Below, piece after piece: positions 1 to 64,000 of a stretch of DNA of 64,000 nucleotides. The first letter of the stretch is position 1; every line of letters begins with the position of its first letter. The translations under genes and the position numbers were made by a program. The notes under the pieces are model-generated. The model was given only the letters and a program-made list of their open reading frames with translations, was not told where the DNA came from and made no database searches. This DNA is from Lingula anatina (lineage: Eukaryota > Animalia > Brachiopoda): assembly GCA_051362555.1 (NCBI GenBank), contig CM120646.1, forward strand, positions 17,236,001 to 17,300,000, in the 5' to 3' direction.

Positions 1-587
1 AGAAAACGGGCGTCCTCATCTCAAACGGTAAAACCGTTTTGCTATTTTCCACGGTGAAAATGCTCTGGAGACACTTCATAACACCAAGTTATAAAAACAC
101 ACCACGTGCTTGCTTCATAATAGAATACTTTTGCGAGGACAATTCTTTTGAACTGGCAACGCCAGTGAATGCAAAGCACTCTGGCTTTTATGTACAGCCT
201 CCCCCGAGACTCTTAAAAAGGAATTAAAGGCATATTTTAAGAAGTATTTTAAAAGATTTTATAACTGAGATATGAATCAAATTGCTTTAACCGATTTTCT
301 CATTTTCTTTAACTTATATGCTACCTTGTTACTATTATTGAGCATATTTGAATTTCAAAACTATAAATTATTATTATTATTGTTTATATACACCTCAGCT
401 TTTTAGAATGTATACTGCAAAGAATTTAACAAAGGAAGTAAATAATATACTCAAGTTTATTGCATAATAATAAAGGTGTATAATCTTCACCTCCAGTTAT
501 TTCTATGAATCATTTCAGTAATGTGTGTGAAATACATATGTTAAGTGCTGTATGACAGGAAAGTAATGGAAAAATTAATTCTAAACT

Positions 588-703
588 CTGGAAAGACTGC
601 CCGAAAAATTTATCCAACTGGTGTCATCTGACTCAAGGGGGTTAGTGCCCTTCTGCCCGCTGATGACACCAGTTAGACTGATCTTCGGGCTCAGTTGGTC
701 CAG
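588..703. repeat. Degenerate palindrome / small MITE-like hairpin
   Basis: CCCGAA...AACTGGTGTCATC (600-624) is mirrored by GATGACACCAGTT...TTCGGG (662-689). No clear TSD. Confidence 0.55.
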
Positions 704-1291
704 TCTGAACACAGGTTAACTAAAACCTAACTTAACATATTTCAAAGATACTTAAAACTATTCTACTTTTCATAAAAAAGTGCTGAATTCCAATAAATAT
801 GTTAATATGACTAGCAGGGATACAACCGATATCAGTATGATAACCCAGTTTGCTAGGATAATTTAACAATATTTGAGGTGCAAACTGAGTGTCACTGTCA
901 CCATGGGCATATTCAAAAGTAATATAATTTAAAATGAGTCAATCTGGAAGAGGATAATATCCCATGGAATAAGGTCTTCTCTCTGATTTAAGCTTATCCC
1001 TGAAAAAGTTGATACCACACCTGTAATCTGCTAAGCAGATATATTATGACAGAGGGCCATCCTTTGGGGGGGGGGATTAAAAAGAGATTATTAAATCCCT
1101 TCCAAAACAATTAGATAATCTTGTAAGACCATTAAATCCACTCATAATTTCAATTAGTTCACATTAAGAATGCACCCACATTTCCCATCACTTTCCCTCT
1201 TTGTTAAAATCAGTACATGATCAGTGCAAGCAATATATCCCCCAGTTAGCCTCATTATCATTATATCTGGACATCTAATAATGACTCATAA

Positions 1292-1515
1292 GGGTGCATT
1301 CCCAGAGATTTAGATCGATCAGAGATTTAGATTTAGATCGACCTATCTCCCTGGGGGTTCACGCTAAATTGCAGTCAGCCGAGCACGCACCATAGTTAAT
1401 TACCCCCTTACAGCTTTTAGTAGGCGGGACTGATGCTTAAGCTGGCTAAGCTGACAGTAATCTAGTGAGACTCCCCACAGGGATAGATCGATCTAAAATC
1501 TATGGGCATGGGGTC
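1292..1515 (+). mobile_element. PIF/Harbinger-type (Tourist-like) MITE, family A copy 1
   Basis: Imperfect terminal inverted repeats contain TAGATCGATC. TAA flanks both ends (1289-1291, 1516-1518). The internal sequence recurs at 6789, 52331 and 52713. Confidence 0.85.
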
Positions 1516-2462
1516 TAAGACATCTTACCAGAAATCCTTCATGACTTAATCAGCACATTAACCAAGTTAACTTTTTTTACATTGTCTACTTTAATTTTAC
1601 ATGCATATGAATATATATGAAAGCACCTAATGTATTAAATTATCTCTTAACATTATGTCATTACATATAAGCTTTAATCACTATAATTTGGCACTATTAT
1701 AAACAGTCAAATGTCTATAGAGGCTATAAGAGGTAATGTATAAAATAAACTATATTTTGCCTTAGCAGCAACTATCTACATAAACATGATTGCGTTTAAG
1801 TACAATGACCTATAATGAACATTTTGGCCATGTTCTGATTGGTGTGTCCAATCATATTTCTGGTCCATTAAAAATTGTCCTAAAAGGATGCTCTACCATC
1901 AGGGCCTTGAAACAGAGAGAGAGACATCAGAAATAAAATACATATGACAAAGATACATTCTACATGAAATGAAAGATGAGATAAGAACAAAGACTATTGC
2001 ACAAACCCTATACTGGAAAAATTCATTGATGGGTCAGGGACTAGAGTAAAATCAGATCAGAGAGGGTAAACAGAGAGAAATGGAGATTTGGAAGGCTTGA
2101 TGTCTAGTTTCTGGGAGCTTGAAAGGTGCTGAGTATTTATAAGTGAGCTAATGAGTTGGCAGTCTTCAGAAACATATGCATCATCATCAAAAATTACTTC
2201 AATTTTTTTTCACTTTTACTTAAGTGTCCATCATGAAATCAGCAGCTGCCAACAAATAAGAATAGCCTAGTGTATAAATGAATGTACCATTTTTGAAGAT
2301 TCCTTTGCATATATTGGAAATTTATTGTCCCAATTTATTGTGTGGGGGGAAAGGGAGAGATGGAGAATGGACAGGGCCCACTAATGATGTTGGTCCTTCA
2401 ATATGTATAATACTAAGTGGCTGCCAGGCACTATAGAGGGAGTGACAAGTACATCCAGCTGC

Positions 2463-6036
<3,574 letters not shown>

Positions 6037-6084
6037 TTTTGCAATTTTATTCCAAATTTGGTGTTTGTAGGAGTACGCCTTACA

Positions 6085-6110
6085 CCGGAAGTGCCTTGGA
6101 ACGCCAATTT
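6085..6110. promoter_or_regulatory. Candidate RSU1 core promoter: ETS/GABP-type site and CCAAT
   Basis: CCGGAAGTG at 6085-6093 and GCCAAT near 6103, 50-75 bp upstream of the ATG. This is typical of housekeeping promoters; function is inferred. Confidence 0.5.
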
Positions 6111-6376
6111 GAGGTACGGATATCCATTCGCCTTTTGAAAAATAGAACACAGGTAATGTCAAATTATGCTTTTTTATTTTACTCAACTTTCTACTAGATT
6201 TATGTAAAAGGTTTTCGCTTCTTTTGAGCTGTAATTAATAATATATCCAAATTTATTATAAAAATCCAGAGCTCTCCACTGCGGAATAATTTTATCCTTT
6301 AGAAAAGTAGTACAGCGCACCTAACACAATGATTCAGATTGGCTATCATCCACGATTTTCAATGAATAAAGAAAGA

Positions 6377-6475
6377 GGCCCCCTCCCACACCCCACACCC
6401 CTCGGGGGCTTCGCCCCCTCGTGTCTGCTTACTGCCCCCCCCCCCCCCTGGCATTTTGCTCAGGCTACGGCCCTG
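6377..6475. mobile_element. Partial MITE with a GGCTACGGCCCTG terminus (related to family C)
   Basis: The 3' end resembles the GGCTACGGGCCTG terminus of the element at 16692-16867. Internal sequence is C-rich. The other end was not found. Confidence 0.5.
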
Positions 6476-6788
6476 TCAATAGGTATATTTCTGTTATCTG
6501 TGAGCACGAGCGTGTCTGTGAGAGCAATTTTTAATCTCCCGAGATGTGTGATCCGTATGCAGCTTTTCATTTTTCGAACTTCGTGAAACTAAATCATCAT
6601 AGGCCTACTCGGTGATTCGATTTTAAACTTGCATTCAACGAGATTTGAATAAATTTCATTTGCTGTGAATTGTGAATTGATGATTTTTTTCTTCGTGAAC
6701 AGTTATCCCTATCCCTCTCCCCTATAGGACCCTCTAGATAGGCCAAAATGAAACGAAAGTAAAGAAAATGATATAGGCCTATAACTAA

Positions 6789-7020
6789 CACCCCATTTCC
6801 ATAGATTTTTAGATCGATCTATCCCTGTGTGGAGTCTCACTAGATTACTGTCAGCTTGGCCGGCTTAAGCGTCTGTCCCGCCTACTAAAAGCTGTAAGGG
6901 GGTAATTAACTATGGTGTCCGCTCGGCTGACTGCCTGAACCCCCAGCCTGAACCCCCAGCCTAGGGAGTTAGGTCTAAAACTTAATCTTTAGATCGATCT
7001 AAATCTCTGGGAAAGCACCC
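6789..7020 (-). mobile_element. PIF/Harbinger-type MITE, family A copy 2 (inverted)
   Basis: Reverse-complement homolog of 1292-1515. TAA at 6786-6788 and 7021-7023. Confidence 0.85.
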
Positions 7021-7384
7021 TAAGATACAAAATCAACTGAAACTCACATTTGATTATGCCGTCAAAGTTCACATTTGTAAAAAAAAAAAAAATAATAAAT
7101 AAATAAATAAAGACTGGTCAATTGAAAATAAAAATCAATCAGAACCCTCGAAATTAAACAAGGAAGGGGAAACGCACGGAGTCCAGTGGTAGGCCTTTTT
7201 ACTGACACTGACAGCTCGGACTACCGTTTTAAACATTTCTATGTTCTGAAACTCCGCCACGTTGAACAAGAAAAAAAAACTAATTATGTTTGACTCTCTT
7301 CTACATGTAGGAATAGCTTACTCGGTGCTTACCGATAATAATAATAATAATAATAATAATAATTATAATAATAATAATAGGCTT

Positions 7385-7624
7385 CAGTGGCGGATTTAGA
7401 GGGGGGTCCTGACCCCTCCTTCGATTTCTTGATAATTAAAATTTTGACTATAGCTGGATCATAGTTCTAAACAGTACCAAATGGCACCGTTCGCCCTCCA
7501 AAGTAGGCCCTACCAAATTTTTTCAGGGTCCTTCGGCGGGTCCCTAACCCTTCGCCAAGTCGGGAGGGGAGGTTCGGCTTCGGATCCGCAGACCCCCATT
7601 CAAATAATCCTGGATCCGCCCCTG
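7385..7624 (+). mobile_element. CAG-ended MITE, family B copy 1 (hAT-like)
   Basis: Termini CAGTGGCGGATT...ATCCGCCCCTG. Homologous to 12924-13210 (inverted) and 15106-15368. Confidence 0.8.
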
Positions 7625-9323
7625 CTAGGAACCCTGAGAGTATGGGGTCTTGAATGGGTTTTTAATTAATTTGACCTACATTCAAGCATACTGCTGAAGG
7701 TCTGTTATCAAGTGCTGTCTGCTGCTTTCTCTGCCTTTCCCCTTCTTTCCTAACTCGAAGACCGCCTTCAGATTCACTCATCGTACTGGCTGGGTCGGTT
7801 CAACTCTGCGGGGGTCCCAATAAAGTGTAATCAGTGGAATCAGCTTAATTGTCTGACACGCCACGAATCACCACACCCCTCAGGGACAGCCACACCGGTA
7901 GTGATATTAATAGGGAAATCCGATTATTCAGTAACACCACGTACTCTTACATACTCATACATTTACATTTGTACATTCTCTTACTTTAACGGTAACAGAA
8001 AAGTCTTAGAAGACGGTATCTCCACTGCTCCTTAAGACATATAAAACACCATATATATACGGGCTTGTGTTTGCTGTACAAACTTCAGTTTAAGATTGTT
8101 GATCGATCACACAGTAAGTAATAAAATAAAAGATATTTTTTCATTGAAAGCAAATGTGTATCTTACATTATTAAAATTTTTACTTGAATTCGAAAGAAAA
8201 GAAATAATAAACTTTAAATTTGATGAAAAAAAATTTTAAGAGAAATATTTTACAACGCCTAACTTCAAAAAGAAAAAAAAACATACTACATACCGTTTAA
8301 CTTTGAAATAAGTATGGTATTTGTATTTTGAGAGCAAAAATACTACAACCTTTAACTTTTAAGCACTTCACAGTCCCATCAAAAGCAATGGTGGTTCATT
8401 TGATCCAGAAATGTTATTTTCAAAGTCGAAAAGAAAAAATACGACAGAGTGTAATTAAAAAGAAAAATACTGCATCGGTTAACTTTAAAGGGAAAAATAC
8501 TGCAAATTATATGATCAAAGAGAAATATCGCTCAAGTATCCATCTCAGTATTTTAACAATTTATCGCGCCGCTCGGTTGTCAAGGTGTTACTGCTCGAGC
8601 AACACAGGGTGACTCCCTCTCTCGCCACCAACACCTAACAATTATTGAACCGAGCAAATAATTTCTTCCTTTCTTCTTATATATAGCAACTATAAATATA
8701 CTTTTCATTTGTACACTGAAATCAATGGTGTTTTAGTTGTTCGCCAAAAAAGCTGGCATTTTTAAGGTCGAAAAAAATACGTCAACGTTTAGTTTTAAAG
8801 AGAAAAACTATTGCAGTTACAGAGACGATAAGAACAAAAATTGTGATAGTTTTACTTAAAAGATAAAAATACGCAGATCTTTAAAATGGACGTAAAATGC
8901 TGCCATGTTTTGACTATGATTGCTGCAATTTATAGCATAATGTGCAACGTGGTCATTCACATAGTAGACACACGGGGTCAATAAACAATTATTAAAACTG
9001 AGAAGAATTACAACAATAAAGTGTGAACATTCTGTATTCCGCCACTTTATTCATAATTTTCATGATAACATGTAGAGATTCCGCATTCCACCAGTCTTCT
9101 TAAACCAAGCGTGCTTTTTTTACTGCTTGAGTTTTATTATTGTAAATCTTTTGTGCAAATCTTTTTAGATGAATAAGTGAATATCTCACGTGAATCGTGA
9201 ACTGGAAATTATATACACCATCATCATTAATATTTATATTGTTAGGTAATACCACGCAGATTTTATATTACAGGCCTCCATTATTTTGCCGTTTGCTTCT
9301 ATCATGCAAGCATTATAGACGGT

Positions 9324-12300
9324 TTAAACAAAATCTCCACAGAATACGCAAAAATTGTTCAGAAGGTAACGGCAGAGCGTCCCAGGCTTGGTAGCGTTCC
9401 CATACGCTTTCGACAATTTGTTATATAGATGCACAGCAAAGGACTCTTCGTTTACTTTGCTTTTATCAAGAAAACATTTTCGAATAACACGATTGTACTC
9501 AATAGGATAAAACGATTGCCGATACATACGTCTGACAATGCATGACTCGTCTTTCGATACATCTTCAAAACTGTTGACGTCACACACCCACGTGCTATGC
9601 TTTCTCGCCACGCGGGTGAGAAGATGCGGTCCATTTGCCGCCCAATCGCTCTGCTTATAGTTAAGGAGGTATTCTTTAATACACTCACGGAGAAATGGAT
9701 TGTGCTTATCAAATTTTATAACAGCGCCATTTAACACGGACTTTTTTCTGTTTTCCCATGCAGTAACATTATTTAAAACTTTTAAACTCTTTACTAAAAT
9801 GACGTCAGTGTCCATGTAAACGCCACCGTACAAATATAACAATAGCAACCTTATCAAGTCAGTTTCGTGGCTATACCAATATGGTCCTTTTGAAATAACA
9901 GGCATTCTTTTCAAAAACGCTTTCGAGCGACCTGCAAAGGTGTCTGGTTCCAGATTTTCAATGCGCCTTAGTAAGTTTTCAAGAGTATAGTTTTCGACCT
10001 CTACTTGAAAACCTGCTTCATTGAACTCAGAAAACGCCTTTTGTGTCAAAGCATTGCTTAGAATGCGCACTTTCGCATTTGGATGGTGGTAAAATATACT
10101 CTCGAGTGAACGGCGGTTCCGCTTTGTCTGATTCTTCGTTGTGTACACTTGAAAGAACACCGATTCAGTTGTTTTATTTTTGTTTAACTGCCTGAATGTT
10201 TTAAAGGGTGCAATCCCAAATGTTATCGCAGTTTCTCGTAAAGCGCGGGATTTTCTTATCTCGTACCACAAGGTGGCGCGAAAGCGCATGTAGATTTCAC
10301 GATTTGGGTTCATTTTCGGATTGTCCCAATTAAAGTTGTCAAGGCCTCTGTAGGTTTTCATCCTAAGGTCGACAGTAACTGTGTGAAAAAGTTCTGTTAA
10401 GCCCTCAGCTCGACGCCCTCCACCTCCAGGTAGGACGTCAGTTTCCACAAAAACTACTGGAATTCCCATGGCAACGCAAGGAAGTGCGCAATGGATGCGC
10501 GAGGTTATAACTAATTTTGCGCGTGAATATCTTTCCATCAAACTTTTTGCAGCTTCGTAGCGTGTTAATCTATCAAATTTCTTCGAACTGGGCAAGTTAT
10601 GGGTGACGTTTATCGCTGATTTTCGTATTTGATATGGAACAATTAATTCTACAGCGAGTTTGTTCACATCAACGACAAATATGCCCTCTCTTTTAATGGT
10701 TGGATTTGGATTGCGCATTAAAAGTGTCAAACAGCCCGATTTATATACTGAAAAATTTTGGGATTTTAAGAAATTAAAAGTGCCCTCATCACGAGCACCC
10801 ACAGGGCCATGATTTCGAAGGTAATTTCTGCCCGGCTCATTAAGTAATTTCTTCCAGAAACCTGATCCAAAATACATCGATAAAATCAAAGGGTTTAGAT
10901 TAACTTTTGGTGGCCACATCATGTTGCCAGCGTTATACCATCCATTTAGAAATATTGTGATTGCTTTTTTGAGATTATTGGTTTTGTTAGAAACAATAGA
11001 CCCTCTTCTAAACTGATCTTTGGTGTCGCTTGTTTTAGATATGTCATTACCTGCTGTATTTCGGGTCATGTACAAAGACCAATTTGTTGCCTTTCCATGA
11101 GTTTCTCTTTTAGTGTTTTCTTCCCAAAAATTGTCAGTATTCTCCCTCTGTGCAAGGGATTTTACTACACTTGTGACGTCCCAGGTATCCCTGTCCACAA
11201 ATAAGTCCACAAAGGGAAGAAACTGTAGCCCTGCTAGCGTTTGAATCTCGTCGCCAACGTTGATGTCCCTCGCCACCTTCACTCGATGGTCAAAACTTAG
11301 GATCCCAAAGAGTTCTTCTTGCAAAAAAGGGATAACAGAATCTGTACCGCCCTTTTCAATCTGTCTCTTATCTACCTGGCTTAGAACTTTTGACTTCAGT
11401 AATACTGAAGCAGTGTCCCAATTTTGGATTCGACTTCTACTGCGACTGTTGTAGGCCAACTGAATCTCGACCATAGCATTTTTGACGAACAACGAATGTC
11501 GTTCTAACCTGGATACGAAAAAGATACCTTCAGTGGACATCCATTGCCCCGTGAAATATTCATCTGGTAAATATGACGGCACTATTCTTCTTATATCTAT
11601 GTAAAGTCCACCAAATCTCCACAGTGCAAGTAAAACACTTATTTCATGTACGACTGCCATAAATTTACGACCCATGAGCAATTTCAGAATGGCGGATTTA
11701 GAAATAAAATCGTCCATTGGTGTGCCCCGAGTTAACTCAGATAACAGTAAACGAAGTACTGTTACGCGTTTCCACGACTTGCCGTCTATTTGATCTATAC
11801 ATCCACTGCTTCCACATAAAAATACAACGTGTTTCCCTGGATTTAACTGCAGGAAGGTCTCTATTTTATTCATAAACGTTTGTGGAATTGCGGCATAATG
11901 CGACCAGACCATGACAAAATCTGAGGTCGCATTTTGATGTAGGCCCGAGTGATGTTGTGCTGCCGTTAACGATTCCTCTTTATAGGATGTTGAGCTACCA
12001 GTATTGGCTGGCCTGACAGCAGACATTGCTTTTGTTAACTGGAAAAGAGGGCCCTTCTTATTCTCCCCGTAGATGATTTCACCGGGCGTAACGGACCTGT
12101 TCGTAGCCACCAAATTGCCACTTGTGTTAACTTTCGCCACTGCTGGAGACAGGGCTGAGTTGGCATTAAAAGATGAAATAAAATAATAGTAAAATGAATA
12201 TATATATATATATATATATTTAAATGAATTTTTCAATGCATGAACAATATTGGAACCTGAAAATGTTCTTTTTATATTTAAAAAGTATTTTCAAATATGC

Positions 12301-12625
12301 CTAATAGCACATACTGACAATGGAATGTTGCAGGCTTATCTACCAGAAACGTAATTAAAATTACAAATTAAATTCTGATTAAAAGCTAATAAAAAAGCAG
12401 GGTTTATATGTTGCAACTATCTCAATGGTCTTTGCTCCGCTGCATATATCTAAATAGGCTGCAAATAAGCTGTTCGTTTTTCTATGCCTTTAAATGCTTA
12501 CTTTCAAAACCGTACATGAATTTGAAGATGTAAATCAACGCCCCAGTCATAAACAGCAGTACAGGTAGAATGGCTTTCCGCTTGCAACGAAAACACCTGC
12601 GAAGATTCATCACCGTAGATTTCAT
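9324..12625 (-). CDS. Type II membrane tri-domain glycan-modifying enzyme, paralog A: degenerate GT32 + polysaccharide pyruvyl transferase-like + GT32 alpha-1,4-glycosyltransferase (A4GALT/A4GNT-like), ~980 aa
   Basis: Exon 1 (12625 or 12610 to 12502) encodes a basic tail and TM segment (RKAILPVLLFMTGALIYIF), with donor A|GTAAGC. Exon 2 (12154-9324) has an in-phase acceptor (ctcag|CC). Middle-domain motifs: NVGDEIQTLA..QFLP..D.FVDRD, NGWY..WPP, GARD, SGCLTL, VITSRIHCALPCVAMGIPV. C-terminal motifs: SLESIFYHHP, TDLIRLLLLYLYGGVYMDTD, NGAV, NGPHLLTRV, FYPI, AVHLYNK. Confidence 0.9.
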
Positions 12626-12923
12626 CTGACCGTATGCTATGGAGAGAGACGAAGTGGTAAATCCGAGAGAAAATATCCTCAAAATAAATGACGTGTCTCG
12701 AGCACGGAGCTACTGGTATGATGTAAATACTTAATAATGACAGTTGAAAAACAATTCATGATCTAATAATAATAAAAACTGTAACACGGAGACGTAGCAA
12801 AAGCCGGTGCTTTACTTGTGGCATAATTCATGCATTAATCATGCATTAAGCACAGCAAAAAGAACGAAACAAATTAATAATATAAAACTGAACATGAACA
12901 TAAAATCAAACTGAAATACATGT

Positions 12924-13210
12924 CAAGGGCGGATCCAGGATTATTTGAAGGGGGGTCCGGAACGACAAACCTCCGATGCAAAGCCGAAGATCGCCCCCTT
13001 GGCGTGGGGTTCGGGGCCTGCATGCTGAAGGGCCCGAAAAGTTTTTGGTGTTTTGGAGGGCAAACGATGCCCTATGGTACTGTTTAGAACTATGTTTCAG
13101 CTAGTCAAAATTATAATTTCAGGAGGGGAATGTTGGTGTGATATATTTTTCAGAAACCGAAGGGGGGGCAGGGCCCCCCTGACCCCCCCCCCCCTCTAAA
13201 TCCGCCACTG
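12924..13210 (-). mobile_element. CAG-ended MITE, family B copy 2 (inverted), 5-bp TSD CATGT
   Basis: Termini CAAGGGCGGATCC...ATCCGCCACTG. CATGT flanks both ends (12919-12923, 13211-13215). Confidence 0.82.
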
Positions 13211-13276
13211 CATGTATAACTGGAATAAGTGAAAGGCTTGATATTAACCTAGCAGTCTCCATCACTATTCCCATGA

Positions 13277-13990
13277 AAGTCAGGCGGCTTAGTTCAAATT
13301 ATATCCAGAATTGTGCAAAAGTTGATAAAAGCATGAAACTTTCCACAATTAAGGACCATTGGGTGTTTGTCAATTTTGGTTCGAGGGGAAACTCCAAAAT
13401 TCGCAAGTACCTGGATGAGCGGCTTTCTTAAATATGCTGACTCAGCATTTTATGTAAATGTATATTTCATCAGAACGAGCACTACCAGCACTAATTATGA
13501 TATCATAAATAGATTTTAAAAACGTACGCTCACTGTTCACATTTATGAGAGCGATGATGACGTCACAATGACGTCACTGGGTGATATTGCACAGTACAGA
13601 ATGACGAATATCCACTTTCTCCCATACAGCATAGGAACAATAGTCGAACCCTGCAATGTTTCCTTCCCGTAATTTTTTATTACAGAAAAATTAGGGCTAG
13701 AAGGTAAAAGTGGATTGATTGCTACTTCCGAGACATTGAGTATTTTTCAATATGGCCGTCTATTTATGAGGAAAAATAGAAAAACAACCAGAAGTCGACC
13801 GATATACTTTATTTGTGGCTCTTGTGAACGTCTTTCCTGTCGGAAGAACACATAAGGGTACAAGACTACATCCTAGCACGTCACTGTTACCGAAAAAAAA
13901 ACAAAATGGCCGCCAAAACATAGGAAGAGACAGAGGGTAAAGAAAATCGGCAAAATCGGCATATTTCTGGTATAATCAGTCTAATTAACG
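13277..13990 (+). mobile_element. Degenerate Academ-like DNA transposon fragment (one end only)
   Basis: AAGTCAGGCGGCTTAG...GATAAAAGCATGAAACTTT resembles the terminus of the 53925-56115 element. AATATGGCCGTC and AAAATGGCCGCC motifs occur inside. The right boundary is approximate. Confidence 0.4.
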
Positions 13991-15105
13991 CCATCTTTTT
14001 CTTCAATTTTTCCGTTCATCGTGGTTTTCGTTAGCCATTATCCAACACTACTGTACCATAATCTGCTTGTTTAATATTCAACTTCAAGTTCAAGTTTCCT
14101 TTCCAATTGGTCCCATATTTGTTTTCTGTAATTGTTTAAAAAAGAATTGACCTCTTTATGTAAGAAAAGTCAACTTAGCTTGGCTTTACTAATTTCTGGG
14201 ATATTGAGCACTTTTCGTAACCCAAAAATTACTGCCAATTTTTACGTAAAATTACAAAAATATTCATAGCGATTTACATCAAACTAAAGACAGTGCATGC
14301 ATATACTTCATTTAAAAGCCTATTTGCATGTTTACAAATACAGAGGTGGTGTGTATTTGGGTTGTCTTTTACATAATCTACAAGCCATTTTAATAGAAAT
14401 AGCGAAATAGCCACCAAAAGGGTACGGGAAAAGACAGGTAAAAAGATGGTAAATTATATTTTTTTTCAACTGAAAAAGATTTTAAACGAATGAAATCGGC
14501 ATATACATTGTATGTTAGTAAAATTATATGCCTGTGGTCAACGCAGGTAACAAAATAAAACAGATTGGTTGACTGTTTATAAAATAAGGCTACTGACCAA
14601 TGCCAGGCATTTCCAACTTTGGTTAGATTTTTGATTAGGCTTTTTTCAACGAATCGTCCTGCCGTCATTTGGACGGCTGCCGGCATCACCGTACGGCGTA
14701 TATTTTCAAAGACGGCTGGACGGCTTACGAATAAAAAAAACGACTGCTTGGCTTGGCGGGATGGCCATGGACGGCCTGCGGAATTCTCAGCGTGTATGAT
14801 GCATACCAGTTGAATAATTCTACTTTGTAGTGCACGCTGTACTTCACTCACGATCTAACTACTACCTAATGTTAATAAAACTCAAAATGCTTCAACTAAC
14901 TTTTAAAACAAACTTAATGCACACCGAAAGTAGCAGTGACGAGTGACCTACATTTGGTAGAAAACAAGTGGAGGCCCTAAACGAAGTCTGAGCAAACTTG
15001 TCGTTAAATTATTAAATTAAATTATGAAAGCTGAAACCTATCAGACCTTCAAGCAGCACCTGACAGGGCTGACAGAGAAGGCTGTTTTTATATTCGTTCA
15101 AGTAG

Positions 15106-15368
15106 CAGTGGCGGATTTAGAGGGGGCCAGGGGGGTCCTGACCTCCCCTTTGATATCTGGTCCTCTCTTGAAATTAGAATTTTGACTAGCTGAATCATAA
15201 CTCGAAACCGTACCAAATGGCCATGGCACCGTTTGCCCTCTAAGATATCAAAATTATTCGGGGCCCTTCATCGGGCCTCGAACCCTTCACCCAGTAGTGG
15301 TGGTGGTGGTGGTGGGGGGGGGGGGGGGGGGGGGGGGGTCGGCTTCGCATCCGCCCCCCCCCCCGGGT
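15106..15368 (+). mobile_element. CAG-ended MITE, family B copy 3 (3' end degraded, followed by (AAT)n)
   Basis: Begins CAGTGGCGGATTTAGAGGGGG and aligns with 7385-7624 (TTTTGACTAGCTG, GTACCAAATGGC, GGCACCGTT, GGCTTCG). Confidence 0.75.
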
Positions 15369-15421
<53 letters not shown>

Positions 15422-16194
15422 TCTTATAAAGCGCATTCCATTATTATGCATTTTCATTCCACTTTACAGGTAGGCCTAGTATGTAAAATAAAACTGGTAC
15501 GACAATGGTTAGACTCCGAAAATTTCAGTATCCAACATCACATCTACATGCTGTACACGACTTCCATAATAAAGACCGCGCCATTGCACCCTGAGTCTCA
15601 CACACGAAATGGAATATTCCACTAATATAGATGAAGTTAAAAAAACTTAATAATTAATAAACCAGTGAACTAATTAATCGAATAATAAATAAATTTCTTT
15701 TTCAGGAGAAATCTGATGAAATCGAAACTTTAGATAAACTTGTCAGTTTCTATCAAGATGATAACCATCGAACATCCAGAACACATGTACAGATAACTGG
15801 ATGACATAGACTTACGGCACCAAAACGGGAGGCACATTTTTTGACCTCTCCATCTTTCCCCATAAGAGAAAAAGTTTTTTCCTGGACGTATGTTTAGGCA
15901 GTTAGGCAGTTAACTTTTTCTTCGCTTTTAAAAAGGCTTTTGTCTGATGCTGCCATTAGCTTTTAGTAAAGACGGGTGCCCCCCCCCCCCCCTCCCCCCA
16001 ATTCAACATTCTGGACATATGTACAGATAAGCTGACGATTTAAATTGAGCAGGGCGTTATCTATCAATCTGCTGATTCGACAACCACGCGCACGTATTAA
16101 CAGTCATATGATGAAGGGTTTAATTATCATATCTATTCTGTGTGATCATTTCATTTCATTTGGAAGTTTTAAACAGATCTGTACTAATGTCACA

Positions 16195-19100
16195 ATGAAG
16201 CGGTGCCGGTTACTACAATTCCTGCCTCTGGCGCTGTTTATATTGCCGTCCGGTGAGTATTTTCTCTTTTTTCCTGTGATTTATTATTGTTATACATGTA
16301 TCTGTTGTTAATTTTACCATGGACCTAATGAGGTCATTACGTCCATGATTTTACTCAGTGCTGATTTATTTACTTAGAATTAGACAAATCGTATTTACCT
16401 TTGAAAAATGCGGCTTTTGGGGCAGAGAAAATTGTTTCGATTTTGAGTATATGGAAATGTAACACCGGTGTGACAAAAAAAGTGACAGTCGCAATCTAAT
16501 GAAATTGAAAGCCGCCGACCGATTATACGCAGAGCGACAAATTCACATGATGTCTTATTTGTTTTTTTCCTTCAAACATATATCTTTCAAATAGATGTAC
16601 TATTTATGGCTATGAGGGCAATTTTAGCGAGAAACGGATTTCGCGGAGTTCTTATGCTTTTTAGAATGCTGACATAATTTATTACACTATACAAGCCCGT
16701 AGCCAGCAATTTCAAAAAGGGGTTCTTTTCTGAAAAAGTGGGCCTTTTACAATGAAACCTTTGTGCACTTAGATCAATTTTCACCCAGGATGGACCTTTT
16801 CCTGATAAAAAGGGGGGTTCTTTCGAACCCCCTGACCCCCCCCCCCCCCCCCCCGGCTACGGGCCTGCTATATCCAAGCATAATGTCAAGATCTTTTTTT
16901 TTTTATTTCAATCTTCCTAAATGAAAACCATAAACTTTTTCGCTCTTTTGACATCGCTTCTTGTGCCTCTCAAAGAAAACAAACAAACAAACTAATGTGG
17001 ATAATTTGCCCGTCAAAAATGTAGAACGATCAAAGTTTTCAATATATCTTTAGATCTATTAGAATAAAGCTAGAATAAAGTATCTTACAAATGTGCCTTT
17101 CGAAACTGTTGCCCTCTCTTTCTTAGCAGCGTTTTCTCAGCAGCGTTAGCGAATCAACTTAAAACAATTTGCTGTATTTCTTAAATTAATTTCGAGAATA
17201 TTTAAAACGAAAAGAAAAACAGGACGAATTTTTTATATCCACAAAAGAAAGGAATATATTATGTAATCGTTAAATGAGAACTTTACATTTACATTTCACT
17301 TTACATTTCAGATGTGAATTAGTTTTCCAGAATGGAATAGACATAAAATGTCCAATTATCAGCAATCATGAAATTATGTAACTTATCTTATTTATCAGTC
17401 GCCAGCAATATAGTTTTTATCTATCGACGTGACATGTGAATATATAAGTACTGGTATATAAGTCACCTGGCCTCATTGACCTACGTATACACAAGTCACC
17501 GAACTTTGCACATTTATCAAAAACATTGAGATTATAAGTTATAACAATTAAGAGCAAACACTATTAGATGAATGATAACAGAGTATAGTTACAGTAATTT
17601 TTGGTACACTGGACTCCTGAACTCTGAATGAAAAATATTGTGTAAAACTAAATAACGTGCTTTACTATCTTTAGGTTTATTTTGAATAGCATAAGCAATT
17701 ATTGAATAAGTGTAACTCGGTGCGTCTGATATCCAACTTTCTAATCTCACTTTACATCATGTCACAGGCTTGCGAGATAAAATTACGATAGGCGACACGC
17801 GGGTTTTTCCGTGAGCGACATGTCCGGTGTAACGAAACTGTAACTGAAAGTCCACCCTCCATTTAATTGTAATGGTTAGGGTGGTAAATGACTTGTGGTA
17901 AAATATGTTCTCCCTGAACCTTTTTAGATATATCCATGGTAATGGTTAGGGTGGTAAATGACTTGTGGTAAAATATGTTCTCCCTGAACCTTTTTAGATA
18001 TATCCATTTTTAAAAATTTTACCATCCGTATTGGTCATATCTAGTTATCAGTATTTACGTTACTTATAATAAACACCAACTCAAAAGTCAATCTTATCTG
18101 AAATATCCATGAACGTTCAGCCGCTCTCAACGCGTGATAACGATAACAAAACATGAAACTGAAAAGGCACGTGTCGGGGAAAACTTGCACCTTAGCCAGT
18201 AGTACAAACCCTTCAACATTGACATATAAAATGAACAGAAAGCTTCTGGCAAGATTCCAATACCCTGAAAAATGTCGCACTGGTACATCCCTTAAAACCC
18301 ACGCATTTGAGAAACTTCCATTGTTGCGTGATATATTTGTAATGTCGAGCCATCGCAACGAACAATGGATTACAAGGGAGTGGTCAAGGCTAGCCTTCAC
18401 ATGGAATTATATCACCAGATATCGAATTGCGTGTGGTCTAGTTTTACAATGAACCCAGTGTATTAATAACTTTTGATAGCGTCCCAAAAGAGGGTGGTAT
18501 TCACTGCGATACTCTGTACAAATGAATCTATTATTGTACTAGTTGAGAACAATAGAATAATACGAGTACATAAAACAATTGAATTCATGTTTAAAAATAA
18601 AATCAAACAAATAATAAAATTGACTTCTGGTGAACGTATAAGCCTAGGTGTAAAACAAAGACGGGCAACCACAAAATTTAGGACCTAAAGATATCATTTT
18701 CATCATCAAAATTTCTGGTCTTTCTTTCGCTTTCAATTTTCCTTTGTGCACACTTTATCTACTTGCTCAGCGATGTAACCCTGTCCTCAAAGATAGCAAG
18801 TATTGGATGAAATGCAAAAATAAAGAAATGCAATAAATAGTCCCTTAAACATTGAGATCTCATTTCATAAGTGCGTTTTATTCCATTTAAAGCATACATA
18901 ACTTCCATTTCAGTCCTTGGTCAGTTATGTCCAGAGGGTTGGCTGGAGAGTCCAGTCAGCGACTACTGCTTTCAATTCAACCCCAAAAGAATCAGTAAAA
19001 CGTGGCCCGAGGCGCGGAAGGCGTGTCAGGCGAGGCTGGGTGATCTGGCATGGTACGAGAATACAGAGGAGAGGGTACGTTGCTGTGTGTGTGTGTGCGT

Positions 19101-21322
19101 GTGTGTGTGCGTGTGTGTGTGTGTGTGTGTGACAGAGAGAAGAAGGGGGTGTGAGGGAGGGGATGTGTTGAGGGGGTGGGAAGGAGCTAAGAGGCATGAG
19201 TAGGTATAGAAACGTAGGAAGGAGGGGAAAGAAGGGAAGGGGAGAGAGTTTCACTTTTGAAATTTCTCCTAGAGTGAATAATCATTTTGTACAGTATATA
19301 CATGTATGTCCGTCAGTGTATATGATTGTAAGACGAAAGATGCATTTGGTATGAAGAATGTCATACCTTCGTTAAATAGTCATATTTAATGAAGGTATGA
19401 CATTCCTCATACAAAATGTATATTTCGTCATAATGACAGTCTCCCACGGTGAGAAAATTCAATGGCTTGCCATTCTTCAGTATTTTACCAAAATTTTAAT
19501 AAAATTAACGAATACTACCCTTGTATGCAGTTTTTACCATTGAATTTTAGAGCTTTATCGTGAAAACGGCAGGACGCATGTCCCAGGCGGACCCGGAGAC
19601 GGAGGCTTTCTGGGTTGGTCTTACCGATGAAGTCAAAGAAGGGGAATGGAAATGGGTGTCAGAGAAAGCTGGCACAGGTAGCAGTCTAATGTAAGTAAAA
19701 TCTAGGAGTTGTATACAACTCATTGGTAAAAGGAACACTGCGCAGGTGGCATTTACGAGAATCATCTCCTGTATCACAGTTGATATGTAGGCCTACTGGG
19801 TAGGCCTACAGGTCTTACAGGTGTAGGTCCTGGATTTTGATACACTTTCGTCACGATAAAAATTCTATAATGTTTACGAAGCTGATGGTTACCAGGCGGT
19901 CTCGATTGCACTTACGTACACCTTCAGTATCTTAACAACGTTTCATTTTTTACTGTGTAAATAAGTGATTGAGCTCGATAGCACAGGTAGACAGCAAAAA
20001 TAAATAAATAAATAAATAAAATGATTTAAAAAATTCGATGAAAATAAAATATGCATTTGTTCTCCCTTCTTTTAATAGAGACTGGGCTCACAACGAACCT
20101 AATGGAGCCAACAATGAGAACTGCGGCGAGGTTTTGGTGAAGAGCGATTCTTTCAACGTGGGGAAAATGAACGACAAGGATTGTTACACACCCTTCCCCT
20201 ACATATGTAAAAGACCCAAAGGTACGTATGTCTATCATTAATGATATAAATATATGCAACATGCAAGAAGTTCTACGAGTGCATTTTCCATGTATTCACT
20301 CGTTATATAGTCCGGTAGTCTAATTTAGAACCAAAACCCCGAAAGAGGCTCGTCTTTGTACCAAATTCTGTAGAGTACAACGGTGGATAGTAATTTCCAT
20401 TTTTAAGTGTTAAAACAGGTAAAATTTAAAAAAATATTTTTTGCAAATCGGAGCACAGAATATGGAAGGTTTATATTTCTTTTTTCGTTCATTTTGGATT
20501 GTTTTTATTTATCTGAGAGTTTGAAGGTAAGATATGGTTTATGAGTGAAGAATTTTTTCCTTGGGCACCTTAGGCTTTGCCTTTAACTTGGAAGTTATTA
20601 CGGATCCTTAATTCTTAGCGTCTTAAGCGATCGTTTTGAAAGTTTGATTCAGTATTTAGCTTAAAATGAAAACATATTTAACTGTCTATTCTAGTCATAA
20701 CAATATGACCAAGTAATGCATGTAATTCAAATGTCATATTTTGCTATTTTTTGTTGCCTCAGCTTTGGTTGCCTTACCACAGTGTGGAATCCAGCTTGTA
20801 ATAGGTCGATAACTGAGGCAAACATTTTCATTGCATCGTAGAAATATTAATGATAATTGTTTGTATTTTTTTTATTAATATGGAAATGAGCTACTTATTT
20901 GACTACACTGTATTGGTCATCTTTTAGCTGTGGTAGACAATTGCCCATCAAATTGGCAACAAGTACAAGACTCGTGCTACAGATTTTTTGATCTGGAGAA
21001 GGGATGGCATAGTGCTCAGTACGTATCCCATGTTCTTATCATTGTCAAATAACAAGTTTAACCAAAAATTTTTGAATTGGACTAAAATTGTTCCACACCT
21101 GGCTCATTGTAACTTATTTCTTGATTTTGTCAGTGATGTGATATTTTCCCCAAATATTGAAATAATTTTTGCTTTGATAAAAAAGGAACTTGATCATGGT
21201 TTTAATGTGGAATTAACATTTATGCCACTAGGATAATGTTCTTGGCTCATGCTTGCAGAGAGATCAAGGAAAGATATATGCTGATGAAATTAAAAGATCA
21301 GCGCAGTTTAAATGTTATGCAG

Positions 21323-21407
<85 letters not shown>

Positions 21408-21752
21408 TGCTATTGATTTGGGGAAATATTTGTGATTTAAGTCAAAGCAGTTTTTATACAAGTGCATCCTTTGCATTTGAATGAAATTAATAATGTGATA
21501 TAATGATTAATGACTGTCTTATTGAATATACAATGTAATTTGCAGCCATGATTGCAAACGGTATGGAGCAGAGTTAGTCACAGTGGACAATGAAGTGCAG
21601 CAGCAGTACATTTATGATGTGTCCCGATTTGAAGACAAACCAATCTGGATTGGATACGAGTCCTTCAATAACAATGTAATGTTTAGGTGCAGATAATGAC
21701 TAAGCACGCACACACTCTCTCTTTTTCTCTCTTTCTCTCCCTCTCTCTCTTG

Positions 21753-21791
<39 letters not shown>

Positions 21792-21872
21792 AACACACAG
21801 ACACACACTCTCTCACTCTCTCTCTCACTCTCTCTCTCACTCTCACTCTCTCTCTCACACTCACCCACTCAT

Positions 21873-21935
<63 letters not shown>

Positions 21936-24900
21936 TTTCAAAATTGCAAATAATGTTTACATGCTTGGTATTTACAGGGTGGCCTTGGATGGAAGAAAAA
22001 TGGTGTTGTTCTCCCCCCTCCATCTGGAAAGGAGCAAGAAACATCCTCAGAGTTTTGGTCAGATGGCAAGCGTCCTATCCAACTGCGGTAAGTCCAGTTT
22101 GTTTGATAATTTATGCATTGTTTTGTTGGGCATGCTGAAAAGAATATTATTCAGAAGTTTTGGTCCTTTTTTTCTGGATGTACAAAGTTATAAAAAAAGA
22201 TGTTGGATTCCCAACACAAGAATATATGCTGGCCACTGATAGATCACGTGATAGCTAGATCACCAGTATGTGTAAATGGTATGAACATAAATTCTGATCT
22301 GACTACATAGAACCTTAAAATGAATATAAAAGTGAAGTATATATACTGGGTAGTTCTGGGAGTAGTTTTCATAAAATCAAAACATTCTTATATTGGTTTG
22401 TACCAGTAACCATGCTGTTTGTGCGGAGGTGGTCCCTACATCCGAGGAGTCCAGGAAATCCTGGGTGATCAACAATTGTCAGGCCGAGAGACCATATATG
22501 TGTAAAAAACCTGAAGGTAAGAAATAGAAAAAATGATTCAGAATTATGAAAAAGGTGAATTGTGTGGGGAAATATGTACTGGCATGGTCCTGCACAAAAG
22601 TAATAATGCCAATGAACCCCCCACCCCCACCCCATTTTTACTTTAGGAAATGGGCACATAAAGTGATAAGGCTCCATACTTAAATATTCCACAGACCTTG
22701 TTTAGTGTATTTTGGAAATATTGTTATCACAGATTTGTCAGAATTTTTTTCTCCATTTTGTTTGATCCACACGACATGATTTCCATTTTATAGGCACATG
22801 TGCCACAGGCTGGCAGCCACACAATGGAACATGTTACCAGTTCAATGGGAACCTCAAACTGTCCTGGTATGATGCTGCCACTTATTGTCAGTCACAGGGA
22901 GGAGAGATGGTCACCATAGAGAGGTCAGATATGATGGTGTTCACTTAACCAGTTCAGTTCAAAACATAGGGAAGAATTTTTGAATACTTTGAGTATTTCT
23001 GTCACTGTTCCTTCTTGGTTATGAGCTTGGGGGTCATTTTGGGCCTAGTACCATTAAGCAGTTGCTATTTCATTAGCAAGCCAAAAAGTTGGTTTTCTGT
23101 CACTGGAATTGAGTCTTTATGCTAGAAAGATCTCCAAAGTATCCCAAATATTGAGCTAGGAGTACCAAACACACTGTAATTCTGATTCTGTTATCTTTCT
23201 ACCTTCCAGGAAAGATATACAACATTTTTTGATAAGAAAAATAGGTGGCTTAGAATTTGATAAAAATTTGAACATTTGGATAGGTGGCTCTGGTAAGTGT
23301 ACATGGTTTAAGTTCCCAAAATTTCAGAAACTCATTCAGATGATTAGGAGAAGCTAAAATGTTTCATATGTGCCAATTATTAATCTTTTTAAGTTCCAGT
23401 TAACAAGTAGATAGTACTTCTTTGAAATAACTTATTAAAACAGGTTTTAAGTTTAAAGACTTACTGTATTTCGATGCTACAGAAATTTGTCAAAATTTTA
23501 AAGATTTATGAATGAATATAAATTTGTTCTTGTATTTTGACAGATATTGACTACAAACCAAAAAAACTGCACTGGAGCAACAAGATGGTCATGAGTGGTG
23601 GCTACACCAATTGGTTGGCTGGTCAGCCTATGACCAGTGCTAATAACCCACTTTGTGTACAGATGACTGCAGGTAACTGTTTATTGGCTAGAGTTTACTG
23701 ATCAGAATAATACAATAATGGATGGATGGCTTGATAGATTAAGTGATTTATAAAAAGATTAAAGTATCAGGAAATTGTTATAGTGTTAGCCAATGTACTG
23801 CAAGCAATTCAGAGTCCTGCCAATCTGGAAAATGATGTAGAAACCCATAAGCTGTGAAAAAAAAAAACAGAAGAAAGGAAGTCATTATATCTTTGAATGT
23901 TTTTAAACGTACCACAACAAGTAGTATTTGCAGGATTTGAACTCTGTATTTATTTATTGACAAATAAAATGTTGTAAAAATGTCAGCTAATATACCTGTA
24001 TTAAAGACAATTTTTTTTTTTTTGTAATGTAACAGAATCTGAACCAGACCTGGACTTATACTTATGGGATGTTCTCTTCAATTGTGATTTTTGTTCAGCC
24101 TATAAGTATCTGGGTGTTTTGGTCAATGTGCGCCCAAAAATCACATTTTAAAACTTTGTCCCACAGAAAACAGTCTCAACCAACACAATGTTCTGTACAT
24201 CTAACACACTCTCTTCTCTTCCTATTGTTTTGACTTAGAAGATAATTTCTTCTTCCAGACCAGGGTAACTGGACAGCCAGTGAGCGCTGTACGGCTGAGC
24301 AGACTTTCATATGTCAGATTTCTGACAGAAAAGTGGTCCTCCCTCCCACTGTGGCACCAGGTAAGGCCCCCCCCCCCCCCCCCTTACTTTTAACATGTCC
24401 CTGATATTATTGATAAATTTTGTTTTGACAATTAATGATAAATTAAGTTCAGGAAAATAAATTACAGAAGAAATTTAAGAGTTTGAAATAAATGAGTAAT
24501 TACTATTATATTATATTATATCTTTAACTTTTCTAAACATGTCTTTGATATTATTGAAAAAATTAATTTAATTCAACATTTCATGTTGAATTAAGTTCAG
24601 AAAAAATAAACTACATACAAAAGAGAAGAGATTGAAATAAGTAATTACTATGTGCAATCATTAATGTAATAAACCATAATAAATAAGGTTTTTAAAGTAC
24701 TAATTCTCTTGGCTGCATGCACGAGTGCCCATATAAATATGAATGTGGTCTTTATTATGTCTATGTTAGCTAAGGGCAGCTGTGAGCCTGGCTGGGAGGG
24801 CTTTGCCTTCTCTTGTTACTACTTCAGTGGGGAGACTGCCAGTTGGCTGGACGCCCAGAAAGCCTGTCAGTACAAAAATGCTCACTTGGTGAAGGTGAAC

Positions 24901-26092
24901 AATGCCAGGGAAATGTCTTTCATTGACCGTAAGTTGATATGGGATCTAACTTAATTTTGTACATTGCATTATCTAATGAAATATCAACATGTTTCAGAAT
25001 TGGTTAAAAATTATGAGTGCTATGATGTGATGTAAACATAAGGCCCATTTTGTTGCTCACTGGGGTAAATAACTAAAGTTAAATAGTAAAAGGGCAAGTC
25101 AAAATATATATGTTTGATAATTTACCCTTTCACAAGGCTGCATTTTATTAAAAGGACATGAAAAAATTTTATATGATAGATAAATATATAAATGGTAAAA
25201 TAAAGTTTTGAAAAAACGCAACTTTTTTGAGAATAAAGTAAACATAAGAGATGCAGAACAGATTAATAAAATGAGGTAACGGTGATATTTATCAATGTTG
25301 ATATCATGTATTTTAGGCAAATTAACAGCAGACTCTTGGCTTGGACTTAATGACCGCCAGTCAGAGGCACACTGGGTGTGGCATGATAAGACACCAGTGA
25401 GTACACTTACCTGGGTCCAGCTTGATTTAAGAAGTCAAAATCTAAAATTGAAGACAGTAAATTTTGCGTTTTTCAATCTAGAAGAAATCAGTGACTGTCA
25501 AATTAAGTAAATTAAATATACAAGTAAGTCATTACCATATCCGTACAATGTGCTGTCTTTTGTTTTAAATATATTTTATGAATTGTTTAATCCTCTGTCC
25601 TAAAGGCAAAGTATACTAACTGGGGCCCAGGGAAACCAGACAATGCAGAGTATCGCCATGGTGAGCAGTGTGCTGCCGTGATGAGAGGACACCTCAAGGG
25701 GTTGTGGGACGACATGATCTGCTCTGATAAGTTGGCTTATGTTTGTCAAAAAGATATCGGTAGGTGCTTCAGTGTAAATATGTTCATAAATGACTGAACT
25801 CACTGTTGTCTAACGTGAAATGTTTTTTTTTTATTTGGCTACAAAATTGTAAAATATTAATTTTATAATTGTGATTTGCCTGAAATTATCCAACTATTTG
25901 GGTTGAAAAAGTATTATGCTGGAGATCGAACAGAGAATGAAAACTGATTGAATATGTGATAAAGCACCACCAGGTAATTTGTTCATTAAGATCCATGTCT
26001 ATTTGGAGGAATTTTGAGTTGCATTGCTCTAGTTACAGTCAATCCATGAACTGGCATATTTGGGTGATTTCATCGAATTCTTATTGTGACGA

Positions 26093-26147
<55 letters not shown>

Positions 26148-29100
26148 TACTTTTTCTAGGACCTAAGACCACTTCAGGGCCAATCACTATGGGACGTAAG
26201 TACATGCATTTAGTGTTTTACTTCTTTGTACAGAAACAAAAAAGAAAATGTGAGTTTGCACTGCAATGAACTTAACAAATTCTTCAGAAACAGATTGGCT
26301 TGTTTTCTAAGCAAGTTTTTTAAATGCCTTTACCAAATTTAAGACTTTAATACTTAAAAATTACCCCAAGACTTGTAGTGAAATGCAAATCAAAAGTGGA
26401 TAGATGAATGGATAAATTTAATTAATGATAGAATGACTTTTCTATTTGGTGATTTCTTTCAGCTTCATATGGTACAAAATGTGGCCCTTTCTGGGAGGAT
26501 GACACATTGAGTGACTACTGCTATCAGTTTAACACAGATACATTGTCATGGACAGAAGCACAGCTACAGTGTCAACATAATGGAGGAGAACTGACCAGTA
26601 TCACTGGACTTCACGAACAACAGTATATTGCAGGTATGATCTTCTTGGAGAACCAAAAAAAGGTCAAATTTGACCTCTGACCGATGCAATGTTGATTTGT
26701 GGCCATCGTGTTTTTAAACAAACAAAACAGACACAGTCATGCATCCACACACACTTGCACACACATACTAGGAACACATTAAGATCTAACAGTTTAGATG
26801 TTTTAAGTACTAAATACACATCCAGAAAGTATTTATTGTTTTACTTTTTGCTGTGAATTAGATTAGTAGCTGTTGTTCTCTCTTATTTTAATAAAAAAAT
26901 AATTTTCTCTCTGACATTAGGAAGAATACGTATGATCCCAGAGATGAGATATTTCTGGCTTGGAGGAAACGATCTACGATTTGAAAATGGATGGGTCTGG
27001 AATGATGATTCTCCCTTTGCTTTCATTAACTGGGGCGACGGTAAGGTTTAGGCATATCTACCAGTTAATTAAGGTACTAGTGCAGTGTTTTTTGAACCAA
27101 GATTTCCCATACAGGAATTCATTAACATCCGTTGTGCATCATCATCTTATAACGTGAATTAGTCGTACAGTTTTTTTCTTTTAGCAATAGTTGTAAAGTA
27201 TGGTATGTTGCACAAAAGCATTAATTTAACATATGAATTATATCTTTATTTAATCATGATTTAAATTTAGCGATATCACTCAAGATGTCTTACAAATCAT
27301 TTATTTATATCTAATAGCTAGTATACACTTATGGCAACTTCTGACTACTGCAAGATCCAAAGATGTTTTATTCCTAGATTTTACATATGTAATATCTTTT
27401 TTTATGATTAAGTGATTAATTAAAATGAAAAACAAAATTAATGGAGTTTAAGGACCCAACAGGTAAATCAAAATATAATTTAGGTACAGAATTCCTGTGA
27501 CTACAATAAGACTTTAAAATTAAATCAAATGTTATTGTATTTTATGTCATACTTTCACTTCAGGCCAACCCGAGTCTGGCTGGAATGCAGACTGCATGGA
27601 GATTGACGCATCTACGGGTGACTGGAAGGACAGGGACTGTAAAAGTAGAAGAGGATATATATGCAAGAAGAAAGGTAAATGTATTCTACTAGGACATGTA
27701 CAGGATGCATGGCAATAAGACCATGAGGGATATAGCTACTGGAAAAAGGTCATGGTAGACTACTAGTAGCTACAGTGGCAGTGCATAAAAGCTGAAAAAA
27801 CTTGCAAGTCATGGATATTTTTTCTCATATTTTTCTTAATTTCTGCTGAATTGTAGTTAGTTGCAAATATCATGAATTCTCCATGTTTTGTTTATTGATT
27901 TCCAATGCAAACGTCCAGAGTTTGACCCTTATCAATTAAACCCCACTTCAAGCACATTTTAACACATGAATCTTGAATGATGCTCATTATAAAATGGTGT
28001 ATTTTGCTTTCTAAATTTGTAAAAAAAAATTATAAACTTTGTTTCAGAAGTACTGTAGACTTATTCTAAGTTTTTTATGTTTGTTTGATATTCATCTTAC
28101 ATGAGTTTATGTGTTGCCTTAAAATAATCCTTTAAAAAATCTTTTAGGCTCTGGTCTATCCACAACAACTACCACATCAACTACCACAGAACAACCAGGT
28201 AGGTGCAACTGAACACTTATATAAAAGGATTAATATTGTATTAGTGCATGTACATGCAGATGTATTATGTGTATTCTGATGCAAGTTTATTGTCTGTGTC
28301 ACAATTCCAGTGTGGTAAGTATTTAAGTAGAGTGTGGAAGAACAAGGGATAATTGGATTTTTAAGCATTCAGTTAAGTCAGTTGCAGTATGCCTGCTGAA
28401 TAGCATTTAAAGTTTTTCAAGGAAAAAAAAAGACTACAAAATTTATACCTAATAATGTTTTTGTAAATTATTTTCTCAAGGATCTCCATATTGCCCCAAA
28501 GAGTGGAGCCTGTATGGCAAGAGTTGCTATAAAGTTTTCCAAGAGAAGAAGATGTGGAACTTGGCCAAAGATGTGTGCAGACGAGAGGGGGGTGACCTCG
28601 TTTCCATTGCTGGGGAGAATGAGGCCAACTTTGTGGCCGCATTGGCAGGAGAATGGAATGGTAAGGAGATTATCAAGACAAAATAAGTGAAAAATATGGA
28701 AAATATTTGAGGCAGAACTGGTTGACAGATGGAGGGGTTGGCTTACAAAAACGTATTCTTGATTTTGACTTGAAAAGATAAAATAAGTTGTTGTTTTTTT
28801 GTTTTTTTTTTCATGTACCTTGACATTTTTGAATACATTGTATTTGGTATTGTATTCTTTATTTTAATCAGATGACAAGTCAGAATTCTGGATTGGACTC
28901 AACGCACTTAGAGTTGTGAACCTGTTCGAGTGGTCTGATGACTCCAGTGTAACATACACAAGCTGGAGATCACACGAGCCTAACAACCACCAGGGGAAGG
29001 AGCGCTGCATTAGTCTCTATGCTGATGGGTACAATGTGAGTCAAACGTTTTTCAATAAAAAATTATCAGCTTGAAGTTAAATTTAATGTGCTAATGCCCT

Positions 29101-32100
29101 GGGCTGTTCATGAAGAATGTTAATAGGAACTGACATGTCTTCATAGGGGTAGGGGAGGGGGATTCTCAACACAGTGGCATATCTCTAAGAGTTGTTAAAA
29201 TGTGTTTCACATTTACTTCACGTACATAGGGGAATTTTTGAAACATTTTTGAAAGGGATAATTCATATTATGACAGTTGTATGTATAGGTGCCTTTATTT
29301 CAGTTTTTGACTTTTACATTTTAACTGTAATTTAGTGTAATACTGCACATGCAATTGTATGACAAATTGCATGCTTATTTCTGTCTCAGTTGATTGTTAT
29401 ATATATTGCATTAATTTTATTTGATATTTGTTTATTAATTTATCTGTATTCATTTTCTCCTTTTTTTCTCATTATTATGTAATTTTATTCTCAGATATAA
29501 TGTACTGATTAATTATTTCATGACAATCAACAGACTGGGAAATGGAACGACAACGACTGTGCCCAGTGGCTCCCCTACGTGTGCAAGAAACCAGCGCCAA
29601 GGATGGTGAATCCTCCACCTGTCACCTACACAGGGTGCCCTTATAAGGTACTGCTTGTATTATCACTTAAGCTATATGGTAATTCTGTATTTAAACAAAA
29701 TTAGGTACAATCGTATGTTGGTGCATTTGGGTATCCATCAAAAATATAAGTAGAGACTTCACCTCTTTTATACGTAAGGATGTCCTCTGAACTCTAAATG
29801 GTGTGTTTCACTTCTTGCATTAAGAGGACTTAATTCTCAGTGTATGATACACATTCAAATAATGATATAATACTTATTATTGTTACTGTATTGTATTTTA
29901 ATCTTTTTTATGACTTCAGAGAGCTACTGGTGCTTACAAAGGGTCCTGTTACTCTGTTTTTGCCACTGGAGCTACCTGGCATGGTGCAGAATGGGCATGT
30001 AATAGTACTGGAGGCTACCTTGTGGCCATCAACGACCAGTAAGTACTGAGACCACAGGAGAACTTCTTAACAAAGAATATGGTCTTAACTTATTATTCAG
30101 GCAAACTCTTTTCAACGTCATTTTTAAAATCTTTTTTTTTTTTTTTTTTCGCACAAAATTTTCATCCTTTACTCGTGCAGCGGAATTCTTTCATTGCTTT
30201 TCTTAGCCTTGAACAAGCCTATATCTCAGGACAGATAGGGGGGAGACTGACGGTGAACATGGAGTTCTGGACTGGTCTCAGCAAGGGCGGGGAAGGCACT
30301 TCATATGAATGGATCTCTGGGGACTGGGTGTCCTTTACTAACTGGGACGATGCTCATATGGGTATGGCAATTACTCTTAAATTTCAAGCACCTTTTTTAT
30401 GTCAGAATTTTAGATTTTTCAAAGTATTATATCTTGGTTACTTACGGTGATTTCTTTGTACATTATAACAGATGAGTTTATTGGAGAGAATAGGGCTAAT
30501 TTAAGGAGAGGCAGATTTTTATAATCCTATTTATTGTCACTTTATGTGAAAAAAAAAGAATGGCCTTTTTTTAGGTAATGAGAAAGATGTTTGTGTGGTG
30601 GTCTCCAAAACTTACAAGTCTATTGGAGAATGGTCTGACAGGAATTGCAATGAAGAGAAATTCTTTATTTGTGAATACAAAAAGGATGGCTATCTACCCA
30701 CCCCAGCTCCTACCACTCCTAAAGGACAGTGCCCAACAAAATATGGCTGGAGGGAATATGGGAACTATTGCTACAAGGTTGGTGAACTACCTTTTTATTC
30801 TTTCACATTTTTTGCCAGCACTGAAAGATCTCAGAATTTTTCTCTATGTGGTAGGGCAAGACCATCAAATGCTTGGTTGGACATTCAAGAAATATGTATC
30901 AGTAGTTAGACCTTATAAATGGATTAGGTGTTTACTCACACTACCTGCAGATCTTTTAGCACTAACACCCATATTAACAATATAACATTTTTTTTCCAGA
31001 CAGAGAGTTTTTACGGCAGGTCAAAGAAAACCTGGTCTCAGGCTCGTGAATACTGCATTGCAATAGGGGGTGATCTGGCCAGTTTTCACAGTGAAGATCA
31101 GATGAGAAATGCAACCTCCATTTCTGCATCCAGGTGAGGATTTTTAAAACAATGCTAAAATATGAAATTGCACAAGATTTATCTTTTCCTGCACAATTGT
31201 TAAGATAGTAATGATTTTAAAATAATATGTACATAGCAACAGTGATTTTTCAGTTCTATGCAAATTATAATGACTCATTTTAAAAGGACACTTAATTACA
31301 GCTACAGCACATGAGGGTAATTTTTTTTTCTTTAGGTAGAGCAAGTTTTGTGGTGATAAATAACCATTCGCATGGAAATAAATAAAAAATAAAAGTGTAA
31401 TTCTAAAAAAATGCACAAACAATTCCCCCTATACCATTGAATTTACATTTAATTTAATTATTTTTATGCAATAATACACGTCATACTCTTTCAAAATATT
31501 TTTAAATATTAAAATATTACTAATGTTTTCAGTCGATACACTGATCTCTATTGGATTGGCCTATCAAAACCCGCTAAGAGTAGCAACTATGTTTGGAGTG
31601 ATAACTCGGCTTTGGATTATACTAACTGGAAAGCAGGCGAACCAAATGACCACAACGGGCGTGAACAGTGTGTGGAAATAGACAAATATGGCGGAGAATG
31701 GAATGATGTCAACTGCAATGCTAGAAGAGATGTGATGTGTCAGATAAGAAAAGGTATTGTTAGGATCAAAAAAAGTTATAATTGGAAAACCATACTGAAC
31801 ACTGTCTTAAACTGTACATGTAGCTAGTATAGTAGTGAGCTGTGACCTTTGATTATTTTTAACCCAAACATTGGTTCAGTTTGTGTGACCGTATCATATT
31901 GTCAAGTTGTTTTATAAATTTTTTTAACGTGGATCAATATCTGAGCTGATTATGTCTTGTGTGAATGCAGTTTAACTATGTTCAATGTGTCATAAAATAT
32001 TTTAGCCAAATGCTAATGAAATACTTTTCTGGTTAATGGAAAATTTAATAGTAATCTTGCTAGTTTTTATACAGATTCTTCCTAGTCATTCATTTATTCC

Positions 32101-35100
32101 ATGTAACCTGTACTAATTAAGCATGAGGAGCATCAACTTCTTATGAAAAGATAATGCTTTAATTGCATTACAAGAAGATTCAACAGATTTAATTAAATTA
32201 AATCTTTTATGATGGGCAGAAGTTTTAATATTTAAACTTGTTGCTACTTTGGAAATTTCAATCTACTCGCACCACAGTACTGCTAAAAGAAAACTTAGTA
32301 CAGTCAAATGTGCAAGCATACCAATTTTTTGCACCAAATAACATGTATGAGTTCCCACTGAACTATTTTTCTTGATGTTCCAGGTGACCCTCTGTTGACC
32401 ACAATGTCCACTGTTTCACCAACTCCAGGTAAGACAACAGTATGGCAGTGGTTTTAATCAGTTCAGGTGCAAATTATGCATTTCTTACCTGGGTAACACT
32501 GCGGGTGGTTTTCTGCTTTGACTGATGTTAGGATAAACCATTCCTTCTACTAGCATAAGATAAAGCCAACGTTTTTGGTACGTCAATTTTTCAAAAAACA
32601 AAACAAAAAAAAAATAAATAAAGTTCATTAACCTGAAAGCACATATCACATGTACAACTGGTATAGTCTTAATTTGTATAGCATTCATCAAGCGGGAGTC
32701 CATTTAATGGAGGTGTGGATGGTGACAGTTGTCATGATGAGGCATTCTTGCTATTATCTAACTCATCGTGATATTATCATTTAAAAATATGTTTCTTCTT
32801 ATCATTTTGTCTTTTCATTTCTATCTTTTCTTTTCATCTTTTCATTTCTATATTTGAAGCTCCAACCTGTGGCTCTGACTCAAAATGGCTTGCACACAAA
32901 GATTACTGCTACTTCATCAGTGAATCATACGGCTCTGGGACAAAGTCTTGGTATGATGCAAGGAAATACTGCATGCAAAATGGCGGAGATCTAGCCAGTA
33001 TACATGATAGTGACGAGAATGATTTCCTGCTTTTGGAGGTGAGAATATATTGTGCTAGGTTTGTAGTCATCATACTTTTTTGTCAGAAGTCCCACTGCAA
33101 AGCTTTAATTTTCATTTTAAGCTAGCTTTTTAATATGGCATAAAATACTTTTAATTTTTCATTAGTCTCCATATGCTCATAAAGTATCATTTCTCAGGCT
33201 GGTATAATATATAATGATAAAAAAGATTTTGAACCAAATGTTTTCATTCTGTTTTCACACTTGGAAAAAAGCTGCTTTGCCAGACAACTACAGGTTTATT
33301 TGATTATGTAATTTATCATTTCCATTTTATTTTCTTCAGACAAGCAAGAATTCAAAACAGAAGTACTGGATTGGCCTAAATGAGCTAGATTTACAAAGCT
33401 ACAAGTAAGTTTGGTTTGTTTCCTGAATATTTGATAAAAAAATTTTACTGCTGGAAGAACAATATACCTGTACAGTTTGAAATTGTTGGTATTTTTTCCC
33501 AAAATTTGAGAGTGATATTGTTATATGTAAGAATTGGTTATTTTGCTAAATATGGAACATCTAATGTGCAGATGGTCCGATGGAACACCAACTGACTTCA
33601 TTTGGTGGGAAATAAACGAACCCAACAACTTCTTGGGAGGACAGAAATGTGTGGATTTTTATACCAGCACAGGTAAGTGGTGCAGTTCTGATTCATTAGT
33701 GAACTAATTAGTTTATTGATAATATATCTTTGGTAGTTTTATGTGAAAAATTATGAAAATAAATTGGGTAATTATGAATAACAGTTGCATTTTCGAAAGA
33801 TTAGAAGTACTCGGTACACTTCACTTCATTTTCATTGAATGAGCTGGTAAATATACATGTATCTTAAAAGCAAATTTCATAGTGTTTGGAGAAAAAACTT
33901 CATGAAGTAAGGAAGGGGAAGCAAATATTTTATAAATGTTTAACTAATTTCTGTAAGCAAAACACAATTGTAGATTATTCATCATGCAGTTCTGATAACC
34001 TTCATAACTATGACTTAACCCCCCCCCCCCCAAAAAAAAAAACTGACTTACAGTAAAAACAGTTAACTAAAGATTCATAATAAATGGCAATGAAATAACT
34101 TATTTTACTACTGACAGGACATTGGAATGATGACAATTGTGGTGACCTAGAGAGCTACATCTGCAAGAAGCACAAGGACAGCAGGACGACAGCCACCCCA
34201 GCCCCCACCCCAGTACTGCAGGGAAACTGTCCACCAGGCTTCCAGGGCATTGGTAGGTATAGCAGTGGTGATTGTCATGATATGGCATTGTGTGGTATAT
34301 GACGTTATATTGTGTGGTATGGCATGTTATTGTGTGGTATAGTATGGTATGGTATGGTATGGTATGGTATGGTATGGTATGGTATGGTATGGTATAGTGT
34401 GATGTGGCATGACATTTAATGGTATTAAAGGCCCCACCCCTATACTGTAGGGAAACTGTCCACTAAGCTCCAAGCCTCCAGAGCTTTGGTATATAGTAGT
34501 CCTGGCATGACATCATACATTGTGTGGTATAACATGACATGATATCTTATGACATGACATTGCTAGTTAATATTTTTACTGCTAGCAACATTTCTTCATG
34601 ATTCACTTTCTAATTTCCAGGCAACAAGTGCTTTATGTTAGTAGGGGATGATGTTGATTCCAGCCAGCTAAAGAACTATACAAATGCAGTCGCTGCCTGC
34701 GCGGCACTCAACAAAAAGTATACACTAGCCAGTATAACTAACCCACTAGAACAAGGTAGGGAAATTAGCATTTTCTTTATGTTGTATGTACAAATTGCCA
34801 TTGGATTGTCTCCACTGAGTGAAAGGGTACCTTACTGGACATTTTGTCTCTTCTTAATGACAATGTGTTGGGTAAGACAGTTAATTAAGTAAGTACCATG
34901 TAAATGTTTGGTATACTGTGTTAAAAGTATAATGTTTTTTGTATGAATGAATTCTGGTAAAATAAATGTTTCACTTTTGTAAATTTTTTTATTTGGAAAA
35001 ATTGTACATTGTCTTTAACAAGCTGAGAAGGCACATAGCTTTAAGAGATGTGATAAAGCATAAATTTTATCTAATAAATTATTTTAATCACTCTTACAGT

Positions 35101-38100
35101 TCAAATATGGTCAAATATACCTGGATTTCATTATGATATCAAGAATTGATTATCATATCTTTCCTACTTCCAGCTCTGGTGACTTCAATGTTGAAGGGTA
35201 AAAAAGTAGATTTTTGGCTGGGCTTAAACAAGCTTATTTTGCGAAGGTTCCAGTGGACTGACAACTCTCAGTTTGACTTCACATACTGGGACTATGGAGA
35301 ACCAGATGGATCTTCTTATGGAAGTGACAGGGTCAGTGATTAAAGTACAATTTATAAAAATGTGACCATCTTGCTTTTGATCTTGCATTTGACTGCCAAA
35401 TTGAAACGGGTTTTGAATTAAAGTCATTCAAGTTTTGTGTTGAGATCAGTGAGAAATTTATTTTTTAAATCTTCACAACTGTAAAAAAGACTTTTAGCTT
35501 ATTAATAGTATTGATTATTACAGCTACATTGAAAATATACATTAAATTCTAGACTTTTATTTTAATTTAACACCTTATAGGAAGACTGTGTCAGTCTCAC
35601 CACTAGTGGAAGTTCAGCCGGACACTGGCGTGATCGAGATTGCAACCTGAAACTGGGATATCTGTGTGAAACCTGGAAAGGTAGGGGTTTGTATCTTGAA
35701 ATATTTAATAGATATTTAATGGTACGTTTTCACCTGAATTTTGATACAAACATTGCAAAAATGTAGTGTTAACATTATTATTTTCTCACTTAATTCAGAA
35801 AAATACTATTTTCAAAAAGTTTTAATAACTGATTTCACTGGCTTATCTTTACATTGTACTATATATTTTACTATCTTAATATTTTAAATGTCTATTTATT
35901 TATTGCCTTTATTTATGTTATTATGTTCATTTTAATTTTGTTAAGTCGACTGATCATTTTAAAGGATTTTAGACTAATAATAAATATATATTTTTTCAAT
36001 TTGCTATATGAAGTCTAATGCTCATTTTGTGATTTTTTAATAGACCCAAGTCAACCAGCGCCACCTGTCACCCAATCTCCAGCTTCATGTCCTCGTGGCT
36101 ACGACACATGCGGCAGTGATTGTTATCAAATGACAGCAGCCATGACTTGGGACAACGCCAAGGCTACATGTGAGAGGCAGGGAGATAAGCTGGTCTCTGT
36201 CCTGGACAGTTATGAAGAGGCCTTCCTCATTTTATACACTCAGAGAACTAAACCACAACCTGTTTGGCTTGGCATGAAGAGGAATGGGGTAAGGGGAGAG
36301 ACAGCGCTTTGTGTTTCCAGGATAATAGAAAGATTATGAAGAATTAGCAGTATGTGTTTTTTTTTCTGCATCTGTTAAACTGTGCCAGTGAAATTATGAT
36401 ATTTTTCCAACATATTTTACTCTTGTTCTCAGAGTTTGTTAATTGTTCACTTTTAAATAATTTAATGGGATTAATTGAATACTAACACTGATTTTATTTA
36501 TTTACGTAACAGAACTGATATTGGAAAGAATTGTCTTCATTCAAGTCAATATCCAGAAAAGATCGTATTGCAAGTCATCATTTGTTTTATTTTATAATTA
36601 TCTAAAATATTTTAATTACCATAATTTGGCATGTGTTGTGTAGCGATCCTACTACTGGGATGACGGATGGCCTGTGGACTATGCCAACTGGGCCAACTCA
36701 GAACCGTCGCGTGAAGATGCAGAAATGTGTGTGGCGCTGATGCCAGATGGGCGCTGGAATGATACTGTATGCAGTGCTTCAATACAGGGAGTGTGTAAAA
36801 AATCTTCAGGTGAGTATGATATTGTCATAACAGTTCTGACTGTTAGTTTTTTACTCGATCGGTTGAAGAGATTGTTATCCCTACTTAAAGTAACAATGAC
36901 TAGTAACATGCAATACAGTGATATTGGACAGTTATTTGTTACTTTATTGTTAAAATGACTTCTTTCAAGGTATGTCTTTATATTAAACTATTAATTGTCA
37001 ATGAATAAAAAGCAGCATTTTTATAATCAATAATAACAGCTCATTTACATTTTAATTGATGATTTCAGCTGTCCCACCATCTGTTGCCACAGACAGTCCC
37101 GGATACTGCCCAGATGACAAATCGTGGTTCAAGTACGGTTCCTACTGCTACCTGTTGAATGGCAATGCTTGGGACTCATGGCCAGAGGCAAACCATGAGT
37201 GTTACCAGCTGGGAGCCTCACTGCTGACTGTGACCAGCCAAGAAGAGATGAATTTTATCAAGAAGATAGTACGAAGTGAGGATATACGTGGACGTAACGT
37301 TTGGATTGGACTTTTAAAGAAACCTGGAGGTAAGAGGATGTGGAAAGTTAAATAGGGAGAAGGTGAAATGTGGATAAGAGTGGGGATAAATAGCCTCTTA
37401 TTAGCTATTATAATAATGTAAGGAAGTAAAATGTAATGGTATTACTTGGTATTAAAAAATGATATCTTTATCTCTATTTTTTAGCTATTTTCCTTCCATT
37501 TTTTTTTACAAGTAAGAGATAGCGTTCAGTTGGTGGATTTCCTAGGAAATGTTCAAGCAAAAACGAAAAAATCAGGAGAACATGCTTGTGTGTTTGGGCA
37601 AAAGGGGGGGGGAGTCTTACTTTTACATCACTTTCTTTACCCATGCTTTCCTAACTGCACTATATACGTAAGCTTAATATATAAATCACCTCTCTATTTT
37701 CTAGGTGCCTTTGGTTGGTATGACAACACAGCTTTAAGCTATGTGAACTGGGCCACGGGTGAGCCAGCCAAGGATGAAGACAAGGGCTGTGTGTCCATTC
37801 ACCCAGCCAGTGGGAACTGGGAACTGGAACAGTGCTCCTACTCCAGGGGATATATATGTAAAATAGCCAAGGGTGGGTGTCAATCTAACATGTCAGTTTG
37901 CTTTGGATTTGCAAAAAGATATGTCTCATTTTTCTTTTTTTTTTTTTTTTTTTCGTTGTCCTTTGATTTGATATTGTATTAACTTTCAATCAGTAAATGA
38001 TCATGAATAAGAAGAAAATAAAAAAAAAAGATGAAGATGATTGTGAAATTTAAATTTCACTTGGCAATGCCTGATAACTTTACTAAGACAGGTAGAGTTA

Positions 38101-38538
38101 ACATAAGCTTGAATGGTATTTATCTAACTTGACTGGAATGCTTTTGAATGATTTGATTTTTTTTCCCTGAAAATGATTTCATCTTGTGTTCACAGTGCCT
38201 ATCTCCACCACCCCTGGCCCATCCTGCAGATCTGGCTGGTATCTTAGAGAAAACATATGCTACAAGGTTTGTGTACTCAGCATTGGAGAAAAATAGCAGA
38301 ATTATTGAAAAGATTTAACATTAAAATGTGTAGGAAAAATCCTAACATTAGAGGAAAAATAGTTACGAAAACTGCAGTATCATTGGGAAGGTTTAACATT
38401 AAAATGGGTAGGAAAATACTTAACATTAGAGGAAAACTACTGAAAAATATTTGTAAAAATGTTGACAGCTTAATCGGTAGAAGAATAGTAAAAAAAGTGT
38501 TAGCTAAGTATAGAAGGCATTTCTTGTTAACAGGCACG

Positions 38539-38581
<43 letters not shown>

Positions 38582-40127
38582 AAAAAAAAAGAAGTAAAAG
38601 TTTTTAAGCTTGGAATTATCTTTTCAGGGCTTCTTTGAGTATGACTCCAACAAGAAATCATGGGAGGAGGCTCGCAGTTTCTGTCGTGCAGAAGGCGGAG
38701 ATTTGGCTAGTTTCCACAGTGAGGCAGAAAAAAATTGGTACTTGGAGAATCTGGGATATTACTACAGGTAAAAAGCTTACATACTTGTTTATTTTACAGA
38801 TACCTTTATTTAGTACATGAAATTGTTTGTAGAAATTATTTCTGCACAATAGTTATTCTACCAGATTTTTACACTGATTTTGTCTAGTCTGTGTACAAGG
38901 ACATTTTTTGTCACAGCAAAGGTAATTTATTTGATGTTGAAAATTTATCATATTTAAGTCTAACTTTGAATTCTGTAAAACCTGTTTACCACTTATGGTA
39001 ATCTAACGTTTAATATGTTCTATACTGGATTGAAATTTTGTTCTTTTTCAGATACTCAGTTGGCAAAGAGCCATCATGGATTGGACTTCGCATTCCTAAA
39101 AATGGTAGGTACTTGCTTATTAAATTGGAACAATGAGAACAAAAAACTCATTATAATAGTAGTTATTATGATTTGTGCTTATTATTATTATTATTTTTAT
39201 TATTATTATTATAAAAGCTGCAAACAACCAGCACACCTGGTCAGACGGCACAGCGGCAGATTATTTCAGCTGGGAGAAGGGACAGCCGGACAACCACAAT
39301 GGCAAAGAGAAGTGCGTCAGTATGATATCCAGCACAGGAGAGTGGCGAGACGATAACTGTGCTGGTGCCAGAAGCTGGGTATGTAAAGCACCATATGGCG
39401 CCACACCACTTCCCAGCACCACGACACCATCTAGCACTGGTGAGTTAAAGTTTAATGTGGATTTTTTTATTCTATGTAATGATTGATTGATTGATTGATT
39501 GATTTTTGATGATTATGTTTTAGATGTTTCTTATCTGTTAATCTATAATCTCTTATAAATTTTTAATTTTGCCCTTTATTTGCTCTTTGTAAGAATTCTC
39601 ATAGAAATTAAGAAATCTGAAATTGGGACTTATTAGTGGATTTTTCAGATATGAATAAATGTCTAGGTTTGATTTCCAATATGCTTATGATCTAGAGTAT
39701 TATTTTCATCATGATTTCAATATCATTATAACCATAATTGGTATTATTATTATTATCAAAACATTATTGTTTTAGACCATGGTGAATGTGGTAAGAAATG
39801 GAGCCTGTTTGGGGATAACTGCTATTTCTTCAGCGAACTTTGGGGTGACAATTCGCGTGAGTCCTGGTTCAAGTCGCGCGAGTATTGCCTGAGCAATGCT
39901 GGTGACCTGGTCAGCATTCACACTGAGGCCGAGGCCGATTTCGTTACGACGCTTGTCAGCAAAAGTCAGCACATGAAGTTGTGGGTTGGAGCCAGCAATT
40001 TCGACTTTGAGGGATACAGGTAAGTGGTGGATGGCGTTTCTAGAATTTTGCTACATTGTACTTGTTTATAGGCTCTATATACATGCCCCAGGCATTAATT
40101 TCAAAAAGAATTATCAGCATTATGAGT

Positions 40128-40224
<97 letters not shown>

Positions 40225-43200
40225 CCATACAAAGTGAATTTTATTGTTAAATGAGCTACAGGTTACTGTCTGTACTGTCCGTAGCTATACAGAGCAATGT
40301 CTGTACTGTCTGTAGCTACAGGTTGCTGTCCATAGCTCATTACATGATACATAAATAATTCACATGGCTCATTTATATTTTTGCTCAATATGTAATTCAT
40401 TTGTTATGGGAAGAAAAGTGTCTGCACATGCACTTGCACACAAATACACACACAAGGACAATCTTGGTCTCACTGTCTCATTAATTTTCAAATGATATCT
40501 TGGATTTTGAAGCCAAATTTTCATACTTAATGGTGCTTTTTCAGTATGCTCTGGTGCATACACTTAGTAGATACCAGTAGGTAAAAGGAATGATAATTTT
40601 GTGTTTCTTTTTTCGTAGTTGGACTGATGGAAGTCCCATGAACTACATCAACTGGGCCAAGGGGGAGCCGAACTCTCTGTTTGGTGACCAGCGGTGTGTG
40701 AACATCTACTCGGGGACAGATGGGATGTCGGCAGGTGAGCCATTGTTACTCCAGTGATAATCCTGTATATTTACTTGTTCATAGCGCTCTTTCTCTCTCT
40801 CTCTCTCATTCTCTCTCTCTCTCTCTCTCTGTCTCATGCACCTGTGTGCTTTTTTTTAAATTTCCCAATATGCATACATACAAAGTTCACACACACACAC
40901 ACATACATTATTGTGCTGGTTTCAGGCACCTTCAATGATGATAACTGTGGAGATCCCTTGCCATTCATCTGTAAGAAGCACAAGTCCAGCAGCACCCCTG
41001 GGACAGTGGCCACCACCCCCACCATCCAGGGCAACTGCCCCAGGGAGTTCCAGGGCATTGGTGGGTATACTGGATTAACATTGTGATGAATTAGGCTGTT
41101 TTTACAACCATGGACTAACTAGACGGTGGATCAAATATGGCGCACACTTTACAATGGATTCCTGCCTCCCATGTGCATTAATCTAGCAGGGGTAGAGCAA
41201 TTAAATGTTGGCACATATTTGATCCAGGGACTAGTTAGTCCACAGATCAACTGGTTTTGTGAATGCAGCCTTATACATTATTGCTGCATTATGCCTTATG
41301 TTTGATTTCTTGTTTTCATTTTGGGAGCTTGTTTATTTATATATTTGTTTATTAAGTTTTTATTTATTATTTAATAATTGTCATTGATTTTTGTTTATGT
41401 TTTTGTTTTTTGTGTTCAATCAGATTATTTTTTTTTCCATTAAAACAAAAAACAGAATTAATTTTATCAGTACAATTTTCCTAATTACCAAAATATGCCT
41501 AGAGACTAATCACTATTATATTCCCTTGAATTTTTTTTTACTGAGCTTCAGATCTGAAGCATACCAAGAAAAATGAATGGATAGTTAGCCTAATATTTTT
41601 AACTTATATACATTTCATAGGCAACAGATGTTACAAATTTATGGGAGAAGACCCATCAGAGAGAAAAAACTGGACCAATGCTGCAAGAGCCTGTCAAGAT
41701 ATGGGAAAGGGGTTCACGCTGGCCAGCATTACAAACCCTATGGAGCAAGGTAAGAGTACCCTCTAGAACAAGTTCAGTCAGATTTCTTATAAGAATACCT
41801 CAAATGCAGCATGAAAAAAATACAGTTAGAGAATTTTTCCTGGACCCAGCCCATTTTGAAAAAAGAAAGTGGCCTTGATTTGCCAAATATGAATAAATCA
41901 GCATATGATGTTTGTTGTTGATGATTCTCAAAGTACGCGTCTCTGTCATCTCCTTTTCAGCTTTTATAACCAGCCACCTACAAGCCAAAGGGACGGATTA
42001 CTGGATAGGACTCAGTGACTACTACAAACATCACTTCTTCCGCTGGTTGTCAAATGAAGATATAATCTATACTAACTGGGGCAAGAATCAGCCCACTAAC
42101 TCTTGGAGCGTAAGATATTATTTATTTTTTATTTTTTATATTTTTTTCATCTATACTGACAAGGTTCAGACTTGTTGCTCTTGGAGTGTTTAGCATAAAG
42201 CACTGAATGCGCTTGACATAATAGTTTTGTTGGTTTTCAGATTCCCAAATATTTATGCACAACTGCGCATGCACTTCTATAACAGTTAATATGGTCAAGA
42301 ACATTGATGATGACTTTACAGTGAACAATATTTAACAGTTACAGACAGCATAAAGTTGCAATTGCTGAATATATTGATATTCTTTTAATTCAGTCTGACG
42401 ATGAGCAGTGTGTACAAGTACGAGCCGCCAGAGGCAGCATAGGAAAGTGGGCAGACTCCAAATGTTCCGATGTCGCAGCTTTTATTTGTCAAACCTGGAA
42501 AGGTAGAATATTCTGTCATTCAGTGAATGTTTCATTGCACATTTCCAAGAAATTCTTGACATTCGTTAAAATGAATTCAAAAAGTCTTAAAAGTGATTAC
42601 TGTGCAAGTTGAAAACGTTTCCCTCTTTTTACTGATAATAATGTGTCTTGAATAAGGTGTTTGAAATAAAGGAGGAGCTTAATAAAAATGTGTGGTAAAT
42701 TGTTGTAGGTACAACAGTTCTCGTGATCTAATTCATTTTCCCCTTTGTGTGATTCTTAAAATTCTTACAATTAGTGCATCTTCAGTTCGTGTCTTAATAA
42801 CGTATCAATTTGTTGTAAGTTTTTGAAGGTTTTAAAAACCTCAAGTAGAGGTATATATATTTCCTTCATAGATGCCAAGATTCCAACCCCTTGGACACCC
42901 GCCAGTACTCCCGCCCACCCGTGTAAACCGGGCTATCGCTCCTTCGACGGCCAGACCTGCTACAAGCTGTACACTGAGCCCAAAATGTGGACCTACGCCC
43001 ACCGCCAGTGTACGGAAGACAAGACTCTGTTGGCTTTCGTCCCAGATGCTCTGGCAGAGGCAAACTTGCAGACTTTCATGATTGAGACTCAGGGGCAGCC
43101 AGTTTGGCTGGGGTTGAAGGATTTGGGATATGTAAGTTTCTGCTCAGTTTGAAGTTTTCATGTGTTGCAAGACAATTTACTAATTTCTGACAGTCCATCG

Positions 43201-45763
43201 CTTTTTCTTTAGCAGATCGTAACTTTATTTTAAAAGTTGCATAATTGGTATACCTTAGTGATTTCAGGAAATTGTTTCCGATTTCCCTATTTTAAGGTCT
43301 TACGCTTATTCTGTGCCTTTCATAATACTTTAAACTTAGAATACAGATACTTTCTAGTGCATGTTACCGATTGTTTATTATTTTTTGTCTTTTGTTGTTT
43401 ATTCCCTACTCTGCTCCTTTCATCATTTTTTATTCTAAAATTTTTATTCTGTACTTCAGCAACGTTTTATGTGGGTAAACGAGTGGCCTCTCGACTACAC
43501 CAACTGGGCAGAAAACGAGCCCCGGACTGGCAACGGGGAGGCCTGCGGCGTGATGAGACCTGACGGGAAGTGGCAGAACTCCGTCTGCCACGACAAGTTC
43601 CCGTTTATCTGCATGACAACAACAGGTATCTTGAGGGAATATATTGTTATCTATGAGGAAAATATTGTTGTCTTTGAGGGATGTTTTATTTGTGAGGAAT
43701 ATATTGTCATCCATGAGGAATGTGCAGAAGGAATTACACTGTAGAAGCACAGAACATAATGCTCCCGCGCCATCAAACATGTTTAGAACGTTCTTTTAAT
43801 ACCTTCACTTCATGCCTAATATTCGCCTCACTATGTTTATGCTTCTTACATGTAAAATTATATATCCATATGAATTATTCACACCTTTTTTTTTTAATTT
43901 CTGCGGTGGCGTCCTGACTTACATTAAACAATGGCACTATCTGCATCATGCCTGATCTCACGAATATTGCCATTAATTTCAAGAGAATTTTTCCTGAATA
44001 TTACCGTATTATTTTCCATATCCTCAATATAACATGTACGGTAACTCAGTCCTCTATATCTCCGCAGTACCAGCCCCCACCACGGTCACCCCCATGCCAG
44101 GCTGGTGCCCAGACGCTCCCGAGGGTCAGCCCTGGCTGGAGTACGGGACGTCCTGCTTCTACTACAACTCCAACGCCTACGAGAACTGGGCCGAGGCAAA
44201 CTTTGAGTGCTACAAACGAGGAGGGCACCTGGCCTCCTTTGCCAATCAAGATGAAAGCGATTTCATTTTCGGTCTTTTGGAGAATGAGGTTGGACCGAGA
44301 AATATGTGGATTGGTCTCGTTAGGAGGACTAATACAGGTTTGTTTGTGATTTAATGTGATGGCTCACGGGGACAGATTGAGGATCCGTTGTTTGTCTGTT
44401 ATAATTTTCTTCAAATACATTTTATATAAAGATTTTTCTTAGAGGTTATGTTTTCACCTCTAAAATCAGTTTAATTTTAGCCAATTGCTTAACACATTCG
44501 AATTTGAACGAGGAAAATAAAAATAATAATGGATAGGTTACTGGTTCCAGCGCCATTGTTTTTATTGGTTTAGGGCAACAGTCATTCGCCAACTTGTTCA
44601 GCAAAACACAATTTAAATGATACCATTGAATAATCCCCATATATTGCAGTATCTGTAACATTTGAATCTTATTTAAATGTTTTCGTTTTAAAATTACAGA
44701 TCCCTTTGAATGGTACGATGGATCAACCGTGGACTTCACCCACTGGGCCCAGGGCGAGCCCAGTAATAATGGCGGGAACGAGAACTGTGTGGAGTATCGA
44801 GCCGACACCGGAGAGTGGAACGACAACGACTGTTCCGTCAACATGGGCTTCATTTGCAGCACACCAAGAAGTGAGGAAATGTGGATTTATTTCAAAATTG
44901 ATCATATTAGATATCAATTAATTTATTTTTTTTTCTTTTTGAAAGATCACACGATACTTATAACTCCTGCCATTCCTTTTCAGTAATCCCCACTACCTCT
45001 ACTACAACAGTGAGTACCACACTCGGGACGGGTCCTACTCAGTCGTCTCAACCAGGGGGCAGCACTGCTGCTTCCACACTGGCACCATCACCAGTGGTGC
45101 CTGAGAAGCAAGCTGGGAACAAACCAGACAGCACAACGGAAGGTACTTATCAAAATTTTGAAGGAAAAACTGGGTGTATTTTTGTGGTGAACGCATGCAG
45201 TCATCCAGTTGACAATTTTAGGACGCAAAATACCTCTTGTTTTTCTTCAGCGTTAAACTGCTGACGAAGTGCATATTGCCTCATTACATTAAGAATCCAC
45301 ATAAATTGAATAAAAGCCAAGTGTCCTTGATTTTATTTATCTGTCTATTTATTTATTTTTAGATAATATTTGACACCATAATGATTATAAAAATGTGTTT
45401 TTCACAGAGCACATTTCTCATTTAATAATAAACAACCACAAATTAACCCAGCAGTATTTTCAAACACATAACTTGTCTACTTTACAGCACTATGCGATGC
45501 ATGAGAAAAGTCCTGTCTTCGTTCTATTTGTTGTAGGTGTTGGTTTGACCGGTGGTAATGTCGTTGGCGTGATCATCTTGTGTGTTGTCATTGTGGCTCT
45601 CCTAGCTATCATTGCCTATGTGGTGCGTAAGCAGAGGCAGCAGTCAGGCGTCCTGGCTTTCTACAGTTCAGAGCATGCGGACAAGGTTCAGCTGTCGGGG
45701 TCAAGGTCGAGCATGGAGAATCCTGTGTATGACATGTATAACTCAGACTCTGATAAACCATAG
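16195..45763 (+). CDS. Giant type I membrane C-type lectin receptor (macrophage mannose receptor 1-like), 17 CTLDs, ~56 coding exons, ~2645 aa
   Basis: Signal peptide exon 16195-16252 ([19 protein letters not shown]). Phase-compatible GT-AG exons follow: 18914-19074, 19551-19690, 20079-20221, 20928-21018, 21546-21675, 21978-22087, 22407-22516, 22794-22923, 23210-23292, 23544-23672, 24259-24360, 24770-24928, 25317-25396, 25606-25759, 26160-26195, 26463-26633, 26921-27040, 27564-27674, 28148-28198, 28481-28660, 28872-29035, 29534-29647, 29920-30038, 30207-30361, 30575-30777, 31000-31133, 31533-31753, 32384-32428, 32860-33038, 33340-33404, 33572-33672, 34118-34252, 34621-34755, 35174-35331, 35581-35680, 36044-36288, 36644-36809, 37069-37329, 37705-37872, 38196-38266, 38628-38767, 39052-39104, 39218-39439, 39776-40019, 40619-40734, 40926-41060, 41621-41749, 41961-42109, 42394-42502, 42872-43131, 43460-43625, 44068-44337, 44700-44870, an S/T stalk at 44984-45142, and TM plus tail at 45537-45763 (NPVY). 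CTLD motifs C..GW...CY, WIGL, W..GEPN and WND..C recur throughout. Confidence 0.93.
16692..16867. mobile_element. CAG-ended MITE, family C, 5-bp TSD CTATA (lectin gene intron 1)
   Basis: Termini CAAGCCCGTAGCC...GGCTACGGGCCTG. CTATA at 16687-16691 and 16868-16872. Confidence 0.8.
17869..18007. repeat. Perfect 70-bp tandem duplication
   Basis: GTAATGGTTAGGGTGGTAAATGAC...TAGATATATCCAT occurs at 17869 and 17939. Confidence 0.95.
19332..19429. repeat. Near-perfect 98-bp hairpin in lectin gene intron 2
   Basis: Two 47-bp inverted arms (GACGAAAGATGC...TTAAATA / TATTTAATG...TTTCGTC) with 5 mismatches and a 4-nt loop. Confidence 0.9.
21328..21401. repeat. (TA)n microsatellite
   Basis: Seen directly. 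Confidence 0.95.
21705..21933. repeat. (CT)n/(CA)n compound microsatellite
   Basis: Seen directly. It explains several spurious ORFs in the track. Confidence 0.95.
34280..34560. repeat. (ATGGT)n / ATGAC-type pentanucleotide repeat containing a decayed copy of the preceding exon end
   Basis: (ATGGT)n at about 34343-34395. Positions 34431-34500 resemble 34201-34265. Confidence 0.8.
40130..40220. repeat. (TA)n microsatellite
   Basis: Seen directly. Confidence 0.95.
41094..41269. mobile_element. PIF/Harbinger-type MITE (TSD TTA) in a lectin gene intron
   Basis: TTA|GGCTG...CAGCC|TTA. Internal inverted pair TGGACTAACTAG..TGGATCAAATATG / CATATTTGATCCA..CTAGTTAGTCCA. Confidence 0.75.
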
Positions 45764-46889
45764 TACGTTACGGTGTTTAATGTAAGAGTAAACCAGTCCT
45801 GAAAATGCTTGTCCCTCAGATATCAGAGAGACTTCAGAAAGACTCAGAGAGACTTAACTTTAAGAGAGTGTAAAAGGTTTCTAAGAAGTTTAATCCATCT
45901 GCCTTTTGCCGTTTTCTTAATTATAGGACACCAGTTAGGATTAAAACCTCTGATCTCGGGATTTGCATATGTAATGCATGTGCGTCTTTCCTATCATTAT
46001 ATTCCTGTGACAATTGTATGTACTTAATGTATTTAATTGGCTGAATAAGCATAACTTTTATTATTATTATTACTAAGAAAACAAAAACTATAAAAAAACT
46101 TTTGAACATGTCTTCTTTTCTTCAAAAAAGGTAGAAAAAAGTCTTTAAGACCTGTGACACCGTGCTATACAGGCAAATACTTAACTTGGCATTAGAATAC
46201 CCTCATATCAAGGTTTTCTAAAGTACTGAACAAATTTAAATATCAGAATAAAGTATCAGTGAAGCAATAATTTTGCAACAAACTAACGACTTCGATCCTA
46301 TTGAAACCATCGGTCTCCGTAAATGTTTTATGGAATATTTCAGGTTCAAAGGTATGCCCAGGTAAAAATGCGTTCTTTTTTCAAGACACTCAGATCCCAC
46401 ATAAAGATATGTGAATTGAGAAGTGTATACTCAAGTGTGTCGCCGATGCCTGGAATATTTTTCCAAATTAAACTCTGAAAACCATGCATGCGTTGGTAGC
46501 AGCCAGATGAGTGCAGACGCAACAGTGGCCGTCGCTCTTTTGACTGCTTAAGGGGTACAGGTGAAATCTGAGCTCAATAAAGAAAACTAGACGCTGACGT
46601 GAAGCTTCTTTGTGGGGCGTGTAACTCTTTTACTGAAGATAATTTGGAAAAATTTGTAATAGTTGTAATACTTTTCATAGTTGTCATATGAATTAGGAAT
46701 GTTTTTTTTTTTTTTTTTTTTGCATCACTGACTGATTAAACACAAATTTAATCCTTATTTTCATTTATCAGTCAAAAAATAGGAAAAATCTGATGAAAAT
46801 GAATTACAAAAAAAATCCATATTGAATGTCACATCGGTATATCAAATCCCTTTATCAGATGTCTTCATACTACATGCATTATTAACTAT

Positions 46890-49800
46890 TTAAACAAAAT
46901 CTCCGCAGAAGACACAAAATTTGTTCAGAAGGTAACTACACAGTGTTCCAGGTGCGGTGGCCATTGTATATCCTTGGGAAAACTTATTATATAAATGCAC
47001 CGCAAATGACTCAGTATGCACTACATGTAGAAGATCAAACGTGCTGTTTTCAATGAAACAGGTTTTCGTTATATTCTGATATTCTATTGGGTAAAATGAT
47101 TGCTGATATAAACGTCTCACAATGCAGGACTTATTTGTTTGCAAATCTTCAGCACTGTCGACGTCACACACCCACGTGGGATGTCTTCTCGCCACGCGCG
47201 TGAGGAGTTTTGGTCCATTTGCACCCCAAACTGTTTGATTATAGTTGTCTAAGAACTCTTTTATACACTCACGGAGAAAAGGATTGTGCTTATCAAACTT
47301 GAGAACAGCCCCATTTAACATGGACTTAGCTGTGTTTTCAAATGCAGTTACATTATTCAGATCTTTTAAACTCTTAACTAAAATGACGTCAGTGTCCATA
47401 TAAATGCCACCATACAGATAAAGCAAAACAATCCTTATCAGGTCGGTCTCGTGACTATACCAAAATTTTCCTTTTGAAATAACTGGTATTCTTTTCAAAA
47501 AAGTTTTCGAGCAATTTGTAAAAGTTTGTGAATCCAGATTTTGAATGTTCTTTAGTAAATTTCTTAGGGTGTAGTTTTCCACCTGTACATGAAAGCCTGC
47601 TTCAGAAAACGCAGAAACCTTGTTATGTGACAGAATATTGCTTAAAATGCGCACTCTCGCGTTGGGATGGTGGTAAAAAATACTCTCGAGTGAACGTCGA
47701 TTCCTCTGCGTCAAGTCAGACGATGTGTAAACCTGAAAGAACGTCAACACACTGCTTTTCTTATCTTCAAATCGCCTTAATGATTTTAAAGGAACTGTCC
47801 CAAAGGTAATCGCTATTTCTCGAAATGCAGGAAATTTTCTAATCTCGTGCCACAGTGTGGCGCGGAAGCGAGCAAAATTTTCACGCTTTATGTTTTCTGG
47901 TTTGTCCCAGTTAAAGTTTTCCAACCCCTTGAATGACGTCATCATTCTGTCCACCGTTACTGTATGGAAAAGTTTAGTTAAACCTTCTGATCGATTGCCT
48001 CCTCCACCAGGTAAGACATCCGTTTCCACAAACACCACTGGAATTCCCATGGCAACGCACGGAAGAGCGCAATGAATGCGTGACGTCAAAACCAGTTTTG
48101 CGCGCGAATATAGTTCCATTAAATGGTGTGCTGCTTCATAGCGCGCTATTCTGTCAAATTTCATCGAACTGGGCAAGTTATGGGTAACAGTAATTGCCGA
48201 TTTTCGTATGTGATAAGGAACAATTAATTCCAGAGCTCGCTGATCCACGTCAACGACAAGAACGTCCTCTCTTGTAATTTCCAGATTAGGATTATGCATC
48301 AAAAGTGTCAAACAGGCCGACATATACACCAAATTTTTTTTATCTCGTAAAACTCTGAATGTGTTTTCATCACGAGCTCCTACAGGGCCATGGTTTTTCA
48401 GGTAATTCTCCCCAGATACAGTTAATAGCTTATTCCAGAAATTTGGTCCAAAATACATCGATAACATTAAAGGATTAAGATTACCTTTTGGTGGCCATAT
48501 CATGTCAGCAGAGTTATACCATGCGTTTAGAAATATCGTAATTGTTTCATTGGGGTTATTGGCTTGGCTGGAGACAGTGGACCCTTTCCTTAGCTTAGCT
48601 TTAGCTTCAAAATTGCCATCGCCAACTTCGCTTTTGGTCAAATAAAAAGAGCTATTCTTTAGATTACTGTGAGTTATAAATCTGGTGTATTCTGTCACAC
48701 TGACACATTTGGCATCATTGTCTGACGGCGCATGAGTCTCTATACATGTGACGTCCCATGTGTCACGGTCCACAAATCGATCAACAAAAGGAAGAAACTG
48801 GAGCGCTGCTAAGGTCTGAATCTCATCTCCGGCGTTTATATCTTTTGCCACAGTAGCTCGATGATCAAAAGTCAATACCCCATAGTGGTCACGTCGAGAG
48901 AAATTTAACACATGTTCTCGAGGACCCACTTCAACTTGTCTATTGTCTAGCTGGCTTAGAACTCTTGAACTCAGCAATATCGAATCAGTGTCCCATTTTT
49001 GGATTTGACTTCTACTTTGGCTAGTATAAGCCAACTGAATCACAGCCATGGCATTTTTGATGAACGGAGAACGTCGTTCAAATCTGGATATCGAAAACAT
49101 ACTCTCATTACCCACCCATTCACCCTTGAAATATTCATCTGGTAACTTTGACGTCATTATTGACTGCATATCTATGTACACCCCACCAAATGTCCACAGT
49201 GCGAGTAAAACACTTATTTCATGCACGAGTACTTGAAATCTACGGCCCATGAGCAATTTGAGAATCGCTGACCTGGAAACGAAATCGTCCAGAGGTGTAT
49301 CCTTTGCTAACGTAGGCAACAGTAACCGCAGGGATTTCCCGTGTTTCCATAGCTTGCCGTCTATTTGATTCATACATTCACTACTTCCACATACAAAAAC
49401 CAGACTTTTCTCACGATTTAACTTGACAAACGTGTCTATTTTATTCATTAACGCTTGCGGAATTGCGGTGTAGTGCGACCACAACATGACAACGTCTGAG
49501 GTCGTATTTGAATTTTGACTAAATTGATGAGCTGTGGTTAACGAACCCCCTTTGTGGAATGTTGACACGGATGGCTTGGGTTCGTATATTGTTGGCATGG
49601 CAGCCGGCAATAAACGAAGAAAACCTTGATTCTCCAGGTGTATGATTTCTCCTGAAGATGACTTGACGGGCGGCGGTTTTACGCCCACAGTGTGAATTTC
49701 GTGAAGATTTTCTTTTACTGGTGATACGCCAGAGCCAGCCTTGCCAACCGGTGGTACAATAGCAACTATCTCTTCAGCTAAGTCTGTGGCTTGATCTCTC

Positions 49801-51036
49801 GATAGGCCATCTGAAATGAAACAGACTGATGCACACACGGAGGTATTTCTGATAACTTACGTCGCATTCTAGGATTTACCAACTTATAATAACTCATCAG
49901 GACCGGGACTGTTGGAGGCGTACCGTTGCATGTGCCACGGCGGGTCAGCCTTGAACCTTCCGTCTCTGATGATGATGAATAACTTAGGGGCCATTCAGAA
50001 TTTAAGATCCGAGTATCAACTGGTCCAAGGCTCAAATATGGCGGACCCTACATGAAAGGAAGATCGCTTAATCCTGTAATGATCTCTCCGCCTCTCACGC
50101 GCCTCCCTATGCGTCTGGTAGAATGGAGCCAAGATTAATTACTGTGCCCCTGCAGGGATGACGCGTGGGGAGGCGGAGAGACCATTACAGGATTAAGCGG
50201 TCTTCCTTTCATGTAGGGTCCGCTATAATTGAGCCTTGGACCAGTTGATACTTGGATATTTCATTCGGAATGGCCTCTTATACACGTTATTCGTATAACA
50301 TCCTGCATATATAATCTCTCCTTCATGTTTTCGATGTGAATAAGAACGGGGTCGCCTGAACAGAATACAATCAAACTGTACATTTTAATCGATAAAAAAT
50401 TAAAAACACTCTGCAGGGGATTAACCCGCCAAAATGAATTTTCACGAAAAAAAATCCTAGTTATTACTGCACTATCTCTGATAGTGCTTGTCAAATATAA
50501 AATTCTTGTTCAAAATAGAAATTCGCATGTAACAAATCTTATCCAATGTTTCATATTTTTATAGAATTTTATTTTTGAAATATATAATTATATGTTATGT
50601 ACAATGTCACCTCTCTTATCAATGTTTTCAAAATAAACACACAGGAGAGCACTTCTTTTTCTATTTTTATGTGGTTACGATTTCATTATGAATGTTTATC
50701 ATCGTTGAAAACAAAATTTGATTCTGCTTGTGGTATTTCTGGCTCTTCTCGTACTAATGTCAAGTTGAGAATAGCTTTCTTGGACTGAGAACTTTCAAGG
50801 TACAGTGCATATGCACCGGCCATTTCTACTTTAAAATTATCTTTAGAGCCTTACAGCTGGATAAGCTGTTGAAATATTGAATTACGATATTAACTGTTAA
50901 GTTCCCATTGGAACTTTACCTTACCTATAAAAAGAAATATCAACATGTGAACCAATGCCGCAGCCACTAACAGCAACAGTAGAGCGACTGTTCTCTTACG
51001 ACGTCTACACATTTTGGCCACCATCTCTGCATACAT
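46890..51036 (-). CDS. Type II membrane tri-domain glycan-modifying enzyme, paralog B (degenerate GT32 + polysaccharide pyruvyl transferase-like + GT32), ~1010 aa
   Basis: Exon 1 (ATG at 51036, 51024 or 51012, to 50925) encodes RRRKRTVALLLLLVAAALVHMLIFLFI, with donor G|GTAAG. The main exon (49810-46890) has an in-phase acceptor (tttcag|AT). There is a possible extra in-frame exon at 49965-49861. Motifs match paralog A (NAGDEIQTLA, GARD, SACLTL, TSRIHCALPCVAMGIPV, YGGIYMDTD), and both end in FCVFCGDFV. Confidence 0.9.
49987..50277. mobile_element. Palindromic PIF/Harbinger-type MITE (TSD TTA) in paralog B intron
   Basis: Inverted arms of about 130 bp (GGGGCCATTCAGAAT... / ...ATTCGGAATGGCCTC). 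TTA at 49984-49986 and 50278-50280. Confidence 0.85.
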
Positions 51037-51599
51037 CGGTTGACAATGGATGATAAAATTGGGAAAGGGTAAAAACCTCGCCTGGAAGTGGCGTAAGTGT
51101 TGTCTTCCCAATGTTAACTCAAATTTGGTGACGCGTAATGGTGACTGACGTCTTTCTCCGTCCATCTGTATTCCACCCCTTCTTTAAAGCACTCTCCTGT
51201 CAAAAGACAATAGGCCGCGCCATGCTTTATTTCGTGTAAAGTCACGCCATCCACGAATGCGTGCCACTCACCAGTGCATGGAACTAGGTAATACAACATG
51301 TAGGACGGTCGCTGGGCTTTTAGCACTAATCAACTCACGCAGGAAAAAGATGAACACGTAGAAGTAGAATTAAACAAATTCAAGTTTTATAGCATACTTT
51401 CTCCAGTAATCACGCAGAAAAGAAGACGACAAGAAATTAGTAGAAATGAACATTTCAAGTTTTATTTCATACTTGCAGATATAACAATTTACAGAGGTTA
51501 CTGCAACAAAAGTTAGCTTTCATATTTTACATTTCCTACACCTCTAGTGTGATTTTCTTTGAATTTTTGACCAATACAACTTAAGGAATCTGAGTTCCA

Positions 51600-52590
51600 A
51601 GTAAGGCTTTTCCTCCATGGTCGTGCAACTTTCTTCATTAGGATGATACCCAGCTTCGAGCGGTCCATCTTTTAAACAAGGGAAGGGCCAGTGGGGATGT
51701 TTCATGGCTAAGATCTAATAAACGGTATATTACATCTTAGTTCATGGTGAGGGACTTAACATTTGCCGTTCACTAAACAGATTTACGGCCCATTTGGTAC
51801 TTGCTTGCGTTGTGTTTGGTATTCTGGGCTTTACGATAAATAGAGCAGATAATATTGTCTCGGTTTCGCCTCGCCAATTATTTGCTCTATTTCTCGTAAA
51901 GCTCAGCGCCTCGTACTTTGTGGATACCATAGTCTATAGGGTGTCCTTTGATATTGTTTCAAACCATTTCCATTTTTGCAAGGGTAATTTCTGGTTAAAA
52001 ACTTTGCTAAATGAAATATAAATTGATAAATATTGAAGACCGATAACCACACTAAATGTGCCAAATTTTCATAAGTCGTCGGTAAAAGGCATAACTCTTT
52101 GGCCCTTCGGAACAATGTATACCTTCTAACCAATAGGAAGGCCTATATTGCCGGTACTAAGTAATAGATAGACCCAGAGTCAGCGAGGGTTATGTGGCAT
52201 GCACGAGTGCGTAGCACGAGTGGATGTCACATAACCCCCGCTGACCAGGGCTCTATCTTATTTAGACCACGGTCCATGAACGGGTTATAACGCATTCATG
52301 CGAGACGTGCGGTTATGCGAGTTACACCAAGACCCCATTTCCAGAGATTAGATTGATCTACTTTAGATCGACCTAACTCCCTGGGGGTTCACGCTAAACA
52401 GCTGTCAGCCGGGCGGACACGAAAGTTAATTACCCCCTTACAGCTTGTAGTAGGCGGGACGGACATTTAAGCCGGATTATCTGACAGTAAGCTAGTGAGA
52501 CTCCCCGCGGGGATAGATCGATCTAAAAGCTCTGGGAATACAGCCCAAGTCTGAGTGTTTTTGTTCTTTACTTCCACCGTGGTCTAAGGC
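51600..52590 (-). mobile_element. Crypton-like (tyrosine recombinase / DUF3504-type) relic with palindromic modules
   Basis: The minus-strand peptide IPNTTQASTKWAVNLFSERQ (about 51765-51825) resembles the N-terminal 'NT..STKWAVN.F.EW' motif of Crypton-derived proteins, and stops follow. Hairpins lie at 51830-51900 (centre CTCGGTTTCGCCTCG) and 52164-52261 (centre GCACGAGTGCGTAGCACGAGT). TTAGACCACGG (52262) and CCGTGGTCTAA (about 52577) form an inverted pair. Boundaries are approximate. Confidence 0.5.
52331..52545 (+). mobile_element. PIF/Harbinger-type MITE, family A copy 3 (TSD CAA)
   Basis: Homolog of 1292-1515. CAA at 52328-52330 and 52546-52548. Confidence 0.85.
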
Positions 52591-52712
52591 TAATTTGGCC
52601 TTGGCGTATTTGAAGGGACTTGGCTTGGTTGGTCAGCAGCAGTCACTTGCGCTCTTCTGCCATTCCTATGATAGTAACGATCGAGTTCACAAAAGAGTAG
52701 TTGTCAATCTAA

Positions 52713-52942
52713 GGCTCTGTTCTCACAACTTTTAGATCGATCTATCACCGCGGGGAGTCTCACTAGATTACTGTCAGATAATCCGCCTTAAGTGTCCGTC
52801 CCCGCCTACTACAAGCTATAAGGGGTAATTAACTTTCGTGTCCGCCCGGCTGACAGCTATTTAGCGTGAACCCCCAGGGAGTTAGGTCGATCCAATGTAG
52901 GTCGATCTAATCTATGAGAATGGGGTGTATGAGAATGGGGTG
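52713..52942 (-). mobile_element. PIF/Harbinger-type MITE, family A copy 4 (inverted, TSD TAA, 15-bp terminal duplication)
   Basis: Near reverse complement of copy 3. TAA at 52710-52712 and 52943-52945. TATGAGAATGGGGTG is repeated twice at the end. Confidence 0.85.
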
Positions 52943-53924
52943 TAACTGCTTCTATTGGCTGGTCAACTCACCACATTGATAGAAACAAATTCTAGTCTAA
53001 ACGTTCGAATCATGGCATATTGGCAAGGAATATGAAGTTAGCGGACCCCAAAGTAATTGTATTGGGGGCACTTTGGACTATAACACCTCAAATGTTTTAC
53101 ACTCGCATGTTCATTTCTTAGCGAATTTTCCAGCCCACACCATATGGGCTACTACTTGACAACGCTCGATAGATGTGATGTTTCTAATGCCGATTTGGTT
53201 GCTATGGGCACTGTATGCCAGCCCGTATCTATCAAAGATGCGCCAAAAGCAGTATTGATCGTGGTAGAAAAAAGGAGATTGCATGAACTATATTTACTGA
53301 ACTAATTAGAAAGACTTCAACATACTCTGTTATCCAGTCATTTATTTCGTCGTTATTAGGATTGTTTGTAGGTATAGTATAGCTTTGACCCAAGAATAAA
53401 CTGGGCACATTTATTTCCCCAATTCCCTACTGAGTGCTCTAATAAATCATCACGACTAAGTAATTAAAGTCGCCTCGATAAAAGTCCCACCTTCATTATT
53501 TCCACCTGTTCAGGAAGTGTGACTCGGGTCGATTTTTCTCCTTCTAGAACCATCCTTATATTTTGGCAAGGCACGGGACTTTTCTTTTTCTTTTTCCTTT
53601 TTTTTTAAGAGACATACAGAAAAATCTTATTAGCTTTTTATTTTGTATATATAACACTAGCACTCCTTTCTCATATTGAAAGTGAACCTCTTCTTCATTA
53701 TGAAAAACTTCACATTTTTTCAAATGCCTTATTTATTTATTTATTTATTTATTTATTCTTGGAAAGGGGGGAGGACACCCAATAACCGATTCTATGTAGT
53801 TCGTTCCTTGTAAAATAGGCCTACCAAGAAGACGGATGGCTAGGTACAGGTAGGTAAATATTCTCAAATTTGCCATAATGCGGTAATGTAGTCTACCAAA
53901 TTCCTATCAGATTCAATCCCACTA

Positions 53925-56115
53925 TAGTCCGGTTGCTTAGGGCAAAAAAATGGCCAAATCGTGACACAGCGGATAAAAGCACCAAACTTTGCATGTGGGT
54001 ACCTTTTGACATACTAAATCAAATTAGAGCCGTAGCCCATGGAAAAAATTTACCGTTTGGCCAAAAAATCCAAAATGGCCGCCAATTTGTGAAATTTTGT
54101 AGAAATATATACATATCTATGTTGATTTTTATCAAATTAAGTATTTTCTCAATGTTTTCCACATCGTTATTACCCATATTATGCATATGTGTCAGATACC
54201 AAACTAGTGTCCTTGGACCTATTGAAAAATCCAAGATGGCCGCCGTATGGCATAGGAATACTAGAACATATACAAGGGTGTTCAACTAACTAATGCCAAC
54301 TAGGAAGATGCATTGCCCACTATTTAATTAATTTTGTTTCCTATTACACAAATAATATATTTGTGGTGAGTAACTAACCTTTATTCACAGGCAATTCGAG
54401 AAAAATCCAAGATGGCCCCCATATCAAAGGAATACTAGTATACACATAGGGCTTCTTCTGCCATGGAGATATAATATTAATTGATAAATTAGGTTTGTTT
54501 CCGAGTATTTTCCACATCTTTTTAATTCATATAATATATATGTGATGAGAATGTTATGTGTATCATTTTTGAAAACAAAACAAAATGGCTGCCATTAGCC
54601 ATAGAAGGTGGGGTTCAGTTAATACCTGCGAGAGATAGGCTTACAAATAAAATGAAGCTGAATTCAGTTGTTATTCTGTTTTTGTGAATTGCAGCAATCT
54701 TGAATTTTCTCAAATACGCAAGATGCACACTTGTTACACACCAGATTTATAAAGAGTAAGGTTAATAAGGTTGTCAACATGTTTAAACATCAAACGGCTT
54801 TATTTCATGTTGGAATCAATGTCTGAACTGTTTTATTAATTGACACCTATGTGCATTTGAATGATATATTCCTATGATATGACAACTGGCAGCTATCTTG
54901 GGTTTTCTCCGAATAATACTCAAGGATACATACACTTTCAAAACACACAGAGTCTTTCATAAGGATAAATAGGATATGAAAAACATTAAAAACAACCCAA
55001 CGTTAACTACGTTTAAATCGTACTCAGTGTATTTCTAGCATTATTTGATTATGTATTCTAATGACAAAAGGCAGACATCTTGAATTTTTTCAGAATACCC
55101 AAAGATACACACATGCTACAGACCAGGTATACATCATAGGAGTAATAATAAATGGAATGAAAAACATAAATTATTTTTAAAACAAACCCATGGAAATATA
55201 AATGTATAATGAACCATATGCCTCTCTAGCAGCAATTGAAACCCACCCATTAGTATTCCTATGTCAAATTGTAGGTATCTTTTTCTCAGAATATCCAAGG
55301 ATGCACACTATTTACCCACCAGATATATATCATAAGACTAATAAGGATGGGCAAAACTTGATAAGCAAACACAAATTCACCCTGGTAGTAGATGAAAAGC
55401 CATGGATGTGCAGTTGTAATTCCAGTAGTATTCCTATTACATATGACGGCCATCTTGGATTTTCTCAAAATGCCCAAGAATACTGTTAGTTACTCACCAC
55501 ATACATATTGTGTAGGTAGAAAGGGTGTGGAAAACACTCAGAAACCAGCTTAATTTGATAGTGAAAAATTAATCTTTCCAGTTGCCATTAGTTGAATCAC
55601 CGTATACTAGAATTCCTGTTGCACATGGCAGCCATCTTGGATTTTCCAAAATGCCCAAGAACACTTCGTAGTTACTCACCACAAACATATTATGTGGGTA
55701 ACAAAGATCTGAGAAGCAGACTTAATTTGACAGTGGACAACGTATCGTTCTAGCTAGTAATAGTTGTGCACTAGTATTCCTATGGCTGTTTCTATGGCAA
55801 ATGACAGCCATCTTGGATTTTTTCAAAAAGTCCAAGGGAACTCGTTTGCTATTTGACATATATATGAATAAAATGGGTAATAAGGGTGTGGAAAACTTTG
55901 AGAAAATAATTTATTTGATAAAAATCAACATAGGCATATACATATTTCTAAAGAATTCAATAAATTGGCGGCCATTTTGGATTTTTTGGCCAAACGGTAA
56001 TTTTTTTCCGTGGGCTACGGCTCTAATTTGATTTAGAATGTCAAAAGGTACCCACATGCAAAATTTGGTGCTTTTATCCGCCGTGTCACGATTTTTTCCT
56101 TAAGCCACCGGACTA
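53925..56115. mobile_element. Non-autonomous Academ-like DNA transposon, 2191 bp, long TIRs, 3-bp TSD CTA
   Basis: cta|TAGTCCGGTTGCTTA...TAAGCCACCGGACTA|cta. TIRs align for over 300 bp. TAG...CTA termini with a 3-bp TSD fit the Academ superfamily. No transposase ORF. Confidence 0.8.
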
Positions 56116-56874
56116 CTATGTTAATTATTGCATGTAAGTTGATACATACTATCTAGGCCAGTGTAGTAGTATAGTAGGCCTATAGTAGTGGTAGTATAGT
56201 AGACTGAGATAAAACAGCTGAATTTTGTTAAGTAAGTAATAAGTTCTATTTTGCATGGGGATCAATTATCAATTTTTATCATCGATTTTTTAAACATTAG
56301 AAGATCATCATGATTAAGAAGAGCTAGCTAGCATATCCAAAAGAATAAAATATAGATCTACTATGAGCAGTTACTGAATAATATATCAGCATCAAAAGGA
56401 CAATTCCTTGATTCATCAAAGTTTTTATTTTTATTTTCATTTATTTGTTTATTTTTTGTGACGTTATTATCTTTGTAGCCAGGTAAAGAACATAACTTAT
56501 AAGTTAAGGATGCCATAGATGAATTATACCGAATTATAACATGTATCTGTGTATTTTTTCTTTTTATAATATATGATGTAAAGATTGATTCCAAATTTCC
56601 AAAATTTCAAATACTTAGCATGCTTTATTGTGAAAGTTGTCTCGTCTTGCACCGTATCGCCCTCTATAAGCGTTTCTCCACGAATCAACGTGGATTGGCT
56701 CCTTGGCTCACTTTACAAAGTTTTAAAATTATTCTAAAAAGTTATATACACTCATTTATATACAATGTAGCCTACCTGTAATAGGCTGTTTTCTTTTTTC
56801 GTGTGTGTTTTTTTTCTCCCAGCGGGTGAAGAGTGGCAACTCGCAGCGACCTGTTATCCGAGAAATTTGGCAAG

Positions 56875-59800
56875 ATGGCAGCGCCCTGCGAGAAAGACGT
56901 GACTGTGAAATTTATTGGTGACGAAGAAGCTTTACAGCACATCACTCATGTAGATGGTATTGTCATTACTATCTCTAGTGATATTCATTTAGTGCAATGT
57001 CTAGGGTCATTGTTGTCCCTTCTGACCGATTAAAAAATCTGCTCAAATTTGATTTACGATCTGCGGTAAAAGTGGTGTACGTATCAGTACTAGGAGGGGG
57101 GTAGGACAGGTGCACATGTTTGACAACGTTAACAGTACAAACATCGAATTTTTAAAACGTGTGCTCCCTTTCTTAGCTGAGTTGCACAAATTCATATTTA
57201 ACATATTAACCTACTGAAAATTTACTTAGAATTTGCACATAAGTGCCGCTTGGATATCTGTGCAGTCGTCAACTCATTACGTTTTTTTTATTTATTAGAT
57301 TCAAAACTTTATCAAACACCGAGAAGGTCCATTCTCTCAGTGGGGTCACATGGGAACAGGAAGTCTGCAAAGAAATCGGTGAGCTATGCCTCTAAGCTGG
57401 AAGAAGAGGAAGAGCTAAGCAGTGAGGGAGAGAGTGAAGTTTTCAGGCCATCCGAGGGTAAGGAGTTCTGGGATATAATGTTTCACAAGCCATGTATATT
57501 CAGTCACCAGTGTAACAGATGAATCACCAAGACAAGATCAATGATGGCTCTATTTAAACTCCTTTGCACCTTTCACAAAATAAATAAATAAATAAGTTAA
57601 AAAAAAACTGAAGTCAGCTTTTCTGTCTAAGAATTTGTTATTGATCAACATTACATGGTCATTTGACACATTTTACTCTATCAAGAAGAGTGTTACAGTA
57701 CTCACATGGAAATCCTAGTCAACTAAGCCAGGGAACTGACTTAAGTTTATTTTATTTATTTATTTTTTTTATTTATTTATTTTTTTTTTGTGAAACTGGG
57801 GTCTGGTGTTACAGATAAGCTCTGTATGCATCTGTATCAGCAGGCTATGAAGAACTTGCTTGAGATGGGAATATCACTCAGAGCAAATTCTTCTAAATAT
57901 ATTCTTCACACAGTAATTTACCTGGGTGCTTAACCCACATTCAGGATCAGTGTTAGACCAGTTCACATCACCATGTGACAAAATTACTGTCAGATCAATC
58001 CCCAAAATACTACCAGAGACCTGTAAATTAATAAAATGTTGAATACTGTGAAATCAACAGGTGATGTCAGCCGGGTCTATTTTGGGCCCAAGTTTGGCCT
58101 GATGTGAATGTGTAATTTTCTCCTTTGTTCCAGTGTTGACAGAGGTCGGGGATGACATTCTGACCAGAGATGTGTTCAGTTTCAGAACTACCAAGAAGTC
58201 AGGGCAAATGTCACAGAAAGGTGAGGCATACGGTGACATGTTTCAGAAAATTATGAAAAAATGTCTCATATGGTAGAGGATTCACTGTAATTTTTGCTGT
58301 GATTGCGTAGCTGTATTTTTGAAGCACTGAAATGCACCATATAAAAGTTATAATTTGTAGATTGATGAACCTGACAATACGGAAGACATGACATTGCCTG
58401 ATAATGACTCTTGAAGTCATGTATTTGAAAATATAAAAATGTTGTCAAAATCCATCCATTTTGAGCTGTTGACCAAAAGACCAAAAAAATTACTTCTTTG
58501 TGAAGGTAACTTAGTTGAAATTAAAGTTTTCTTAAAACTGTAAGGCTGATTTAGAAATAAATACATACTTTAAAATAGTACACAATCACATTATATTTCA
58601 TTTTCTAATACGTTGAACTAAGATAGGAATATTAGACAATGGAGGACAGTATGTGTACCTGTAAGTACAACTCGCTGAAAAATTCTAAATCATTGGAATA
58701 ACAGCTAGATATTTTCATAATTGATCATTTTCTTTCTATTATGTTCAGCCTTAGAGGTTTCAACACCAAAAACCACACCATTAAAGCAATCAGGGAAGGG
58801 GATAAGAACGCCAAAATCTTCCACTAAATCCCAGAAGACACCAAAATCTGGTAGGTTAGAAGGATAAAAATGTGGCAGGAAATGAAGATCGGTATTTTAG
58901 ATGTCTTTATATTAATATCTTTATGAATGATTTGTATGGTAGGAAATGAATGTCAGCATTGTGTAAGCATATTTTAATATGCTTATGTTCAAGTTCAAAC
59001 AGTTTAAAGGCCATATTTATATGCAATACAAAGATAAAATAGGACTTGACAGTTGCAGTCATATTTGAACCCAGCTCTAAGATGGACTTACAGTCATTAA
59101 AAAAATTCTTTATTTGCCCTAGTATCATTTGAGTTATTTCTGTGATGTTCAAATACAGCTGAAATATTTGTAACATTTCAAATATATACCTAGAGATGTT
59201 ATGTGACCGTGGTGATATAAATACAAGTACTTTCTCTCAGTATGTATGTTACATGATACCCTGCCCACCTTTTGCTGACACTTGAAGTGTTCTGGCATAT
59301 ATTGCTCGGGTGACGGTTTATTAACTGGCACTTAAAATATGTTTTATTTGCTTAGGTAAAAAATCCACAGACTGCACTGAGAATAAAGACACTGTGATCA
59401 GCACCCCAAGAACAAAGAGACAAGCCCGCAAGCTGGAGATCACAACACCATACAGACTAAAGAAGAGAAATGCAGCAGGTGAGATAAGGAACATTCACAT
59501 TGGCCAGCAAGTTTGGCCAAACTGTGATTCCAGACAGAACAGGATATGTTTCCTATAAATTTGTGATTATAATAGCATTGAAGTTGCTGTATTTGTTTGC
59601 ATTTTAATTGGTGTGAAATTCTGATGGGTCAAGAGTTTGACAGATGTGTATGTGTGCATGTGCATTATTGAGAGAGTTATTATAATATTAAGTTATGGAC
59701 CATGCCAGGGGTGGATCCAGAGATATTTTCTGACAGTCTTCCAAATTATCTTTGTAGATCCATCCTCCACTTTAGACTGCTTTCTGACAGAAAAAAATTA

Positions 59801-62800
59801 TATACCCGTCAATGTAAACTTCAAAATCTGACCGTCTTCTGGAAGACCCAGAAGACGGCCTCAATACGCTCTTGCATGCCATGCACATGTGCATGCATGT
59901 TGTGAGTGTCTTATTTGTAATCGTAACTTTTTATTCATATTTCATTCTCTATATTTAAAGTTGCCACAGAAGAGCAGTCATCTTCTGACAGTGATGTGTC
60001 CTCAGATGATGAGATCAACAGTGAAACCAGCAGCAGAGCTGAAGATGGCAGCACTGATATACCTGCAGCACCACTAACTGAAGGTGGCAGCACTGCACAG
60101 TCGTCCAGTGTGAAGTCTATTACTAATGGTGTAGCAACTGGGAAATCTGTGTCTTCAAATGGGGCAAGGTCATCAAAGTCTCGGAGATCCAGAGCAGAAC
60201 CTACTATTGTAAGTGTATATTTTTGAACATGTTCTAAAGTCATTTTTTTTTATGTCAGCATATCCTGCAAAACAATAAATTTTATCTTTCTCAGTTTAGA
60301 CCTTAAAGTGATGAAAAACCCTCATATAAAAGGGCCAGATTTCAATATTTCCTTCTCTGGTCAGATGTTTAGGACCAAATTTACTTAATTAAAAATGGTA
60401 TAAAACATAAAATCCAAGTGCAGGGGCAAGTCGAGCAATGATGTGCATGCAGGACAAAATTGCTGTTTTTTCCTGTCTGAATGAGGAAAATACAATTGGG
60501 CTCGAAAATCCTAGATTTTTTAAAAGAACTTTAAAGTGATTTAGAAATTCTCATTGGTTTTGGTGTGCAAATGCATAGCACAAGCTTTATTTAAACAGAC
60601 TTCTTCGTGTGTTAATAGAACGGCTTTCTTTTAAAGCACCACCAAGCTGAAGACTACTTTGTGGAGCATGGTCAGCAGCCGGTCACCTCGGACCACACCC
60701 TGTCCAGACTAGACACGCCCCGGCTCGACCAGGAGGCTGTGGCGGCCATGCTGCATGACATACCTACAGCTTACAGCCATGAGCGGCAGAGTTTGTATGA
60801 AGAACACATTGAATTGTTTCATAGGTGGATGTTCCAGTTACAGTAAGTAAAAAGTTTTAAGGAATTGTTAATTTTGAAATTCTTTGACATAATTTTAAAA
60901 TCCACTTGATCAAGGGGCTGTAGTGCATATTATACAAATTATGTGGAAGGGTGCCTAAAAAGCAATGAACACATTTTTTGTTAAAGAAGAAAGCTTATAA
61001 TAATGTTTATTTCATGTGCAGATTTGAAAAAATATTTTTAGTGTGTTCCTTTTAGTCTTTAAAGAAAGATGGTAATGTTATGTCAATAAACAAAAAAAAG
61101 ATTAAAGATTGAGAGAATGTTTTATAATTTTGACTTCAGTGGAAAAGAAATTTATTGTGTGGTCATGTATTTTTGTTTATGTACCTGTGTTTTTCTAGCA
61201 ATGGGTTTAACCTACTTCTCCATGGGTTGGGCTCCAAGAGACAGCTTCTGGAAACTTTCTGTAAATCCATGCTCTCTGAGTTCACACATGTAGTTGTCAA
61301 TGGATATTTTCCTAGCATCACTGTGAAAAATGTGAGTATTTTCGTTTTAATCAAATGCTGTCACATATAGAAATGCTGTCATACCTAACACATTGTCACA
61401 TCAATCACTGGAATACTGGAACACTTATTTTTATGGAAATACTATATTTGAAAGATATCTAATTGGAACATATTTTTTTCTTGTCTGCTTTAGATTTTAA
61501 ATACCATAACAGATGAAGTATTAGACCACAAGGGTAATTTTAGAAGCCCAATGGATCAACTTGACTTTATTAAAGAAAACATGGAGACTCAAGGTATATA
61601 TTTAAAAAAGCACTGATTTAAGCAGACAGTAAAGGCATTTTTGGTAGATAAATTCATTTTTCTATTTTCTAAATTGTTGGTGTAATTGGTTGGTTTGCTT
61701 TTAACTTTTTTGAAAAAATTTATATGGCTTAGTATTTATGTATTGCATAATACATGCTAGGCATTTATTTTGGATATATACAGTTAAATTCTTTTCCATC
61801 CACTGAATAAAAATTAAAAATATTTCATTTTACTTTTGCCAATGTGGGATTGAAAACTTACAAGAATGTTTCCTAGACTAATTTAAAAAGAAAAGTGAAG
61901 CTTAAAAACCAGCCCATTTGAATTATTTGTTTTTCTTTTCTGATTTGTTTCAGCTGATGAAGATGTCTTCCTCATATTACACAACATAGATGGGCCCATG
62001 TTGAGATCCGAGAAGGCACAGTCCATCCTGAGTCTACTGGCTCAAGTCAGGGGACTTTACATTATAGCCTCTATTGACCATATTAATGCACCTCTCAGTG
62101 AGTATATTGGCCCTGAAAAAGATGACTGTTATTGCGAAAAGTTACATCATATATTTAACATAGTGTAGGTGTGTGATTTTTTTCTGTTATCTGTTTATTT
62201 CTTGCTGCCTTATTTTACAACAGAAAATTTGCCAAAGTAAACATAGTTTTTAATTTAATACTCGTAATGCTTTGAGGTATGTTGTCTGGAAAACTGCACG
62301 TTTTTTAAAAAGTCCATTAGTATTTAAAATATATACAAAGTTCATGTGAAAGAAAAAAAGAAATAATATGATTTCTTATAACTGTTTTGAAATGGTCTTT
62401 GTTGATAATTTATACTTATAATCACAGTGTGGGACCAGACCAAAGTCAGTCGGTTCAACTGGTTATGGTATGACACCACCACTTATCTTCCCTATGTGGA
62501 GGAGACATCGTATGAAAACTCGTTACTGGTGCAGCAGTCAGGTGCTCTTGCTCTGAGCTCGTTAACCAACGTGATGCAGAGCTTGACTCCCAATGCCAAG
62601 AAGATTTTCATGATTGTTGTTCAGTATCAGCTTGACAGCCAGGACAACCCTGCTTACATAGGTATCTTTCAAATGGCAAAAAAAAACAAAAACAAAAAAA
62701 TTAACATTATATTGAAGGTACTATCACACTCTTGCCTATAGCACTAACATATTAGAAGGAAATATTCATATGCAGACAAACACAAGGGATTCAATACTTA

Positions 62801-63668
62801 CATTTTATATGATCCGAGTGTGCAGGTAAACAAAAATGTATGTTAATATATGCTAGGGGAGATTAAACATTTTGAGCATGTTCATAAACAATTTTATACA
62901 CTCCTTCTATGTCCTTTCTCATACCCTGGATATAAAGGGCAATTTCATTTGCTCACAGTAGATTTCACATGTAATACTCATATGTGCCTCTATATGCTAG
63001 AGTGTGACAGAGCCTGCTTAGGAGAACAGTCAGGATGTATGGAGTCCAGTTATATTTATCTGTCTTTCTTGAATTTATTGCTCTTGTACCATATTTTCCT
63101 GTCACAGTTAGGAAATGATCTTGTAATTATGGTTAAGGAAGCATAACATTGATTAAAAATAATTGGAATTTAATTAAATGGAAAACGAAGAATATAATAT
63201 ATTTATCTGTCTTTCTTGAATTTATTGCTCTTGTACCATATTTTCCTGTCACAGTTAGGAAATGTTCTTGTAATTATGGTTAAGGAAGCATAACATTGAT
63301 TAAAAATAATTGGAATTTAATTAAATGAAAAATGAAGAATTATCAACACCCAACTTTTCATTTTAAAAAGTTAGAAATGTTTGTGTTTGCTACTAGTATT
63401 TACTTCATACCTCATGTAATTATCCACTTCCATGCAATTAAAAAATGATTTTATCAGAATATGATAACATTTCTAAAGATAGCAATGTCAAAAGATGAAA
63501 GTGTATTGAAACCATATGCCTTGACCGTTATTTTGCTGCTTTTTTATAGGTATTTCCTTTCAAGATTTGTATCAGAAGTGCCGAGAGGCATTCCTCGTCA
63601 ATAGTGATCTCACTTTAAAAGCACAACTTACAGAATTCAGAGACCATAAGTTGATCAAATCAAGAAAA
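56875..63668 (+). CDS. ORC2: Origin recognition complex subunit 2 (last exon beyond the window)
   Basis: Exons 56875-56956, 57299-57457, 58134-58220, 58749-58850, 59356-59478, 59961-60208, 60637-60842, 61199-61331, 61494-61593, 61954-62097, 62427-62661 and 63550-63668. ORC2 motifs: [104 protein letters not shown]. The N-terminal region has S/TP-x-K CDK-type sites. Confidence 0.96.
59706..59874. mobile_element. Decayed CAG-ended MITE with 5-bp TSD CATGC (ORC2 intron)
   Basis: CAGGGGTGGATCCAG...ATACGCTCTTG. CATGC at 59701-59705 and 59875-59879. Confidence 0.6.
63051..63340. repeat. 147-bp tandem duplication in an ORC2 intron
   Basis: TATATTTATCTGTCTTTCTTG...GAAGAAT occurs at 63051 and 63198 with few mismatches. 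Confidence 0.95.
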
Positions 63669-63776
63669 GTAAGGACTGTTCTGTTTTAATTTTGAAAGAA
63701 AAGAAACAAGTAGAATTTCCATCATTTGCATGAAAGACTGTTGTATTTATAATAGGCATCTTACCGGTTTTCCAGA

Positions 63777-63898
63777 TACATCACTATGATCACACATTAT
63801 ACATCACCATGATCACATGACATATTACCATGATCACATGACACATCTCCATGATCATGACATTTTATGATCACATGACATATAATATGATCACATGA
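63777..63898. repeat. Degenerate ~20-bp minisatellite (CATGATCACATGACA core)
   Basis: Repeated ATGATCACA units seen directly. Confidence 0.8.
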
Positions 63899-63965
63899 AA
63901 AAAACTTGAACATATGATGATGACATTTCCCTGAAATGGCATAATGCCTTGATTTTTGTGTTACA

Positions 63966-63996
<31 letters not shown>

Positions 63997-64000
63997 TTTA

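Follow-up and report, generated by a model that had tools for sequence, protein, structure and literature searches.

A two-exon Lingula anatina gene predicted to encode a Golgi-type protein with a ketal-pyruvyltransferase domain between GT32-type modules

The window, i.e. the whole stretch of 64,000 nucleotides that was analysed, contains a minus-strand gene of two exons encoding 984 amino acids in total, and a second, paralogous copy. Exon 1 runs from the ATG at 12625 through 41 codons and one base to the GT donor at 12501, and the intron ends with an AG acceptor at 12155 (phase 1). The open reading frame at 9324-12290 (minus strand) spans 988 codons from stop to stop; the exon 2 product (P0001) has 942 amino acids, and full-length residue numbers are obtained by adding 42 to the exon 2 numbers. 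The features are:

12502..12625, minus strand: exon 1, with the start codon, a basic cytosolic tail and a membrane helix; ends in phase 1
12515-12571, minus strand: membrane helix of exon 1 (from hydropathy)
12155..12501, minus strand: GT-AG intron of 347 bases (the join agrees with P0147)
9324..12154, minus strand: exon 2, the entire luminal part through the stop codon, with 12 N-glycosylation sequons
11928..12154, minus strand: stem, predicted disordered (pLDDT <50)
11337..11927, minus strand: degenerate GT32-like (GT-A) module, no DxD (profile match, Atlas clusters)
10218..11315, minus strand: PF04230 ketal-pyruvyltransferase domain (Pfam, motifs, predicted fold)
11250-11261, minus strand: NxGD motif (N298-G300-D301)
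10980..11156, minus strand: variable insert inside the pyruvyltransferase domain, predicted disordered (dN/dS 0.66)
10791-10793, minus strand: arginine of the RxxxT motif (R454-T458)
10491-10499, minus strand: RxH motif (R552-H554)
10410-10412, minus strand: further conserved arginine (R581)
9327..10175, minus strand: intact GT32 alpha-1,4-glycosyltransferase-type domain (Pfam, GT-A fold matches)
9804-9812, minus strand: DxD of the last GT32 module (residues 781-783, exon 2 numbering)
50925..51036, minus strand: exon 1 of the second paralog, membrane anchor, phase 1
46890..49810, minus strand: exon 2 of the second paralog, intact, with the same three modules

The layout is that of a type II Golgi glycan-modifying enzyme, with a short basic tail, one hydrophobic helix (residues 19-37, Kyte-Doolittle 2.05), a stem, luminal catalytic domains and sequons; Golgi location and lumen-facing topology are predicted on these grounds. 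The spliced type II anchor ahead of three modules, claimed in the initial annotation, is recovered in the exon 1 helix, the GT-AG intron and the modules of exon 2. The predicted splice is backed by homologs rather than by reads: the N-terminus of P0147, a close relative that is itself truncated, matches exon 1 at 32 of 41 residues, and this match joins via one residue to a 75% match with exon 2, while no joint across the 12155-12501 intron is listed in any of the eight same-species RNA runs, where reads are few and expression is very low.

The second paralog is 96.9% identical over 719 aa to L. anatina LOC106160055, its RefSeq model shows the same exon layout, and its PF04230 score is 52.1 bits. 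Three paralogs are annotated in L. anatina; two RefSeq paralog models are without most of the last domain. Between the window paralogs dN/dS is 0.27 over the luminal part, with values of 0.16 for the pyruvyltransferase domain, 0.27 for the last GT32 and 0.38 for the first module, so that, of the three, the pyruvyltransferase domain shows the strongest purifying selection.

The Pfam search returned the families anticipated in the initial annotation, PF04230, PF04488 and PF04572. The latter two, both above their cut-offs, cover residues 678-795 (59.2 bits) and 814-938 (78.6 bits) of exon 2 and, together with the intact DxD, identify the C-terminal module as the GT32 domain that had been proposed; alpha-1,4 transfer from a UDP-sugar is its predicted type. 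The same two families, the DxD and the GT-A fold are found in A4GALT (Gb3 synthase) and A4GNT, from which the Lingula protein differs by a second, degenerate GT32-like copy before the pyruvyltransferase domain; the characterised animal GT32 alpha-1,4-glycosyltransferases are, to our knowledge, single-domain. Two GT32 domains had been claimed, which holds for the last module, while the first is better described as GT32-like, with no DxD and no Pfam match of its own in exon 2. In 56 aligned rows, its first Asp is present in 24, and at the column two residues further on Asp is absent from the four commonest residues. A profile built from the first module matches the last one (E 2e-7 in a space of 1000 sequences), with no match between the two by pairwise BLASTP, and the Atlas clusters closest to the first module consist of DxD GT-A enzymes (0.92-0.94). 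Across the eukaryote-type family, this module is the constant partner of the pyruvyltransferase domain. A toxin-type glycosyltransferase identity was rejected: the matches are explained by the common GT-A fold and either fall under the cut-off or have a sequence E >0.1.

The middle domain matches PF04230 at residues 298-572, over model positions 1-279 of 280, with 60.4 bits against a cut-off of 25.3 (E 3e-16). NxGD, RxxxS/T and a C-terminal His, the three motifs published for ketal-pyruvyltransferases (PMC10629545), all occur in it, as does every motif quoted in the initial annotation. Mutation of R148 or H308 in CsaB (counterparts of family motif residues) abolishes activity, and the PEP/acceptor residues of Pvg1p are D106, R217, R337, H339 and K361, the last equivalent to K328 of CsaB. 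In a weak profile match (E 0.048), RxH aligns with R337-H339 of Pvg1p and R581 falls one column off K361. Among 91 members (proteins having both the pyruvyltransferase domain and the last GT32), D301 is kept in 80, R454 in 81, R552 in 79, H554 in 85 and R581 in 79, and at least one of the four core pyruvyl residues is lost in 18. Both sites are kept in 37 members, the pyruvyl site only in 36, the DxD only in 16 and neither in 2, against 7.5 expected for the last class (Fisher p 0.003, without correction for kinship).

All three luminal domains are packed together in a single predicted model of high confidence (pTM 0.85). Because Foldseek with this whole model gave GT-A-type matches only, among the matches listed, the middle domain was modelled alone (pLDDT 85.5). 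The predicted fold is of the two-Rossmann, GT-B-like type and nearest to Pvg1p and WbbZ, which Foldseek ranks first and second, in line with the comparison to Pvg1 that had been suggested, although the TM-score to Pvg1p is only 0.30-0.33. Among Foldseek's top 1000 chains, VIA-align gives Z 14.2 for Pvg1p (rmsd 4.1, 250 aligned) and 13.0 for WbbZ (rmsd 4.3, 216 aligned), with the next structures at 9.7. A PDB sequence search with exon 2 returned no pyruvyltransferase match. The Atlas score for this domain is 0.86, a lead only. The predicted function of the domain, from motifs and modelled fold, is ketal formation on a sugar from phosphoenolpyruvate (PEP).

Schizosaccharomyces pombe Pvg1p shares the type II layout and, by motif, the same catalytic and PEP-site residues, but is 14-16% identical and single-domain, whereas the Lingula domain lies between two GT32-type modules. 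In the case of WbbZ (6X1L), CsaB and WcfO, all of PF04230, the NxGD, RxxxS/T and RxH motifs are common, but the bacterial enzymes are mostly of ~330 aa (median frame 332), stand-alone and cytoplasmic, with neither anchor nor transporter. The term bacterial-like, used in the initial annotation, is apt for the domain family and not for the nearest relatives, which are eukaryote-type multidomain proteins. Prokaryotic sequences fall opposite the 63 multidomain-type rows in the tree (SH-aLRT 99), and a recent transfer from bacteria is not supported, the prokaryotic rows being outside the multidomain group. The prokaryotic PF04230 relatives number in the hundreds (best 80 at 26-36% identity), and one plasmid protein has Caps_synth fused to the PF04230 domain. 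A viral source is not supported either, as none of the 17 viral-contig loci matched by profile (best segments 25-33% identical) has the three-module layout; a single-protein search of viral contigs and a search of phage records gave no match. Proteins of 2203-5000 aa gave no homolog, and none of the named matches is from a sponge or mollusc.

A TPT-family transporter (PF03151) is fused to 40 of 59 homologs, including starfish, Xenia (soft coral) and Hydractinia (hydroid) proteins, which is new here; the same fusion is found in Balamuthia (amoeba). Among solved structures, one fused transporter domain is matched best by the phosphate translocator 5Y78 (E 4.5e-18; SLC35B1 has E 0.4). In the numbering from the alignment of one fused domain with 5Y78, the four phosphate-binding residues common to plastid TPT/PPT (GsTPT2) are kept: K204 in 33/39, Y339 in 36/40, K362 in 35/40 and R363 in 35/40. 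The fused domains differ from the plastid proteins in scoring far under the TIGR00817 cut-off (34-100 bits versus 317.9 in eight of eight fused proteins), in the replacement of H185 by N in 29/39, and in one additional hydrophobic helix (38/40, after a basic loop), the eleventh, which leads into the enzyme domains. F263 is kept in 36/39 and is Asn in one, a pattern other than that of the PEP-preferring PPT; Phe263 is said to disfavour PEP in the chloroplast TPT. A UAA-family transporter replaces TPT in 2 of 32 scanned proteins. At the metagenome locus L127, the pyruvyltransferase frame is immediately followed by a separate TPT gene, a neighbourhood that is a second kind of TPT-pyruvyltransferase linkage. 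The fusion speaks for pyruvyl transfer with PEP as donor and not for sugar transfer, since Pvg1p of fission yeast needs PEP transporters in the Golgi; the need for a PEP carrier would be common to both systems, with the carrier fused in most homologs and separate in S. pombe. The yeast carriers, Pet1p and Pet2p, belong to the TPT family.

The plastid TPT/PPT-like domain is confined to the fused homologs, and the Lingula genes, which are without it, lie on a separate branch. A tree test rejected their descent from the animal branch with the fused transporter (AU p 0.0007, for a group picked after an earlier tree; LG+G4, quick search).

In general, the gene and its three-module reading are real and well supported in silico, and its activity is predicted. 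The gene likely encodes a Golgi enzyme that caps the end sugar of a glycan with pyruvate from PEP, with the GT32 domain in the same pathway (probability roughly 0.7), because active-site motifs stand beside a sugar-transfer domain and most homologs carry a fused transporter. Pyruvate would be placed on the terminal sugar as a negatively charged ketal, and a sugar in alpha linkage would be contributed by the GT32 domain. With the site modelled on D106/R217/R337/H339/K361 of Pvg1p, PEP would very probably sit in the GT-B cleft, bound by R454, R552 and H554 and probably also by R581, and D301 would lie at the hydroxyl of the acceptor. A TPT-family exchanger, in Lingula a separate protein, would quite plausibly bring PEP into the Golgi and return the released phosphate 1:1. 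The last domain is likely an active UDP-sugar alpha-transferase, and the first module is, somewhat less surely, a scaffold without catalytic activity or a domain that holds the acceptor. Among the literature records listed, none was found to report pyruvylated glycans from Lingula.

As for the acceptor, we tentatively favour a terminal beta-galactose-type residue, on which either the ketal or the alpha-1,4 sugar would form the end, since O4 is used by both. In a variant of this reading, which differs only in acceptor and order and follows the initial annotation, GT32 first adds the alpha-1,4 sugar and the pyruvyltransferase caps this new sugar. The partner domain is of the retaining alpha type wherever recognised (GT32, or GT8 in 13/32 scanned proteins; both are retaining families), the single confident model of the luminal domains suits such a sequence of steps, and in 8 of 81 prokaryotic loci the pyruvyltransferase gene has a GT32-like gene close downstream (a count without background rate). 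This order is nevertheless rather unlikely, as the animal ketals on record are attached to beta-galactose, WbbZ leaves terminal alpha-Gal unmodified, and 36 of the 91 members have the pyruvyl site but lost the DxD.

It is improbable that in Lingula only GT32 works and the pyruvyltransferase domain is conserved as a scaffold, PEP being unable to reach the Golgi without a fused transporter. The gene indeed has no transporter, and a transporter profile found none within the window; stand-alone proteins related to the fused transporter, sought in a weak, word-based search, numbered 17, none named as Lingula, and the transporter-less P0012, P0020, P0024 and P0025 lost pyruvyl residues while keeping the DxD. 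Against this, the pyruvyltransferase domain has the lowest dN/dS of the three modules, neither copy in the window has lost a motif residue, and Pvg1p itself relies on separate transporters.

Even less probable is that the middle domain is a GT-B sugar transferase, with nucleotide sugars as the cargo of the fused transporter. Next in the structural comparison (Z 8-9.7) are GT-B enzymes and UDP-GlcNAc epimerases, TPT and nucleotide-sugar transporters share a superfamily, and both the retention of F263 and the two UAA-carrying members would fit. The two solved ketal-pyruvyltransferases, however, stand 3-4 Z units above every other row, and the transporter is far closer to the phosphate translocator than to SLC35B1. 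The caveat of the initial annotation, that a GT-B-like domain could transfer a sugar, is accordingly unlikely, given the full set of PEP-site motifs and the phosphate-translocator-type fusion of most homologs. A pseudogene or contaminant DNA outside the animal genome is highly improbable: despite the few reads with no splice joint, the near confinement of the coding sequence to a single exon, the truncated P0147 and paralog models, and a foraminifer protein in the Lingula branch, the 942 codons of exon 2 are free of stops, luminal dN/dS is 0.27, both copies have the GT-AG intron, three paralogs are annotated, and the copies are surrounded by LRR, C-type lectin and ORC2 genes with many introns.

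Returning to pyruvate capping as the preferred reading, many invertebrates and protists may possess a one-gene Golgi pyruvylation line, i.e. PEP importer, pyruvyltransferase and alpha-glycosyltransferase in one chain, with pyruvate as a widespread, overlooked sialic-acid-like cap, with the sponge adhesion epitope and the nerve glycolipids of Aplysia as products of this family, and with Lingula holding a second, transporter-less branch of separate origin; we rate this broader proposal a little below even odds. If true, invertebrate glycomics misses acid-labile pyruvate caps, the TPT-family domain acquires a role in PEP import into the animal Golgi, and the transporter-enzyme fusion is one way of coupling donor import to product removal. 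The family supplies concrete animal candidates that can be assayed with the published phosphate-release test. Glycans bearing pyruvate were described decades ago in sponge glyconectins and Aplysia (sea-hare) glycolipids. The literature searches listed no animal pyruvyltransferase, in agreement with the initial annotation, and the reviews consulted name bacterial and fission-yeast enzymes only. A 2019 sequence survey was restricted to proteins of 250-600 aa, a size limit that would drop fusions of 850-1250 aa.

The main gene lies on the minus strand and has a short first exon, and an intact second copy with the same two-exon layout is present in the window. The elements are as follows:

12502-12625, minus strand: exon 1 of the main gene, from the ATG (12625) up to the GT donor (12501), spliced in phase 1 to the AG at 12155
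9324-12290, minus strand: open frame of 988 codons containing exon 2 of the main gene
46890-51036, minus strand: second intact copy

The spliced main-gene product comprises 984 residues, with a basic tail and a single hydrophobic helix, followed by a first GT32-like module, a middle pyruvyltransferase domain and a last GT32 module. The exon join is backed by the database protein P0147, in which 32 of 41 residues correspond to exon 1 and, after one further residue, 290 of 385 correspond to exon 2. The product shares 57-61% identity with three L. anatina paralogs, and the second copy is 96.9% identical over 719 residues to L. anatina LOC106160055, which makes Lingula the very likely source of the window. 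This second paralog is full to its end in the window; its RefSeq match LOC106160055 ends at 766 residues, and LOC106160029 likewise is without most of the last GT32 module. The incomplete RefSeq paralogs, together with P0147 (a close but truncated relative of the main gene), suggest allele or assembly differences and gene turnover.

All the tests that could be applied, on sequence and on predicted structure, place the main gene among the ketal-pyruvyltransferases. The initial annotation had assigned the middle module to the polysaccharide pyruvyl transferases, and this call is upheld by a PF04230 match over residues 298-572 (60.4 bits; exon 2 numbering, to which 42 is added for the full-length protein) and by the presence of all published motifs, i.e. 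NxGD, RxxxS/T and the C-terminal His, as given for WbbZ (PMC10629545; structure 6X1L). The key residues reported for the fission yeast enzyme Pvg1p (D106, R217 and R337; PMC4872226) and for the bacterial CsaB (R148, H308 and K328; PMC10435577) correspond, by motif, to D301, R454, R552, H554 and probably R581. These are conserved in 80, 81, 79, 85 and 79, respectively, of 91 family members (homolog-search rows plus the two window copies, each with >250 residues of the middle domain and >180 of the last GT32). In the AlphaFold2 model of the middle domain (pLDDT 85.5) the predicted likeness to known pyruvyltransferases is also borne out: Pvg1p ranks first (E 3.3e-4, TM 0.30) and WbbZ second in Foldseek, and the same two lead in VIA-align (Z of 14.2 and 13.0; the entry behind them reaches 9.7). 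Pvg1p is also the best PDB hit of the sequence profile, albeit a weak one (E 0.048).

Both flanking modules had been annotated as GT32. The assignment holds for the last one, with PF04488, PF04572 and DxD, while the first is related to it (Atlas 0.92-0.94 to DxD GT-A clusters) but lacks DxD. Even in proteins with GT8 as the second partner (13 of the 32 scanned) or with none, the first module still precedes the pyruvyltransferase domain, a constancy suggesting that its role is structural or lies in holding the acceptor. The whole luminal part is modelled with confidence (pLDDT 84.4, pTM 0.85). Among the 91 members both active sites are retained in 37, as they are in the main gene, the pyruvyl site only in 36, DxD only in 16 and neither in 2, against 7.5 expected (p 0.003, kinship ignored); this suggests that either domain on its own can maintain the gene. 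In a comparison of the window's two paralogs, dN/dS (Nei-Gojobori) is 0.16 for the middle domain without its insert, 0.27 for the last module, 0.38 for the first and 0.66 for the insert.

The main gene is a real animal gene, with an architecture, and in a kingdom, for which no description was found in the literature searched. Most likely (probability about 0.7), judging from sequence and models, it works as a Golgi capping enzyme that would use phosphoenolpyruvate (PEP) on glycans and is joined to an alpha-glycosyltransferase. Our search of article titles and abstract openings, few of them from subscription journals, returned no account of an animal pyruvyltransferase or of its multidomain architecture; already known are the automatic Pfam labels of this domain on database proteins. 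In the available parts of PMC6801904 and PMC6994554, beta-Gal is described as carrying pyruvate at positions 4,6 in a sponge adhesion glycan and at 3,4 in a glycolipid of Aplysia; the only characterised enzymes named are CsaB, WcfO and Pvg1p; the sequence survey in PMC6801904 was restricted to proteins of 250-600 residues. The sponge epitope is also treated in PMC7828597, and two such genes are noted in Cryptosporidium (PMC6877471); the text covered of PMC11976392 gave no match.

A candidate route for PEP supply is seen in the homologs, 40 of 59 of which carry a PF03151 transporter; identified proteins with this fusion come from Asterias, Patiria, Xenia, Hydractinia and Acanthaster and from the amoeba Balamuthia. 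Golgi PEP for Pvg1p requires Pet1p and Pet2p, according to PMC4872226 and PMC6801904. The one fused transporter domain searched against the PDB matches the phosphate translocator 5Y78 (E 4.5e-18; 0.4 for SLC35B1), and the four phosphate-binding residues defined for 5Y78 (bioRxiv 10.1101/169169) are kept in 33/39, 36/40, 35/40 and 35/40 proteins. An extra helix behind a basic loop follows the transporter in 38 of 40; it would place the enzyme domains in the lumen, equivalent to the lone Lingula anchor. The fused transporter would swap PEP for phosphate one-for-one, an exchange that would suit pyruvyl transfer because the reaction releases phosphate. Several points speak against this reading: 36 of 39 fused transporters retain F263, which the same preprint describes as impeding PEP; all eight compared fall far below the TIGR00817 cut-off; two proteins (P0159 and P0177) are fused to a UAA-family transporter instead; and the Lingula genes are without a transporter. 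On a metagenome contig (L127:191-4573), a gene with GT8, GT32-like and pyruvyltransferase parts, split over two frames, is directly followed by a separate same-strand gene for a phosphate-translocator-type (TPT) transporter. Other fusions join such a transporter, the pyruvyltransferase and a SAM methyltransferase (L105:2540-6286) or, on a viral contig, Caps_synth, a TylF methyltransferase and the pyruvyltransferase (L086:1183-3639).

HMMER against 1.84 billion representatives gave 3015 matches at E 0.001 and 195 at 1e-30; the best 150 were examined. No hit of the analysis was identified as coming from a sponge or a mollusc. A quick IQ-TREE analysis of 79 selected sequences sets 63 of multidomain type apart from 16 prokaryotic ones (SH-aLRT 99). 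The four Lingula sequences fall together with one Bolivina protein and five anchored proteins (97), separately from a 26-member transporter-fused group with cnidarian and echinoderm proteins (98). Placing Lingula inside the latter was rejected (AU p 0.0007; group picked after an earlier tree, LG+G4, quick search). The Lingula branch may reflect old paralogy or transfer from another eukaryote. Prokaryotic middle-domain relatives mostly stand alone, with a GT32-like gene directly downstream at 8 of 81 loci. A Sphingobium plasmid (NZ_CP081003.1; L001:5092-6771) carries a Caps_synth-PF04230 fusion, annotated merely as a capsular polysaccharide synthesis protein and adjoined by rhamnose and capsule export genes. 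Stand-alone relatives also occur on six GVMAG-labelled contigs (L083-L085, L087, L093 and L097).

In eight of the nine same-species RNA runs (6-30% of the reads of each), expression of the main gene is low at best, since the mean depth over exon 2 is ≤2.2, two runs (X4 and X6) have no exon 2 reads, and no read joint over the intron was found in any; the LRR neighbour shows its spliced joint in 4/4 runs. Exon 2 reads are sense in X3, which looks stranded, and the single pair in X1 runs in the opposite direction.

The genes neighbouring the enzyme copies encode an LRR protein, a protein with multiple C-type lectin domains and ORC2. The LRR gene (5246-6234, minus strand), which we take to resemble the Ras suppressor RSU1, is spliced and expressed. 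The lectin gene (24673-44983, plus strand; many exons, PF00059 in 13 frames) sits between the two enzyme paralogs, and may be a glycan reader placed between two glycan writers, possibly by chance. ORC2 exons (PF04084) are found at 61134-62738 on the plus strand. Short dispersed repeats (6790-7020, 7400-7900 and 12890-13210) draw many partly matching RNA reads, with a depth of several hundred at 6769-7035.
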